Of a stretch of 64,000 nt of DNA, positions 1-64,000 are shown piece after piece. This DNA is from Candidatus Marinacidobacterales bacterium. GTDB lineage: Bacteria; Acidobacteriota; Vicinamibacteria; Marinacidobacterales; SMYC01. A program made the position numbers and the translations under genes. The first letter of the stretch is position 1, and each line of letters opens with the position of its first letter. The notes below the pieces were generated by a model, which had not been told where the DNA came from, did not search any database, and was given only the letters and a program-made list of their open reading frames with translations. The stretch lies in assembly GCA_965237955.1 (NCBI GenBank), contig OZ250169.1:1632001-1696000 (forward strand). Direction: 5' to 3'.

Positions 1-1439
1 GCGACGATTACCGGGACAAAGTCTTGTCGGCCAACGCGTACTTCGGCGCGATGCCGGTCGTCGAAGCTTTGAAAGAAGACCCCGACATCGTTTTGTCGGG
101 TCGTGTGACCGATACCGGCATCACCCTCGCTGCGCTCATCCACGAGTTCGACTGGAGTGCCGACGACTATGACCGTCTCGCGCAAGGCATCGTCGCCTCG
201 CATCTCATCGAGTGCGGCGCTCAGGCGAGTGGAGGGAACTTCACCGATTGGAAAAAAGTAACCAGCTACATCGACGTGGGTTTTCCCATCGTGGAGTTCG
301 AGCCGGACGGCACGTTCGTTTTGACGAAGCATCCCGGCTCGGGCGGGCTGGTGTCGCTCCAGACTGTGCGCGAGCAGTTTTTATACGAGATGGGGCATCC
401 CCAGGTGTACATCACGCCCGACTGCATCGCCGATTTCACTACGATGACGCTCGAGGCCGATGGCGACAATCGCGTTCGCGTTCGAGGCGCTAAAGGTGCA
501 GCACCGACGGATCTTCTCAAGGTCAGTGCGGCGCTCGAGGACGGGTTCAAATCGGCGGGAAGTCTCATCATCTCGGGACCCGATCCACGAGCCAAGGCCG
601 AGACCTTCGCCGAGATTTTCTGGACACGACTCGGTGCTGAGCTCGAGCGCGAGGGCTTGGCCCCGTTCGAAGCCACGCACACCGAGTACATCGGCGACGA
701 CAGCACCCACCGTAGCCTCACTCCCGAGCACCACGTCACCGAGATACTGTTGCGTCTCGCAGCGCGCGATCGCGACAAACGGAAGCTCCAAATATTTCGG
801 GAGCTTCTGCCGAGTCTCATCTTGAGTGGTCCGGCCGGAGTCGCGGTGACCGGTGGCGCTCCCGCGATCTCGAACGTGGTGCGGTACTGGCCCGCTCTCA
901 TTCCGCAAGAGAATGCCCCCGCGAGTGTCGCGGTTTACGCGGACGGCGAGCTCGTCTCGTCGAAAGACGGTATCGAGTGGCCGAAGACGGGTGGCGTTTC
1001 CGAGCCGGTGAGACCGCTCGAGGATCCCTACCCGGAATCGCTCGTCGATGCGCTCGGCGGAGACGACATCACGGTGCCACTCATGGCGCTAGCACACGCC
1101 CGAAGCGGCGACAAAGGTGATACCGCGAACGTCGGGCTCATCGGACGCAGTGCCGCATGTTATGCGTGGCTCCGAGACAACGTGAGCGCCGAGCGGGTGC
1201 GCGGTTGGTTCGAAGATAGCGTTCACGGTGAGGTGCATCGCTATCTGGTGCCCAATCTCCTTGCGCTCAACTTTCTTCTCGATGAATCGCTCGGAGGCGG
1301 CGGTACAGTGAGTCTTCATACAGACGCGCAAGGCAAGACTTACGGTCAGGCACTTTTGCGGTGCCGTGTCAACGTGCCCTCTGATCTTCTCGACACTATC
1401 GCCGACGCCGACAAGCCGACGTCCTCGGAGCTTTCGTGA
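1..1439 (+). CDS. Acyclic terpene utilization AtuA-like (DUF1446) protein, 5'-truncated by window edge
   Basis: ANAYFGA, GRVTD, HLIECGAQASGGNF and C-terminal ARSGDKGD/DAQGK motifs; upstream of enoyl-CoA hydratase and biotin carboxylase. Confidence 0.85.
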   Translation, partial: DDYRDKVLSANAYFGAMPVVEALKEDPDIVLSGRVTDTGITLAALIHEFDWSADDYDRLAQGIVASHLIECGAQASGGNFTDWKKVTSYIDVGFPIVEFEPDGTFVLTKHPGSGGLVSLQTVREQFLYEMGHPQVYITPDCIADFTTMTLEADGDNRVRVRGAKGAAPTDLLKVSAALEDGFKSAGSLIISGPDPRAKAETFAEIFWTRLGAELEREGLAPFEATHTEYIGDDSTHRSLTPEHHVTEILLRLAARDRDKRKLQIFRELLPSLILSGPAGVAVTGGAPAISNVVRYWPALIPQENAPASVAVYADGELVSSKDGIEWPKTGGVSEPVRPLEDPYPESLVDALGGDDITVPLMALAHARSGDKGDTANVGLIGRSAACYAWLRDNVSAERVRGWFEDSVHGEVHRYLVPNLLALNFLLDESLGGGGTVSLHTDAQGKTYGQALLRCRVNVPSDLLDTIADADKPTSSELS

Positions 1440-2293
1440 GAGATTTTCCCGTCGAGCGCGTGGTCACGAATGCCACGACGTTGCGCGTCGAATCACTGTC
1501 GTTGGGCGTGAAGCGGATCGTCTTCGCGCGGCCGGACGTACGCAACGCGTTCGACGAAACCATGATTGCCGAGCTTCGCGACGTACTCGACCACCTCGCC
1601 GGTATCCCTGATCCGCTGCAAATGCGTCTTCTTCTCCTGGAAGGTGAAGGGAAAGTCTTCAGCGCCGGCGCCGATCTCGGTTACATGAAGCGAGTCGCCG
1701 CGGGGAGCGAGGCGGAAAGCTTCGAGGATGCAAAAACACTCGCGCGGATGTTTTACGCGCTCGCGGATTTTCCCGCGCCGGTGATAGCGGTGGTCCAAGG
1801 CGCCGCCATCGGTGGCGGGCTCGGCCTCTCCGTGTGCGCCGACTATGTGCTTGCGGACGAGCAATCGGTGTTCGCTACCTCCGAAGTGTTGCTCGGCATC
1901 GTTCCCGGTGTCATCAGCCCCTACATCATTCGCAAGATTGGCTTGTCTCGCGCGGCGCCGATGATGCTCACCGGTCGCCGAGTCGTCGCCGATGAAGCGA
2001 AAGATATGGGGCTCGTTCAGAGAATTACGCTGCCGTCGGACCGAACGGCCGTGCTTCAGAACGTGGTCCTCGACTTCCTCGCGGCAGGGCCCGAAGCCGC
2101 GCGGCGTACCAAGGCGCTGTTGAAGCAAGCGTCACCGCTTCCTGGTCCCGAGCTCATCGAATTCACCGCGCGCCAAATCGCGGAAGCGCGCTCGTCTCCA
2201 GAAGGCAAGATGGGACTCGAGGCGTTTTTCAGCAAGGCTCCTCCCGCGTGGGCCGCTCGCGTCACACTGCTTCGAAAAAAGCAGGTCACTTGA
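1436..2293 (+). CDS. Enoyl-CoA hydratase family protein (methylglutaconyl-CoA hydratase-like, LiuC/AtuE type)
   Basis: RPDVRNAF, FSAGADL, AIGGGLGL crotonase motifs; GTGA overlap with previous gene. Confidence 0.85.
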   Translation: MRDFPVERVVTNATTLRVESLSLGVKRIVFARPDVRNAFDETMIAELRDVLDHLAGIPDPLQMRLLLLEGEGKVFSAGADLGYMKRVAAGSEAESFEDAKTLARMFYALADFPAPVIAVVQGAAIGGGLGLSVCADYVLADEQSVFATSEVLLGIVPGVISPYIIRKIGLSRAAPMMLTGRRVVADEAKDMGLVQRITLPSDRTAVLQNVVLDFLAAGPEAARRTKALLKQASPLPGPELIEFTARQIAEARSSPEGKMGLEAFFSKAPPAWAARVTLLRKKQVT

Positions 2294-4170
2294 AGAAACT
2301 CGTCATCGCGAATCGAGGGGAGATTGCGCGCCGCATCCTGCGCTCCGCGCGGGAGCGCGGCTACCTCGTCGCGGTGATCTCGACTGCCGAAGACGCGGAC
2401 GCCCTCGTCCGCTCCGAAGCGGACACGGTGCTCGAAGTGTCGAGCTTTCTCGATGCCAAAGCGATCGTGCGTGCTGCCAGGAAGTGGGACGCCGATTTGT
2501 TGCACCCCGGCTACGGGTTCTTGTCGGAGAATACCGATTTCGCTCGACAAGTGGAATCCGCCGGCATGCGGTTCGTCGGCCCGACGCCGGAAGCGATGGA
2601 GCGTCTCGGCAACAAGGAGAGCGCGAAAAAGATCGCGGAAGCGAACCGCGTGCCGACGCTAGCGTCGGTACGGTTCGACGAAATCGACGACATCGCGGAC
2701 AAAGGAATCGAACCGCCGTACTTGGTGAAGGCCGCCGGCGGTGGTGGAGGTCGCGGGATGCGCGTCGTCGAGACCGCCGAAGGGCTACCCGCCGCGCTCG
2801 AGCGGGCGGCGGAAGAAGCCAAGGCCGGCTTCGGTGATCCGACGGTGTTCATCGAACGTTTCCTCGCCGAGCCGCGTCACATCGAGATCCAAGTCGTCGG
2901 CGACGGTAAAGGCGGAGGTGTGGCTCTCGGCGAGCGCGAGTGCTCGATGCAACGGCGCTATCAGAAAGTGATCGAAGAAGCGCCGAGTCCGGTCGTCGAC
3001 GATGTGTTGAGGAAGAAAATGAGCGCGGCGGCGATGAAACTCGTTCGAGCGACGAACTACCGCGGCGCGGGCACGGTGGAGTTCTTGCTCGATATCGATG
3101 GCGGCTTTTACTTTCTCGAGGTGAACACCCGTCTTCAAGTCGAGCATCCGGTGACCGAAGCGGTGTACGACGTCGACCTCGTCGCCGTTCAACTCGCACT
3201 GGCCGAAGGCGAGTGGCCACAGCACCTCGATGCACTCGAGCCCAACCGATGGGCGATCGAAGCCCGGGTGCTCGCGGAAGATCCGCGATCGGACTTCTTG
3301 CCGACGCCGGGCCCGCTCATTCGCTACCGAGAGCCAAGCGGTTTGGGAATTCGTGTCGACTCCGGCGTCGCCGAAGGCAACACCGTACGAGCCGAGTTCG
3401 ACTCGATGATCGCGAAGGTCATCGCCGTCGGTGAGACGCGCTCGGAAGCGATCGAGCGTCTCGGCCCCGCGCTCGCGTCGTTCGTCGTCCATGGTGCGGT
3501 CACGAATTTGCCGTTCTTGCAAGCCGTGGTTCGCCACCCCGAGTTTCGCGACGCGTCGTTTTCGACGGCATGGATTGGCGCCAACATCGACGAGCTCAAC
3601 CGTTCGCTTCTGCCACAGGAACTAGAGGGGCGTCTTGGCACCCCGGGATTTCGCGAGCAGCTTTCGTTCGCGCTTCGCGGCGGCGCTTCCGAGACGCGTG
3701 CTGCGGCTCGCTTTCGTAGTCTAGGAAACGCCACCGCGCGCTTGGGAAGCTCTCGCGAGCACGCCGCGCTCGACGTGGAAGCCGACCCGGTGACGGGCAC
3801 CGTCGTCCTGTCGGGACCCGGCCTCGCCGAACCCATAGAAGGCGTTGCCACCGTGCTCGACCCGACCGCCATGGCGCTCACCGTGCAGGGCGAAACCCTC
3901 CGGCTCGACGATCCCCAGGCCCTCAAGCACCGCCGGGTGAAGCTCGTCGTGAGCGACGGCGAAGTGAGAGCCCCGATGGCGGGCAAGGTGCTCAAGATCC
4001 ACGTCGAGCAAGGCGCGAGCGTCGAGGAGGGTGAACTGCTCATCGTTGTGGAATCGATGAAGATGCAGCTCGAAGTCCACGCCCCCATTGCGGGTCGCGT
4101 GGAGAGCATCGAAGTAGAAGAGGGCCAAATCCTAGATGGACCGGATCTAATGGCCGTCCTGACTCCGTAG
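2290..4170 (+). CDS. Acyl-CoA carboxylase alpha subunit (biotin carboxylase + BCCP; LiuD/AtuF type)
   Basis: IANRGEIA, HPGYGFLSEN, GGGGRGMR, EVNTRLQVEHPVTE, C-terminal ESMKM biotinylation motif; TTG start at 2290 overlaps upstream stop. Confidence 0.9.
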   Translation: MKKLVIANRGEIARRILRSARERGYLVAVISTAEDADALVRSEADTVLEVSSFLDAKAIVRAARKWDADLLHPGYGFLSENTDFARQVESAGMRFVGPTPEAMERLGNKESAKKIAEANRVPTLASVRFDEIDDIADKGIEPPYLVKAAGGGGGRGMRVVETAEGLPAALERAAEEAKAGFGDPTVFIERFLAEPRHIEIQVVGDGKGGGVALGERECSMQRRYQKVIEEAPSPVVDDVLRKKMSAAAMKLVRATNYRGAGTVEFLLDIDGGFYFLEVNTRLQVEHPVTEAVYDVDLVAVQLALAEGEWPQHLDALEPNRWAIEARVLAEDPRSDFLPTPGPLIRYREPSGLGIRVDSGVAEGNTVRAEFDSMIAKVIAVGETRSEAIERLGPALASFVVHGAVTNLPFLQAVVRHPEFRDASFSTAWIGANIDELNRSLLPQELEGRLGTPGFREQLSFALRGGASETRAAARFRSLGNATARLGSSREHAALDVEADPVTGTVVLSGPGLAEPIEGVATVLDPTAMALTVQGETLRLDDPQALKHRRVKLVVSDGEVRAPMAGKVLKIHVEQGASVEEGELLIVVESMKMQLEVHAPIAGRVESIEVEEGQILDGPDLMAVLTP

Positions 4171-4203
4171 CGCTAGCCTTGCATCTCGGCTAGGAGTTGA
4201 CCC

Positions 4204-4235
4204 CGTGCCCGCGCACGGGCTCGGACACGGGCACG
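4204..4235. repeat. GC-rich inverted repeat (REP-like hairpin, possible terminator)
   Basis: CGTGCCCG...CGGGCACG arms between the carboxylase gene and the Ubl operon. Confidence 0.5.
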
Positions 4236-4257
4236 ATCTGGCAACGGAGCTGCCCTA

Positions 4258-4286
4258 TTGACACTACGCGACCCGTCCGCGAGAAT
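4258..4286 (+). promoter_or_regulatory. Putative sigma70 promoter of the ubiquitin-like operon
   Basis: TTGACA (4258-4263), 17-bp spacer, GAGAAT (4281-4286), about 55 bp upstream of the Ubl ATG. Confidence 0.55.
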
Positions 4287-4340
4287 TGAATCAATAGGGT
4301 CCTGGTTCCACAAACCTTCCGTCCTCTGGAGTCCAAGTCC

Positions 4341-4622
4341 ATGGGTGATGTCAACCTAGAAGTCTGGGATGCCACCGGTAACAAACGGGTCGAAGTCGAG
4401 GTGCCCGACGACGTTACCGTGGATCGCATCCTGCTCGTTCTCGCGGACAAGCTACACCTTCCCAAGCACAGCCCCGACGGCCAGTTGATGAGCTACAAGT
4501 TTCACCACCGGCGGCTCGGGATCCAGCTTCTCGACGACAAAACGCTCGCCGATCAGCAAGTTGCTGACGGTGACGTAGTTCGAATCCAGCCAGAGATAAC
4601 CGCTGGCGTCGTCTGGGCGTGA
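4341..4622 (+). CDS. Ubiquitin-like beta-grasp protein (EsaB/YukD-like), precursor with C-terminal extension
   Basis: 93 aa; LLDDKTLADQQVADGDVVRI resembles ubiquitin [20 protein letters not shown]; ends PEITAG-VVWA; directly upstream of E1. Confidence 0.85.
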   Translation: MGDVNLEVWDATGNKRVEVEVPDDVTVDRILLVLADKLHLPKHSPDGQLMSYKFHHRRLGIQLLDDKTLADQQVADGDVVRIQPEITAGVVWA

Positions 4623-4626
4623 AGCT

Positions 4627-5776
4627 TTGAAACTCTCGCACAGCGAGCTCGGCATTGACGGCAGGCACGAGAGCGACGACAGCGCGGGCCGCTATCACCG
4701 ACAAGAGCTCATTACCTGGTGGGATCAGAGTCGAGTGCGCTCCGCACGCGTTCTCGTCATCGGCGCCGGCGCGCTCGGAAACGAAATCCTGAAGATCCTG
4801 TCGTTGACCGGCATCGGCGAAGTGCTCGTCTATGACATGGACGTCATCGAGCAAAGCAACTTGTCCCGCGGTGTCTTGTTCCGCGATGAAGACAAAGGCT
4901 CGGCCAAAGCGACGGTCGCGGTCGAGCGCATGCGCGAGCTCAACCCCGACGTGAGCGCCCACGCGCGCGTGGAGAACTTGAACCACAAGGCCGGCCTGGG
5001 AGTGTTTCTGTGGGCCGACGTCGTGATCTGTGGACTCGACAACCGCGAAGCACGCATCTTTGCCAACAGTGCGTGCGCAGCCACGGGTCGGACCTGGGTC
5101 GACGGCGCCATCGAAGGGTTGGCTGGCATCGCCCGCGTTTTCAATCCGGCGGAAGGCGCGTGCTACGAATGCACCATGAACGAGACCGACCGGAAACTCG
5201 TGGCCGAGCGGCGTTCGTGCGCGATGCTCGCGCGGGCCATCGTCGAGTCCGGACACGTGCCGACGACCGCGGTAGCAGCATCCCTCGTCGCGGCTCTCGA
5301 AGTTCAAGAAGCGATCAAGATTCTTCATGGTCAACCCGCCATCGTCGGCGAAGGCACCACTCGGCCTTCGAAGCGACGCGATAACTTTCGAAGCGCTTGT
5401 CGAGCGAGCGGAAAAAGAGCTCGGCAATGGTGCGGTTTTGGAGCTCAGCCGCGACGTCATCGTGTCGCTCGAATGCGCCGCGTGCGGCACGCGTGAGCCG
5501 AGGTACGTTGTTCTCGGCGAGCTCGGCGAGAAAGATGCCGCGTGCCCGAAGTGCAGTGCCCACCGTATCGTCGAGTTCGCCTCGTCGGTTTCGCGCGACG
5601 GCGTCGTCGATTTGAGCCGAACGCCGCAACAAGCAGGTTTGCCGCCGTTCGACATCATCGTCGCCCGTCAAGGCCTGGACGATCAGCGCGCGTGGCTCTT
5701 CGACGGAGACGCAACCTCGGTGCTTGGACCTCTCACGGTTCCCGCGGAGATGGGAGGTGTTCTTGAACGGTCTTGA
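4627..5776 (+). CDS. ThiF/E1-like ubiquitin-activating enzyme with C-terminal Zn-ribbon domain; frame break near 5355
   Basis: GAGALG, DMDVIEQSNLSR, GLDN, CYEC, RRSC (candidate catalytic Cys) in 4627-5355; continues in another frame (ORF 5327-5776) with CAAC...CPKC and GLPPFDII. Confidence 0.85.
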
Positions 5777-7007
5777 CACGCGTGCCATCGACACCAAGGA
5801 GCTTTCGAAGGAGACGTTTCCTCACGTCCGGCACGGTTTTCGTATTTTTATCTCGGAAGACGCGTTCGATCGTGCGACCGAGCGCGGGCAGGCGGACCTG
5901 ACGCGCGAAGTGGGCGGCGTTCTCGTCGGCCGTATTCATCAGGACAAGAACGGTCCGTTCGTTAAAGTCGATGCGACCATCGACGCGCTCTACGCTGAAG
6001 AAAAGGAAACGGAGCTCACGTTCACGCAAAAGACGTGGGACTACATTCACAAAGAGCTGGAATCCAAACACAAGGGCAAGAAGATCGTCGGCTGGTACCA
6101 CACGCATCCAGGCTTCGGCATCTTCTTGTCGGATCGGGATCTCTTTATTCATCAAAGCTTCTTCAACCTTCCCTACCAAATCGCGCTCGTCTATGACCCG
6201 AAGAGCCACGAGCACGGTGTGTTCGCGTGGCGCGACAACGAGCCCGCGCGGTGTCGACAGTACTGGGTCGGGCACGAAGAAAACCTTTGGGACGGTCCCC
6301 GCATGGCGGTGGAGCCCATGGCTGCCGTCGTAAGCCCGGAGAAAGAGGACATGAGCAACAAACGGGTCGAGCTCGCGCCTTCGGAGCGCGAATGGGATTG
6401 GGCGACGTTCGCGATCACCGCGGTGGCGCTTGTGCTGATTGGTGGTCTCGCGGGTTTCTGGTTCGCGCAGTACCGGATGCGCGACGCCATTCGTGAGGCG
6501 CAAATGCGCATCGATCGGGATCGAGCGGCGGCGGCGGAAGTATTGCTTCGAGGGCTGAACGTGGAGCTCCTGAGCTTCGTGCGCGAGGCTGCTTCCGGCG
6601 GTTCCGGGCTCCGCCGGGATTTCGATGAAGGGCTCACCGCCATCGATCTCGGTGTCGTACAGCTTTCGAGGGGAGGTGACACGAAAGACGCACTCGTTCC
6701 GTTGATCGCGGGCCGGCGCAAGCTCAAAGAGCTTCGCGACGCGCATTTCGCAGCCGATCGCTCGTTGAGGCTCTTGCAGAGTCTCGGCGAGAAGACCTCT
6801 GCGATCCCGAGGGAAGTCACCCGGATGCTTTCCGATCAACGCGCCGCGCTCGGTCAGCTCTACGCGGAGGTCGCGGAGGATGTTGCCCAAGCGGGGGACA
6901 ACCGGCGTGCCCGGCGTCTTCTCCGACTCGCGGCCACACTGGATCCCGGAAACGCGCGCCGCTACGAGGACAAGCGGGCCGGATTGAAAGAGGAGGGATC
7001 ACCCTGA
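5763..7007 (+). CDS. JAB/MPN+ (JAMM) metallo-isopeptidase with transmembrane helix and helical C-terminal domain
   Basis: EVGGVLVG and GWYHTHPGFGIFLSDRD (HxH-x7-S-x2-D); hydrophobic FAITAVALVLIGGLAGFWF; GGAGG before TTG at 5763. Confidence 0.9.
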   Translation: MNGLDTRAIDTKELSKETFPHVRHGFRIFISEDAFDRATERGQADLTREVGGVLVGRIHQDKNGPFVKVDATIDALYAEEKETELTFTQKTWDYIHKELESKHKGKKIVGWYHTHPGFGIFLSDRDLFIHQSFFNLPYQIALVYDPKSHEHGVFAWRDNEPARCRQYWVGHEENLWDGPRMAVEPMAAVVSPEKEDMSNKRVELAPSEREWDWATFAITAVALVLIGGLAGFWFAQYRMRDAIREAQMRIDRDRAAAAEVLLRGLNVELLSFVREAASGGSGLRRDFDEGLTAIDLGVVQLSRGGDTKDALVPLIAGRRKLKELRDAHFAADRSLRLLQSLGEKTSAIPREVTRMLSDQRAALGQLYAEVAEDVAQAGDNRRARRLLRLAATLDPGNARRYEDKRAGLKEEGSP

Positions 7008-8383
7008 GCGAACGAGTCGTCATCCAAAGGGACGAGCTCTACGACAAGAGCGTCGACGAAGCGCTGAGAAAAGAGCGTCAGCTTCGCACCCACGTCGTTT
7101 CCCAAGAGCCTCCCGATCTGTCTCCGGTACGAAGGCTCATGATGTCGAGCCTGTTCTACCTTCCCGTCGCGGGACTTCTGGCGAGCTTCACCGCCTGGGT
7201 TTTGATCGAGCCGCACTTCGCCGACTTTTCCCTAATAGGTGGGGAAGTGCTTCTCGTGAACTCCGAGCCCTTCGAGTTCGGGGACGGCTCGGTCGATCCC
7301 GAGCTCGGCGACGCCATCAACCTCACAATAGGGGACAACAAAGTCATCGTGTTCCCCAATCTCATCTCGATGGAGCCGGGAGCTGACTCTCAGCCGCCCT
7401 TCAACGACATTTCCGAGGTCCAACCCGGAACGTATCTCGAAGCGGTGGGCGAAGTCTGGGCTGAGAACGAGATGGTCGCGGGCGCGCTTCGTCCGGCGAC
7501 GGCAACGCACGCTGGCGACACGGGTGATCAAATCGGGAGCGGCGACAACTTCGCGGGCTTGCTCCTGTTCCCCTTGACCGCGGTCTTCATCGCCGTCGCC
7601 ATGCTCGTCGCGGAAGGGGTATCGAGTCGCAACTGGGTTCGGATGATCGATCGCGTGATGATCGGGGTCTTGTTGACGGCGATCTTCTCGTTCCTCTCGT
7701 TCATCCCCGCTGCGATCATGATGACCATTGCTCAGTCCGTCATGTCGATGGACGCGTCTGCCGACTGGACCACGGTCCAGGACATGCCGGCGGTGACGTT
7801 CGTCTTATACGCCGCTTGTCGCAGCGGCGCGTGGGCCTTCATCGGCGCCGGCCTCGGGCTGGGGATGAACCTTGCCCGCAGCACCAAGAGCCAGCTACGA
7901 AACTCGGTCATCGGCGGCGCTCTCGGCGGCGTGTTCTTCGACCCCATCGATCGATTTTTTCAAGAACCGTCGGCGTTCGCGGGCGCCGAGCTGTCCCGCC
8001 TCGTCGGTTTGGTCGCGGTAGGACTGTCCGTGGGCTTTTTCGTGGCTCTCGTCGATCAGCTCGCACGTGAAGCGTGGCTGCGCGTGCGGACCGGTCCGCT
8101 CGCGGGAAAATCGTTCGTTCTCTACAAGACGCCAACGACGGTTGGAAGCTCACCGTCGGCCGACGTTTATTTGTTCAAAGATGCGGCCATTGATCCCGAT
8201 CACATCGCGATCCATCGCGTCGGCAACCGATACGAGATCGAGGACCTCGGCACCCGCTCCGGCACCCAAGTCGGCGGGCAAGCCATCAGACGACAACGCC
8301 TCAACTCCGGCGATCAAATTACGTTGGGCGCGACCGTGCTCGAGTTCGAAGAGCGCGCCAAACAATCGAGCAGCGCGGAGTGA
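7004..8383 (+). CDS. Polytopic membrane protein with C-terminal FHA domain
   Basis: Several TM segments; C-terminal TTVGSSP...IDPDHIAI...IEDLGTRSGTQVGG...LNSGDQITLG FHA pattern; frame open from CTG 7004 (GAGGAGG upstream), first ATG at 7139. Confidence 0.8.
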   Translation: MSERVVIQRDELYDKSVDEALRKERQLRTHVVSQEPPDLSPVRRLMMSSLFYLPVAGLLASFTAWVLIEPHFADFSLIGGEVLLVNSEPFEFGDGSVDPELGDAINLTIGDNKVIVFPNLISMEPGADSQPPFNDISEVQPGTYLEAVGEVWAENEMVAGALRPATATHAGDTGDQIGSGDNFAGLLLFPLTAVFIAVAMLVAEGVSSRNWVRMIDRVMIGVLLTAIFSFLSFIPAAIMMTIAQSVMSMDASADWTTVQDMPAVTFVLYAACRSGAWAFIGAGLGLGMNLARSTKSQLRNSVIGGALGGVFFDPIDRFFQEPSAFAGAELSRLVGLVAVGLSVGFFVALVDQLAREAWLRVRTGPLAGKSFVLYKTPTTVGSSPSADVYLFKDAAIDPDHIAIHRVGNRYEIEDLGTRSGTQVGGQAIRRQRLNSGDQITLGATVLEFEERAKQSSSAE

Positions 8384-8399
8384 GTCGAGGAGGAAACCC

Positions 8400-8969
8400 A
8401 TGGGCCAGACGGTAAACCGGCTCAAAACCAATCGAGTCCTCGAAGGCAAGCCGTGCGGGTGGTGCTCTAACACGCTGACGTTCGGAGAGGACGCAGCTCT
8501 TTGCGAAGGCTGCACCACCGGCCATCACGCAGCGTGTTGGGACGGAAAGGGCGGGTGTGCCTCGGCCGGCTGTGTGAACGCACCGCTGAAACAGCTCGCG
8601 CCGCAGCCGGAGCGGCCCGTGGGGCCGCCACCGGGCAAGATGAATTGTCCGAACTGCCAGCTCCAAATACCGGCGAGCTCCGTTCGGTGCGAGTACTGCA
8701 ACGTGGGCGTCACCTCCCCGGATGGAGTGTACCGGGGACCCACGCAGACGGCCCCGGGCGCGGTTGCATCGCTCGTGTTCGGGATCCTGGCGTTTTTCCT
8801 TTGCGGCATCATCTTTGGTCTCGTCGCCATCCAGAAGGCGGACGAAGCCAAGACCGCGATCGCCGCCGATCCGAGTCTTACCGGCGGCGGCATCGCGACA
8901 ACGGGGAAGGTGCTCGGGATCATTGCCCTCGTCGTTTGGGGTCTGGGCTTGATCATGCAGGCCATGTGA
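8400..8969 (+). CDS. Prokaryotic RING finger + double Zn-ribbon + DUF4190-like membrane anchor (candidate E3)
   Basis: C-x2-C-x12-C-x2-C-x4-H-x2-CW-x5-C-x4-C; CPNC...CEYC; ASLVFGILAFFLCGIIFGLVAI; GAGGAGG RBS before ATG 8400. Confidence 0.85.
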   Translation: MGQTVNRLKTNRVLEGKPCGWCSNTLTFGEDAALCEGCTTGHHAACWDGKGGCASAGCVNAPLKQLAPQPERPVGPPPGKMNCPNCQLQIPASSVRCEYCNVGVTSPDGVYRGPTQTAPGAVASLVFGILAFFLCGIIFGLVAIQKADEAKTAIAADPSLTGGGIATTGKVLGIIALVVWGLGLIMQAM

Positions 8970-8976
8970 GGATGTG

Positions 8977-9387
8977 ATGGGAGCTCGTCTGAAAGATTTG
9001 GGTCTGGGCGTCGTTGCCGCCGGCTGGCTCGTCGCTGCGACCTGGATGACGCCCGCGGGGGACGTCCTCGCCGCGCCATCGGGCGAGACGCTACCGACCA
9101 TGTGCTGGATCCGAGCCACCACCGGTCACGCGTGCCCGACGTGCGGTATGAGTCGAAGCTTCGTCGCGTTTTTTCATGGCGACGTAGGCCACGCGTTCCA
9201 GTTTCATCCGGTGGGCCCGGTCCTCGCGGCGGCTACGGTGATGGTTCTCGTTTCGGTTCTCGGGCTCGCGATCTCGGGGCGCAGGCCGCTTTGGGGTCGC
9301 CCGGTTTTCGCGCGCGCGCTGACGCTCTCGGCGGCGGGCGCTCTTTTCGCTGGCGTGGTACGCATGTTGGTTGGAGGGCTCGGATGA
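8977..9387 (+). CDS. DUF2752 family membrane protein
   Basis: C-x5-TG-x2-CPTCGMSRSF...HP signature flanked by TM helices. Confidence 0.8.
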   Translation: MGARLKDLGLGVVAAGWLVAATWMTPAGDVLAAPSGETLPTMCWIRATTGHACPTCGMSRSFVAFFHGDVGHAFQFHPVGPVLAAATVMVLVSVLGLAISGRRPLWGRPVFARALTLSAAGALFAGVVRMLVGGLG

Positions 9388-9923
9388 ATCGCTGCTCGGT
9401 TTGTCACACGTTGATTCAAGAAGGTGTGCCGACGCGTACCTGTCCGGAATGCCATCAGCAGTATCATGAGAGCTGTTGGGAAGGCATTGGGGGGTGCGCG
9501 ACGTACGGCTGCGAGAAAGTCGCGCCCGCGGAAAAACCAGAACCGGTGGCGGTGCAAGGCACGGGGTGGGGCGACAGTAAATCGTGTCCGGCGTGCGAGG
9601 TTGAGTTGAGCTCGAGCTTTCTCGTGTGCAGCTGCGGAGCCCAGTTCCCGTACGCGGACTCGATGACGAAGGATGAATACTACCACTGGCTCGCGAAGCA
9701 GGAGCAGATCAATTCCGCGCGTCGTTCTCTCGTCATTCTGTTCGTAGTCTGTTTGGCCGGCGTGCCCGCTCCGGTGATCGGGCCGATCGCGGGATGGTAT
9801 GCCTTTACCAAGAGAAAACAGCTGGAGGGCGCCGGTGGCACGTATCTCGCCATGGGATACGGTACCGCGGCGCTAGGAGCGACCTACGCGTTGATGATGC
9901 TCGCGCTCGCGTTGGGATTCTAG
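9384..9923 (+). CDS. Second prokaryotic RING finger + Zn-ribbon + 2-TM protein (candidate E3)
   Basis: CSVC-x12-CPEC-x4-HESCW-x5-CATYGC; CPAC...CSCG; two C-terminal hydrophobic helices; ATGA overlap with DUF2752 gene. Confidence 0.85.
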   Translation: MNRCSVCHTLIQEGVPTRTCPECHQQYHESCWEGIGGCATYGCEKVAPAEKPEPVAVQGTGWGDSKSCPACEVELSSSFLVCSCGAQFPYADSMTKDEYYHWLAKQEQINSARRSLVILFVVCLAGVPAPVIGPIAGWYAFTKRKQLEGAGGTYLAMGYGTAALGATYALMMLALALGF

Positions 9924-9941
9924 GGAGTTGTCAGGACACTC

Positions 9942-11228
9942 GTGACGATGAGCACCGTAGGGGGGACGATTTGTCCTGAGTGCAGCGCTCCGGTCAAGGT
10001 GCGTCTCATCGGTGGTGAGGCGTGTCCGCAGTGTGAATCGTCGAAAGCCTGGGAGCGCTACGGCGGGGACGGCCACAAGCTCGTCATCCACAAGCGGGAT
10101 ATTGCAGAGGCCGAAGCCAAGATCACCGGACAAGCCGACGGTTCGGCGGCGACGGCGCGGTACTGGTTGCCGGGTCTTCTTGCTCTCGGCGTCGGCATCG
10201 GAGCGAGCTTTTTCGTGCGCGAGCTCTTCAGCGCTCGTCCGCTCGGTCCCTTGGAGCCGTTGGTCGCGGAGCTGCAGCGAACGTCCCTCATGCGCGCAGG
10301 GCTCGGCGTTGTGGCTCTCGCGGTAGGCATTGCATCGACGCTCGCGCAGAAAAAGGGATCTCTGTTCAGGAACGCGACTCTCCTCATCGTGAACTTGTCC
10401 GCGGTGCTCGTGGGAGCGGTCACGATGCTCGTCGGTGCATTTCAATGGGCCAACTGGGGCGGTGCGAGCGGCGTCGGCTGGGCTCACATGGCGATGCCGC
10501 CGCTCGCGGGAGCTCTGTCAACGACGCAGGCGATCACCGCCCAAGAGAAATCCATCATGTCGGCGACGACGGTTCTGGTCGCACCGGATGGGAACGGAGA
10601 CGCGCGCGGAATGTCGTTGGGATCGGGCGCTGTCATCCGCAGCGACAGCGGAGCTGCATTTGTGGTGACCTGCTCTCACGTCGCCATGCCGTATGCTTCG
10701 GTTGCGGCTTTCCGGGATCCTAAGGATGCCCATCCCGTGTGGGTCTATTTTTCGGATGGGCGCCATGCCGAGGGACATGTCGTGTGGACCGCCGAGCCGC
10801 CCCTCGACGTCGCGGTCGTGCGCGTCGACATCGAAGACCCTCCCAATCCGGTACCGGTGCGCGCGAGCGCGGATGCGGCCGAGCAAGGGTTCGACGTGTC
10901 GTTCGTGCCCAACCCGTTCCGCTCGGGATGGACGGTGCACCGCGGCAAAGTGCTGAAGCGGGAGTCGCACCGGACGCCTGCCGGAGAATACAGTTTGATC
11001 TATACCAGTTTGCCGGTGCAGCCGGGGGACAGTGGTACCGGGCTCTTCGATAGTTTGGGTCGCCTCGTCGGGCTCAACACGTGGACGCAGATCGAAGAAG
11101 GGGGACCGAGGGGCATCAGCTTGCCGTCGAACACGATGGAGCGCATCGTCGAGATGATGGAGATGACGGAGATGATGGACGCCAACGAGCTCGTCAACTT
11201 GGACGGGCTGGATGGGGCAGATCCATGA
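9942..11228 (+). CDS. Zn-ribbon + 3 TM + trypsin-like (S1) serine protease
   Basis: N-terminal CPEC...CPQC; three hydrophobic segments; triad motifs TCSHV, DVAVV, GDSG. Confidence 0.85.
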   Translation: MTMSTVGGTICPECSAPVKVRLIGGEACPQCESSKAWERYGGDGHKLVIHKRDIAEAEAKITGQADGSAATARYWLPGLLALGVGIGASFFVRELFSARPLGPLEPLVAELQRTSLMRAGLGVVALAVGIASTLAQKKGSLFRNATLLIVNLSAVLVGAVTMLVGAFQWANWGGASGVGWAHMAMPPLAGALSTTQAITAQEKSIMSATTVLVAPDGNGDARGMSLGSGAVIRSDSGAAFVVTCSHVAMPYASVAAFRDPKDAHPVWVYFSDGRHAEGHVVWTAEPPLDVAVVRVDIEDPPNPVPVRASADAAEQGFDVSFVPNPFRSGWTVHRGKVLKRESHRTPAGEYSLIYTSLPVQPGDSGTGLFDSLGRLVGLNTWTQIEEGGPRGISLPSNTMERIVEMMEMTEMMDANELVNLDGLDGADP

Positions 11229-12220
11229 GCAACTTTCGACTACGTCGTCTACAGTCGGACTACGAGGCGGTGAAACGTCTCGTTCACTTGCATCCGAAGA
11301 TCGAGGTCGAGGGGGTGAGCGGAAACCCACCCGACCGCTATCGGTTGGTGATGCGGGTTCGCTCGCTGCGCGAGCAGGGCGAGCGCGTCGATCTCGCCAG
11401 AGAACATCGCCTCGAGATCACGCTTCCCAAGGGCTACCCGCGAGATGCACCGGTGTGTCGCATGCTCACGCCGGTCTTTCATCCCAACATCGCGCCGCAT
11501 ACGGTTTGCATCGGGGATCACTGGAGCGCTGCCGAGCGCCTCGACGAGATGATCCAACGCGTCGGAGAAGTGCTGGGGTTTCAGAGCTACAACGTGCAGA
11601 GCCCGCTGAACGGCCAGGCGGCGCGCTGGGTCGAAGAGCACATGCATCGGCTGCCGATCGAAAAAGAAGAGTTTTTCATCGATCTTTCGAGCGCCGTGCA
11701 CCGTGACGTCAAGACCGCGAGTCAAGATCAATGCTCCAACTGCGGCGCCAAGGACAAACCGCTCGAGCCGTGCGGGACGGGGCACGTCCTGTGCGGCGAT
11801 TGCGTCGCGCACTGCAAAGTATGTGGGTCGGTTCTTTGCCTCGCCTGTGGATCGACCAGTTGCAAGGCATGTGCTCAGGCCGCACTCGCGGCTACGGCGC
11901 CGACGGCGGCGAGAGTGCAGGCGCCCGTCAACCCCACTCGGCCAACCGGGCCCACCGGGCCGGGCGCGGCCACAGGCGCCACCGCGACCGCGACTTCGAC
12001 CGCGACGTCTGTCTCTGCTGTTCCCGCAAAAGCCGCGCCCGAGGCCGCCGCGGCGCAGCATCAAGGTTGGGTCTGCAGCAATTGTGGCACGCGAGATACC
12101 AAGGCCGTGCAGTGTCGCCAAAAACACATCCTGTGCTCGAATTGCATGATTCGCTGTCAGACCTGTGGGCGCGGGTTGTGCATGATGTGCGGCCAGTACC
12201 CTTGCCAGGCGTGCGCCTGA
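11225..12220 (+). CDS. UBC-fold E2 conjugating enzyme fused to two Cys-rich RING-like repeats
   Basis: RLRRLQSDY, YPRDAP, FHPNI-x5-C(95)IG, WS, SPLN; two 47-aa C11H repeats separated by an Ala/Thr/Pro linker; ATGA overlap with protease gene. Confidence 0.9.
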   Translation: MSNFRLRRLQSDYEAVKRLVHLHPKIEVEGVSGNPPDRYRLVMRVRSLREQGERVDLAREHRLEITLPKGYPRDAPVCRMLTPVFHPNIAPHTVCIGDHWSAAERLDEMIQRVGEVLGFQSYNVQSPLNGQAARWVEEHMHRLPIEKEEFFIDLSSAVHRDVKTASQDQCSNCGAKDKPLEPCGTGHVLCGDCVAHCKVCGSVLCLACGSTSCKACAQAALAATAPTAARVQAPVNPTRPTGPTGPGAATGATATATSTATSVSAVPAKAAPEAAAAQHQGWVCSNCGTRDTKAVQCRQKHILCSNCMIRCQTCGRGLCMMCGQYPCQACA

Positions 12221-12441
12221 ACTGTCGGAATTCCAGACACCGCCTGCGTTTTCCCCAAGTCACGCTGCTCCCAAGAGTTAACACTGTCCTCCTGGGACCG
12301 GGTGTCGGCTCGCATGACAACCGGAGCGTCCGAGCAAACCACTCAGCGCGCGAACGTCCTGGTTTCACGCTGGTAAATCCGCAACACCCGTGTTGGCGCG
12401 ATGTTTGCTTTGACTTTGATGTACTCAACCAAAGGACGGGA

Positions 12442-12594
12442 ATGGACGAGGGACGTCTGCGCGAATTCGAGGACTGGGCGCTCAGCGAGCGATCGCAGCT
12501 CAGCGACTCCGAGAACGTACTGCTCGACGCGATCGCGGAAGCGTGTTTGGCGGTTCGCCTAGCATGGCAAGACCAAGAATCCCGTCGCGGGTAG
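12442..12594 (+). CDS. Possible small hypothetical protein (50 aa)
   Basis: ATG preceded by AAAGGA; helical acidic sequence; no recognised family. Confidence 0.3.
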   Translation: MDEGRLREFEDWALSERSQLSDSENVLLDAIAEACLAVRLAWQDQESRRG

Positions 12595-12818
12595 CTCGAA
12601 GCGTGGCGTGACAAAGCGAAGACCTACCGAGAAGAGCTTCAAAAAGACCATGAGGCCATTGAAGGCGCCGACATCGAGCTTGCCGTCGGGGACAAAGATG
12701 CCGCGGTCAAGGCACGCTCCATCCTGAACGATCGTCTGCAAACCCACCCCGAAGTCGAGTAGAGCGCTTTCACGCTTTCACGTTGCCGAGAAAAACGAGC
12801 CTACTGAATCCGCCCGAT

Positions 12819-13865
12819 TCACTCTTCCAGCTTGCCGGAGAGGCGAGAGAAGTAGGATCGCAGCTTCGCAGGATCGCTCGTCGTGGCAAGCACGGCGACG
12901 AGCACGAGGCGGGCTTTCAAGCCGTCCAGATCCTCGCCCGAGATCACGCCGGAGCGCTTCGCATCGTCACCGACCAGGACGCGGCCGCCACCGGCGCGCG
13001 CCGTGAACACGACTGTGACGTCCTGGTTGCGCGCGTCCCGAACCGCGTCCATGACTTTCGGCGGAACATTCCCGCGCCCGAACACCTCGAGCACGATACC
13101 TCGCTGACCGGAGGCGACCGCGGCGCGGACTTGGCTTCCGTCGCTTCCTGTGAAGAGTCGAATGAGGGTGACCCGCGGCTCGACGGCATCGACGTCGAGC
13201 GTGAGTCGACGCGCCGGCTTGCGAGCCAGGTAGATGTTCTCGCCGTCGAAATACCCGAGCGGGCCGAATCCCGGTGACGCGAAAGCGTTGGTTGCGACGG
13301 TGTGGGTCTTCCGCACGTCGCGCGCCGTATGGATCTCGTCGTTCAACGTGACGAGAACCCCGAGACCTCTTGCTCCCTCGGTCGCGGCCAGGCGAACTGC
13401 GTTCAGGAGATTGCGAGGAGCGTCGGTGTCGCTTCGACGCGGCGGTCGCATCGCCGCCACGAACACCACGGGGCGATCGTCCTCCAACAAAAGGTCGAGG
13501 AGGAAAGCGGTTTCCTCGAGCGAATCGGTTCCATGGGTGACGACGATTCCCGAGAGCTCCGGCTCATCGTGGAAGAGCTCGTTGACGCGCTTTGCGATGC
13601 CGAATTGCAGCTCCGGCGTCATGCGCGAGCTTCCGATCGCCATGTAGTCCTCCACGCTCAGCTCGGCGACGCTCGCCAGCGCTGGGTTCAGCTCTTTGAG
13701 CTCGGCCGCGGACAGCGAGCCGGCGCGGCCACCGGCGATCGTCCCGCCGGTAGCGATCAAGCGCACTTTCGGCTCGTCGGAAGCGGAGACACTGGAAGCG
13801 CACAGGATGAGTGCGCACAAGATCCGCTGATAGTTCCAGTTACCCACGCGTGCGTGTTTTAGCAC
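12819..13865 (-). CDS. L-asparaginase (type II-like, probable signal peptide)
   Basis: ATGGTIAG and HGTDSLEET active-site motifs; hydrophobic N-terminus; exact start uncertain. Confidence 0.9.
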   Translation of the reverse strand: MLKHARVGNWNYQRILCALILCASSVSASDEPKVRLIATGGTIAGGRAGSLSAAELKELNPALASVAELSVEDYMAIGSSRMTPELQFGIAKRVNELFHDEPELSGIVVTHGTDSLEETAFLLDLLLEDDRPVVFVAAMRPPRRSDTDAPRNLLNAVRLAATEGARGLGVLVTLNDEIHTARDVRKTHTVATNAFASPGFGPLGYFDGENIYLARKPARRLTLDVDAVEPRVTLIRLFTGSDGSQVRAAVASGQRGIVLEVFGRGNVPPKVMDAVRDARNQDVTVVFTARAGGGRVLVGDDAKRSGVISGEDLDGLKARLVLVAVLATTSDPAKLRSYFSRLSGKLEE

Positions 13866-14047
13866 ACGTGGGGGAAAAGGGGACGGTCTAGATCACGGAC
13901 AGCCGCGCTACGAGAGCCTATAATAGAACGCTAAACCTCGACCCGAAAAATCAATTGAGCGCGTAAGCGATGTCTTATTCTGCCAACGGCGGATCGAATC
14001 CCCCCAACCCGCAGTCGTTGGCCACACCGATCGCGGGGGGGAAGCGT

Positions 14048-14653
14048 ATGAAGACCGTACTGGACCTCATCGGGGAGTTCGCTGTTCTTCATGATGCCAA
14101 GGTCATGTGGGGCGGAAAGTTACCCAACGAAGCGGAGCAGCGTTGGGAGGAGCTCAAAGACTTCTACGACCTTCTCATGTCCAAAAGCGGTGTCGGTCCG
14201 CGACCGGTCACGCGGCAATTCTCCGCGAAGGATATCGAGGAAAAAGTCACGTCGCGCGAGCGGCTGCGGGTTCCGGTCGAGATGGACATGATCTTCCGCG
14301 CAGGCGAGGAGTTCCACGCGGCCAAAGGCGTCAACGTGAGCCGTGGCGGTCTCTACCTTTCGTCACCCCTGATTCTTCCTGTCTCAACGACGGTAACGGT
14401 TTACCTCGCGAGCTCCGACGTCACCCATGAATCGCTCCTCGAAGCACCCGGCGAGGTCGTGTGGGCAACCGAAGAAGGCCGCGATCAGGCTTCGCTGCCT
14501 CCGGGCATGGGCATCAGCTTCACGACGCAAGAAGGACACCTCGAGCGCCATCTCGACGCGATGGTCATTAACTCGCTGGTGCGCCATCTCTCGGGCGTGG
14601 ATGCCAATTGCTTCGCCCCGGAGTTCCTCTTGAAAGAAAGCGTCGAGCTGTAA
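14048..14653 (+). CDS. PilZ domain (c-di-GMP-binding) protein
   Basis: RERLR (RxxxR) and NVSRGG (D/NxSxxG), GEVVW, PGMGISF; alternative start at 13970. Confidence 0.75.
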   Translation: MKTVLDLIGEFAVLHDAKVMWGGKLPNEAEQRWEELKDFYDLLMSKSGVGPRPVTRQFSAKDIEEKVTSRERLRVPVEMDMIFRAGEEFHAAKGVNVSRGGLYLSSPLILPVSTTVTVYLASSDVTHESLLEAPGEVVWATEEGRDQASLPPGMGISFTTQEGHLERHLDAMVINSLVRHLSGVDANCFAPEFLLKESVEL

Positions 14654-14658
14654 AGATC

Positions 14659-14691
14659 AACGCAAAGGCGCAGAGTCGCCAAGGCGCAAAG
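14659..14691. repeat. Left arm of ACGCAAAG/GGCGCAAAG palindromic repeat
   Basis: AACGCAAAGGCGCAGAGTCGCCAAGGCGCAAAG; complementary arm at 16181-16214; intact copy at 56057-56135. Confidence 0.8.
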
Positions 14692-14790
14692 TGAGCGCCT
14701 TCGCGCGGATTCTCTCGTGAGTCGTGGGCGTGCGGAGCTCAGACACGCGCCGCAAGACGCAACTAACTGCTTTCGGATGCTGATATTTCT

Positions 14791-16174
14791 GGGTCTACGC
14801 GGGTTCGTGTGGGTTGAAAACGGCATTTCTGGGTAATGGCGGAAGGAATGCCGCCACGATCTTCAGCTTGAGATATCCCTCGTCACGATAGCCGTAGGCG
14901 CGTCGTTGCAGAACACGGATTTTGTTGTTGACCCCTTCAACCAGTCCGAGACTGACTTTGTTCTCAGGATGACAGTAGGAGGCGATACCATCCCAATGGG
15001 ACTCAATCATTCCGGCGAACTTCTGGTAGGGATGCAGGCGCTGCCATTTGAGGCTGTCTTTCCAACGTGTGAAAAAGGCGCGAGCCCCGCGTTCGGTGCG
15101 GTAATCCCAGAGTTGCCCGAAGGCCTCCTTCAAAACATAGGCGGTGTTCAGGCGCCGGTTGGCCTGGAGCAACTTCTTGAGTGCGCGGCGACCGTCCAGG
15201 CTCAGGTTCTCCCGCCGGGAAAGCAACGTGTAACGCTGCCCCTTGATATACGACCGGTCCTCGCCGCTGAGGCGTTTGTACTCACGGCGCCGGACCTCAT
15301 CGAGAGCCTTTGACAGGTGACGCATGATATGAAACTTGTCGAAGATGATCCGCGCATTGGGTGCGTTGTTAATCACCGAGTTCCGGAAGGGCTTCCACAT
15401 ATCCATGGCGGCCAGCTTGATACGGGCGCTTTTCTTCCCGCCCAGCGCCTTGAAGAACAAATCGATGTCGGTTTCTTTGCGACCCTCACCGCCCACCCAG
15501 ATGGGACGCGCCCGCTCCAGGTCGCTGACAATGACACGATAGTTATGTCCCTTGCGGATGGAGATCTCATCAATACCGATGGCCCGAGGCGCCGGCAGCC
15601 CCGCCCGCTCGACTTGCTCTTGCATGTAGAGCTTATCCAGGTCCTTCACCGTAGTGTGGTGCAGACGTTCCATCTCGGCCACCGCCTTGTTCGGCATATC
15701 CCGGCACAGCTTGCCCACATGCGTCGCAAAGCGCTGGGTGTAGCGCGGGTTGTTCGCCAGCCAGTCCAAGTGTTCTACATGCACACCACCGCACCCACGA
15801 CAGTTGACGCGCCAACGCTCGTATTCCAGATAGATCCGCCAGCCTGCCAACGACAGGTCGCGGACCCGGCACACTTGCTTGTCATAGCGCCCCCGGCACC
15901 GATGCCCACAGTACGAGCACACGGCTGTTTTTTTCGCCTCTTGAGCTGGATGACGCGGGCGTATCGGTCACCGAATACACCGTTCAATCGGGCGCCAGCC
16001 ACGAAACCTGGTAGCGCAAAAAGCGAGCGGATCGACTGGGGATTTTTCACTCGGTTAGCCTATCCGAAAAACGGATCACTTCTCAGCACCTGATGAAGTG
16101 CTGAATACCTTTTCCACACAATGAGTTACACTATTTCTCCGTCAGCATTCGCCCACAGATTTCCGCGTAGACCC
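14791..16174 (-). mobile_element. Complete ISL3-family insertion sequence (1384 bp)
   Basis: Terminal inverted repeats GGGTCTACGCGG-N5-TGTGGG at both ends; 8-bp direct repeat ATATTTCT at 14783-14790 and 16175-16182. Confidence 0.95.
14795..16050 (-). CDS. ISL3 transposase, two ORFs joined by a -1 shift at an A7 run (15928-15934)
   Basis: Zn finger CSYC...CRGC, IGIDE, AMDMW, FDKFH, EGVNNKI, RRAYGYR; upstream ORF MKNPQS...KRRKK joins to KTAVCSYC after a -1 shift. Confidence 0.9.
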
Positions 16175-16180
16175 ATATTT

Positions 16181-16214
16181 CTTTGCGTACTTCGCGTCTT
16201 CGCGCCTTTGCGTT
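16181..16214. repeat. Right arm of the palindromic repeat split by ISL3
   Basis: CTTTGCGTACTTCGCGTCTTCGCGCCTTTGCGTT, near reverse complement of 14659-14691. Confidence 0.8.
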
Positions 16215-16222
16215 CCGTTCTT

Positions 16223-18064
16223 TTAGAGCCCCGGGTAGGGGGCGGGCTCGATATGGACGAACGCGCCGACGTAGCGCCGATCACGTTGGGCGCGGCTTTC
16301 GAGCAGCGGAACGGCACCCAGCTCGGTCTCGATGGAAACGAGATAGCAAAAGCTTCGGTGCCCGAAGTCTTCATACGGAAATGGTTTCCCCGCGGGTAGC
16401 TCGAGGATTACCTTCGTACCGGGAGCCATCGGGCGCGTCTCGCATCCGCCCGGGACACAAACTCGCACCCGATTGGGTCGTCCCGCCACGTTGGTGACCC
16501 GCACCACGAGCTCGGTCAACTCGACGTTCGTGCGGACGACCATTTCCGCGGTCGTCCCCCCTTTGACGTGGAAGCCGAGACCGCCTGGGCTTCGGCGCTC
16601 GCGACCCCATGTGTTGTTGTCGAGAAAGTAGCCGAGAAAACCGTCGTCGAACCGCTGGCGGAACTTCCGCGGGTCACTGTTGGTCGGCAGGTGGTTGATC
16701 GCCGATAGCTCGGGAGGCAGCCACTTGAAGACGCCGACGGTGGCATGCTCGCCGGGGCGGCGCCCGGCTTCGAACGGTCCGATCAGGATCGACACCACGA
16801 AGACCGACGCCACGCCCCAAGACGCTAGAATCGGCACCAGTGGCCGGGTGATGTTCGCGACGAGAAAGAAATAGAGTGGGAACAAATTCGTAAAGTAGCG
16901 ATTGCCGAGCGTTCCCGCCCCGCCAAAATAGTTCGTCGGACTCCATACGACGAGAAGCATGCCGCCCAACGTCGCGATACCGAGAACGAGCCACTGGTAG
17001 AGCCGTTTGTCCCGCGAGAACAGAAACAGGAACAACGCCGCGGCCGCGGGAAAGAAGTAGATCGTCACGCCGGAAAAACGTCCGACGTGGAAGAAAACCA
17101 CATCGTGTGCGACGATGTCCCAGGGCTGGTGGGTGTAGATGACATCGGTCCTCATGTCGAGACCGGTGTTCTCGAAGTTCAAGTGCGGTAGCTGATAGGG
17201 ATAGGTGCCGCCGAAAGTCTTGCGCTCGCCTCCCTGGTAGTTCATGTCGCCTGTGATCAGCAGATTCGCGATGAATAGACCCCCGAGGAACAAAGCGAAC
17301 ACGGCGCCGACTCTGAGTCCGCGAAGCCACTGGCGGCGCCACGCGAGCAGGACGAGGAACGGAATGATCAAGAAGAGGTTGTTCGGCTTCGAGTAGGTGA
17401 CCGCCCCCCAAATCGCCGCCGCGATGAGATCGGATGTGAGCCCTCGCAAGACGAAGGGAGGATCGTCCGCCTGTTCTTTGTAGAGCCAGAAAAACGCTCC
17501 CAGGAACACCAGGCACAAATTGAAGAGCTCGGGTGTGACCCAGACGAAGTACGCAGGTGCGACCGATGCGAAGAAGAATGTTCCCGTGAACGCCAGGGCG
17601 ATGAAGCGCGAGTTCGAAGCAGCGAGAAAAAAATAACCCGCCAACAAGACTGCGGTGAACAACACGGCGTGCATCAACAGCAAGCCGTTCGTTCCGAACA
17701 CACGCACGAACGGGGCCGCGACGAGCGAATACAGAAACGCCTTCGCGAAATAGATGTCGTCCGTCAGCGGGCCTTGGCTGACGAGAAAGGGAACTTCCGT
17801 CGTCAGGGTCAAGTCGAGCTCGCGGCCTTTCTTGAGGAAGATGCCGGACGGGCCGTTTCTGAACTCGCGGAAAACGCGCTCGACGTCTTCCCGCGCGAAG
17901 AGGAGATCGCCATCGAACGCGAGGCTGTGCGCCATCGTGTAGTACGTCGCGCCGTCGCTCCAGAAACTTCCAGCCGCGCGCGGGTAGTCGACGGAGAGCG
18001 AGAACCCCGTCAAGACAAGACCGACGGCCGCAATGGCGGCAAGCTGGCCCCGATGCTCACTCAT
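16223..18064 (-). CDS. Polytopic membrane protein, probable GT-C fold glycosyltransferase
   Basis: SDGATYY after first TM, many TM helices, GNRYF motif, soluble C-terminal domain. Confidence 0.55.
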   Translation of the reverse strand: MSEHRGQLAAIAAVGLVLTGFSLSVDYPRAAGSFWSDGATYYTMAHSLAFDGDLLFAREDVERVFREFRNGPSGIFLKKGRELDLTLTTEVPFLVSQGPLTDDIYFAKAFLYSLVAAPFVRVFGTNGLLLMHAVLFTAVLLAGYFFLAASNSRFIALAFTGTFFFASVAPAYFVWVTPELFNLCLVFLGAFFWLYKEQADDPPFVLRGLTSDLIAAAIWGAVTYSKPNNLFLIIPFLVLLAWRRQWLRGLRVGAVFALFLGGLFIANLLITGDMNYQGGERKTFGGTYPYQLPHLNFENTGLDMRTDVIYTHQPWDIVAHDVVFFHVGRFSGVTIYFFPAAAALFLFLFSRDKRLYQWLVLGIATLGGMLLVVWSPTNYFGGAGTLGNRYFTNLFPLYFFLVANITRPLVPILASWGVASVFVVSILIGPFEAGRRPGEHATVGVFKWLPPELSAINHLPTNSDPRKFRQRFDDGFLGYFLDNNTWGRERRSPGGLGFHVKGGTTAEMVVRTNVELTELVVRVTNVAGRPNRVRVCVPGGCETRPMAPGTKVILELPAGKPFPYEDFGHRSFCYLVSIETELGAVPLLESRAQRDRRYVGAFVHIEPAPYPGL

Positions 18065-18079
18065 GCTGGGAACATTCTA

Positions 18080-18110
18080 GCTGATGGCTGACGGCCGATG
18101 GCCGATGGCG
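18080..18110. repeat. 7-mer repeat tract (GCTGATG/GCCGATG)
   Basis: GCTGATGGCTGACGGCCGATGGCCGATGGCG; same family as 46530-46710. Confidence 0.6.
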
Positions 18111-18119
18111 GGTCCGGTC

Positions 18120-19100
18120 TCAAACTGGCGTGAACAACGAGAGAGCAAACCAATCCTTCTCGTCCGTGAACGTTTCTCGAACGCGAAAGCCTGCGCTGGC
18201 CGCCAAACCCTCGATCGATGCCAGGGTGTACTTGTAGCAGCTCTCGGTGTGGATCGTTTCCTGGTTGGCGAACGAAAAGCTCCGCTGGCAGGCCGCGACC
18301 GCTACCTCTTGTCGGCCGTTTGAGCGCAGGTGCATCTCGATGCGACCAGCCGGCACGTTGTAGAACGCCTCGTGCGCAAAGCGTTTGCGGTCGAACTTGC
18401 CTTCGAGCTCGGTATTGATTCGGGTCAGGATGTTGAAGTTGAATCGTTCGGTCACCCCGGCTGCGTCGTTGTACGCGGCGTTCAAGATCGCGACGTCTTT
18501 TTGAAGGTCGAAGCCGATGAGAAACGCGTCTTTCGGTTCTAGGTGCTCGCGAAGGCCCTTCAAGAATTGCACCGACTCGTCGTGCTCCATGTTCCCGATA
18601 CTCGAGCCGAGAAACAAGACCAGCATTCGGTCTGGAACCTGATCGTCCGCGGCCACGAGCGTGCTCGCCCGTTTCAATCCCGCTTCGTACGGAGACGCAA
18701 TCGGCGTGACGTCGAGCGCGGGATATCGTGCGTCGAGGCGATCCGCCGTCTGGCGGAGCATCGACTTCGAGATATCGATGGGGAGATAGTGAAGCTCTTC
18801 GCTGGTTTCGAGGAAACTCTCGAGCAGGATTGCCGTTTTGGCCGAGCTGCCACTGCCGAGCTCGACGACGCTGACGCCCTTCCCCACGAGGTTACTGAGA
18901 GCGGGAGCGCACTGGCGCAAGAGCCCGGCCTCGGTGCGCGTCAGGTAGTACTCCGGCTGGCGGGTAATCTCTTCGAAAAGCTCCGACCCCGTTGCATCAT
19001 AGAAGTATTTGGGCTTTAACGACTTCGGCGTACTTCCCAGCCCAACCACGACGTCTTGGGCAAACGCTTCCCGGTGGCTATCCGGAAAAGTCAGGGGCAT
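18120..19100 (-). CDS. egtD: L-histidine N-alpha-methyltransferase (EgtD family)
   Basis: PKYFYD, PEYYLTRTE, ELGSGSSAKT, FLGSSIGN, AYNDAAGVT, RIEMHL, IHTE. Confidence 0.9.
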   Translation of the reverse strand: MPLTFPDSHREAFAQDVVVGLGSTPKSLKPKYFYDATGSELFEEITRQPEYYLTRTEAGLLRQCAPALSNLVGKGVSVVELGSGSSAKTAILLESFLETSEELHYLPIDISKSMLRQTADRLDARYPALDVTPIASPYEAGLKRASTLVAADDQVPDRMLVLFLGSSIGNMEHDESVQFLKGLREHLEPKDAFLIGFDLQKDVAILNAAYNDAAGVTERFNFNILTRINTELEGKFDRKRFAHEAFYNVPAGRIEMHLRSNGRQEVAVAACQRSFSFANQETIHTESCYKYTLASIEGLAASAGFRVRETFTDEKDWFALSLFTPV

Positions 19101-19165
19101 CTTGGGATTATATGCCACGCGGATCTTGAATCCATATCTCCCCGTTGCTAAACTTCGCCGCGAGT

Positions 19166-19939
19166 ATGGGCATTGCACACACTTTGGACGACGTCCGCTC
19201 GTATTGGAACGAGTACGTCAACGACATCGAAGTGACCGAGTTCCCGGTAGGCTCTCCCGAGTTCTTCGAGTCGCTAGAGAAGTACCGCTACGACAAGATC
19301 GAGTATCTGCGCGACTACGTCGGCTTCGAGCAGTACCAAGGAAAGAGAGTTCTCGAGATCGGTTGCGGCGTGGGGCACGATCTCATGCAGTTCGCGCGCG
19401 CGGGCGCGGACGTTTCCGCGCGCGATCTCACCGACAACGCCGTGAAGCTCGCGATCGCGAACCTTGCGCGTGAAGGCTACACCGGCGACATCCAGCAGGG
19501 AAACGCCGAGGCCCTCGATATTCCCGACGATACTTTCGATGTGGTGTACTCGCACGGCGTGTTGCACCACACGGTCGACACCGAGAAGGCCATTGCCGAA
19601 GTGCGTCGGGTCTTGAAGCCGGGTGGTGAGGCTATCATCATGCTCTACAACCGCAACTCGTGGCTCTCGTTCGCCGCATGGGTTTCCGGCACCAACATCG
19701 AGCACGCCGAAAAAGACGCACCCATCATCCGTAAATACTCCACCCGCGAATGTCGTAAGCTCTTTCGGGACTTCGAGAACGTTCGCATCCGCGTCGACCG
19801 CTTTCCCAAACGGACGCTCAAGTTCGACAACTTGTTCGGCAAGCTCAACAACTACCTGCTCGTTCCGTTTTTCGAGATCCTTCCGGATGCCATACGCCGA
19901 CCCCTCGGCTGGCACATCATGATCCGGGCGAACAAGTAG
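19166..19939 (+). CDS. Class I SAM-dependent methyltransferase
   Basis: VLEIGCGVG, FDVVYSHGVLHH, RVLKPGG. Confidence 0.9.
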   Translation: MGIAHTLDDVRSYWNEYVNDIEVTEFPVGSPEFFESLEKYRYDKIEYLRDYVGFEQYQGKRVLEIGCGVGHDLMQFARAGADVSARDLTDNAVKLAIANLAREGYTGDIQQGNAEALDIPDDTFDVVYSHGVLHHTVDTEKAIAEVRRVLKPGGEAIIMLYNRNSWLSFAAWVSGTNIEHAEKDAPIIRKYSTRECRKLFRDFENVRIRVDRFPKRTLKFDNLFGKLNNYLLVPFFEILPDAIRRPLGWHIMIRANK

Positions 19940-20001
19940 GCCATCCGACGCAGCAAAACGCGCTCATCGTCCTCGCGCTGATCGCGTTCTCGCTCCCAGG
20001 T

Positions 20002-21807
20002 GTGCCACTCGCCCGGAGATGGTTCCGCGGATATGAAGCCTGGCTCGTCGGTCTCGCTCTAGGTTTTCTGGGGAGCTCGGTCGCCGCGAGCGTGCTCTAT
20101 CGTTTCGAGCTCGCGAGCCCGGCGTCGGTTCTCGTCGCTTCCGCGTTGCTTTCCGTGCTCGCAATCGCTTTCCAGGGGGATCGACGGGGGGGCGACACCG
20201 GGTTGGCCTGGGTCGTTCCCATGTGGCCCATGTGGGCCACGTTGGCTTTTGCAGCGCTGATCGTGGCCGTGCCGTTCTCGAGGGTCGGCGTGTCCATCGC
20301 CGACGGTGTGGCTTATCGAGCCTACTTCAGTGCCGATCTGATGACGCATCTCTCGGTCGTCGCGGAGCTACAGAAGGGCGAGTTTCCGTTCACGAATCCG
20401 TTCTACGTGGGCGCCGGCCTCGGCTACTACTGGCTGTTTTTTGTCTTTCCCGCGACCTTCGGTTTTCTCGTAACGAATCAGGGTGCACTCCTGGTCGTTT
20501 ATGTCGCAAGCGGTTTCTTGTTCTCCGGTCTCTTGTTTGCCACGGCGCGTCGGCTCGAGCTTTCGCCGCCCCGTGCATGTGTCGCCGCGATCATCGTGAT
20601 CGGAGCTGTCGGCTATGAAGGCGTCATCGCTCTCGTCCGGGCTCTCGTTCGGGTGGAGCCGTGGACCGACGTCAACGTCGACGCGTTGTCGCGCTGGGTG
20701 TTCGAGCTCATCTCTCTCGACGGCCTCCATCGCTCGCTGCTGTACTCGCCCCAACATCTATTTAGTTACAGCTTGCTCCTTACGTTGATCCTGCTCCTGG
20801 TTCGCGGCGAGCCGAAAGACGTTCCCGGGGCCCTGCTTTTCGGCGTGCTCCTCGGCGGAATGGCGGGAACGAGCATCGTGTCGGCCATGCTTGCGGGACC
20901 GTGGCTCGTGCTCGTTTTGTGGCGCCGCCGCGCCGAGCTCCCGTTCTTGACGACAGCGTTCGTCGCGACCGCGACGTCGCTTGTGTTCCTCGCGTGGTAC
21001 GTCGTGCTCGGTTTCTTCAGCGACGCGGGCGCGGCGTTGACGGTGCGCATGCCGCGCGCTCTCGAGCTCCCGTCGATCCTGATGATCGACGCCGGCGCGT
21101 TGTCCGTGCTCGCTCTTTTGAGGTGGCGCCGTCGTCGGCCATTCGATGTCGAGCTCGTCATGCTCGCGGCGCTCGCGCTCGTCGCGGTTCTCTTTTTCGA
21201 TCTTCGAGGCTACGAGGGTGTGTGGATGGCGTGGCGCGCGGGAAGCGTCTTGCTCGTAGCGTTGGGTCTCGTGGCCATCCGAGACCTGCGCTGGATGCAT
21301 GCCGCGATCGTCGGGCCAGCGATTCTCACGATCGCGCTCGATGTTCATAACGCATCCGACGTGACCAACCGGCGTCCCTCGCCCGGCGGTTTCCCGTGGA
21401 CGACAGTGGTGAGCGCGGACGAGCACGACGCTCTCACCTGGATCCGTGACCAGACGCCTATTGATGCCATCGTGCAATGGGACGTGCGTGCGCGCGAGCT
21501 CGGTGAGTGGGCACTCGTGCCAGCGCTCGGCGAAAGGCGTATGGCGGTGGGCTTTCCGATCTTTCTGCTCGACCTCCAGAAGTATCGCGTACGTGAGAGA
21601 AGGCACGTTCGACCGATTTTCAACTCGGGAGACATCATCGAGGCGCATCGTTTGGCACGTGAGCTCGGTATCGACTATCTCGTAATAGGTGCTCAGGAGC
21701 TCCGTGTCCGTGGCGAGCGTGTGCGGCCTCTATTCGAAGCCGAAGACCGGTTCCGCGTCGTCTTCGAAAGCGGTCGAACGACGGTTTTGGAAGTGCTCGC
21801 GCCTTGA
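20002..21807 (+). CDS. Polytopic membrane protein, probable GT-C fold glycosyltransferase
   Basis: Many TM helices, DLMTH...GYYW loop, C-terminal soluble domain; frame stays open upstream of 20002 so start is uncertain. Confidence 0.5.
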   Translation: MPLARRWFRGYEAWLVGLALGFLGSSVAASVLYRFELASPASVLVASALLSVLAIAFQGDRRGGDTGLAWVVPMWPMWATLAFAALIVAVPFSRVGVSIADGVAYRAYFSADLMTHLSVVAELQKGEFPFTNPFYVGAGLGYYWLFFVFPATFGFLVTNQGALLVVYVASGFLFSGLLFATARRLELSPPRACVAAIIVIGAVGYEGVIALVRALVRVEPWTDVNVDALSRWVFELISLDGLHRSLLYSPQHLFSYSLLLTLILLLVRGEPKDVPGALLFGVLLGGMAGTSIVSAMLAGPWLVLVLWRRRAELPFLTTAFVATATSLVFLAWYVVLGFFSDAGAALTVRMPRALELPSILMIDAGALSVLALLRWRRRRPFDVELVMLAALALVAVLFFDLRGYEGVWMAWRAGSVLLVALGLVAIRDLRWMHAAIVGPAILTIALDVHNASDVTNRRPSPGGFPWTTVVSADEHDALTWIRDQTPIDAIVQWDVRARELGEWALVPALGERRMAVGFPIFLLDLQKYRVRERRHVRPIFNSGDIIEAHRLARELGIDYLVIGAQELRVRGERVRPLFEAEDRFRVVFESGRTTVLEVLAP

Positions 21808-21895
21808 ACGTATACTTGCCGAACGCGCGGTTGCAGCTGACGAGGCGGCGTGCGCCGGGACTTACGCCTCGCAGCTGAACCTCGCGGTTTGAACT

Positions 21896-23254
21896 ATGAC
21901 CCACGACCTTGATTTTCTCGTCGTTGGCGCGGGCGTCGCCGGCCTGAGCTTCGCCCACTGGGTATTGGGGGAAGGTCGCAGTGCCGTCATCGTCGAGCGG
22001 AACGATCACGTCGGTGGGCTCGCGCGCTCGTATCGCTACGGCGACTTCTGGTTCGACGTCGGTCCGAAGCGCTTCCACACCGAGGATCAGGAGGTGCTCG
22101 ACTTCCTGCACTCCGTTCTCGATGGCGACCACATTGTCGTGGGTCGCTCGAGCGCGGTGCATCTTTTCGGTAGATACTTCCCGTGGCCGCTCGATCATCG
22201 GGCGCTCTACCGGCTTCCGCTCAAGGTCATGGTGTCCGCGGGATTCGATCTCCTGCGCCGCTCCGCACCGCAAGACGAAAACTCGTTCACCGAGTACACC
22301 CGCTCCCGTTACGGCGATACGTTGTACCGGCTCTTCTTCAAGCCGTACACCGAGAAGTTTCTCCAGATTCCATGCGAGGACGTCCACGTCGACTGGGCGA
22401 AAACGGGCATCAACCGCGCCGTCATCGACAAACGAGTGAAGAGCGAGACCTTGTTCGATCTCGTTCGCTCCGTTTTGCTACCGACTCCGGTCGATACGAA
22501 ATTTCTCTATCCGAGCTACGGCGGCTTCGGGACGTTTTCCGAGAAGCTCGCGAGCCAAGTGCGCGAGCGGGGCGGCGAGATTCTTCTCGAGAACACCGTG
22601 CGCGCCATCGACACCGATGGCGGGAAGGTGGTCTCGGTCGAGCTCGCCGATGGACGACGGCTGCGCCCGGGACATCTCGTATGGAGCGGAAACTTGAAGG
22701 CACTCGCTCGTCTTGTCGGGCAAAAACCACCGCCGCTTCGTTACTTGAGCACTGTCCTCTACAACATGGAAATCGACAGCGACGTGTTGCAACAGGAGCA
22801 ATGGATCTACTTCGGCGGACAGGACACCGTGCTCTCGCGGGTCTCCATCACCAACGAAATGGCCGACTACATGGCGCCAAAAGGCAAGTCGGGCCTCTGC
22901 GTGGAAGTCACCGGCTTCGAGGGTAAAGGTCACTGGGAGAATCCCGACGCACTCATCCCCGAGATCCAGTCCGACTTGGTACGGTTGAAGCTCGTGCGTT
23001 CCGCATCCGACTTCGCTTCCGTCCACGTCGAACGGGTTCGTGACACCTATCCCATCTACGATCTCGACTACAAGAGCAGTTTTGCCAAGGCGTCAGGGAT
23101 GGTGAAGCCGTTCGAGAATCTGAAGCTCCTCGGACGCACCGGAGCTTACTGGTACAACAACTCCGACCATTCGATGAAGATGGCACTCAACATGGCGCGA
23201 CACTTGTTGAAAGGAACGCCCATGGAAGCGAAAGAAGCTCTCTTCCGAGTTTAA
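21896..23254 (+). CDS. FAD-dependent oxidoreductase (HemY-like / UDP-galactopyranose mutase-like)
   Basis: GAGVAGL, GGLARS, FDVGPKRF, YPIY, GRTGAYWYNNSDH. Confidence 0.75.
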   Translation: MTHDLDFLVVGAGVAGLSFAHWVLGEGRSAVIVERNDHVGGLARSYRYGDFWFDVGPKRFHTEDQEVLDFLHSVLDGDHIVVGRSSAVHLFGRYFPWPLDHRALYRLPLKVMVSAGFDLLRRSAPQDENSFTEYTRSRYGDTLYRLFFKPYTEKFLQIPCEDVHVDWAKTGINRAVIDKRVKSETLFDLVRSVLLPTPVDTKFLYPSYGGFGTFSEKLASQVRERGGEILLENTVRAIDTDGGKVVSVELADGRRLRPGHLVWSGNLKALARLVGQKPPPLRYLSTVLYNMEIDSDVLQQEQWIYFGGQDTVLSRVSITNEMADYMAPKGKSGLCVEVTGFEGKGHWENPDALIPEIQSDLVRLKLVRSASDFASVHVERVRDTYPIYDLDYKSSFAKASGMVKPFENLKLLGRTGAYWYNNSDHSMKMALNMARHLLKGTPMEAKEALFRV

Positions 23255-23270
23255 GAGGGCAGCGTGCAGC

Positions 23271-25526
23271 GTGATGCTGGTCCTCTCGTCTCTCGTCGCG
23301 CTCTTCCTGGTGCAGTTTCTACCGGGGCTTCTCGTGGTCAAGCTCCTCGACATTGGCCGCGATCGAGAAGAACGCTTCGTCATGGCGGCGGTCCTCGCCG
23401 GGCCCGTCGCGGCACTCATCTACCTGGTCGTCCTCCTCTCGGATTGGCCCCCTCTCTATTGGATTTTGCTCGTCAATCTCGCGGTCGTCGCAGTCGTGGT
23501 GCCGTTCCGATCCCCGCAACCGTTTCGGTGGCCACGCTCGACGATGCTCACGCTCGGGTTGATTCTCTTCGCCGCGTGCGTCCCCTATCTGCTGACGACC
23601 GGAACTACGTATCTTCCCGATGCGGAAGGCAACCTCGTCCTCGATCGCGCGCTCCAGCGAGACGTGTTGTTCCACCTCGGGATCATCCGCTCTCTCGAGC
23701 ATGACTACCCTCCGGCGCTTCTGTCGATGTCGGGAATCCCGGTCGGCTACCACGTGGGCTACCACTTGCAGCTCGCCGCATGGGCGCGCTTTTTCGAGAT
23801 CGACGCCATGGACTCCCTGGTGCGCGTCGGCACCTTGTGGCAGTTGATGCTCCTCGTCGCGAGCGCGTTCGTGTTGGCGCGGAGGTTTAGCGAGAACAAC
23901 ACCGCTCGTCTTTTGTCGCCGATCTTGACCCTGTGCGCTGGCTTCGGCTACCTGTTCTTTTTGCGGCCGACGGTGGACTGGTGGAGCCTCGTGTTCATGG
24001 ACGTGACCCTGGTCTCGGTCTTTCTCGCGAACCCGCTTCTGCCGGCGCTTCCGGTCTTGTTCACAGGCCTCGCGCTCTTCGACGACTACACGCGCGCGCA
24101 AGGGCGAGGTGCCCTCGTCGGGAGTATCGTGTGTTTAGTCTTCATCCTCGTCGTAAAGATGTTTCTCGGCGCACAGCTTCTCGCGGCGATGGGCCTTGCT
24201 GCGGTTTTGAGTTGGGGCAACCGGAAGTTCTCGACGGCGGTCCTGGCGACTTCGATGGCGTCCTTGCCTTTCTTGGCGCATACGTTCCTCGCTGCCGAAG
24301 GCTCCAACACCAGCGTCGGCCTCAGGCCCCTCGAGCTCGTGCGCTACTCGATGGAAAAGCTAGATTGGGCGGCGGCGATCGAAGCGGTCGCGGCCGTAGG
24401 TCGATTCGACGCGCCGTCGTTCGCTTGGGTCCTCGCCTTCGCGGCGACGCTTTTTTGGATCGCCGGCTTTCTCGGTCTCCGTCTCCTCGGTCTCCGCGCG
24501 TGGGCGCGCGATCTTTGGTCGAGCGCAACGCCCCTTCGCCGCACGATGGCGTGGTTCGTCGCCATCGGATTTCTGGCGGCTCTCGTGTTTCGCATCGCGC
24601 CCGCCGAATCGCAGGCACTGTCCCGGCTCGAAGCACAAAACGATGTCGTCTGGTTCGTGGCGGCGAGCGGGATTCTTCTTTGGTTCTGGGTCGCCGAGGT
24701 CGTGCGCGGGCGCGCAGCTCTCGTTGCCGTGCTCGTGTTTGCGCTACCGTCGACGGTGCAACATTTCGTCTACGCTGCCTCGCTCGAGCCGGACCGCATC
24801 GGGATCGCTCGCGTGCTCGCGGCAAGAGCGGCCGCAGCGCTGTCCGAGCCCGACGCCATTTGGCTAGATCCTCTCGATCGTTCCCGTCCGTCGTTGCTGC
24901 CGTATCTAGCCGGCCGCGCCGTGGTCTACGACCCCTACGTGGGTTACGACTACATGTTCGTTGGCCGCGACGAGATCGATTTCCGACGCGCCGCGCTCGC
25001 GCAGTTCTGGTCGAGCGGGGACCTCGCCTACCGCGCTTGGGTCCTCGATCACTTCGATGTCGACTTCGTCTGGCAGCAAGGTGGCGACGTCGGCCCCATC
25101 CCCGGGCTCGAGGGAATCTACTCGGGTGATTCCGTCTTGCTCTTGCGCGTTCACGGCACGGCGCTCGTGCGCGCGGCCCTTCCGGGGATCATGACTCCGA
25201 CGTCGATTCCCCTCGGAGCCCGCGGCTCCCCGTATCTAGGAACCGGGTTCGTGCGCGTCGGCCGCGTGCGCAACCTGAAACCCGGAAGCTCGCGTATCTA
25301 TGTGCCGCGTGCGGCAGGCAGGAGGTTAGGGATTTCGTTTCTTGCGCAGTCGCATCATGGCGGAGGTGAGCTCGTCGTCGACGGAGAGCGAGTCGATGTT
25401 GGCCGAGGCCAAATGCGAATTCGTGTCGAGCTTAGCGCGCGCGACACGTCGGGTCTTCACGCGGTCGACGTCGAGTGGTTGGGTGAGCGACCGCTCGAGA
25501 TTCTCGAGATCCGTTTCGACCCGTAG
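23271..25526 (+). CDS. Polytopic membrane protein, probable GT-C fold glycosyltransferase
   Basis: Many TM helices, DVLFH...GYHVGYH loop similar in layout to 20002-21807. Confidence 0.5.
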   Translation: MMLVLSSLVALFLVQFLPGLLVVKLLDIGRDREERFVMAAVLAGPVAALIYLVVLLSDWPPLYWILLVNLAVVAVVVPFRSPQPFRWPRSTMLTLGLILFAACVPYLLTTGTTYLPDAEGNLVLDRALQRDVLFHLGIIRSLEHDYPPALLSMSGIPVGYHVGYHLQLAAWARFFEIDAMDSLVRVGTLWQLMLLVASAFVLARRFSENNTARLLSPILTLCAGFGYLFFLRPTVDWWSLVFMDVTLVSVFLANPLLPALPVLFTGLALFDDYTRAQGRGALVGSIVCLVFILVVKMFLGAQLLAAMGLAAVLSWGNRKFSTAVLATSMASLPFLAHTFLAAEGSNTSVGLRPLELVRYSMEKLDWAAAIEAVAAVGRFDAPSFAWVLAFAATLFWIAGFLGLRLLGLRAWARDLWSSATPLRRTMAWFVAIGFLAALVFRIAPAESQALSRLEAQNDVVWFVAASGILLWFWVAEVVRGRAALVAVLVFALPSTVQHFVYAASLEPDRIGIARVLAARAAAALSEPDAIWLDPLDRSRPSLLPYLAGRAVVYDPYVGYDYMFVGRDEIDFRRAALAQFWSSGDLAYRAWVLDHFDVDFVWQQGGDVGPIPGLEGIYSGDSVLLLRVHGTALVRAALPGIMTPTSIPLGARGSPYLGTGFVRVGRVRNLKPGSSRIYVPRAAGRRLGISFLAQSHHGGGELVVDGERVDVGRGQMRIRVELSARDTSGLHAVDVEWLGERPLEILEIRFDP

Positions 25527-25624
25527 GTTTACGCCAGGCGGCGACGCTGCTCTACCCTCAAGTGCTTGACCTCGGTAAGGATCTACCCGATAGTTGTCTT
25601 GAAGCGAAGCAAAAAATGTTTAGG

Positions 25625-27271
25625 ATGACGACGCGCCCGAGCGTGCTGGGCCTCGTTATTGGATTCGCGGCGCTCGCGGGTTGCCAGGTTTCTTCCGACG
25701 TTTCTCTGCCCGCAGAAGACCGCCTGCTCGAGGACATCATGGAGACCTATGTCTCCGAGCGGTTCCGCTTCTATCCGGTGGAGTTGACGCTCTCCGGTCT
25801 TCCCGGCAACGACGACCGCTTAGGAAGCTACTCGCGAGCGGCGATCGAAGAGCGTATCGGCTGGCTGACGGACTTTCATCACAAGCTCCTGGGTCTCAGG
25901 CCGACCGCACTGTCGCAGCCGGGTTACTTGGACGCTCTGTGGTTGGCGAGTCTGGTCAAATCCGAGCTCTTCGAGCTCGAGGAGAGAAGTCTCTGGCGTC
26001 GTAGTGCGGCGTTTTATGGCGACGCGGTGCGTCTCGGGCTCGTGTCGTTGCTCGCGGAAGGCGATCTCGCCTCGCACGCCGACGCGCTTGCCGGGAGGCT
26101 AGGTAACATACCTCCACTCCTCGACGAGGCGCGGGAAAACCTCGACCCCGCGGAAAGCGTCTGGCGATCCGACGGGCTCGACTCGCTGGATGCTTGCCGG
26201 CGATTGCTCGAGGACCTGCCCGAGATGCTCGAAGGTCGATTGCCGCCGCACCGGGTCGCCGAGCTCGCGGGGTTGAGCCGGGCGGCAACCCGCGCAGTTC
26301 AAGACCTCATCAGGTTGTTGCCCGAGCTCCAATCAGGGGACGACCCGCTCGGTTACTCGTTGGGGGAGGCGTCACTCGAACGCTATTTTTTCTACGACCA
26401 CATGGTCGACTGGTCGCTCGACAAAATCGCGATCGAGGCGGAGGAAGAGCTCGCCGTGGTGACGCACGAGCTGACCGAGCTGGCGTTGAACCAGTTCGCG
26501 TCGAAATCGCTGCTGGCCGTCATTGCACCCAAGCCTTGGGCGGAGCCGCTGGAGTCCGAGGTCGTGGCCGCGGAAAGCCGCGTGCTGGCGTTTTTTCGCG
26601 AGCGGGACGGCTCGACCCCTCTCGACGCGTCGATCCCGGTGCGGCGTGTGCCTGCCTACTTCCCCGGTACGGAAACGGTGCAGCTTTGGCGTCCCAAAGC
26701 TCTCGAGCCCGCCCGGGGATCGTTCTTGATGGTGCGTGAGGTGGCTCGGCCGGATGCGACCGAGCTCGAGCTTCTGACGTTACGGGAGATCGGCGGACGC
26801 GCACGTCAGTATGCTCATCAGGCGGGCTCGGCGAGTCTACTCAGACGTGTGTTCGCCGCGCCGACGACGAGCGAGGGTTGGCTCGCACGATTCGAGCGGG
26901 CCGCGCTCGATGAGGGATTCCATGCGGAGAGCTCCGAGCTCCGCGTCGAACACTACAAGCGGGCGATGTTGGATTTGGTGCGTTTGCTCGCGGTGGTCGG
27001 CGTCCACGCTCACGGCCAAAGCCTCGAAGACGCGGCTGCGCTCTTTCGCGAGCGCGCGTTCGTATCCCCCTCGGCTGCGCGCGCCGAAGCGGAGCGGATT
27101 GCGGTCGACCTGTCTCTCGGAGATTCGGCGCTCGGCCGGCTGCTCGTGAAAGAGCTGGCCGCCGAGTACCGCCGTAGCCATCCGCTGAGTCCGCCTTCCG
27201 AGCTCGAAGACCGCCTCCTCGCCGACGGACTGTTGCCGATCCGTCTGGTGCGTTTCCAGATATTCAATTAG
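25625..27271 (+). CDS. DUF885-family lipoprotein
   Basis: Lipobox LAGC; DDRLGSYS, EGW and C-terminal LPI features typical of DUF885. Confidence 0.7.
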   Translation: MTTRPSVLGLVIGFAALAGCQVSSDVSLPAEDRLLEDIMETYVSERFRFYPVELTLSGLPGNDDRLGSYSRAAIEERIGWLTDFHHKLLGLRPTALSQPGYLDALWLASLVKSELFELEERSLWRRSAAFYGDAVRLGLVSLLAEGDLASHADALAGRLGNIPPLLDEARENLDPAESVWRSDGLDSLDACRRLLEDLPEMLEGRLPPHRVAELAGLSRAATRAVQDLIRLLPELQSGDDPLGYSLGEASLERYFFYDHMVDWSLDKIAIEAEEELAVVTHELTELALNQFASKSLLAVIAPKPWAEPLESEVVAAESRVLAFFRERDGSTPLDASIPVRRVPAYFPGTETVQLWRPKALEPARGSFLMVREVARPDATELELLTLREIGGRARQYAHQAGSASLLRRVFAAPTTSEGWLARFERAALDEGFHAESSELRVEHYKRAMLDLVRLLAVVGVHAHGQSLEDAAALFRERAFVSPSAARAEAERIAVDLSLGDSALGRLLVKELAAEYRRSHPLSPPSELEDRLLADGLLPIRLVRFQIFN

Positions 27272-27273
27272 AG

Positions 27274-27419
27274 CCCGAACCCCCATGCCCTTGCCCCTGC
27301 CCCTGCCCCTGCCTTCGCCCGTCCCCGTTCAAAACCAAGGGAACGTATCTGCTCAACCGAGACCTCGAGGACAACGGAACGGGGCCGGGCAAGGGCAAGG
27401 GCAGGGGTTCGGCTTCGGG
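27274..27419. repeat. Long intergenic inverted repeat built from hexamers (GCCCCT/GCCCTT)n
   Basis: CCCGAACCCC..(TGCCCC)n..CCCCGTTC pairs with GAACGGGG..(GGGCAA)n..GGGGTTCGG. Confidence 0.75.
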
Positions 27420-27674
27420 AGACGGGATCGATTCTCTTGCTTCCATTACACACCGTCCAGATCTATACTTTTCTCAAATCCATTCCGAATCCCATGAAAG
27501 CTCGAACCTGCGGCGCAGCCGCTCTCTCTCTTTGTCGGCTCCGCCCTCTGCGCCTGGGTCTTTTGGGCAAACGGCCTCCAGGCAACGGCCGCGACAGTTC
27601 TGGGTCTTCTTGCCGGCGGGCTCGGTGTCGCCCTCGTCCGCGAACGCCGCGAGTCTGCCCGGCTCGAACGCGCG

Positions 27675-30168
27675 TTGGGACGAGAGAGCGAGCGCGCCCG
27701 GCAAGTGTCGGACCATGCGTGGCAGAGCGCGCTTTTGACCCAAGTCGTGGACGAGCTTCGCATCTCGCCCGATGAAGTCTCGGTGCTGCAAACCGCGACG
27801 ACGGTACTGGTGAGAACACTCAAGGCGTCGCGCGCCGTCGTGTACCGACGAGAAGATGATGACGCGTTTCGCGTCCGCGCTCAGTTTGCGTCCGAAGGGG
27901 TAGCGCGGCTCGAAGCGGACGCCATCCTCCCTCCCGTCTTGGCGTCGGATCGAGAGCTTGCCGAGCGTCTCTCCGCGAGCGACCTGACGGAAGAGGCCGA
28001 TCCCGAGCTCCGCGCTTTGGCGGAGCGGCTCCAGGTACACTCCATCGTGGTCGTACCGGTTGACGACGACTACATTATCGCGGTGCACCAATGTGAAGGA
28101 CCGCGTTCGTGGACGAGCACCGAACGTCGATTCATCCAGCGCTTCGCCGACCAGCTTGCATCAGCACTCACACGGGGTGCGGAATATCGCCAACAAACCG
28201 AAGAAGCTGAGGTGCGCTCCGGACTCTTGCGCGTCGCGCATGCGCTTTCCGGAGCTCGCGAGTCTCGAGCCGTTCTCGAAATCGCGACGTCGGTGGGAGC
28301 GCCGCTCGCCCAGTCTCGAGCGAGTGCGATTCTCGTCGACCGCGACCGGTGCGGTTTTCAAGTAGCTGTCCAACACGGATTCGCGCCCGAGCTTTCGCCC
28401 GCGTGCGTTCAGTCACTCGAGAGCGAGCTCGAAGATTCCGTCCGCGCGCGTTCGACGATGCGCGTGAGCCCGGACATCGCAGGCCGGTGCCCGGAGATGA
28501 AGTCGTTCGGGCCCCTCATGATCGTGCCGCTCTACTACGGGCGAGAGGCCATGGGCGTTTTCTTGTTCGAGAAAGCTCCGACCGAGAGAAGCTGGCCGGA
28601 AACCGAAGCGCACATTGCCGAGGCTTTGGGCGATCTCACCGCATCGGCGTTGAAGAACGCGAGCCTGTTCGAAACGCTCACTTCTGCGGAAGCCCGCTAC
28701 GCCGATCTGTACGACAACGCGCCCGATCTGTACCAGACGGTCGACCCCGGAGGGCGCATCCTCGACTGCAACCTGACCCAGTGCCGCACGCTCGGTTACA
28801 CGAAGGAAGACCTGGTCGGACGTCGCTTCGAGCGTGTTCTTGCGCAAGAGTCCGTCGCAACCTGGCGGAGTCTCCAGGCGGAGCTTTTCGACAAAGGGTG
28901 CGTGCACGACGCCAATCTCAAGCTTCGCGCGCGAGAAGGACGAAACGTTGATGTGGCTGTGAACGCGTCGGTGGTGCCTGGCGCCGAAGGCAAACCGCTT
29001 TCGGCGCGTGTCGTCATGCGCGACGTCAGCGAACAGCGGCGGCTCGAGCACCAGTTGCGACAAAGCCAAAAGCTCGAGGTCGTCGGTGCGCTCGCCGGGG
29101 GCATTGCTCACGATTTCAACAACGTGCTCGGAGGTATTCTCGGCTACGCGTCGCTTTTGCACGCGCATTTGCGGGATCGTCCTCACGCACAGAGATACGT
29201 GGACACTATCGAACGCTCCGCGGTGCGGGGTGCCGAGCTCACCGGAAGACTTCTAGCGGCGTCCCGGAAAGCGCCGGCCAAAAAGGAGGCGGCGAATCTC
29301 AACGAGGTCGTCGAGGAGACGCTCGAGCTCCTCGCGCACACGTTTGACAAGAGAATCCGTATCGGCAAACGTTTGGATTCTCGCGTCCGCCCCATTCTCA
29401 CCGACGCGGGCCAGCTCCAGCAGGTCGTTCTCAATCTTTGCGTCAACGCACGCGACGCTATGCCCGACGGAGGATTGTTACAGGTAGAGACGGAGGTCGA
29501 CGAGCAGGAGAATCGCCTACGCCTCTCCGTCGAGGACGCGGGCGTCGGGATGGACCCGACGACGATGCAACGACTGTTCGAGCCGTTCTTCAGCACCAAG
29601 GGCGAGGGGGGTACGGGGCTTGGGCTCAGCGTCGTCTACGAGATCGTGACCTCGCTCGGCGGTGACGTTCGCGTGAAGAGCTCTCCCGGGAAGGGCGCGC
29701 GCTTCGATATTTTCGTGCCGACGAAGTGGGTCGAAGCCCAAGACCAGCCGACGGAACTCGCCGAGCCGGTGCGCGGTCGCGGTGAGCTGGTTCTGCTCGT
29801 CGACGACGAGCGCGTCCTGCGCGAGGTGGGAAAAGAGATTCTCGAGACCCACGGCTATCGGGTTCAGGCAGTCGGGAGTGGTGAGGACGCGCTCTCGTTC
29901 ATCCGGGACTCCGACGAGGCGGTAGCCCTCGTCATCCTCGATTTTGGTCATGCCCGGCATCGACGGAGGCGAAACCTATCGCCGCCTCCGCAACGTCGAC
30001 ACCAAGGTTCCCGTCTTGTTGTCGAGCGGGCTCAGCTCCGAGGATGCCGTCAAAGAGATCATGGCCGCCGGCGCCACCGGTTTCATCCCCAAACCCTACA
30101 GGATCGGCGAACTCACCCACGCCGTGCATAGCGCGCTCCAGACGGTCGATCCCACAATGATGCATTAG
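27675..30168 (+). CDS. Hybrid sensor histidine kinase GAF-GAF-PAS-HisKA-HATPase-REC; frameshift near 29943
   Basis: AGGIAHDFNN, NARDAM, GTGLGLS, LLVDDE; receiver completes in ORF 29944-30168 (VMPGIDG...FIPKPY); start uncertain. Confidence 0.9.
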
Positions 30169-30294
30169 GGGTCCTGCGCGCGTCCGCTACCCGCTCTCAG
30201 TTGTCCGGTCCGCATGGATCCGTGTGCGCCGGATAGCGGGAAGCCGATAGCGGATAGCCGAAACTGACTATAATCCCCCCTGAGCAGCCTCTTC

Positions 30295-31503
30295 ATGCGC
30301 ATTTTAATGATTGCCCCTCAGCCGTTTTTCCAGCCGCGGGGTACCCCGTTCAGCGAGTTTTACCGCATCCGCGCGATGACCGAGCTCGGCCACCAGGTCG
30401 ATTTGGTGACGTATCCCATCGGCGAAGACGTAGACATGACCGGGCTTTCGATTTTTCGCACCCCGGCGATCCCGGGAATCAAGTCGGTCCGCATAGGACC
30501 GTCGCTCGCGAAAATTCCTCTCGATGCGCTCGTGTTTACATCATCGTTGCGTCGCCTGGTCTCGACGCGGTACGACGTGCTCGATTGCCACGAAGAAGCG
30601 GGGTTGATGGGAGTCGTCCTCTCGAAGCTCTTCGGTATTCCAACGATCTACGACATGCACAGCTCGCTCCCGGAGCAGCTCGAGAACTTCCGCTACAGCC
30701 GCTCGAAAGTGCTGCGCTATCTCTTCGACGTCGCCGAACGCATCACCATCAAGGGCTCCGAAGCCATCATTTATATATGTCCGTACCTGGGCGAGGTCGT
30801 CACCAAAGTCGACCCCGAGAAGCCGAGCTTCCTCATCGAGAACTCGCCATTAGCGGAGTCCGGTCGAGACGTCGCTCGGGCCGAAGCCAAACGACTGCGA
30901 GTCGAGTTCGGGCTCGACGACGCCTTCGTTCTCCTCTACACCGGGACCTTCGAGGCGTACCAGGGACTCGAGCTACTCTACGAGGCGCTTTCCCGCGTGC
31001 ATGATCCCTCGGTTCGCCTGTTGATGGTCGGCGGCAAGCCAGACCAAGTCGAAGCGGCGCAACGAGACGTCGCGCGGTTTGGCATGGAAGATCGTGTTGT
31101 GTTCGTGGGCCAGCGCCCACCCGCGGAGATGTCGCTCTACCTCGCCGCCGGCGATGCCCTCGTCTCGCCGCGCTCGCACGGGAAGAACACGCCTCTCAAA
31201 ATCTACTCGTACCTGCGCGCAGGAAAACCGATCGTCGCCACCCGCATTCTCACGCACACGCAAGTACTCGATGAGGAGATCGCCGTTTTGACCGAGCCCG
31301 ATCCCGAGGCGTTTGCTCGAGGCATCGACACGATTGTGTCGGAGCGTGAGCGGGCGCGAGCGCTCGGGGACAACGCGCGGCGGCGCTCGGACCAGGAGTA
31401 CAGCTACGAACGTTATCTGGATCGGACGCGCCGGTTGTTGGATTTCGTGTCGGAGAACCTCGGGCGGCCCCTGACGCGCGAAACCCCCGCGCCAACGGAG
31501 TAA
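30295..31503 (+). CDS. GT4 family glycosyltransferase
   Basis: YTGTFEAYQG, PLKIYSYL, GKPIVAT; TATAAT at 30269-30274. Confidence 0.9.
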   Translation: MRILMIAPQPFFQPRGTPFSEFYRIRAMTELGHQVDLVTYPIGEDVDMTGLSIFRTPAIPGIKSVRIGPSLAKIPLDALVFTSSLRRLVSTRYDVLDCHEEAGLMGVVLSKLFGIPTIYDMHSSLPEQLENFRYSRSKVLRYLFDVAERITIKGSEAIIYICPYLGEVVTKVDPEKPSFLIENSPLAESGRDVARAEAKRLRVEFGLDDAFVLLYTGTFEAYQGLELLYEALSRVHDPSVRLLMVGGKPDQVEAAQRDVARFGMEDRVVFVGQRPPAEMSLYLAAGDALVSPRSHGKNTPLKIYSYLRAGKPIVATRILTHTQVLDEEIAVLTEPDPEAFARGIDTIVSERERARALGDNARRRSDQEYSYERYLDRTRRLLDFVSENLGRPLTRETPAPTE

Positions 31504-31507
31504 CAGC

Positions 31508-32656
31508 TTGAAAGTCGTCGTTGCAATCGTTTTGAGTTGTTGTGCGGCGATGGCAGGCGCACAGCCCGACGCGACATCGCGGCCGCGCGCGCGAGACATC
31601 GGCATCGCCCCCGGCGTGCTTCCGACGGGGGAGCTGAACGCCATCACCGACGTCGCCGGCGTGTTGGTGGGCCAAGTGACCATCTGGAAAGGTGACGACG
31701 TCCGTACCGGCGTCACCACCATCCTTCCGCACGGCGGCAATCTGTTTCAGGAGAAAGTGCCGGCAGCGATCCATCTCGGCAATGCTTACGGGAAGCTCAT
31801 CGGCTACACCCAAGTTCGAGAGCTCGGGTTCATCGAATCGCCCATCGTGCTCACCGGGACTCTCGCTGTCTGGAATGCGGCCAACGGCGTTCTCACGTAC
31901 CTGATGGGATTACCCGGCAACGAGAACGTGAACTCGTTCAACCCCATCGTGGGCGAGACCAACGATGGGACCCTGAACGACATCCGCGGCCGTCACGTGA
32001 AAGAAGAGCACGTCCTCGAATCGATTCGCATCGCTTCCGGTGGTCCCGTGCAAGAAGGTGTCGTCGGAGCCGGAACCGGCACGAGTGCGTTCGGGTGGAA
32101 AGGCGGGATCGGAACCTCGTCAAGGAAGCTCCCCGAGCGTCTCGGTGGCTATACGCTCGGGGTTCTGGTTCAGAGCAACTACGGCGGCGTGCTGCAGATG
32201 GACGGCTTGCCGGTGGGGAAGGAGTTGGGTCAGTACTACCTGAAGAGCGCCGTCGAAGATGAAGGCAATAGTCCCGATGGCTCGATCATGATGGTGGTTG
32301 CCACCGACGCTCCCGTGCGGACGGATGGGCTCTACCGGATCGCGAAACGTGCGATGCTCGGTCTCGGCCGTACCGGTGCGACGTCATCGAGCGGCAGCGG
32401 GGACTACGTCATCGCGTTCTCGACGGCGCCCGAGCTGAGAAGCAAGGACGAAAGCGATGATCTCACCGAAGGCGCCGCGGTGATGCGCCACGAGGACCTT
32501 TCACCGTTGTTTCAGGCAACCATCGAAACGACGGAAGAGGCCATCTTCAACTCGCTCCTCAAGGCGGTCGTCGTCGTCGGCAAGAACGGCAACCGCCGCG
32601 ACGCACTCCCGATCGACCGTGTGCTCGAGATCAAAAAGAAGTACAACCGCGAGTAG
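31508..32656 (+). CDS. dmpA: P1/S58 family aminopeptidase (DmpA-like)
   Basis: NAITDVAGV, GETND, GAGTG, KGGIGTSSR, DGSIMMVVATDAP, SGDYVIAFST; signal peptide. Confidence 0.85.
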   Translation: MKVVVAIVLSCCAAMAGAQPDATSRPRARDIGIAPGVLPTGELNAITDVAGVLVGQVTIWKGDDVRTGVTTILPHGGNLFQEKVPAAIHLGNAYGKLIGYTQVRELGFIESPIVLTGTLAVWNAANGVLTYLMGLPGNENVNSFNPIVGETNDGTLNDIRGRHVKEEHVLESIRIASGGPVQEGVVGAGTGTSAFGWKGGIGTSSRKLPERLGGYTLGVLVQSNYGGVLQMDGLPVGKELGQYYLKSAVEDEGNSPDGSIMMVVATDAPVRTDGLYRIAKRAMLGLGRTGATSSSGSGDYVIAFSTAPELRSKDESDDLTEGAAVMRHEDLSPLFQATIETTEEAIFNSLLKAVVVVGKNGNRRDALPIDRVLEIKKKYNRE

Positions 32657-32657
32657 C

Positions 32658-33854
32658 GTGGACAAGATCAAAGTTCTGCAAATCTGTGACCACCTCGGGT
32701 GGGAGGGGTCTCGAATGCATGGGGTCAAGCGGCTCTTTGCATGGATGATCCCGCGGTTCGACAAGAGCCGGTTCGACGTCTCGCTTCTCAGTCTTCGCAA
32801 GAAAGATCTCTCCGAGGACAAGCTCGAAGACTACGGCTTCGCCGTGTACTACCTCGAGAAAGGGAAGTTCGACCCGTCGACGTTGCCGGCGCTGATTTCT
32901 TTGCTGAAGCGTCTCGACATCGACGTGATCCAGACCCATGGCTACGGCGCGACCACGTTCGGGAGAGCGGCGGCGGTGTATCTCGGAATCCCGAACATCC
33001 TCCACGAGCACGCCAACCTGACCGACACCCCATGGTTTCAGAAGATCCCGGACAAGCTCTTCGATCGCTACACCGACGTCGCGATCGCCGTTTCCGAGTC
33101 GACGCGCGAGTTCTGTATCCGTGGACGGCTCCTATCCCCCGAGAGGGTCAAGAAAGTGTTTCTCGGCGCGCCGCTCGACGAGTTCCAGCCGTTCACGCGA
33201 GGCCAAACCAAGGATGCGCGGCACCGATTCGGATTCGAAGACGACTCGCTGAAGATCTTCGGGACCGTCACCCGGCTTCATGAGTCGAAGGGCAACCGCT
33301 ACTTTATCGACGCCGCGGCTCGGGTGGCGAAAGAGCTGCCCGAGGCGCGCTTCGTCATCGTGGGCGAGGGTCCGCTCCAGCCCGAGCTCGAAGCCCAGGC
33401 CGAACGTCTCGGTATTCGGGACCGCGTCGTGTTTCTCGGATTCCAGCGCGACGTCGCCGCGTGTTACGCGAGCTTCGACGTAGCCGTGTTCCCGTCGCTC
33501 TGGGAAGGCACGCCGCTGACGGTTTTCGAGTGCATGGCGATGCAAAAACCGATCTTGTCGACCGACGTCGACGGGCTCCGAGAAGTTCTCGTGAACGACG
33601 ATAACGCGCTCGTGGTCCAACCACGAGACACCAACGCGCTCGCGACCGGGATGGCCCGATTGATCGACGACGAAGCACTGGCGGAGCGCCTCGCGTCGAG
33701 AGCCCACGAGACATCCCAACGCTTCGGCATCCAGGCGTTCGTCGACACCATGGAGCAGCTCTATGACGTCCTCGTCCGGCGTTATCGCGACGAGGGCCGC
33801 CGGCCGCGGTGGGATTACGCCAAGGACTTCGACTTTCTCCCGGCAAATTCATGA
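32658..33854 (+). CDS. GT4 family glycosyltransferase
   Basis: RLHESKG, FPSLWEGTPLTVFECMA. Confidence 0.9.
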   Translation: MDKIKVLQICDHLGWEGSRMHGVKRLFAWMIPRFDKSRFDVSLLSLRKKDLSEDKLEDYGFAVYYLEKGKFDPSTLPALISLLKRLDIDVIQTHGYGATTFGRAAAVYLGIPNILHEHANLTDTPWFQKIPDKLFDRYTDVAIAVSESTREFCIRGRLLSPERVKKVFLGAPLDEFQPFTRGQTKDARHRFGFEDDSLKIFGTVTRLHESKGNRYFIDAAARVAKELPEARFVIVGEGPLQPELEAQAERLGIRDRVVFLGFQRDVAACYASFDVAVFPSLWEGTPLTVFECMAMQKPILSTDVDGLREVLVNDDNALVVQPRDTNALATGMARLIDDEALAERLASRAHETSQRFGIQAFVDTMEQLYDVLVRRYRDEGRRPRWDYAKDFDFLPANS

Positions 33855-33873
33855 GCGTGCGCGGTGCATCAAT

Positions 33874-34827
33874 GTGAAGGCCGGCAAGCTCTCGTTTGTG
33901 TTGCGCATCGCGGTGAGTGTCGGTCTCATCGTGTTCATGCTCTCGCGCCTCGATCTCGAGAACATGTTGTGGTTTCTGCGCCGCGCCGACGTGTCGCTGG
34001 TGCTGGCAACGCTCGTCACCGTGTTCGTCGACCGCGCGTTCATGGTGGTGCGGTGGATGAAGCTCGTCGAAGCACTCGATATTCAAGTGCCGGGCGTGCG
34101 GGTGGTCAAGATTTTCTTTCTCAGCACGTTCTTCGGCAGCTTTCTTCCGTCAGGCGTCGGTGGGGAAGCGGTGCGCGCGGTCTCGTTTTCGCGATTGACG
34201 TCGCGCGGGGTAGAGTCCGTGGCCTCGGTGGTGATGGATCGACTGCTCGGGCTCTTGTCGATGCTTCTCATGGGGCTCATGTCCTTGACCGTGTTCTATC
34301 GCGTCTATCCTCACCCGGCACTTCTGGGGGTCGTCGTCGTGGCTGCGGTGGCGCTGGTCGCGGGGTTGGCGCTTGTTCTCTCGCGCACGATGCATGCGCG
34401 GATTATGGCGCGCGGCCAAGAGAACTGGCTTTCGAAAGCAGCGCAAGCCATGGGCCGCTACCGCGATCGGCTCGGGACGCTCGGCATCGTCTTGCTGTTA
34501 TCACTCGGCGTGCAAGGTCTTCGTGTTCTGCAGGCGTATCTTCTGTCCGAAGCGCTGGATCTCGGAACGCCGGTCATCTACTTTCTATGCTTCATCCCAC
34601 CGATCCTGGTAGTCACCATGCTGCCGATATCGGTCGGAGGCTGGGGGACGACCAACGTCGCGTATGTCGCGCTTTTCTCTCAAGTGGGTATGGACCCTGA
34701 CGGGGCGTTCGTGTTGTCGGTCCTGATCCTCGCGCTCGGTGTCATCGGCAATCTTCCCGGCGGTTTGATTTATGCTTGGGAGGGATTCAGCTCGTCGCAG
34801 GCGGAAAAGGCTGGCGAAAACGCATGA
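33874..34827 (+). CDS. Lysylphosphatidylglycerol synthase TM / UPF0104 flippase-like protein
   Basis: RW, FLPSGVGGEAVR, DR, LPISVGGWG motifs; multi-TM. Confidence 0.8.
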   Translation: MKAGKLSFVLRIAVSVGLIVFMLSRLDLENMLWFLRRADVSLVLATLVTVFVDRAFMVVRWMKLVEALDIQVPGVRVVKIFFLSTFFGSFLPSGVGGEAVRAVSFSRLTSRGVESVASVVMDRLLGLLSMLLMGLMSLTVFYRVYPHPALLGVVVVAAVALVAGLALVLSRTMHARIMARGQENWLSKAAQAMGRYRDRLGTLGIVLLLSLGVQGLRVLQAYLLSEALDLGTPVIYFLCFIPPILVVTMLPISVGGWGTTNVAYVALFSQVGMDPDGAFVLSVLILALGVIGNLPGGLIYAWEGFSSSQAEKAGENA

Positions 34828-35924
34828 GCAAAGTTGCGATCGAGACGGTCGCGCCGTCGGAGGAGACGGCACTCTCCGCGAGAGCGCTTCGCGTCATCGT
34901 CGTCACTTCGGATGTTCCCTTCGTCGACGGAGGCCATCGGGTAATCGCCAAAGAGATCACGCGCGCGCTCGAAGCCCAAGGTCATCTCGCGGAGCTCGTG
35001 ACCACAACCCAGAATCGTTTTGGAAGACAGTTCTCCGCCTACGTCGCCAACCGATTCACCGACGTGGGTGAGACGGGCGCGGGAGAGCCCGTGGACCAAG
35101 TGATATCGCTTCGCTACCCGAGTTTCGCGGTACGCCACAAAAAGCACGTGTGCTGGCTCAACCACCGGATGCGCGAGTACTACGACTTGTGGCCGGCGTT
35201 CACGAAGAAGCTTTCCAAAAAGGCCGTCGCCAAGGAGTCGGTTCGTCGTTTTCTGATCCATCGTGCGGACCGTTATTTTCTGACGCGAAACGTCACCAAG
35301 CTCTACGCGCAGTCCAAGACGATTGCGCAACGCCTCCGCGATTTCGGCGACATCGACTCGGAAGTGTTGTACCCACCGCCACCCGAGCGCCCGTACCGCA
35401 CCGACGGCTACGAGAATTTCGTGTTCGCGGCATCCCGACTTCACCCGCTCAAACGCCTCGACCTTCTCGTCAAAGCGATGAAGCACCTGAAGTCGCAGGA
35501 GCTCCGCGCCGTCGTTGCGGGCACGGGTGAGGAGGAAGTGAGCTTGAAAAAACTCGCGGTCGAGCTCGGTGTTTCCGACCGCATCGACTTCGTGGGTCGT
35601 GTGAGCGACGAAGCGCTCGTCGACTACTACGCCCGATGCCGGGGCGTATTTTTCGCTCCGTTCATGGAAGACTACGGCTTCGTGACCCTCGAGGCCTTCC
35701 GCTCCAAGAAACCGGTGTTGACGTGCATGGACAGCGGTGGACCGGCCGAGCTCGTCTCCGTCGGCCGCTCCGGTTATGTTCTTCTTCCCGAGCCGTTTCA
35801 AATCGCCCGCGAGCTCGATGAGTGGGCTTCGAACGAAGAGCTGGCGAGGCGGATGGGCGAGAATGGTTACGCGGATACGCGCACGGTGCGCTGGGATGCT
35901 TGCATCGAGGCGCTCTTGTCATGA
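34824..35924 (+). CDS. GT4 family glycosyltransferase
   Basis: SRLHPLKR, EDYGFVTLEA, DSGGPAE. Confidence 0.9.
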   Translation: MSKVAIETVAPSEETALSARALRVIVVTSDVPFVDGGHRVIAKEITRALEAQGHLAELVTTTQNRFGRQFSAYVANRFTDVGETGAGEPVDQVISLRYPSFAVRHKKHVCWLNHRMREYYDLWPAFTKKLSKKAVAKESVRRFLIHRADRYFLTRNVTKLYAQSKTIAQRLRDFGDIDSEVLYPPPPERPYRTDGYENFVFAASRLHPLKRLDLLVKAMKHLKSQELRAVVAGTGEEEVSLKKLAVELGVSDRIDFVGRVSDEALVDYYARCRGVFFAPFMEDYGFVTLEAFRSKKPVLTCMDSGGPAELVSVGRSGYVLLPEPFQIARELDEWASNEELARRMGENGYADTRTVRWDACIEALLS

Positions 35925-35947
35925 AGCTGGTTGTCATCGACTAGAAT

Positions 35948-36427
35948 TTAGTTTCCTGGTCGTTCGCTTGCGGGGATTGACGTGAAGGCGATCGAGGCGA
36001 GCTTCCACTGGTCGTCCTGCCGCACCAGCGTGAAAAAATCGACACCGAACGACGCCACCCCGGTGTCGCGTACGATCTCGAACTCCGCTCTCACCATGGC
36101 GAGCTCGCCGCTCGCGACTTCGATCTCGACGTTCGTCAACTCCTCGCGGAACGGCCGGGGACCCGGCCCCTCCATGAGGCCGTCGAGCCACTCTCGACCG
36201 CTTTGGACACGGTTCACGAAGCCGCCCCTCGACCAACGGGCGGTGATGATGTTCGCGTCCTCGGTCATGTGCTGGCCGAGAGCATAGAAGCGAAGCCCTC
36301 CCAAGAGCTCGAGAAAGTGAACCACGGTTTCGTGGACCTCCATCTCGAGGCCAGGATCTTGGTCTTGAGGCGCTCGAGGCGACGCGACGAGCAGGACTAT
36401 CAGGAGCGTGGCGGCGAACAGTTTCAT
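35948..36427 (-). CDS. Secreted NTF2-like (DUF4440/SnoaL-like) protein
   Basis: Signal peptide; GVDFFTLVRQDDQWK C-terminal NTF2 pattern. Confidence 0.65.
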   Translation of the reverse strand: MKLFAATLLIVLLVASPRAPQDQDPGLEMEVHETVVHFLELLGGLRFYALGQHMTEDANIITARWSRGGFVNRVQSGREWLDGLMEGPGPRPFREELTNVEIEVASGELAMVRAEFEIVRDTGVASFGVDFFTLVRQDDQWKLASIAFTSIPASERPGN

Positions 36428-36481
36428 GAAAGCATTCTAAGTTGAAAACGAGGGCCATCGGGTGTATCAATTTAGATCACC

Positions 36482-37348
36482 ATGTACCGGGTTTTCGTAG
36501 CGCTCGCGGTCTTTGCGCTGGTAGCGCCCGTGGCCGCCGGGCAAACTGTTGGGGCTGCTGGTCCTACTGATTATGCAGAAGCGGATCTTTGGCCCGATCG
36601 CGAAGAGCTGGAGCACTTCTTGCGCAAGGCCAAGATCACCGAGCGGAAGAAGATCGGTAAGGGCATCACCAATCCCGAGAAAGTCACGCTCGAGCTCGAC
36701 GGCGTCGTGCGGCATGCGATCTTCAAGAGGGTCGACAAGAAACACGACAACTGGCGTTACGAGGTTGCGGCGTACGAGCTCGACAAACTCTTGGGTCTGG
36801 GCATGGTCCCACCTACGGTGAAGCGCGGCCTCCGCGGGCGCAAGGGGTGCCTCCAACTTTGGGTCACCGGGACGGTAATGGTCGAGTTCGAGGGCGAGTT
36901 TCCGGATATGGACCGATGGCGTGAGCAAGTGAGTGTCATGTGGCTCTTCGACGATCTCATCGCGAACATCGATCGCCATCTCAACAACGCGATGGTCTCA
37001 CCCGATCACCGGTTGATGCTCATCGACAACTCGAAGACGTTTCGTTATCAGAAAACATTGCTGAACGATTTGAACGCCAACGGTACCGGCACCCACGCCC
37101 GCTTCTGGGGTGTCGACTACGACGAGAACCGCGAGCGCTACCCGACGCGCTATCCCCCGGAGCTCACCGAACGACTGCGCGGCTTGTCCAAGGACGAACT
37201 CAAGGGCGCGATCAAAAAGTTTGTTTGGGGACAGAACCGAAAGTTCGTGCACAAGAGGCTCGAGCTCATTCTTGAGCGCATCGATTCCATGGAAGCGGTC
37301 GCGAACGATACCCAGCCCGAATCTCCGACGTTGCAGTCGACACCCTGA
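36482..37348 (+). CDS. Secreted atypical kinase-fold protein (PI3/PI4-kinase-like / Fam20-like)
   Basis: Signal peptide; AIFK, EVAAYELD, VPPTV, FDDLIANIDRHLNN, LIDNS. Confidence 0.65.
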   Translation: MYRVFVALAVFALVAPVAAGQTVGAAGPTDYAEADLWPDREELEHFLRKAKITERKKIGKGITNPEKVTLELDGVVRHAIFKRVDKKHDNWRYEVAAYELDKLLGLGMVPPTVKRGLRGRKGCLQLWVTGTVMVEFEGEFPDMDRWREQVSVMWLFDDLIANIDRHLNNAMVSPDHRLMLIDNSKTFRYQKTLLNDLNANGTGTHARFWGVDYDENRERYPTRYPPELTERLRGLSKDELKGAIKKFVWGQNRKFVHKRLELILERIDSMEAVANDTQPESPTLQSTP

Positions 37349-37575
37349 TCACTTCTGGGACTGTGAGCGACTCCGAAACTCTGGTCTCCATTTTTCACCC
37401 CGACATGGTGTGGCCGTGGCCTCCCGATGAGCACACCCACGATCCCGTGCACTGGGTGTTGACACAAATCCGCTGTGGTCCGCACGACGTCACGACCTGC
37501 AATAGTTCGGCCTTGACGACCGGGCAGTGATAGTTCAGGATGCGCATCGGGCGGGACTTATCCGGAGGAGGGTTC

Positions 37576-38082
37576 ATGAAAACTTCAGTCATCGTATTAC
37601 TGGCGGGAACTATCGCATTCTCACTGGCGTGCGCCCCCGTCGAAGCGCCGGTGGAGCCAGTCGATCTCGAAGCGGTGAAAGCCGAGCTCATCGAAAAAGA
37701 TAAAGCGTGGGCTGACGCCTACGCGTCTGCGGAAAACAGCACGGATGCCTTTATGGCGCCGTTCGAAGACGACGCTCGCCTGCTCGCCCCCGACATGCCG
37801 CTTGCGGAGGGTAAGGATGCGATCCGCGCCGTTATCGAAGAGATGGAAGCGTTGCCTGGTATCGAAACCGCATGGACGGCGGAAGCAGCGGATGTGTCCG
37901 AGGGCGGCGACTTCGGCTACACGACCGGGAGCTACTATATGAACATGGACGCGCCCGACGGCGCGCCGATCCGTATCGACGGCAAGTACCTCACGGTGTG
38001 GCGACGGCAGGCAGACGGCTCATGGAAAATCGCAGCGGACATGTTCAACCCGAACGGTCCTCCGACTCCCGTCGAAGAATAG
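37576..38082 (+). CDS. YybH/DUF4440 NTF2-like lipoprotein
   Basis: Lipobox SLAC; GDFGYTTG, GKYLTVWRRQADGSWKI; GGAGGAGG RBS. Confidence 0.85.
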   Translation: MKTSVIVLLAGTIAFSLACAPVEAPVEPVDLEAVKAELIEKDKAWADAYASAENSTDAFMAPFEDDARLLAPDMPLAEGKDAIRAVIEEMEALPGIETAWTAEAADVSEGGDFGYTTGSYYMNMDAPDGAPIRIDGKYLTVWRRQADGSWKIAADMFNPNGPPTPVEE

Positions 38083-38085
38083 AGC

Positions 38086-39546
38086 TCAAACGCCGAAGAG
38101 CGGGCGTACTAGCAGGAGGGTGAGGAGACTGATCAGGATCACTCCGATCAGATTGACGCCGATTCCTGCTTTCACGAGTTGCGGTACGGTGAAGTAACCG
38201 GTGCCGAACACGATTGCGTTCGGCGGCGTCGCGGCGGGAAGCATGAACGCGCACGAAGCCGCGAGAGTCGCCGGGATCGCGAGAACGAGTGGCGAGAGTC
38301 CCATGCTCGTCGCCGTCGCGGCGAGAATCGGGATCGACATGGCCGCCGACGCAGTGTTGGACGCGAACTCGGTCAACGTCACGATCAGAACGATCACGAT
38401 GACGATGAAAAGCGGCAGCGGCAGCTGGGCGAAGATTTGAAGCTGGTCGCCCACCCACGCAGACAAACCGTTCCGCTCGAACCCTGCCGCGAGCGAGAAA
38501 CCGCCGCCGAACAGCAACAGCACGTCCCAAGGTAGACGGGAAGCCCATTTCCAGTTGAGAAGTCGTTCGCCGTTTCCGGCCGGGGTGAGAAAAAGCACCA
38601 CCGTCGCCATCATCGCGATCGTGGAGTCGGTGACGAAGCTCCCTGTCGGAATCCACGCGGTCCACAACGGGCGGAACGTCCACGCGAACGCGGTGACGCC
38701 GAAGACGACGGCGACTCGCTTTTCGGGTGTCGTCATCGCGCCCAGCTTGTCAAGCTCGGCTTGAATACGAGCGGCGCCGCCAGGTATGGACTGGATTTCC
38801 AACGGAAACGCGACCTTGGTGAGCCAAAGCCAGGTCAACGGCAAGAACAACAGGACCAACGGAATCCCGAAGCCGAGCCATCTCACGAAGGAGATCTCGA
38901 TCCCGTGGATCGCCGACATCGTTCCTGCAAGAAACACGTTCGGCGGCGTTCCGATGATCGTCGCGACCCCACCGATGGACGCGCCGTAGGCGATCCCGAG
39001 CATGACGTTGGCGCCGAAGTGGAAATGACCGGGCCGGGTATCGATGCCCCAACCTTCGGCTTCGACCGCTTCGACCGCTTGTTGGATGACGGCGAGACCA
39101 ATCGGCATCATCATCGCCGCGGTGGCGGTGTTCGACACCCACATGGAGATGAAGGCGGCGGCGCACATGAAGCCGAGAACGATCCGCGACGGAGACGTTC
39201 CCACGCGGTGCACGATGGTGAGAGCCATGCGGCGGTGGAGGTTCCAACGTTGCATCGCCTGAGCGAGCATGAACCCGCCGAGAAAGAGATAGACGAGGTG
39301 GTTGGCGTACGGAGTCGCCGACTCTTGAGCGCTTCCGAGCCCGAGCAGGGGAAACAGAGCAAGCGGTAGGAGCGACGTCGCGGCCAGCGGAATCGCTTCG
39401 CTCACCCACCAGGTGGCCATGAGGGCGGCGACCGCCATCATGCGCTGTACTTGCGGTGGCACGCCGCTCGGCAAGAACACGATCGCCACGAAGAGCAGCG
39501 GCCCCAGAAAGAGTCCGACGCTCTCCCGGCTGGGTTTCTTATTCAC
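38086..39546 (-). CDS. DASS/SLC13 family sodium:dicarboxylate/sulfate symporter
   Basis: SMWVSNTAT, IGTPPN, TEFASNTA, AFMLPAATPPNA. Confidence 0.9.
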   Translation of the reverse strand: MNKKPSRESVGLFLGPLLFVAIVFLPSGVPPQVQRMMAVAALMATWWVSEAIPLAATSLLPLALFPLLGLGSAQESATPYANHLVYLFLGGFMLAQAMQRWNLHRRMALTIVHRVGTSPSRIVLGFMCAAAFISMWVSNTATAAMMMPIGLAVIQQAVEAVEAEGWGIDTRPGHFHFGANVMLGIAYGASIGGVATIIGTPPNVFLAGTMSAIHGIEISFVRWLGFGIPLVLLFLPLTWLWLTKVAFPLEIQSIPGGAARIQAELDKLGAMTTPEKRVAVVFGVTAFAWTFRPLWTAWIPTGSFVTDSTIAMMATVVLFLTPAGNGERLLNWKWASRLPWDVLLLFGGGFSLAAGFERNGLSAWVGDQLQIFAQLPLPLFIVIVIVLIVTLTEFASNTASAAMSIPILAATATSMGLSPLVLAIPATLAASCAFMLPAATPPNAIVFGTGYFTVPQLVKAGIGVNLIGVILISLLTLLLVRPLFGV

Positions 39547-42244
39547 CCGATGCGGCGCTTGTCTTCGGAAGACTCAGCAAGTTCGCGAAGAGCTTGTAAG
39601 CCGAGGGAACTCCCGCGGGCAACTGTCGGAAAAAACCGAGCCCGATGTAGATCCAGCGCCCCTCGCCGTATTGCGCTTCGACGAGCATGCCGGTCTTGAC
39701 ACCAGCGTTGTATTCCAGCGGATCCTCCGACGCGAGAAGCTCGGTGTAGCGCGGGTCTCCTTCGGGATCGAGGAAGTAGAGGCCACGTTCTTGCACCCAA
39801 CCGCCCCAGTCGTCTTCGGTGATCCGGTTCGGCGTGTTGAAGACCGGATGTTCGGGCACGAGGATGTCGATCGGCGCTTGCTCGACCGTCACGCGGTTGC
39901 GGCTCACTTTCTTGGGATACGGACCCCACTCGGCGGCGTTGAACTCGAATTTGTTGTATTGCACGAGAAGCGTTCCGCCTTCGGAGACGTAGTCCAACAA
40001 TCGTTGGTTGTACGATCTGAGATCCTCGCGCACGAGATAAGCGCGGACGCCGGTCATGATGACGTCGTATTGCGAGAGGTCGCCCTCGGCGAGATCCTCC
40101 GTTTGCAGGAACGTGAGCTCGGCGCCGAGCTGACGGATGGCGGCCGGAATCTCGTCACCGACGCCGACCACGTAGCCGACTTTGACGGGTGCGATGGAGA
40201 GATCGAGCGCCTGCACCGTCGCTTCCGCCGGGTGGTAGAGATAGCGGGTCTGGATGTGATGGTAGGCGATGGTCTGAACGCCTTCACGAAACTCCTCGCC
40301 GTTCACCCGGGCGACCGCTTTGACGTGGTAGGTGCCGCTCTCGATGTTGTCGGGCGGGGTGATGCGGAAGCGCACGGACACCGCAACGTTTTCGCGCTCG
40401 AACGAGAGCTCTGCCTCGGACGGCTCCACCGACCATCCCGAAGGAACTTCGACCTGAAGCGTGCCTACGGCGGCCTCCGTTCCCTTGTAGACGGCATTCA
40501 CCGAGACCGGGCGCGTCTTGTCGTCGGCTCCGGACGGAAACACGACGACGCCGGGCGCGACCGTCACCGAAACGAGCGGGAGCACGGAGACGATCTTCTG
40601 TTTCTCCGATCCGACCCAACGTCCTTCGTAGCGGTATTGGACCGGACGCTCGATCGAGACGTTGGTATTGCCGGAGCGAAACGTGATCGTGGCGGAGAGC
40701 GCGGGCGGACTCCACGGTAGGCCGAAGTCCGCGGGCTGGTTGAGCTCGAATCGATCGATGGTTGGATCGCCGCGGCCCCAGTAGGGGCGATCGTAAGCGG
40801 CATCCGGGGCGACGGTGACTTCATAGGGAGCCGAGAGCGCGGCGTTGTCGATCAGAGAGGCTGGAATGTCTGGGAAGGCATCTCGGTCCTCGCCATCTTT
40901 TTCGCCAACTTTCTTGATTTCCGCGACACTCCATCCCGCGGGCGTGCCGATCTCGATCGACTGGAGCTCGATAGGCTGCGGGCTTCGATTCGTCACCCGC
41001 ACGTCGACGTTGAGCTTCGATCCCCGTGTCACCTCGCCGCGATCCGCCACGGAGTCGAAGCCGATCCCGTGAGCGAGAACGAGCGCCGTCTCGAAGTCAT
41101 GCTCCTTGGGAGCGAGCCGATGCTCGAGCTCGTAGCGAGCGGATTCCGACAAATCACTCGACGCGATGTCGGCGCGGAGCTTGCGCACGGCCTCGAGGCC
41201 CCGGCGCAACGCGGGTACGGTTTTCCAAGGTTCGTTGGCGTCGAACGCATCGGTCGCGGCATCCACTTCTCGCTGCAACGCATTGAGCGCGAGGCCCACG
41301 AATCGGCCATGCTCCCCGGTGACAAAGGCTTCGAGCCGGGCGAGTCCGGTGTCGACGCCGTCGAACAGGTCGGTTTCTTCGTCCGCCACCGCGATGACGT
41401 TGTCCTCGAGGCGCCACACCGACTGGCGTGAGCCGGGAAACGCACGAAGCTGCCTCATCCCCTGACACTTATGGTTCGAGCGAGCTTCGAGACCCATCTG
41501 GTAGTACGAGCGCCCGAGGATGGGATCGTAGTGTCCAGTGTCGAGCTCCACCAGGTGGATGTCCTCGTCTTGCTGTTGCGGTGGTCGCCGCCCTGGACCG
41601 AAACCCACGCGCGTCCGCGAGTAGAGCTTCAACGGCTGCCACGGCCTCAACCCCGCCGCGATTTGCTCGGGAAACCGATTCGGATCCGCGGCCGCCCGAA
41701 ACGCTTCCGCGGTGAGAAGCCCGGACGTCTGATGATGCTGTCCGCCGCCGCCACCGCGAGGCGGAAGCATCACCATGACATCGGGACGGACCGTACGGAT
41801 GATGCGCACGATGTCTTCGAGAATTTCTTCCTCGCCCCACTTCTCGAGAGTTTCTTCGACGCTGAACGAGTAGCCGAACTCATACGCCCTGGTGAAGTAC
41901 TGCTCGACACCGTCGAAGCGGTGCATCGCCATGAGCTCTTCGGTTCTGAGAATCCCGATAGCCTCGAAGAGCTCGGGGCCGATCTCGTTTTGTCCACCGT
42001 CGCCCCGCGTCACCGTCAAAAGCGCCGTCCGGAGCCCTCGCCCGCGACTGAGCATGACGAGGAGTCCATTGTCCTCGTCGTCCGGGTGCGCCGTCGTGTG
42101 CAAGAACGTCGCGCCCGCGCCGAGTTTTCGGAGCTGAAGCGCGAGACCGGTGGCACCGCGGTCTTCGGGAATCGGCTCGATCTGCGCGAACGCAACCAAG
42201 GCAGTGAGACTGCACGTCAAAGCGAGCAAAATAAGGCGTTTCAT
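39539..42244 (-). CDS. PIG-L family deacetylase with C-terminal NEW3-like and GATase-like domains
   Basis: Signal peptide; AHPDDE, TRGDGGQN, GQHH; start MKRLILL at 42244. Confidence 0.85.
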   Translation of the reverse strand: MKRLILLALTCSLTALVAFAQIEPIPEDRGATGLALQLRKLGAGATFLHTTAHPDDEDNGLLVMLSRGRGLRTALLTVTRGDGGQNEIGPELFEAIGILRTEELMAMHRFDGVEQYFTRAYEFGYSFSVEETLEKWGEEEILEDIVRIIRTVRPDVMVMLPPRGGGGGQHHQTSGLLTAEAFRAAADPNRFPEQIAAGLRPWQPLKLYSRTRVGFGPGRRPPQQQDEDIHLVELDTGHYDPILGRSYYQMGLEARSNHKCQGMRQLRAFPGSRQSVWRLEDNVIAVADEETDLFDGVDTGLARLEAFVTGEHGRFVGLALNALQREVDAATDAFDANEPWKTVPALRRGLEAVRKLRADIASSDLSESARYELEHRLAPKEHDFETALVLAHGIGFDSVADRGEVTRGSKLNVDVRVTNRSPQPIELQSIEIGTPAGWSVAEIKKVGEKDGEDRDAFPDIPASLIDNAALSAPYEVTVAPDAAYDRPYWGRGDPTIDRFELNQPADFGLPWSPPALSATITFRSGNTNVSIERPVQYRYEGRWVGSEKQKIVSVLPLVSVTVAPGVVVFPSGADDKTRPVSVNAVYKGTEAAVGTLQVEVPSGWSVEPSEAELSFERENVAVSVRFRITPPDNIESGTYHVKAVARVNGEEFREGVQTIAYHHIQTRYLYHPAEATVQALDLSIAPVKVGYVVGVGDEIPAAIRQLGAELTFLQTEDLAEGDLSQYDVIMTGVRAYLVREDLRSYNQRLLDYVSEGGTLLVQYNKFEFNAAEWGPYPKKVSRNRVTVEQAPIDILVPEHPVFNTPNRITEDDWGGWVQERGLYFLDPEGDPRYTELLASEDPLEYNAGVKTGMLVEAQYGEGRWIYIGLGFFRQLPAGVPSAYKLFANLLSLPKTSAASGE

Positions 42245-42480
42245 GTAGAGCTCCTCGAGGCGTCGATGCCTTCGCGCAGCATAGTGAGCGTTCTGGATGA
42301 TGTCAAAAAAAGTCACGAGAAACTGACAAGAGGGAGGTTTCGAGTCTCCAAAGTCGTCTCTAAAACGGATAACGAAAGGAGACGACCGGGGCTGGCGGTA
42401 TTGGTTGACATATTTCCCACAGACAACTAAGCATGCGGACGCCCTCGAGCTCTAGACCGCTTCCTCTATAATGCCCGCGC

Positions 42481-42606
42481 ATGTCTAAAGAGCCTGAGGC
42501 GCCGCCTCCTGTCTTTGGCACCTGGGGGCGCTTTTACGCCGTCGTGATCGCGAACACGCTTCTCGCTTATCTCCTGCTCATCCTGTTCTCCGCCTACGCG
42601 CGCTGA
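42481..42606 (+). CDS. Small single-TM protein (41 aa) coupled to the symporter gene
   Basis: MSKEPEAPPPVFGTWGRFYAVVIANTLLAYLLLILFSAYAR*; TGATG overlap with next gene; TATAAT at 42467-42472. Confidence 0.7.
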   Translation: MSKEPEAPPPVFGTWGRFYAVVIANTLLAYLLLILFSAYAR

Positions 42607-44282
42607 TGCTGCACCCCCTCGACTGGCTCGTCGTCGCGCTGTATTTCGCGCTCATCGTTTTCATCGGGTACCGCACCGGCCGGGGGAACAAAGGCCTCGA
42701 AGATTTCTTCCTCGCGAAGCGCTCCATGCCCTGGTATGCCATCGGGCTCTCGGTGATGGCGACGCAAGCGAGCGCGATCACGCTCGTGGGCACCACGGGG
42801 CAGGGCTACGTCGATGGCATGCGCTTCATCCAGATCTACTTCGGCTTGCCGCTCGCCATGGTGATCCTGTGCGTCACCCTGGTGCCGTTTTTCTACCGCG
42901 CCAAAGTGTTCACGGCGTACGAGTATCTGGAGAAGCGATTCGATGGCAAGACGCGTAGCCTAACGAGCTTTCTGTTTCTGGTGGGTCGTGGGCTTGCGGA
43001 TGCCGTCGTCATCTATGCGCCCTCGGTGATTCTTGCGATCGTCTTCGGCATCGACGAGAAGGTCATCATCATCATGATTGGCGTCGGGGCGACGCTCTAC
43101 ACCGCGCTCGGCGGGATGCGGGCGGTGATGTGGGTCGAGATGTGGCAGATGCTGATCATTTTCCTCGGCATCTTGTTTTGTCTCGGCTCGGTCATCTTCG
43201 GGCTCCCCGACGAGGTCTCGTTGACGGATGCCATCCGGATTGCGGGTGCCACTGGTCGAACCGACACCGTGGATTTCGATCTCAATCCCAACACGACCTA
43301 CACGATTTGGACAGGGATTTTCGGTGGCATCTTTCTCATGCTCTCGTATTTCGGTACCGATCAGAGCCAGGTGCAGCGCTACTTGACCGCGCGCTCTCTC
43401 ACCGAGAGCCGCCTGTCGCTTCTGTTCACCGCGCTTCTCAAAATCCCGATGCAGTTCGTCATTCTGCTCACAGGGGCACTGCTGTTCGTGTTCTATCAGT
43501 TCGACAAACCACCGGTGGTGTTCAATCCAGTTGCATACGAACGGCTCGCCGCGCAACAGGACGTGAGCGCGCTCGAAGCGGACTACGATAGGGCGTTCGA
43601 ATCGCGCCGCGAAGCCGCCACAGATTTCGCGGATGCGTTGGGTGGCGAGCGCGAGGCCGAGGCGCGACGCGACTTTCTCGCCGCGGATGCCGAGCTCAGT
43701 GGCGTTCGCAACCAGGTCGTCGGGCTCATCAAAGGGTTCGACCCCGATTTCAACGATACGAACTACGTGTTCCCGACGTTCGTTTTGACGAAGCTTCCCG
43801 TGGGACTCGTGGGATTGATCCTGGTCGCGATCTTCGCGGCGGCGATGTCCACGGTGGAGTCCGAGCTGACGTCGCTCTCGACCGCCACCGTCGTGGATTT
43901 CTACAGACGCTACGTGCGCACGAGCGCGACCGATCGCCACTACCTGGTGGTGAGCCGCATGGCCATTTTGTTCTGGGGCGGCTTTGCGACGTTCTGTGCC
44001 CTCTACATGGGACGGCTCGGCTCGGCCATCGAGGTCGTAAACCTTATCGGGTCCTACTTTTACGGGCCGATCCTAGGAGTTTTCATCCTTGCGATCGCTC
44101 TCCGCCGCGCCAACGGCCATGGGGCTTTTGCGGGTGTCTTGCTAGGGATCGCCGCGGTGCAGGCCACGGCAGGTCTTAGTGAGGTTTCCTACCTTTATTA
44201 CAACCTCGTCGGTGCCGCCGTCGCGGTCGCCTCCGGCTACGTGATAAGCCTTGTTTTTTCATCTCCCGAGCGGTCTGTATAA
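42606..44282 (+). CDS. Sodium:solute symporter (SSS)
   Basis: SVMATQASAIT, YEYLEKRF, GGMRAV, GTDQSQVQRYL, FAAAMST. Confidence 0.95.
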   Translation: MLHPLDWLVVALYFALIVFIGYRTGRGNKGLEDFFLAKRSMPWYAIGLSVMATQASAITLVGTTGQGYVDGMRFIQIYFGLPLAMVILCVTLVPFFYRAKVFTAYEYLEKRFDGKTRSLTSFLFLVGRGLADAVVIYAPSVILAIVFGIDEKVIIIMIGVGATLYTALGGMRAVMWVEMWQMLIIFLGILFCLGSVIFGLPDEVSLTDAIRIAGATGRTDTVDFDLNPNTTYTIWTGIFGGIFLMLSYFGTDQSQVQRYLTARSLTESRLSLLFTALLKIPMQFVILLTGALLFVFYQFDKPPVVFNPVAYERLAAQQDVSALEADYDRAFESRREAATDFADALGGEREAEARRDFLAADAELSGVRNQVVGLIKGFDPDFNDTNYVFPTFVLTKLPVGLVGLILVAIFAAAMSTVESELTSLSTATVVDFYRRYVRTSATDRHYLVVSRMAILFWGGFATFCALYMGRLGSAIEVVNLIGSYFYGPILGVFILAIALRRANGHGAFAGVLLGIAAVQATAGLSEVSYLYYNLVGAAVAVASGYVISLVFSSPERSV

Positions 44283-44415
44283 TAGAAGTACTCTGCCGGA
44301 CCAGGTTTGGCGATCCGTCACCCTGCTTCGCTCCGAGCCCAGGACCATTTTGAGCCAGTTCATTCTGCCTATCGAGATCTTCGAGCCTGCCGGCATGCTC
44401 GTTTTGCTCGTGCTC

Positions 44416-46531
44416 ATGGGGGCCGCCAAGAGCGGTTCCGGCTGGAAAAAGATTTTCGGCATGGGCAAGAAGGACAAAAAGGGCAAGTCGAGGGCCGACC
44501 CCGCCCTGGCCGCCGGCGACTGGCAACGTGCGGCCAAAATCTTCGAAGAGGACGGGCGCTACCGCGACGCCGCGAGGATCTATCAAGGTAAAGGACAGAA
44601 TCACGAAGCCGCGCGTGTACTCGTCCAAGCGGGCGCGCTGACCGAAGCCGCTTCGATTTTCGAGCGCGTCGGACATTACTTGAAAGCCGCGGAGGTGTGC
44701 GCTCAATCCGGAGACAACCGCCGGGCTGGAGAGAACTACCGCCGGCTCTTGGAAGAGCGCTTCGGTAGCCTCGCCGTCGCACGCTCGCCCGCGGATCACG
44801 CGGAGTTCACCAAATACTGCCGGTTGGCGGGCCAAGCGTTCGAACGGGCGGGACTGCTGGATCAGGCCGCTGAAGTGCTCGAGCGCGGCGAGCAGTGGGA
44901 CGACGCGGCGGCGCTTTTTCTGAAGCTCAATCGTCACGTCAAAGCAGCCGACCTCTACCAACGAGCTGGTGCCGTGGACCAGGCGGCAGACGCCTTCGCC
45001 CAGGCTGGCGATCGCGTCCGAGCGGCGCAGATGCGCGGCGGAGTTTCTCTACAAGCAAGATCAGAAAAACGAAGCCGCGGTGCAGTTTCTGCTCGGTGGC
45101 GACCCGCTGCGTGCGGCGGAAGTCTACGAGGAGGCCGGGAACTATCTCGACGCGGCGCGTTGTTACGAGCACTGTGGAGCGCATCGCCAGGCGGCCGAGG
45201 CATATGAGCGCGTGGAGCAGTTCGATCGTGCAGCGGAGATGTACGGTCGCAGCCAGGAGTATCAAAAAGCCGCGGATCTCTACGAAAAAGCCGAAGACTG
45301 GGAGCGAGCGACCCGCATGTTCGCCGAATCGGGCGCGTACTACCGCGCCGCGAAGCTCGCTCGCAAGGAGGGCCTCACCGAAATCGCCATCGACTACTTG
45401 CAGAAAGTCGAACCGGGCGACGCGAACTATCAAAGTGCGCTCGTGGAGTTGGGAGAGAACTTCATGGAGCGCGACCTCCCCGGTGTGGCGGTCGAAAAGC
45501 TCAAGAAGGCGCTCGCGGTTCAGCCGCTCTCGGAGAAAAACCTCGACGTCTATCACACGCTCGCGGTCGCGTCTGAGCAAATGGGCGACTACGCGGCCGC
45601 GGTCGACGTTCTCAAGCAGATCGTTGCCGAGAACTACAGCTATCGTGACGCGGTGGGGCGCCTGCAAGATCTCGAAAAGAAAATCGCCGAGGGAGGGCGC
45701 GAGCCCAAACACGTCCACGCGGCCAAGGAAGAGCTCGGCGAAGGCAAACGTTACGAGTTCGTGGAGAAACTCGGCGCCGGCGGCATGGGTGTCGTCTATC
45801 GAGCCAAAGACACGCGGCTCAACCGAGTCGTGGCGTACAAGATGCTCATGGAGCAGTTCATGGAGGTCAAAGACGTCCGCGACCGTTTCCTCCGTGAGGC
45901 CCAATCGGCAGCTCAGCTCAACCATCCCAACATCGTCACCGTCTTCGATATGGACGTCGATCCCGAGCGCAATCGGCTCTTCATCGCCATGGAGTTCGTC
46001 GCTGGGGAGTCGTATTTCGACATCTTGCAGCGCGAGACCCGGCTTTCGATTCCGCAGGTTATGCACTTCGTCGTCGGCGTGCTCAAAGCGCTTGCTCATG
46101 CCCACGGTCACGGCGTGGTGCATCGCGATATCAAGCCGTCGAACGTCATGCTGTCGGAGCAGCGTACGGTGAAGATCATGGACTTCGGTCTTGCCAAAGT
46201 GCTGCGCGACGCGAAAGCGCAAGGGAGTGAGAAGGCGAGCGGGACGCCGCTCTACATGTCGCCCGAGCAGATTCTCGGCAAAGCGATCGACTTTCGCACC
46301 GACATCTATGCCTTCGGCGGCACCGTGTACTACCTTCTCGCCGGGGAGCCGCCGTTCGTCGACGGCGAAGTGCTCTACCACCACGTGCACACCAAAGCGA
46401 AACAGCTCAAGGAGCTTCGCCCCGATATCCCCAAAGTCCTCGACAACATCGTGATGGCTTGCCTGAACAAGGATCCTTCGAATCGGCCCACGGCTGAGAC
46501 GATTTTGAAGATGTTGAAAAAATCCTCTTGA
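44416..46531 (+). CDS. Helical-repeat (TPR/SNAP-like) Ser/Thr protein kinase; frameshift near 45040
   Basis: Repeated xxAAExYExxG units across both ORFs; LGAGGMG, HRDIKPSN, DFG, YMSPE. Confidence 0.85.
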
Positions 46532-46710
46532 TCCGCCATCAGCCATCAGCCATCAGCCATCAGCTCCTTTAAGCTAGAACGGCTTTGCTCAACGCGGCGA
46601 CGGCGTTCGGTAATCGCAGCTGAGGCCTGCTGATGGCCGACGGCCGATGGCGGATCCATAACAGCATCATGGCCGATGGCTGATGGCGGATCGCAGGGCA
46701 GGCCGATGGC
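46530..46710. repeat. 7-mer tandem/inverted repeat cluster (GCCATCA)n and complementary arms
   Basis: (GCCATCA)x4 at 46535-46562; complementary GCTGATGGCCGACGGCCGATGGCGGATC at 46629-46656 plus further partial copies. Confidence 0.75.
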
Positions 46711-46745
46711 TAGGGCGGCTGCGCTATAATGCTCCGCCGCCCGAC

Positions 46746-48494
46746 ATGAGCCGAGTCTCGGACTTCACGCACCGTTTCCAAGATCGTGTGCGTGAGTTGA
46801 TGGCGCAAAACGAGAGCCAGGTTTTCATGGTTCTCACCATCGTCATCGGCGCGCTCGTCGGTCTTACCATCGTCGCGTTCATTCTCGTGACCGATGGTCT
46901 CGAAGCGCTCCTTTACGCCGAAGGTGGTGCACGTTGGCGCCGGCTGGTGACGCCAATCCTGGCAACGTTGGGTGTCGGGTTTCTTCTCCAACGTTTTTTT
47001 CCCGATGCCCGCGGAAGTGGCGTGCCCCAGACGAAGGCTGCCATGTTTGCTCGGCGAGGAGTCATTCCGTTCCGTACCGTGGTGGGAAAGTTCTTGACGT
47101 CGTCGATGACGCTCGCGAGCGGGATTGCGCTCGGTCGCGAGGGGCCGTCGGTGCAAATCGGTGGCGGGCTCGCCTCGAGTCTCGGTCGAGGGCTGGGCCT
47201 CGCTGGCGACAAGATACAGATGCTCGTCCCCATTGGCGCCGCCGCGGCGCTGGCGGCCGCGTTCAACACTCCGCTCGCCGCCATCTTGTTCGCGCTCGAA
47301 GAGATCGTGGGGAACTTGCACGCGCCGATCCTGGGCTCGGTGGTCGTCAGCGTGTTCACGTCTCTTTTCGTGATGCGTCTGATCCTCGGCAACGACCCCC
47401 TGTTCGAAGTTCCCGCCTACGAAACGGTCCATCCCGGAGAGTTCATCGTCTACGCGCTCTTGGGTGTGATCGGGGGGCTGGTTTCGGTTGTGTTCGTCAA
47501 GCTCATGCTGAGGATGCGAGAGCGTTTTCTCAGTATGCCCCGACGAACTCGCTGGCTTCAGCCAATGGCCGGAGGCGTCGTCGTCGGTGTCATGGCATTC
47601 ACGCTTCCCGAGATATTCCGCTTCGGATACGGCACCGTGGGGCAGGCGCTCAACGGTACCCTTCCACTCACTCAGATGGCAGCTCTGGTGGTGCTCGGCG
47701 TGATCGCCACGGCGGTGTGCTACGCGTCGGGAAACGCCGGAGGCATCTTCGGCCCGAGTTTGTTCATCGGTGCCATGGTCGGGGGCACGCTCGGAAGTGT
47801 CGTCCATGGCTACTTCCCCGACTACACCGCGAGCCCGGGCGCCTATGCGCTCGTGGGCATGGGTACCGCGTTTGCCGGAATCCTGCGTGTACCCATGGTC
47901 TCGGTGATCATGATCTTCGAGCTCACCCATGACTACGCCATCATCGTTCCGCTCATGATCTCGAATTTGATCAGCTTCTTCGTGTCGTACAAGTTGCAAA
48001 AAACACCGCTCTACGAGGCTCTCGCATTGCAGCAAGGCATCCACTTGCCGACATCGGAAAGCCAGAAGCGCCATCTTCAAGTACGGCTGGCGATGCGTCC
48101 GCCGCACGAGACCTTCGAGATCAACATGACGGTGGCCGAATGCCTCGAGCGCGCCGGACACAGCAGCCTGCGCGCCTGGCCGGTGATCGATAAAAACGGC
48201 GTTTGGGGAATCGTGTCGTTGGCGCAAATCGAGAAAGCAGTCGACGGCGAACGCTCGGGAATGAAAATCGGAGATCTGCTGGATTCTCACGTATTCCCGC
48301 ATCTGCACGCGGATCATTCCCTCGATCTCGCCCTCGAGCGGATGGGTAAGGTAGGCTACGATCTGCTGCCGGTTGTGAGCCGTGCCAACGTGCACGAAAT
48401 GGAAGGTGTGTGCTCGCTCCTCGACGTGCTGAGCGCGTTTGGTGTACACGGCAAAAATCCCGGCGGTCCGCCCGACGTCGACGACCAAAGGTAA
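46746..48494 (+). CDS. ClC chloride channel/antiporter with CBS domains
   Basis: GSGVP, GREGP, AFNTPLAA, GIFGPS; CBS pair; TATAAT at 46725-46730. Confidence 0.92.
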   Translation: MSRVSDFTHRFQDRVRELMAQNESQVFMVLTIVIGALVGLTIVAFILVTDGLEALLYAEGGARWRRLVTPILATLGVGFLLQRFFPDARGSGVPQTKAAMFARRGVIPFRTVVGKFLTSSMTLASGIALGREGPSVQIGGGLASSLGRGLGLAGDKIQMLVPIGAAAALAAAFNTPLAAILFALEEIVGNLHAPILGSVVVSVFTSLFVMRLILGNDPLFEVPAYETVHPGEFIVYALLGVIGGLVSVVFVKLMLRMRERFLSMPRRTRWLQPMAGGVVVGVMAFTLPEIFRFGYGTVGQALNGTLPLTQMAALVVLGVIATAVCYASGNAGGIFGPSLFIGAMVGGTLGSVVHGYFPDYTASPGAYALVGMGTAFAGILRVPMVSVIMIFELTHDYAIIVPLMISNLISFFVSYKLQKTPLYEALALQQGIHLPTSESQKRHLQVRLAMRPPHETFEINMTVAECLERAGHSSLRAWPVIDKNGVWGIVSLAQIEKAVDGERSGMKIGDLLDSHVFPHLHADHSLDLALERMGKVGYDLLPVVSRANVHEMEGVCSLLDVLSAFGVHGKNPGGPPDVDDQR

Positions 48495-48941
48495 ATGATG
48501 AAAGCCGTCGTACAACGCGTGAGCTCGGCAAGCGTCGTCGGCGGCGACGAGCGCGTGGGAGAGATCGCTCGAGGTCTTCTCGTGCTTCTCGGCGTTGCTG
48601 ATGGTGATGACGCGAAAGACGCCCGGTGGATGGCGGAGAAGATCGTCTCGTTGCGCATTTTCGAAGACGACGATGGAAAGATGAATCTCTCGCTCGAGGA
48701 TGTCGGTGGCGCGCTCCTCACGGTGTCTCAGTTCACGCTTCTCGGCGATTGCCGGAAAGGGCGCCGGCCGTCGTTCGTCAAGGCGGCGCGTCCCGAGCTC
48801 GCCGAAAAGCTCTATCGAGAGTTCGTGGGCATCGTGGAAGGCCTGGGCGTGCCCACAGCGACGGGACGATTTCAAGCCCATATGGCCGTCTCGCTCGTGA
48901 ACGATGGGCCGGTGACCATTCTGGTGGAGAGTCCCGCATGA
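48495..48941 (+). CDS. dtd: D-aminoacyl-tRNA deacylase
   Basis: AVVQRV, LRIF, SQFTL, NDGPVT. Confidence 0.97.
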
Positions 48942-49918
48942 TGGCAGCTCTTGTTTTGCTCGTGGCTTTGGAGTCTCAGCCGGAGCAAGTGGTCTCGCGA
49001 CTGTTCGCGGCCACGGCTGATGGCCCCTACGTCACCTACAGCTGGGGGGAGCATTGGGTACGTCTACGTCCCGACCTCCGCGGCTTCGAAGGAAACATTG
49101 CGACGTTCGCTTGTTTGGGACCGGCTGTCTACGCCGGCGGCTCCGAGGGCATTTTTATCTCCGACGATTATGGAGAGAGCTACGTGCGCGTCGACAGCTT
49201 TCCGGGAAAAGACGTGACCACGTTTCACACTGCGCGGCTGTTCGCTCTCGAGCCGACGATCTTCGCGGGCACGACCTCGGGGCTCTACCGGTCTACCGAC
49301 GGTGGGACCGAGTGGATGCACGTTGGGGCGGGACAAATTACGAGCGCGGTGCACGACACCGCTTGGCCCGGCCCTCAGTTCTTCGCCGCGACCGACGGAG
49401 GCCTGTTCGTTTCGGAAGATATCGGTGAGTCGTGGGAGCGTCTCGACACCGGTCTTCCGACGGGGCCGCTTCTTTCCATGGTCGTCTCTCGCTTCTTCCT
49501 CGCCGATCCGATGATCATCGTTGGCTCGCGCGTCGCCGGCCTTTATCGAAGCTCCGACGGAGGCGCTAGTTTCGAGCCAATAGGCGACAAGGCAATGACG
49601 TCGAGAACAGTGCACGCCCTCTATTGGTGGGACGCGCTTCTTCTGATGGGAACGGACGATGGATTGTTTTTGTCCGATGATGCCGGCGACACACTGCGAC
49701 CGGCCGAAGCGCTCGACGGCCACGCCGTCTTGTCCCTTTCGGTGCCTGCGCCCGACAGCCCCCGGAGTGACATTCTCCTCGGCACCGACAGGGGCGTCTT
49801 CAAAAGCTCCGACGGCGGCGCGAGCTTCAGGCTCATGACGGAAGGACTCGGTGTTCCGAGTGTCAACGAGCTGAGCACGTTCCCCGCGCCGGCGCAGGAT
49901 CGCGAACGTTCTCGCTGA
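48938..49918 (+). CDS. BNR/Asp-box repeat beta-propeller protein
   Basis: Repeated SxDxGxxW/F ([32 protein letters not shown]). Confidence 0.8.
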
Positions 49919-49923
49919 CCGAT

Positions 49924-50472
49924 ATGGCGGGCGTTCTCCGGGGGCTCGTCATCGGCGAGCTTGCTCTCGGGATGGTGGCGCTCGTGTGGGCGCTCCGGAG
50001 CGAGACGAGTATTCCGTATGGCGTCGACGCCGAGACGCTTCTCGTGGCGCTCGGGCTCACCGTCGTTCTCGCGGTGGTGAACTTCGGGTTGTTTTTCATC
50101 GGTCGGCGCTTCGAGTTCACCCGGCATGTATATGCTTTCTTCGACGACGAGATTTTTCCGCTGTTACGCGAAGCCACGGTGATCGACATCGTCGTCCTCG
50201 CCGCGGTCGCGGGATTCTCGGAGGAGCTCTTGTTCCGGGGCATCTTGCAGCCGCGGATGGGACTCGTCGCGTCGAGCCTCTTGTTCGGTTTGCTTCACGG
50301 GCCGGACTATAAGCTCTGGCCGTTCGCTTTGTGGGCGGCCGCCGTTGGCGCGGGGTTCGGTCTCGTCTACCGCGAAACAGAGAACATGGCGATCCCGATG
50401 CTGGTTCACGCGTTCTACGACGGCCTCGCTCTCGCCTACATACGATGGACGCCCCCGAAGGCGGACCCGTAG
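49924..50472 (+). CDS. CPBP family intramembrane glutamic endopeptidase
   Basis: EELLFRG, FGLLH, HAFYD. Confidence 0.9.
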   Translation: MAGVLRGLVIGELALGMVALVWALRSETSIPYGVDAETLLVALGLTVVLAVVNFGLFFIGRRFEFTRHVYAFFDDEIFPLLREATVIDIVVLAAVAGFSEELLFRGILQPRMGLVASSLLFGLLHGPDYKLWPFALWAAAVGAGFGLVYRETENMAIPMLVHAFYDGLALAYIRWTPPKADP

Positions 50473-50473
50473 C

Positions 50474-51274
50474 ATGACGCCCGTGCCGATACCATTCGCC
50501 AAGACCGAAGCCCATGGGAACGACTTCCTCGTCGTTTCCGAGGAGCATGCGACGGATGCGCCGTCCGAGCTCGCCATCGCGATGTGCGATCGCCTTCGGG
50601 GTATCGGCGCCGATGGCTTGATCCTCTATCGCCGCGAGAACGGCCGCTTCGTGATGACGCTCTTCAATAGCGACGGCTCTTCCGCTGAAATTTCTGGTAA
50701 CGGTCTTCGCTGCCTTGCCGCGTATCTGACCCGCGCGGACCTCGTGACGGGATCCGAGATCGAAGTCGAGACAGGCGCGGGGCTATTGAAGCTGAGCGCG
50801 CTCGGACGCGAGGGCACGACTTTCCGGTTCCGAGCCGATATGGGAGCGCCGCGCGACGTGAGCGCCGGGGTTACCATCGATGTCGGGGGAAGGGATGTCG
50901 TTGCGACGACGCTCTCGATGGGCAATCCTCACTGCGTGGTGTTCGCTGAGCGCGAAGCGCTCCGTGAGCTCGGACCGATCCTCGAGAGTCATCCTTACTT
51001 TCCCGACAGAACGAACGTCGAGCTCGTCGAAGTTGTGGATCGACACACGATCCGTATGGCGATCTGGGAGCGAGGCGCCGGCGAAACCGCCTCGTCGGGA
51101 ACGGGATCGTCGGCGTCGGCGGTGGCCGCGATCGTCAACGCACACGTGGACAGCCCCGTCGAAATACACTGTCCGGGCGGTACTCTCGAAGTCGAATGGA
51201 CCGAAGGCGAAAGTGTCTTCCTCACCGGCGACGCCGTCGTCGTCGCCGATGGCAACTACTGGAGACAGGCATGA
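50474..51274 (+). CDS. dapF: Diaminopimelate epimerase family protein with Ser in place of both catalytic Cys
   Basis: GNDF, GIGADG, NSDGSSAEISGNG, SMGNPH, NVE, WERGAGETASSGTG. Confidence 0.85.
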   Translation: MTPVPIPFAKTEAHGNDFLVVSEEHATDAPSELAIAMCDRLRGIGADGLILYRRENGRFVMTLFNSDGSSAEISGNGLRCLAAYLTRADLVTGSEIEVETGAGLLKLSALGREGTTFRFRADMGAPRDVSAGVTIDVGGRDVVATTLSMGNPHCVVFAEREALRELGPILESHPYFPDRTNVELVEVVDRHTIRMAIWERGAGETASSGTGSSASAVAAIVNAHVDSPVEIHCPGGTLEVEWTEGESVFLTGDAVVVADGNYWRQA

Positions 51275-51939
51275 AGAAGGTCATCATGGCCGGGTGCTTG
51301 CTGGTCGCGTCTCAGGCGATGGCCGAGGACGCGAATTGGAAGCCGAGAAGTATCGGCTTCCTCGTCCTCGAAGGTGTGTACGTTGTACCCATGGACGTGA
51401 TGCAGCACGTCATCGGCCGCGTCGAGCCCGCGCCGAAGGTGTTCACCGTCGGGCTCAGGAAAGATCCGGTGCGCACCTACGAAGGGCTTAGAATTATTCC
51501 GGACTACGACCTAGACGACGCTCCTGAGATCGACATTCTCGTCGTCCCCAGCACCTCCGGCAGCCGTTGATCGCGATCGCAAGAACGAAAAGCTCGTTGC
51601 CTGGGTCGCCGAGCGGGAGCCAAAGCCCGCCACGTGATATCGCTTTGTTGGGGCGCGTTTCTTCTCGCCGAAGCGGGATTGCTGGACGGAGGTCCGGCGA
51701 CAACCTTTCCCACCGAATGGGACCAAATGGAAAGGGAATACCCGAAGATCGATGTGCAACGAGACCACTCGTTCGTCGATGCCGGGCACGCGCTGACATC
51801 GGTGGGCGGGGTGAAAAGCTACGAGATCGCGATGTACTTCGTCGAGAACCGGTACGGCAAAGAGGTGACGGCAGGAATCGCCGAGGGCCTGGTCATGGAT
51901 GGGGACATCGAAGCGCTCCACTACGTGAAGCGAAAGTAG
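51271..51939 (+). CDS. DJ-1/PfpI family protein; frameshift near 51567
   Basis: GLRIIPD, DILVVP, then SLCWGAFLLAEAGLLDG in the next frame. Confidence 0.75.
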
Positions 51940-51955
51940 CGTAGGAGCGCCGAAA

Positions 51956-52882
51956 TCAGGTGTCCAGTCCCATTTCCTCGAGCGAGTTCGCCATGAGAAT
52001 TCGCTCGAGGCACGCGTCGAGCTCCTCCTTTGAATCCATCACCTCGACTCGTGCAGTGACCGGCTCCGGTAGCGAGCCATACTTCTGAGCCAGCAGACGT
52101 AATAGCGTCTCGCGTTTCCCTTTCAGGACACCAGCCTTGACTCCCTTCTCCTCTCCCTCACGGAGGAGTTTATCCATCCATGTCAGGTCTACGTCTTGCA
52201 CTTTCCGATACTCCTTTCTCGCGATTAGCCGCCGATATCGCTTGATCTGTGCGTCTGAAAGCTCAAAATAGGTCTCGATGATGTTCACCAGCAAGAATTG
52301 CCTTGCTTCGTCGAGCTCGCTGGTAACGACCTGCTTCATCATCGAGGCTCGTAGGCGCTCGATATCGCCGCTCGAGGACCGATCCATCAGCGCCGCGAGC
52401 GCTGCTCCCACCGGGCCACCTTGTTTAAGATACTCCTCCGCATTCAACCGTTCCAGTCGCACGCTTTCGTAGCGAAAGCGAAGGACGTCCCGCCCAAAGA
52501 GCTTCACGTGGTATTCCTCTTGGCTCGTTCCCGCGTCCCCTCCGTGGAGATACAAGACGATCGGGAAGATGGGAATCTTGTATCGCGACCACAACAGGGC
52601 GTAGTACTCGAACATCCTCGCTTCGAACTCTCGCTCCGGTCGAGACTGGATTTCGACGTAGATCAGAACGAGCTCCGGGCTTCCATCAAAAGTCTCGAGC
52701 TTGGCAACGACATCGGCCTCACGGCGTTCGCCGTCGGGAAAGTCGATAAACATCTCCGTCTCCGGAAATTCGATGTCTTGGAATTGAAGCCGCGCTTCGA
52801 CGTCGGGGTAGAACAGCTTCAGGAAAACCTGGAAGAACTCGCGCAAGAACTCCTTGAAGCGCTGGTCGTGGCTCACATCCAT
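51956..52882 (-). CDS. Rpn-like PD-(D/E)XK nuclease / putative transposase (DUF4351-like C-terminus)
   Basis: HDQRFKEFL, ADVV, VEIQS, RMFEYY, PIVLY, GEEKGVKAG tail. Confidence 0.8.
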   Translation of the reverse strand: MDVSHDQRFKEFLREFFQVFLKLFYPDVEARLQFQDIEFPETEMFIDFPDGERREADVVAKLETFDGSPELVLIYVEIQSRPEREFEARMFEYYALLWSRYKIPIFPIVLYLHGGDAGTSQEEYHVKLFGRDVLRFRYESVRLERLNAEEYLKQGGPVGAALAALMDRSSSGDIERLRASMMKQVVTSELDEARQFLLVNIIETYFELSDAQIKRYRRLIARKEYRKVQDVDLTWMDKLLREGEEKGVKAGVLKGKRETLLRLLAQKYGSLPEPVTARVEVMDSKEELDACLERILMANSLEEMGLDT

Positions 52883-52976
52883 CTCCTCTCACAAGAGAGA
52901 AGACGAGAAAAGGTACGCGGAACCTCCTTTGTCGCTCGTGCTTTTTTTGCCCGTAGCCGCTACGATGGGCGTCGGT

Positions 52977-55577
52977 ATGGAGCTCGAGCGAGGCACGTCG
53001 CTGGGTCACTACGAGATCGAGTCCCTCGTGGGTGCGGGGGGCATGGGCGAGGTGTACAAGGCCCGTGATACGAAGCTCGGCAGAGCCGTTGCCATCAAAG
53101 TCCTGCCCGAGGCACTAGCGCAAGACAAGGAGCGCCTCGACCGCTTCGAGCGCGAGGCCCGGCTTCTCGCGGCGTTGAACCATCCGAACATTGCGACGCT
53201 TCACGGGATGGAGCAATCGGGGGAGCTTCGGTTTCTGGTGATGGAGCTCGTCGAAGGCGAGACGCTCGCGGAGCGGATCGCGCGGGGTGCCATTCCGCTC
53301 GACGAAGCGGTTGCTCTGTTCGGTCAAATTGCCGAAGGGCTCGAGGCCGCGCACGAGAGAGGCATCGTCCACCTGGACCTCAAGCCTGCGAACATCAAGA
53401 TCTCTCCCGAAGGCCGGGTGAAGATTCTGGATTTCGGACTCGCCAAGGCGTTCTCCACCGACGGGGACGTTTCCGGGGAAACGTCTCAGTCTCCGACGTT
53501 GACTAGGGGCACCGCTCTCGGCGCCATCATGGGCACAGCGTCGTACATGAGCCCTGAGCAAGCGCGGGCGAAACCCATCGACAAGCGCACCGACATATGG
53601 GCCTTCGGCTGTTGCCTCTACGAAGCGCTGACGGGTCGGAAGGCGTTCGACGGTGAGACTGTAAGCGACATCATCGGCTCCGTGCTCCGCGACGAGCCCG
53701 ACACGAGCTCGTTGCCCGAGGAAGGCTCCCGTCTGATCGAGCGGTGTTTGAAGAAAGATCCGCGCGCGCGGATCCGTGACATCGGCGATGTGCGATGGGA
53801 ATTGAAGGAGCCGGTCGCGCCCACGAAGGTTGCGTCTCGACCAACGCTTTCGTTCGTGCCCTGGCTCCTGCTCGCGCTCGCGACGGCGGCGGGCCTCGGC
53901 TTCGCGTTCCGCGGCGTATCCAACGACGTTCGGGTAACGCGCTACATCACGAGCTTGCCGGAGGACGTGCGGATTGACGGCAATACGCCCGTACAACACG
54001 TGGCGTTTTCTCCCGACGGCTCACGCATCGTCTACGCGGTTCGAGGCAGCGGCGAGGACCTCCACCTTTACCTTTTGGAGCGAAACGAGTTCACCGCGAC
54101 GCGGATTCCCGGCACCGAGGGCGCACAGAATCCTTTTTTCTCGCCCGACGGCAATTGGATTGGGTTTTTTGCCGGTGACAATTTGAAAAAGATTTCGCTG
54201 GCCGGGGGCGCGCCGATCACGATCTGCGAAGCCGACCGCAGCCCCGGCGCGAGCTGGGGTCCCGACGATACCATCATCTACCCGGGCTCCTACCAGGGTG
54301 GCTTGATGACGGTATCTGCCGGCGGTGGCGAGCCGAAGGCGCTGACGACGTTAGCTCCGGGAGAGACGGGGCACCGCTGGCCGCAACATCTACCCGACGG
54401 AGAGCGCATCCTGTTCTCGATTCGAGCCGAGACCGGTACGCAGATTGCCGTCGAGTCGCTGCGAACGGGTGAGAGAAAGACGCTGTTCGACGAAAGCTCG
54501 GGAGTGACGCAGGCGCTCTATCTTCTCTCGGGTCACCTTCTCTACGATCAGCCCGGGAGTCTACTAGCGTCCGCGTTCGATGTGGATGCTCTGGAGACGG
54601 TCAGCACACCAGCGTCCGTTCTGGATGGTGCCCATACGCACCAGGTAGGCGGACTCACCCACTTCGCGGTCTCGGGAACGGGAGATATCGTCTTTTTGCC
54701 CAGCTCGGCCACACGCACGATGGCGTCTCTTCGTGAGTTGACCCGTGATCGAGAGTGGTTGGAGCTCTCAGAAGTTCACCGCCGGTTCAGATACCTGGCT
54801 TTGGACCCGGAGGGCCAGCGAATCGCTCTCAACATTGCCGGTGATGACGGTGACGGTGAGATCTGGTTGTACGACATCGTCCGCTCCTCGCTCTCTCCTC
54901 TATCGCGGGAAGGGGCTTCCTACTTCAGACCCGTGTGGACGCCAGACGGCCGCCGCGTGACCTTTGCGCGCAGCCAGGGCGGCCTCGCCCCCAATCTCTA
55001 CTGCACGCCGGCCGATGGCAGCGGTAACGCTATCGAGCTTCTCGAAGGTGGTGGGGCTCGTTTCCCAAGCTCGTGGACGCCCGACGAAACTGCCCTGGTG
55101 TGGGGGAACGCGTTCATCATCGAGGTGCTGCGCACCGATGGTGGGAGCGAGCGGTATATGACTGGGGCGTGGCGGGTTGGGGCTCAAACCTTGTCTCGGG
55201 ACGGTCGCTGGCTCGCCTATGTCTCCAGTGATTCTGGTCGACCCGAGGTGTACGTCACGTCGTTTCCCACTCCGGGAGCTCGGGTCCCAGTTTCGATCGA
55301 AGGTGGAGACGTTCCCAGGTGGTCGTCGGACGGTCGAAGGCTTTATTTCCTCAGCGGTCCGCGCATCATGGTCGTCGATGTCGATATTGAGACGGCAGCA
55401 GAGAGTTTTGTTGCCGGTGTCCCGCAATTGGTTGCCGAGGCGGACGTGATCGATTTCGATGTGACTCCGGATGATCGCATCATCGCGATCTGGCCCGAGG
55501 GCTCACGGGGATGGGATCGGCTCCACGTCGTCCTCAATTGGTTCGAGAGACTGAAAGAGCTCGTGCCGGTCGAATGA
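52977..55577 (+). CDS. Ser/Thr protein kinase - TM - PD40/TolB-like propeller protein
   Basis: GAGGMGEVY, HLDLKPAN, DFG, YMSPE; TM; FSPDG/WTPDG/WSSDG repeats. Confidence 0.92.
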   Translation: MELERGTSLGHYEIESLVGAGGMGEVYKARDTKLGRAVAIKVLPEALAQDKERLDRFEREARLLAALNHPNIATLHGMEQSGELRFLVMELVEGETLAERIARGAIPLDEAVALFGQIAEGLEAAHERGIVHLDLKPANIKISPEGRVKILDFGLAKAFSTDGDVSGETSQSPTLTRGTALGAIMGTASYMSPEQARAKPIDKRTDIWAFGCCLYEALTGRKAFDGETVSDIIGSVLRDEPDTSSLPEEGSRLIERCLKKDPRARIRDIGDVRWELKEPVAPTKVASRPTLSFVPWLLLALATAAGLGFAFRGVSNDVRVTRYITSLPEDVRIDGNTPVQHVAFSPDGSRIVYAVRGSGEDLHLYLLERNEFTATRIPGTEGAQNPFFSPDGNWIGFFAGDNLKKISLAGGAPITICEADRSPGASWGPDDTIIYPGSYQGGLMTVSAGGGEPKALTTLAPGETGHRWPQHLPDGERILFSIRAETGTQIAVESLRTGERKTLFDESSGVTQALYLLSGHLLYDQPGSLLASAFDVDALETVSTPASVLDGAHTHQVGGLTHFAVSGTGDIVFLPSSATRTMASLRELTRDREWLELSEVHRRFRYLALDPEGQRIALNIAGDDGDGEIWLYDIVRSSLSPLSREGASYFRPVWTPDGRRVTFARSQGGLAPNLYCTPADGSGNAIELLEGGGARFPSSWTPDETALVWGNAFIIEVLRTDGGSERYMTGAWRVGAQTLSRDGRWLAYVSSDSGRPEVYVTSFPTPGARVPVSIEGGDVPRWSSDGRRLYFLSGPRIMVVDVDIETAAESFVAGVPQLVAEADVIDFDVTPDDRIIAIWPEGSRGWDRLHVVLNWFERLKELVPVE

Positions 55578-55581
55578 ACGG

Positions 55582-56097
55582 CTAATCCCTGAACCTCTGC
55601 TCGAAGGCGAGTAGCTCGGGCTTCAATTGGCGAGCTTGCTCGAGTGCGGTGAGCAGGTCTCCGCCATCAGCGGTGGACTTCACCGCGCGGTAGCGCTCGC
55701 CGAACGCCTCTAGCTCACTTGGCGCATCTGCGCCGGCACCGCGGGAGCGGGCGATTGCCATCAAGCCGTCGAGCTCCTGGAGGCATCGCTCGAGGTGTCG
55801 CTCCACGATACTTCTTTCGATCGTCGACACGTCGAACGCGTCGTCGGCGTGCATCACCGTCTCGGCGGCCGCATGGATAGCGGCAAGGTAGCTGCCATCC
55901 TCGGTGAGGCTTTGCGCGGTCGCGAGCGCCGATTCGGCGTGGCCAAGTCGTTCGGGGGCGAATATCGCAGCGTCGACCGATCGAGCTGCCTCGACGCGAT
56001 TCGCTGCTAAGCTGAGCTCGGCGTCGGGCGCTTGCGCACAAGCGCTGGAAAAAAATAACGCAAAGGCGCAAAGGCGCAGAGGCGCAAAGTCAGGCAC
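55582..56097 (-). CDS. Helical lipoprotein (DUF4398-like)
   Basis: GTG at 56097 gives MPDFAPLRLCAFALFFSSAC lipoprotein signal; Ala-rich helical repeats. Confidence 0.55.
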   Translation of the reverse strand: MPDFAPLRLCAFALFFSSACAQAPDAELSLAANRVEAARSVDAAIFAPERLGHAESALATAQSLTEDGSYLAAIHAAAETVMHADDAFDVSTIERSIVERHLERCLQELDGLMAIARSRGAGADAPSELEAFGERYRAVKSTADGGDLLTALEQARQLKPELLAFEQRFRD

Positions 56098-56135
56098 GGT
56101 TCCCTTTGCGTCTTCGCGTCTTGGCGCCTTTGCGT
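56057..56135. repeat. Intact ACGCAAAG/GGCGCAAAG palindromic repeat
   Basis: AACGCAAAGGCGCAAAGGCGCAGAGGCGCAAAG-loop-CTTTGCGTCTTCGCGTCTTGGCGCCTTTGCGTT. Confidence 0.85.
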
Positions 56136-57487
56136 TGATTTTTTCTTCGGTAACTCGAGAGCACGCGATTGACGAGCGTCTCGGTCTCTCCGAGGTAGGC
56201 GTGGTAGTTGACGCAGTCCTCGATCTCCTTGCGCGTGAGGTGCTGGCGTACGACGGGGTGGGCCCGTACTGCGTCCGAGAACGACGCTTCGTTCCGGCGC
56301 GCCTCATCGGAAAGCTCTTTCACGATCGCGTGAGCGCGATCGCTCCCGATGGCGGCAGCGAGCTTCATGAGGAGTGCTTCGGAGCAGACGACGACGCCGG
56401 CCCGCTCTAGATTTCGCTCCATGTTTTCCGGCTTGACGATGAGGGTTTTGAGCACGCGCCGCATGAGCTCGAGCTGCGCGTCGACGAGAAGACAAGCCTC
56501 GGGAACGAACTTCCACGCGGTCTCCCCTTGCCGGTGGTCGTCTTCCCACTCGGCATGGATATAGTCGAGCGCCGGTAGGACGTTCGAGCGTAGAAGCCGC
56601 CCGAGAAAAACGATCGAGCCCGACGCGACCGGGTTTTGCTTGTGTGGCATGGCGGAGCTTCCCACCTTGCCGTCGGTGAACTCGGTCACTTCGTCGACGT
56701 CCGTCTGCTGGAGGTTGTAGATATTCTGCGCGATCTTGCCGAGCGTCGCCGAGAGCATGCCCAAGTGCACGACGAACTCCGCTAGACGATCGCCCGCGGT
56801 CTTTACCGGGATCGGTGCGATGCCGAGGTCGAGGCGTTGCATCAACTGCTTTTGTACGCGCAGTCCCTTTTTCCCGAGCGACGCGAGCGTTCCCACTGCG
56901 CCGCCGAACTCGCCGACGAGCACCCGCTTGCGGCCTTCGAGCAGCCGGTCTTGGTGCCTCATGATTTCGTCGAGCCAAACCGCCGCTTTGAAACCGAATG
57001 TGACGGGAAGCGCGTGCTGACCGTGCGTCCTCCCCGCCATGATGGTGTCACGATGCTCGTCGGCGAGACCGGCCAGAAGCGAAGCCACCGCCTGAAGGTT
57101 GGCGAGAATGACAGAGTAGCTGTCCTTCACTTGGAGCGTCATGCCGGTGTCGAAGATGTTCTTGCTGGTGGCGCCCCAGTGCACGTAACCAGCGGACGCC
57201 GGAGACAGCTTCTTGCGTAGGCCATCGACGAGGGGAACGACGGGATTCCATGTGCGGTCGAACGATCGTTTCAAAGCTTTGAGATCGAGGTTCTCGATGC
57301 GCGCTTTCTGAGCGATCTCTCGCGCCGCCTTCTTGGGTACGAGCCCGAGCTCCGCCTCGACTTTCGCGAGTGCCGCCTCGACGTTGAGCCACCGCTGAAG
57401 TGTTGCGCGATCGTTCCAGAGCTTCCGCATCGCGGGGCTTCCGAAGCGGTCTTTGAAATAGAAAGAGTCGAAAACCGTTGATGGCAT
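56090..57487 (-). CDS. Adenylosuccinate lyase / PcaB-like fumarate lyase superfamily protein
   Basis: HWGATS, GRTHGQHA, GGAVGT, GSSAMPHKQNP. Confidence 0.88.
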   Translation of the reverse strand: MPSTVFDSFYFKDRFGSPAMRKLWNDRATLQRWLNVEAALAKVEAELGLVPKKAAREIAQKARIENLDLKALKRSFDRTWNPVVPLVDGLRKKLSPASAGYVHWGATSKNIFDTGMTLQVKDSYSVILANLQAVASLLAGLADEHRDTIMAGRTHGQHALPVTFGFKAAVWLDEIMRHQDRLLEGRKRVLVGEFGGAVGTLASLGKKGLRVQKQLMQRLDLGIAPIPVKTAGDRLAEFVVHLGMLSATLGKIAQNIYNLQQTDVDEVTEFTDGKVGSSAMPHKQNPVASGSIVFLGRLLRSNVLPALDYIHAEWEDDHRQGETAWKFVPEACLLVDAQLELMRRVLKTLIVKPENMERNLERAGVVVCSEALLMKLAAAIGSDRAHAIVKELSDEARRNEASFSDAVRAHPVVRQHLTRKEIEDCVNYHAYLGETETLVNRVLSSYRRKNQRKGAKTRRRKGNRA

Positions 57488-57781
57488 CTATGTCCGCGCG
57501 CGCACTTTGGAGACTTTCTTTTCCATCTCCTCTTCGAGCCGTCCCTTCTCTTTTTTCAGCTCGGCGCGGAGGACTTCGGCTTCTTCGAAAGAACCGACCG
57601 CCCGGAGCGTGCCTTCGTGCTGGATCTCGAGCTCGGCAATCTGGGCGCGACAGCGGCTGCGGATATCGGCGATTTCCGCCTTCTGCTCGTCGGTGAGCTT
57701 CACCTCTTCGTAGTCGCCCCGCGCCCGGAGCTTCTCCATCGCCAGTTCGACCGCGGATTTCGGGGCGTCATCGTCCAACAT
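57488..57781 (-). CDS. Hypothetical coiled-coil protein
   Basis: KSAVELAMEKL...LTDEQKAEIA; abuts the lyase start. Confidence 0.7.
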   Translation of the reverse strand: MLDDDAPKSAVELAMEKLRARGDYEEVKLTDEQKAEIADIRSRCRAQIAELEIQHEGTLRAVGSFEEAEVLRAELKKEKGRLEEEMEKKVSKVRART

Positions 57782-57822
57782 GACCCGATGATATACTACG
57801 CGCTCGCGAAAGGAGCAATTGG

Positions 57823-58044
57823 ATGGCCGAGATCACTGTGCTCAACAATGGGCCGCTGCGCGCGAAAGGCGAAGTGACGTTGAAGGACGCCGAAGGCAAC
57901 ACTTATGACCTCAAGGGACGAGACGCGATCTCGCTCTGCCGGTGTGGGCACTCCGAGAACAAACCTTTTTGTGATGGCTCCCACAACCGACAAGGATTTC
58001 AGCACGAGTCCAAAGCCTTCGATCTCCCGGAAAAGAAAGGCTGA
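57823..58044 (+). CDS. CDGSH iron-sulfur domain protein
   Basis: NGPL, LCRCGHSENKPFCDGSH; AAGGAG RBS. Confidence 0.95.
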   Translation: MAEITVLNNGPLRAKGEVTLKDAEGNTYDLKGRDAISLCRCGHSENKPFCDGSHNRQGFQHESKAFDLPEKKG

Positions 58045-58050
58045 GTAGCT

Positions 58051-58447
58051 ATGGTTACGATACCGGAGGACTATCGAGACATTCTGGACAAGAAGGCGTT
58101 CGTCCACCTCGCAACGAAGATGCGGGACGGGAAGCCCGCAAGTGAGCCCGGTGTGGGCCGAGTACGACGGCGATTACATCGTCGTGAATTCGGCGAAGGG
58201 CCGCCTCAAGGACCGTAGCATGCGAGCCGACGACCGGGTCGCCGTGTCTGCGACCGACCCCGACAACCCGTATCGGGCGCTCATGATTCGGGGGCGCATT
58301 ACGAAGATCACCGAAGAGGGCGCCGACGAGCACATCGACCGCCTTGCGAAGAAATACTTGAACGAAGACAAGTATCCGTACCGCGTGCCTGACGAAGTCC
58401 GCGTGAAGTACTACATCGAACCAATCAAAGTCGCGACGATGGGCTGA
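58051..58447 (+). CDS. PPOX-class (F420-dependent-type) oxidoreductase; frameshift near 58131
   Basis: AFVHLATKMRDG then SPQVSPVW...GRLK...DPDNPYR...LAKKY after removing one A. Confidence 0.8.
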
Positions 58448-58452
58448 TCGCG

Positions 58453-59680
58453 ATGCGCTGGTGCCTGCTTCTCCTGATGGGCCTGCTCGGCTTGTACGCT
58501 CGACCAGCGAGCAGCCAGATGGAGACGCTGGTGCTCACCAAACGCGAACGTCATCGACGGCTCGAGCGAGTCTCCGAGCCTGGGTCGCGCGGTTGTCGTC
58601 GTCGACGGTCGTATCGTTTCCAGCGTTGCCGCGGACGCTGCCCCCAGCGGAGGCGTCGTCCATGACCTGAAGGGTAAATACCTGCTGCCCGGTCTCGTGG
58701 ACGCGCACGTGCACATAGGGAGCACGAGTCAAGATCGGAGAGCTCTTCGGACCGGCATCACCACGGTGCGCAGCATGGGTACGGGCAACTACGCGGACGT
58801 CGGCCTGCGCGAGCTCGCCGCGAAGGGGATCATCGAATCGCCCGAGATTCTCGCGGCCGGCTACCACGTGAGGACGCATCCTGCGGAGTCGTTGTTCATC
58901 AACGATCCGAGTCTCTCGGACCTGTGGTCGGGTGTTCATGGTGCCGACGCCTACCGTCGAGTGACCGCGGTGAACCTCGAGCGCGGCGTCGACTGGATCA
59001 AGATCACGTCGACCGAGCGAGCGGGGCTGCCCAACACCGATCCACGAAAACAAACGATGCCCGTGGACGAGATCACGGCCGTGGTCGATGAAGCCACGAA
59101 CCGCGGGGTGCCGGTCGCCTGCCACGCCCACGGCGACGAAGGTGGCCGCGCTGCCGTTCTCGGTGGCGTGCGCAGCATCGAACATGGAACGTATCTCAGC
59201 GAAGAGACGTTGACGCTCATGAAAGAGCGGGGCACGTTCCTCGTTCCTACAGTAGCGGTCGTGGAGGATCTGATGAATCCCGGCGGGGATTATGACGATC
59301 CGGTGCTTCAGGTGCGCGGACGTCACATGCTGCCACGGGTGATGGAAGCGGTAAGGACGGCTCACCGCCTGGGCGTGAAAATTGTCGCTGCCACCGATAC
59401 CGGTTTTCGGCCGGACAGTACGCTCACGTTGCAGCACGAGATCGAGGCGTTGACGAAGTGCGGCTTGTCCCCGATGGAAGCAATCCAAGCGGCGACGAGT
59501 GTTGCTGCCGAGCTCCTCGAAATCGACGATCGCACCGGCACTATCCGGCAAGGCTATGAAGCGGATCTCATCGTCGTGGATCAGAATCCACTCGAGAACA
59601 TCCTGTCGCTGCAAGATGTCCTGTTGGTCGTGAACAACGGCAAGGTGGTGCTGGACCGACTCAGCTTTGCACTCGAATAA
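58453..59680 (+). CDS. Secreted metal-dependent amidohydrolase; frameshift near 58540
   Basis: Signal peptide, LTNANVIDG after removing one A, LLPGLVDAHVH, WIK, CHAHG, SIEHG, ATDTG. Confidence 0.85.
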
Positions 59681-59713
59681 GGGGCGAGCGGAAGAACCGT
59701 TCGTTATCAACAG

Positions 59714-59936
59714 CATGCTGTCGCTCGTCATGGCGACGGCGTGGCTTTTCATCAAGCGCGAGTATCTTCTCGAGCACTTCTACTTCAGCCAGCTTCTCGC
59801 ATTGACCCACCTGGTGACGCTCGGCTTTCTTTCGTCGCTCATGATGGGCGTCCTCCACCGCTTGAGCCCGACTCTGCTCGGCGTCGGAGCGTCATCGTAT
59901 TGGGTCGGGCGCGCTCAGTTCGGGTTCTACTTCTAA
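59714..59936 (+). pseudogene. Possible truncated membrane protein fragment
   Basis: Hydrophobic ORF with THLVTLG...MMG ending abruptly just before the convergent folE stop. Confidence 0.35.
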
Positions 59937-59949
59937 TCAATCGAACATG

Positions 59950-60543
59950 TCAGCTAATGCTCGAGAGGAACTCGGAGCGCAGATCGCTTTCGTCCGCGAA
60001 CGCTCCGGTGAAGTGTTGCGTCACGGTACGCGTGCCTTCGCGGGAGACGCCTCTCGTCGTCATGCAGGTTTGGTCGGTGTCGAGAACGACAGCGGTTCCG
60101 GCTGCGTCCACGTGCTTCGAGAGAGCTTCCGCAATCTGGCGCGTTACCGACTCTTGGATCTCGAGGCGGTGTGCGTAGCAATCCACGAGCCGTGCGAGAC
60201 TCGAAAGCGAGGCGAGCTTTTTGCCCGGGATGTAGGCCACGTGAGCGCGGCCATGAAACGGCAGCAGATGATGGGGGCACATCCCGTGGAAAGGGATTTC
60301 CTTGAGCAACACCATCTGCGAAGATCCGCCGACGGTTGGACTCTCATAGGTATCTTTCAAGATCGCGGCGGGGTCGGCCTCGTACCCGTCGAGGTAGGAC
60401 TCGATCCAAGAGCGCGCGACTTTGTCCGGGGTCTCCTCGAGGTCGGTTCCTTCCACTTCGAGGCCGGCGGCTTCGAGGAGCGACCGGATGGCGTCGCGCA
60501 TCGCAGCCACGTCGAAGCGCTCAGGCTTCGGCTGGCTGGCCAT
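59950..60543 (-). CDS. folE: GTP cyclohydrolase I
   Basis: ETP, MCPHHLLPF, AYIP, LEIQE, CMTTRG. Confidence 0.92.
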   Translation of the reverse strand: MASQPKPERFDVAAMRDAIRSLLEAAGLEVEGTDLEETPDKVARSWIESYLDGYEADPAAILKDTYESPTVGGSSQMVLLKEIPFHGMCPHHLLPFHGRAHVAYIPGKKLASLSSLARLVDCYAHRLEIQESVTRQIAEALSKHVDAAGTAVVLDTDQTCMTTRGVSREGTRTVTQHFTGAFADESDLRSEFLSSIS

Positions 60544-60892
60544 CAGGCTCTCCGCGATAGATGACGGCGGCGTCATCGGTCTCGTACAACTGCATCTCTT
60601 TCAGACCCTCGAGATGCGGTTGAAGCTGTCCCCACATCCACACGACCACGTTCTCTGCGGTCGGGTTTTCGAGCACCCGATTGAGATCGTTGTGGTCGAT
60701 ATCGTCGAGCACGTGCTCGTGCACGAGCCCTTTGACTTTCACGAAGTCGATGGAAAGTCCCGTCTTGGGGTCGACCGGCCCCTCAACGAAGACGAGAAGC
60801 TTGTAGTTGTGTCCGTGGGTGTGAAAGCAGGGGCCTTCGTAGAAGGGAAGCCGGTGGGCGGCGTTGAACTGAAACTCGACGCGAAGAATCAC
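60521..60892 (-). CDS. queD: 6-carboxy-5,6,7,8-tetrahydropterin synthase
   Basis: FNAAHRL, CFHTHGHNY, DH-x2-LN, NPTAEN, LYET. Confidence 0.9.
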   Translation of the reverse strand: MILRVEFQFNAAHRLPFYEGPCFHTHGHNYKLLVFVEGPVDPKTGLSIDFVKVKGLVHEHVLDDIDHNDLNRVLENPTAENVVVWMWGQLQPHLEGLKEMQLYETDDAAVIYRGEPDGQPAEA

Positions 60893-60916
60893 GGTCGTGC
60901 TCCCCGCCCTCGGCGT

Positions 60917-61531
60917 TTAGACGCCGATGACCTGAGCGGTGACGCTCCTCTCGCGCGGACCGTCGAACTCGGCGAAGAGGATGCTCTGCCATTGACCGAG
61001 AGGAATCTCGCCATTTTGGATGGGGAGCGTCACATTGTGGCCGAGAACGAGCGCTCGGATGTGGGCTTCGGCGTTCTTGCGCTCGCAGTCGGAGCAATCC
61101 TCGCAATCGTGCAAGTAGCCGTGCTCGCTATTGGCGAGGCCCTCGAGAAAATGCTTGACGTCGGCCATGAGCGCAGCCTGGAACTCGTTGATGAACACGG
61201 CGGTCGTCGTGTGCAGCGTGGACAGGACGAGGAAACCGGCTTTGATTCCCGAGGATTTCACCAAGTCTTTGATCCGGTCGGTGACGTTGTAGAGCTCGAC
61301 ACGCGAATCGGTAACGACTTTGAGCGTGCGGGAGAATATCTTGAGCGTTCCGTTCAGCTCCTGCAGGGAATCATTGGTCGTGGCGAACGCCTGTAGCGCC
61401 TGGCCCAGTCCGTTGCCACCATTGACTCCGTTCGTTCCACTGGCGATCTCGGACGCCCTCGTGTTCATGTCGTACTCCTTGGTCTGGTGCCGTGTGCTTG
61501 CCGGTCGGTCCTGTGCAATCTGCTCGGTCAT
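60917..61531 (-). CDS. yjbQ: YjbQ/UPF0047 family protein
   Basis: HTTTAVFINE, NAEAH, LGQWQ, EFDGPR; start uncertain. Confidence 0.85.
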   Translation of the reverse strand: MTEQIAQDRPASTRHQTKEYDMNTRASEIASGTNGVNGGNGLGQALQAFATTNDSLQELNGTLKIFSRTLKVVTDSRVELYNVTDRIKDLVKSSGIKAGFLVLSTLHTTTAVFINEFQAALMADVKHFLEGLANSEHGYLHDCEDCSDCERKNAEAHIRALVLGHNVTLPIQNGEIPLGQWQSILFAEFDGPRERSVTAQVIGV

Positions 61532-61552
61532 GAACTCGTCGCTCACTCGTTA

Positions 61553-61870
61553 CTATTCGGTAAACAGACGCGCTTCGCAAGCGCTGTCCTTGGCGAAAGT
61601 GAATCCTTGGGTCTCGTAGTCGATGACTCGATCCCGTGCAATGGCTAGCGTTCGCGCGTCTGCCAGGACGGTAACGCCCTCGGCGGGGACCACGTCGTCG
61701 TCGTCGCGGCGCTGGTCGAACGCGAGACCGAGCTCGATGGCCCCATCGCTGGCCTTTTCTGCAAAAAGTCTCACCGCCGCATCCGTTTCGCCCCGCTCCT
61801 CGAGGACGCTCCGGATTTTCGCCTGGGCTCGGTCCGACAACCGGAGACGGTTGTGCGCGAGTAGAAGCAT
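61553..61870 (-). CDS. HesB/IscA-like protein lacking the canonical Cys motifs
   Basis: LSDRAQAKI, AVRL, LAFD, IDY...GFTF layout; no GGCSG or CGCG. Confidence 0.6.
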   Translation of the reverse strand: MLLLAHNRLRLSDRAQAKIRSVLEERGETDAAVRLFAEKASDGAIELGLAFDQRRDDDDVVPAEGVTVLADARTLAIARDRVIDYETQGFTFAKDSACEARLFTE

Positions 61871-62061
61871 TGTGGATATGGATGTCGGATATATCTTGAT
61901 ATGTATTATCTGGGTATCAGAAGACCAAAAGAAATACTTTAATACACAGATCCCGCTCGCGCAAGCACGCTCTCGTTATCCCGTTGTGAGAGTGGGACAT
62001 ACGGCACATCGATCGCGTGCCTTGTCTTGCGCGATAGGGGCGTGTTAGCGTTTCTATCTCT

Positions 62062-63504
62062 ATGTTCGATGCTTCCTTCGTCGGGAAACTGAGGGACGAG
62101 CTCGCGACCGAGGCGGTTCTCGTCGACCCACACCATGTGCTCGTGTACGAATGCGACGGGGCCACGGCGTTCAAGTCGACTCCGGACGCGGTCGTCTTGC
62201 CCCAATCGACCGACGAGGTGGCCGCAGTGGTGCGTTTGTGCGGGTTGCACGATGTCCCGTTCGTTGCGCGCGGTGCCGGGACGGGCTTGTCCGGCGGCGC
62301 GACGCCGAGTGAAGGCGGGCTCGTGGTCTCGCTGACGTCGATGAACGAGATCCTCGAGATCGATGTGGCGAACCGCCTCGCTCTTTGCCAAACAGGCATC
62401 GTTAATTTGGAGATCACCGGTCGGGTCGCCAAGCATGGGCTGTACTTCGCACCCGACCCGTCGAGTCAGTCGTCGTGCACGCTCGGAGGGAACATTGCCG
62501 AGAACTCCGGTGGGCCTCACTGCTTGAAGTACGGCGCCACAACGGTGCACGTTCTCGGCCTCACGGTCGTGCTGCCCGATGGCGAGATCGTCCACCTCGG
62601 TGGCCCGCGCGATTCCGTCGGCTACGACCTCGTCGGACTCTTCGTCGGATCGGAGGGAACGTTCGGCATCGCGACCGAGGCCCTCATCCGGTTGATGCCG
62701 ACGCCGGAAACGGTCAAAACGCTGCTCGCGCCGTTTGCAAGCATGGAAGCGGCGTGCGAGGCGGTCTCGGATATCGTCGCTCTCGGGATCGTTCCCGCCG
62801 CGCTCGAAATGCTCGACCAAGCCACGATCGAGGTCGTCGAGGCTGGGGTCGCACGGGCCGGCTATCCGAAGGGCGCCGAGGCCGTGCTTCTGGTCGAGAT
62901 CGATGGCGCTCACCACGGCATGGCCCGGATGGAGCGCGAGATTCGCGAAGTTTGTGAACGTCGTGGCGCGGTCTCCGTTTCCGTCGCTCGCGACGAGGAG
63001 GAACGCGCGCGGCTATGGCTCGGAAGGAAGGCTGCCTTCGGCGCCATGGGCCGGCTGTCCACGGATCTCTACGTTCAAGACGGCGTCGTTCCCCGCTCGC
63101 GGCTTCCCGAAGTTCTCGTCAGAGTCGGAGAGATCGCCGCGCGATACAAAATCAAAGTCGCGAATGTGTTCCATGCTGGAGACGGCAACCTTCATCCGTG
63201 CATTCCCTACGACGGACGAGACCGCGACGAGCGGGAGCGAGTCCTCGAAGCGGGTCGCGAGATCCTCGAGCTCTGTGTCGCCGTCGGGGGAACCATTAGT
63301 GGCGAGCACGGCATCGGTACCGAGAAGTCGAGCTACATGGGGCTCCTGTTCTCCGACGCCGACTTGAGTTTGATGCAAGCCGTTCGCGACGTATGGAACC
63401 CGCGAGGGCTTTGCAATCCGGGCAAGCTCTTTCCGACGTCGTCAGGCTGCGGTGAAGCGGCGAGCCTGCCGAGCGTCGCCGCCGGGCCCGGGACGTGGAT
63501 TTGA
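62062..63504 (+). CDS. glcD: Glycolate oxidase subunit GlcD (FAD-linked oxidase)
   Basis: RGAGTGLSGG, PDPSS, GPHCLKYG, GSEGTFG, FHAGDGNLHP, GEHGIG, NPGK. Confidence 0.9.
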   Translation: MFDASFVGKLRDELATEAVLVDPHHVLVYECDGATAFKSTPDAVVLPQSTDEVAAVVRLCGLHDVPFVARGAGTGLSGGATPSEGGLVVSLTSMNEILEIDVANRLALCQTGIVNLEITGRVAKHGLYFAPDPSSQSSCTLGGNIAENSGGPHCLKYGATTVHVLGLTVVLPDGEIVHLGGPRDSVGYDLVGLFVGSEGTFGIATEALIRLMPTPETVKTLLAPFASMEAACEAVSDIVALGIVPAALEMLDQATIEVVEAGVARAGYPKGAEAVLLVEIDGAHHGMARMEREIREVCERRGAVSVSVARDEEERARLWLGRKAAFGAMGRLSTDLYVQDGVVPRSRLPEVLVRVGEIAARYKIKVANVFHAGDGNLHPCIPYDGRDRDERERVLEAGREILELCVAVGGTISGEHGIGTEKSSYMGLLFSDADLSLMQAVRDVWNPRGLCNPGKLFPTSSGCGEAASLPSVAAGPGTWI

Positions 63505-64000
63505 AAGATCTTCTCGAAGAAGTCGGCGCGCGCCCTCCGTCAGCGGACGAGCCGCGCATCGACGGTCTCTCGCCTTCGCTCGTGCTCGAGCCCGACGACG
63601 ATGAGACCTGCGCTCGCGCACTTGCTCTTTGCCACGAAGAAGACATGGCGGTCGTTCCTGTCGGAGGCGCTACCAGACTCGAGCTCGGGAACGCGCCGAG
63701 CCGTCTCGACGCGTACTTGAAAACGTCGCGTCTCGAAGGGGTCGAGGACCATATTCCGGGTGACCTGACCGTTGCGGTCCGTGCGGGGACGACACTCGAT
63801 GTGCTACAGCAGGAATTGGCTCGAGCGAACCAGTTCCTACCCTTGGAAGTTCCGAACCCGTCGCGCGCGACCATCGGCGGGATTCTCGCCGTCGGGGAGC
63901 CCGGCCTACGCCGGCGCCCCGGAGCCCGAGCTCGCGATTTGTTGTTGGGATTCGAGGCAGTGCTGGCAGATGGCACGCGCGTGAAAGCGGGGGGACGCGT
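63501..64000 (+). CDS. glcE: Glycolate oxidase subunit GlcE-like FAD-binding protein, 3'-truncated
   Basis: TTG overlapping glcD stop; PVGGAT, GDLTVAVRAGT, ATIGGILA, RDLLLG, KAGGR. Confidence 0.8.
   Translation, partial: MKDLLEEVGARPPSADEPRIDGLSPSLVLEPDDDETCARALALCHEEDMAVVPVGGATRLELGNAPSRLDAYLKTSRLEGVEDHIPGDLTVAVRAGTTLDVLQQELARANQFLPLEVPNPSRATIGGILAVGEPGLRRRPGARARDLLLGFEAVLADGTRVKAGGR

What the first reader, a model, noticed from the sequence alone, without database searches (positions are those of the whole stretch)
11732..12217. E2 fused to two copies of a 47-aa C11H zinc module
Seen: CSNCGAKDKPLEPCGTGHVLCGDCVAHCKVCGSVLCLACGSTSCKAC and CSNCGTRDTKAVQCRQKHILCSNCMIRCQTCGRGLCMMCGQYPCQAC share exact spacing C-x2-C-x9-C-x3-H-x2-C-x2-C-x3-C-x2-C-x4-C-x2-C-x4-C-x2-C and are joined by a long Ala/Thr/Pro linker. 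The first six ligands follow RING-HC spacing. Inference: 12 ligands could bind three Zn per repeat, giving a possible E2-E3 fusion or substrate-recruiting arm that I cannot assign to a named family.
Basis: partly seen in the sequence, partly recalled or inferred. Interest (0 to 1): 0.75.

Follow-up and report, generated by a model that had tools for sequence, protein, structure and literature searches.

The report
Zinc-rod arm on bacterial ubiquitin E2
A bacterial ubiquitin-conjugating enzyme (E2), the last gene of a conserved ubiquitin-like tagging operon, carries two copies of an unnamed 47-residue cysteine-rich module that is predicted to bind three zinc ions and likely works as a docking arm rather than as a built-in ligase.

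Summary
A 331-aa eukaryote-type E2 (11225-12220; His86-Pro-Asn, Cys95) ends in two identically spaced C11H modules joined by a 67-aa Ala/Thr/Pro linker. It closes a conserved Ubl-E1-JAB-FHA-RING-RING-protease-E2 operon of the kind predicted computationally in 2011.

The module passes no Pfam or NCBIfam cut-off (best: Siva E=0.009, Sina_RING E=0.087). It is predicted to be three overlapped treble clefs (ligand pairs 1+3, 2+5, 4+6), and it is the shortest closed form of an extensible zinc rod on related E2s.

The E2-E3 fusion idea is weak. The module has Asn where RINGs carry the E2-contacting hydrophobe (236 of 236), its model lacks the RING helix, and the operon already encodes membrane Prok-RING_1 proteins. 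Among 80 relatives the tail is one module, two, an open rod, another zinc ribbon or absent, which fits a swappable docking arm. The long linker is lineage-specific (median 6 aa).

This genome's E1 has a 92-nt frameshifting deletion, so the pathway is probably off here; near-identical strains lack the deletion. The scan noted this operon and similar tails before on other genomes. Verdict: new variant of a known kind, moderate interest.

The parts
11225..12220 (+). E2 gene, 331 aa: UBC domain plus two zinc modules; its ATG overlaps the stop codon of the protease gene
11225..11659 (+). UBC (E2) domain, residues 1-145, with His86-Pro87-Asn88 and catalytic-position Cys95 (codon 11507-11509)
   Evidence: Pfam UQ_con 37.2 bits; invariant in 115 rows; structural Z about 11 to eukaryotic E2s over residues 1-145
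11732..11872 (+). Zinc module 1, residues 170-216, C11H; predicted three overlapped treble clefs
11873..12073 (+). 67-aa Ala/Thr/Pro-rich linker, predicted largely disordered; length varies in frame among close strains
   Evidence: pLDDT under 50 at residues 238-279; 9-nt insertion and 12-nt deletion in other runs
12074..12214 (+). Zinc module 2, residues 284-330, C11H; 21 of 47 residues identical to module 1 (9 of 35 non-ligand positions)
4341..4622 (+). Ubiquitin-like tag (YukD-like beta-grasp) ending in Ile-Thr-Ala-Gly plus a 4-residue extension
   Evidence: Pfam YukD E=2e-11; the same Gly with variable or no extension in related loci
4627..5776 (+). E1 (ThiF family) broken by a 92-nt frameshifting deletion near 5355
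5724..7007 (+). JAB/MPN peptidase with a hydrophobic segment (start codon uncertain)
   Evidence: Pfam JAB E=2.2e-11
7139..8383 (+). Multi-pass membrane protein with a C-terminal FHA domain (start codon uncertain)
   Evidence: Pfam FHA E=1.4e-12; hydrophobic segments read from the sequence
8400..8969 (+). Prok-RING_1 + zinc ribbon + DUF4190 membrane protein; candidate E3
   Evidence: Pfam Prok-RING_1 34.4 bits, above the cut-off of 29.1; RING at 8454-8576
8974..9387 (+). DUF2752 membrane protein
9384..9923 (+). Second Prok-RING_1-like membrane protein; candidate E3
   Evidence: Pfam Prok-RING_1 E=1.9e-6, 28.2 bits, just under the cut-off; RING at 9393-9515
9942..11228 (+). Membrane-anchored trypsin-like serine protease with N-terminal cysteine pairs
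   Evidence: Pfam Trypsin_2 E=5.5e-18

Best explanation
The protein is a eukaryote-type E2 of a conserved bacterial ubiquitin-like operon, and its two C-terminal modules are predicted three-zinc treble-clef chains that likely act as a non-catalytic docking arm, holding the soluble E2 at its membrane-bound partners or at substrates, while the operon's separate membrane RING proteins likely supply the E3 step. Inferred pathway: JAB trims the tag to its conserved glycine, E1 activates it, E2 Cys95 takes it as a thioester, and a membrane Prok-RING_1 protein positions the charged E2 for transfer to a target lysine. Inferred zinc sites per module, numbered for module 1: C170/C173 with C190/C193, C183/H187 with C205/C208, and C197/C200 with C213/C216. 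Two copies would add avidity, and the long linker would add reach. Shown: sequence, conservation, gene order and interchangeability of the tail. Inferred: zinc binding, the pairing and the docking role. The binding partner is not identified.
For: (1) Operon: Ubl, E1, JAB, FHA, RING and protease homologues lie beside the E2 in 51, 52, 53, 61, 71-72 and 73 of 80 loci, many of them cut short by contig ends. (2) Dedicated E3 candidates: 159 Prok-RING-like domains in 71 of 80 loci, 151 of them with Trp after ligand 6, and 109 with Ile, Trp, Val or Phe two places after the first Cys. (3) The tail is a swappable slot. Of 80 E2s, 36 have capped modules (18 two, 16 one, 2 cut by contig ends), 25 an open rod, 17 an unrelated zinc ribbon, 1 no tail and 1 is cut off (L012 moved by hand from 'array' to one capped module). 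The tail-less L037 lies inside the 100/100 clade of capped forms and keeps the operon. One- and two-copy states each need at least 5 changes on well-supported branches. (4) The same slot also carries DUF4190 membrane anchors (4 proteins), FHA plus kinase (1) and WD40 (1) among the 75 of 108 representatives scanned. At least 18 of 108 carriers of the module belong to an unrelated non-E2 protein class. (5) Pairing: pairs 1+3 align with GATA fingers. Model residues 1-46 overlay FYVE-type binuclear fingers (rmsd 2.3-2.7 A over 45 residues, Z 3.4-4.2) and residues 11-55 an AN1 finger (Z 3.0). L028 has lost pairs 4 and 6 together but kept pair 5. The module's 3-4-4 spacing opens 24 of 25 longer rods, 24 of which have an even number of pairs. 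(6) The pairing follows the treble-clef rule of knuckle plus helix start (PMC4506424, passages).
Against: No partner was identified and no binding was shown. No model coordinates were available, so the zinc geometry was not measured. All fold matches are weak (best Z 4.3, none at 5 or more among 48,161 chains; no Foldseek hit at E of 0.001 or better). Within this E2 clade the module is kept in 36 of 37 genome loci, which also fits an essential cis role. Among the loci examined it occurs only fused to the E2 (61 of 61 ORFs). The nearest Pfam lead, Siva-1, has been reported both as an adaptor (PMC4068132, passages) and as an E3 for ARF (PMC6171514, passages). The L028 argument rests on one locus.
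Confidence: 0.58

Rival explanations
1. The module is an atypical RING-like E3 fused in cis: it folds back on, or binds in trans to, the UBC domain and activates E2~Ubl, so the protein is an E2-E3 chimera.
For: The first six ligands fit RING-HC spacing, and pair 5 lies 11 residues after pair 3, as a RING's last pair can (sequence). The module profile aligns weakly with RINGs such as TRIM21 (E about 0.01, profile positions 3-45) and Sina_RING (5 of 71 members at E of 0.1 or better). The top Foldseek rows are a SIAH1 RING fragment for the module (E=0.19) and a UbcH5B-RING fusion for the whole protein (rmsd 8.7 A). Siva-1 has reported E3 activity.
Against: Asn stands at the first E2-contact position in 236 of 236 modules; Leu (77%) and Gly (89%) stand where RINGs have Pro and often Arg (contact positions from PMC3166285, passages). 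There is no helix between pairs 3 and 5 in the model. RING rows in the fold search have lower Z (2.5-3.1) than FYVE-type rows, or rmsd over 5 A. Separate Prok-RING_1 genes are present in 71 of 80 loci. The tail is replaced or lost in 18 of 80.
Confidence: 0.2
2. The module binds the ubiquitin-like tag or the E1, or it regulates the E2 (autoinhibition, zinc or redox sensing), rather than targeting it.
For: A conserved acidic-aromatic motif (P144, E149, F150, F151, D153, L154) joins the UBC domain to module 1 and could hold it near the E2. Treble-clef fingers include ubiquitin-binding modules (PMC4506424). Twelve ligands per module make it oxidation-sensitive (own knowledge).
Against: Copy number and rod length vary from 0 to more than 20 pairs without any change in the tag or in Cys95. 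Conserved non-ligand positions are few and look structural. The module also occurs in non-E2 proteins.
Confidence: 0.14
3. The module binds membrane lipid (FYVE-like) or nucleic acid (GATA-like) and localises the E2 that way.
For: The best folds are FYVE-type, the best sequence matches in the PDB are GATA fingers (E=1.3e-5), and the operon is membrane-centred.
Against: No basic residue is conserved above 40% in the module, so the basic phosphoinositide patch of FYVE domains (recalled, not from a call) is missing. The GATA match covers only profile positions 2-31, and GATA's DNA-binding basic tail (recalled) is absent.
Confidence: 0.08

Closest known systems
Bacterial ubiquitin-like operons with RING E3s (Prok-RING_1, PF14446), attributed to Burroughs, Iyer and Aravind 2011 (PMC5938088; not held, seen only as cited in PMC4197634, PMC10557695 and PMC3417536)
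   Same: Ubl, E1, E2, JAB and RING genes in one operon; related loci come largely from Acidobacteria and Planctomycetes, two of the phyla named for these operons; patchy among relatives.
   Different: The E2 here carries a tandem three-zinc module. Whether the 2011 paper describes this tail could not be checked.
Siva-1 C-terminal cysteine-rich region (Pfam PF05458)
   Same: The whole of module 1 (residues 163-217) aligns to profile positions 105-160. Siva's C-terminus is described as B-box-like plus zinc-finger-like, and Siva acts in ubiquitination as an adaptor or an E3.
   Different: 16.1 bits against a cut-off of 26.2; the best relative reaches 21.2 bits. None of the 75 profile hits scanned reached the Siva cut-off. 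Homology is not established.
FYVE-type and B-box/AN1 cross-brace treble-clef fingers (PDB 1wfk, 5x6t, 2cjs, 2csz, 5ij4)
   Same: Overlapping treble clefs with cross-braced ligands; Z 3.0-4.3.
   Different: These bind two zinc ions. The module has six ligand pairs, is extensible into rods, and lacks FYVE's basic patch (recalled).
RING-HC E3s (SIAH/Sina, TRIM21)
   Same: Ligand spacing over the first six positions; weak profile matches.
   Different: An extra Cys pair sits where the RING helix would be, and the E2-contact residues are not kept.
Bil and Bub bacterial ubiquitination systems (PMC10557695, PMC11601596; passages)
   Same: Ubl, E1, E2 and JAB, with conjugation shown experimentally in those systems.
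   Different: Bil operons encode no E3, and Bub E2s use serine. This operon has RING genes and a cysteine E2, and its E2 matches no PADLOC model.

Membership tests
UBC / E2 (PF00179) | Profile score above the curated cut-off and UBC fold | tested here: met
   37.2 bits vs 27; Z about 11 over residues 1-145
UBC / E2 (PF00179) | HPN motif and catalytic cysteine | tested here: met
   H86, P87, N88, C95 invariant in 115 rows; Cys in all 78 loci of 80 where the motif was matched
UBC / E2 (PF00179) | Forms a thioester with the tag | not testable with these tools
   needs biochemistry
RING-HC E3 | Eight cross-braced ligands at RING spacing | tested here: inconclusive
   Fits only if pair 4 is skipped or a 3-residue gap is accepted; RING folds match at Z 2.5-3.1
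RING-HC E3 | Pfam RING profile above cut-off | tested here: not met
   Sina_RING 13.4 bits vs 29.3 for module 1; best E among 71 members 0.01
RING-HC E3 | Central helix after ligand 6 | tested here: not met
   The predicted model has strands and no helix there; a prediction, not a solved structure
RING-HC E3 | E2-contact residues: N-loop hydrophobe, C-loop Pro and following polar residue (often Arg) | tested here: not met
   Asn in 236 of 236; Leu 77% and Gly 89% at pair 5; Pro 30% and Gly 60% if pair 4 is taken; criteria from PMC3166285
RING-HC E3 | Stimulates transfer from a charged E2 | not testable with these tools
   needs a discharge assay
Siva (PF05458) | Profile score above cut-off | tested here: not met
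   16.1 bits vs 26.2; best relative 21.2; 4 of 71 modules at E of 0.1 or better
Siva (PF05458) | Same ligand order and three-dimensional zinc pairing | not tested
   No Siva sequence or structure was returned by any search
FYVE domain | Fold | tested here: inconclusive
   Best Z 4.3, rmsd 3.8 A over 52 residues
FYVE domain | Conserved basic phosphoinositide-binding patch (feature recalled) | tested here: not met
   No Arg or Lys position above 40%
Prok-RING_1 ubiquitin-like operon | Ubl, E1, E2, JAB and membrane RING genes together | tested here: met
   the E1 of this genome is broken
Bil / Bub systems | No E3 gene (Bil); serine E2 (Bub) | tested here: not met
   Two RING genes and a cysteine E2; definitions

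The most novel reading that the evidence does not exclude
The module is a bacterial homologue of the eukaryotic Siva zinc domain and works as a non-RING, three-zinc E3 or E2-activating adaptor fused in cis. That would make a natural bacterial E2-E3 chimera and trace a metazoan ubiquitination regulator to a bacterial operon.
Probability: 0.15. Interest if true: 0.78.

Novelty: new variant of a known kind. Interest (0 to 1): 0.42.

Why it matters
Of the bacterial ubiquitination-like systems in the papers read here (CBASS, Bil, Bub), none is described as using an E3. This operon type has a canonical cysteine E2 and RING genes, and my searches of the held library found no experimental test of it. 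How its soluble E2 finds membrane-bound ligases or substrates is open, and the tail is the obvious handle. Natural variants with no, one, two or many zinc units give a ready deletion series. The module also defines an unannotated, extensible treble-clef chain with a weak link to Siva, for which no call returned a solved structure. On its own, an accessory zinc arm on a predicted system is of moderate interest.

Tried and rejected
Complex prediction of the UBC domain with module 1 plus three zinc ions gave 'no answer' (score 0.00) and is not used for or against binding.

The ESM Atlas search with the module alone gave one hit at 0.76, uninformative. The whole protein gave UQ_con clusters only, plus weak rows. 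NCBIfam has no family for the protein or either module, and PADLOC none for the E2. Foldseek of the module found nothing at E of 0.001 or better; a missing match does not show a new fold.

A stand-alone module gene was sought in six frames of the 80 loci and not found. A search of proteins shorter than the E2 was not run, so split forms elsewhere are not excluded. The genome holds only these two modules.

The gene neighbourhood of the non-E2 carriers could not be obtained: the alignment was too variable and the single-protein scan found nothing. A resemblance to YqhG-like proteins is recalled and unsupported by Pfam.

No RNA holder was listed, so expression is unknown. Burroughs 2011 is not held.

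My first tail classifier mislabelled four loci and was redone, where L012 was still mislabelled and was corrected by hand. P0153 (Sina RING), P0193 (GATA) and P0208 (double zinc ribbon) among the 108 profile hits were taken as cross-matches, not modules; they stay in the denominator of 108. An assembly artefact was rejected for the repeats.

Full report
OBSERVATION. The ORF 11225-12220 (+) encodes 331 aa; its ATG overlaps the stop of the upstream protease gene. Residues 170-216 and 284-330 are the two quoted modules, each C-x2-C-x9-C-x3-H-x2-C-x2-C-x3-C-x2-C-x4-C-x2-C-x4-C-x2-C, with 21 of 47 residues identical and a 67-aa linker between them. The pattern occurs twice in the window's six frames and in 0 of 200,000 shuffles of the C-terminal half. 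Contigs of runs X5 and X7 cover the gene in one piece. The genome is one 8.13 Mb contig with no further copy of the module. The nearest relatives are labelled Acidobacteriota.

THE E2. Pfam UQ_con scores above its cut-off. H86-P87-N88 and C95 are invariant in 115 aligned sequences. The AlphaFold model (pLDDT 82) matches eukaryotic E2s at Z about 11 over residues 1-145. The family is large: 1490 proteins at E of 0.001 or better among 5941 candidates. Of the 120 listed, 106 have two modules by my pattern and 14 have one; some of the 14 are fragments or have a variant second copy that the pattern missed. The median linker is 6 aa and only 10 of 106 reach 43 aa. The long linker has pLDDT under 50 over residues 238-279 and shows in-frame indels among close strains, so it is a spacer.

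THE OPERON. Upstream lie a YukD-like tag, a ThiF-family E1, a JAB peptidase, an FHA membrane protein, two Prok-RING_1 membrane proteins, DUF2752 and a membrane trypsin-like protease. The genome scan found 257 relatives and kept 80. Tag, E1, JAB, FHA, RING and protease homologues flank the E2 in 51, 52, 53, 61, 71-72 and 73 of them, nearly always in the same order; many loci are cut by contig ends. The tag's C-terminal glycine is conserved, with variable or no extension. A review states that related operons occur sporadically in Actinobacteria, Planctomycetes and Acidobacteria and cites Burroughs 2011 (PMC4197634, passages); that paper itself is not held. Only 1 of 30 related genomes (G006) had a gene-length DNA match to the E1; six others had matches under 40 nt. 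A DNA search would miss diverged copies.

WHAT THE MODULE IS. No Pfam family reaches its cut-off. Siva gives E=0.009 for the protein. Among 71 aligned modules, Sina_RING hits 5 and Siva 4 at E of 0.1 or better. All twelve ligands are 94-100% conserved in 236 modules. The module model is confident (pLDDT 87, pTM 0.64) and consists of short strands with one C-terminal helix. Its best folds are FYVE-type fingers (Z 3.2-4.3); RING, AN1, LIM, GATA and PHD fingers follow at Z 2.3-3.4, and none of 48,161 chains reaches Z 5. These are weak matches that place it among treble clefs, no closer.

ZINC PAIRING (inferred; no coordinates were available). Three lines give the likely pairing. GATA fingers align to pairs 1 and 3. 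Binuclear fingers overlay residues 1-46, ending just after pair 5, and an AN1 finger overlays residues 11-55. L028 has lost pairs 4 and 6 but kept pair 5. With the knuckle-plus-helix-start rule (PMC4506424, passages) this gives pairs 1+3, 2+5 and 4+6, that is three zinc ions. In 25 more distant E2s the same head runs on as a rod of 12 to 28 counted pairs with mostly alternating 3- and 4-residue gaps; 24 of 25 begin with the module's 3-4-4 spacing and 24 of 25 have an even number of pairs (in two loci the count runs into a trailing zinc ribbon). The 47-aa unit is therefore the shortest closed form of an extensible rod.

E3 OR ARM? RING E3s contact E2 through an N-loop hydrophobe, the central helix and a C-loop Pro followed by a polar residue (PMC3166285, passages). 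The module has Asn at the first position in 236 of 236 copies, Leu and Gly at the last two, and no central helix in the model. The operon's own RINGs look like better ligases: 159 domains in 71 of 80 loci, 151 with the helix Trp. The tail behaves as a swappable slot: 18 loci have two capped modules, 16 one, 2 are cut off, 25 have a rod, 17 an unrelated zinc ribbon, 1 has none and 1 ends at the contig edge (L012 corrected by hand). On the E2 tree all capped forms fall in one 100/100 clade that also holds the tail-less L037, and the one- and two-copy labels each need at least 5 changes; the tree is midpoint-rooted, so the direction from rod to module is not shown. In 52 equal-length pairs the two copies share a median 34% of non-ligand residues and up to 83% (26% here), which points to repeated duplication or homogenisation. 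A profile search of 1.84 billion representatives gave 108 hits: 58 with a detectable E2 domain, 18 of one unrelated non-E2 class, and 32 others, many of them fragments and three clear cross-matches. Among the 75 scanned with Pfam, four E2s continue into a DUF4190 membrane anchor, one into FHA plus kinase and one into WD40 repeats. Such company suggests localisation and recruitment.

AGAINST THIS READING. The module is kept in 36 of 37 genome loci of its clade and is always fused to the E2 in the loci examined (61 of 61). The weak RING and Siva resemblances are real. Siva-1 is reported both as an adaptor for RAD18 (PMC4068132, passages) and as an E3 for ARF (PMC6171514, passages). No partner was identified. 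I put the docking arm at 0.58, cis E3 at 0.20, tag/E1 binding or regulation at 0.14, and lipid or nucleic-acid binding at 0.08.

STATE OF THIS COPY. The window's E1 lacks 31 codons' worth of sequence present in relatives and changes frame there. Contigs of X5 and X7 carry 92 extra letters at 5355-5356, X2 holds both forms, and X1 (which may be the source sample) matches the window exactly. The deletion is thus most likely a real allele, and the pathway is probably inactive in this strain.

NOVELTY. The operon type is a known prediction; the tail has no family name. Searches of the held library for bacterial ubiquitination with RING/JAB terms, treble clef/planctomycete terms, DUF4190/FHA terms, 'Prok-RING' and 2023-onward E3/planctomycete terms listed no experimental study of this operon and no description of the tail, judged from listings and abstract starts. 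Subscription papers are largely missing from the library. Of the Bil and Bub papers I read passages only (PMC11601596; PMC11601603; PMC10557695), likewise PMC3417536 and PMC3935273. No supplements were read; they could list such operons. Earlier notes of this scan on other genomes describe the same operon and call a similar tail a generic zinc rod; they agree with my reading but are not independent support. Verdict: new variant of a known kind, interest 0.42.

Noticed in passing
window 5355-5356 (E1 gene 4627-5776): A 92-nt frameshifting deletion breaks the E1. Runs X5 and X7 carry the long form, X2 both forms, X1 the deleted form. L050 also has a short E1 frame.
   Followed up: yes
window 12073, run X7: One contig (depth 22.5) has a one-letter insertion at the start of module 2, which would shift the frame and remove that module in that strain.
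   Followed up: no
proteins P0183, P0191, P0197, P0207, P0209-P0211, P0214, P0215, P0217-P0222, P0225, P0227, P0228: An unannotated non-E2 protein class (most 250-780 aa) ends in the same head plus rod. Pfam gave no family except two incidental hits, and NCBIfam none for the three tested. Its gene neighbourhood was not obtained.
   Followed up: partly
proteins P0167, P0169, P0195, P0199, P0190, P0206: E2-rod proteins fused onward to DUF4190, to FHA plus Ser/Thr kinase, or to WD40 repeats.
   Followed up: no
window 14795-15922 (-): A 375-aa ORF that reads like an ISL3-family transposase (judged by eye, not scanned), about 2.6 kb downstream of the operon.
   Followed up: no
window 12819-13865 (-) and 13970-14653 (+): An asparaginase-family gene and a PilZ-domain gene follow the operon; a biotin carboxylase gene (2248-4170) precedes it.
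   Followed up: no
L025, L028, L029, L040: These loci have extra copies of the RING and/or FHA membrane genes within the operon; L065 has tag and E1 on the opposite strand next to the E2.
   Followed up: no
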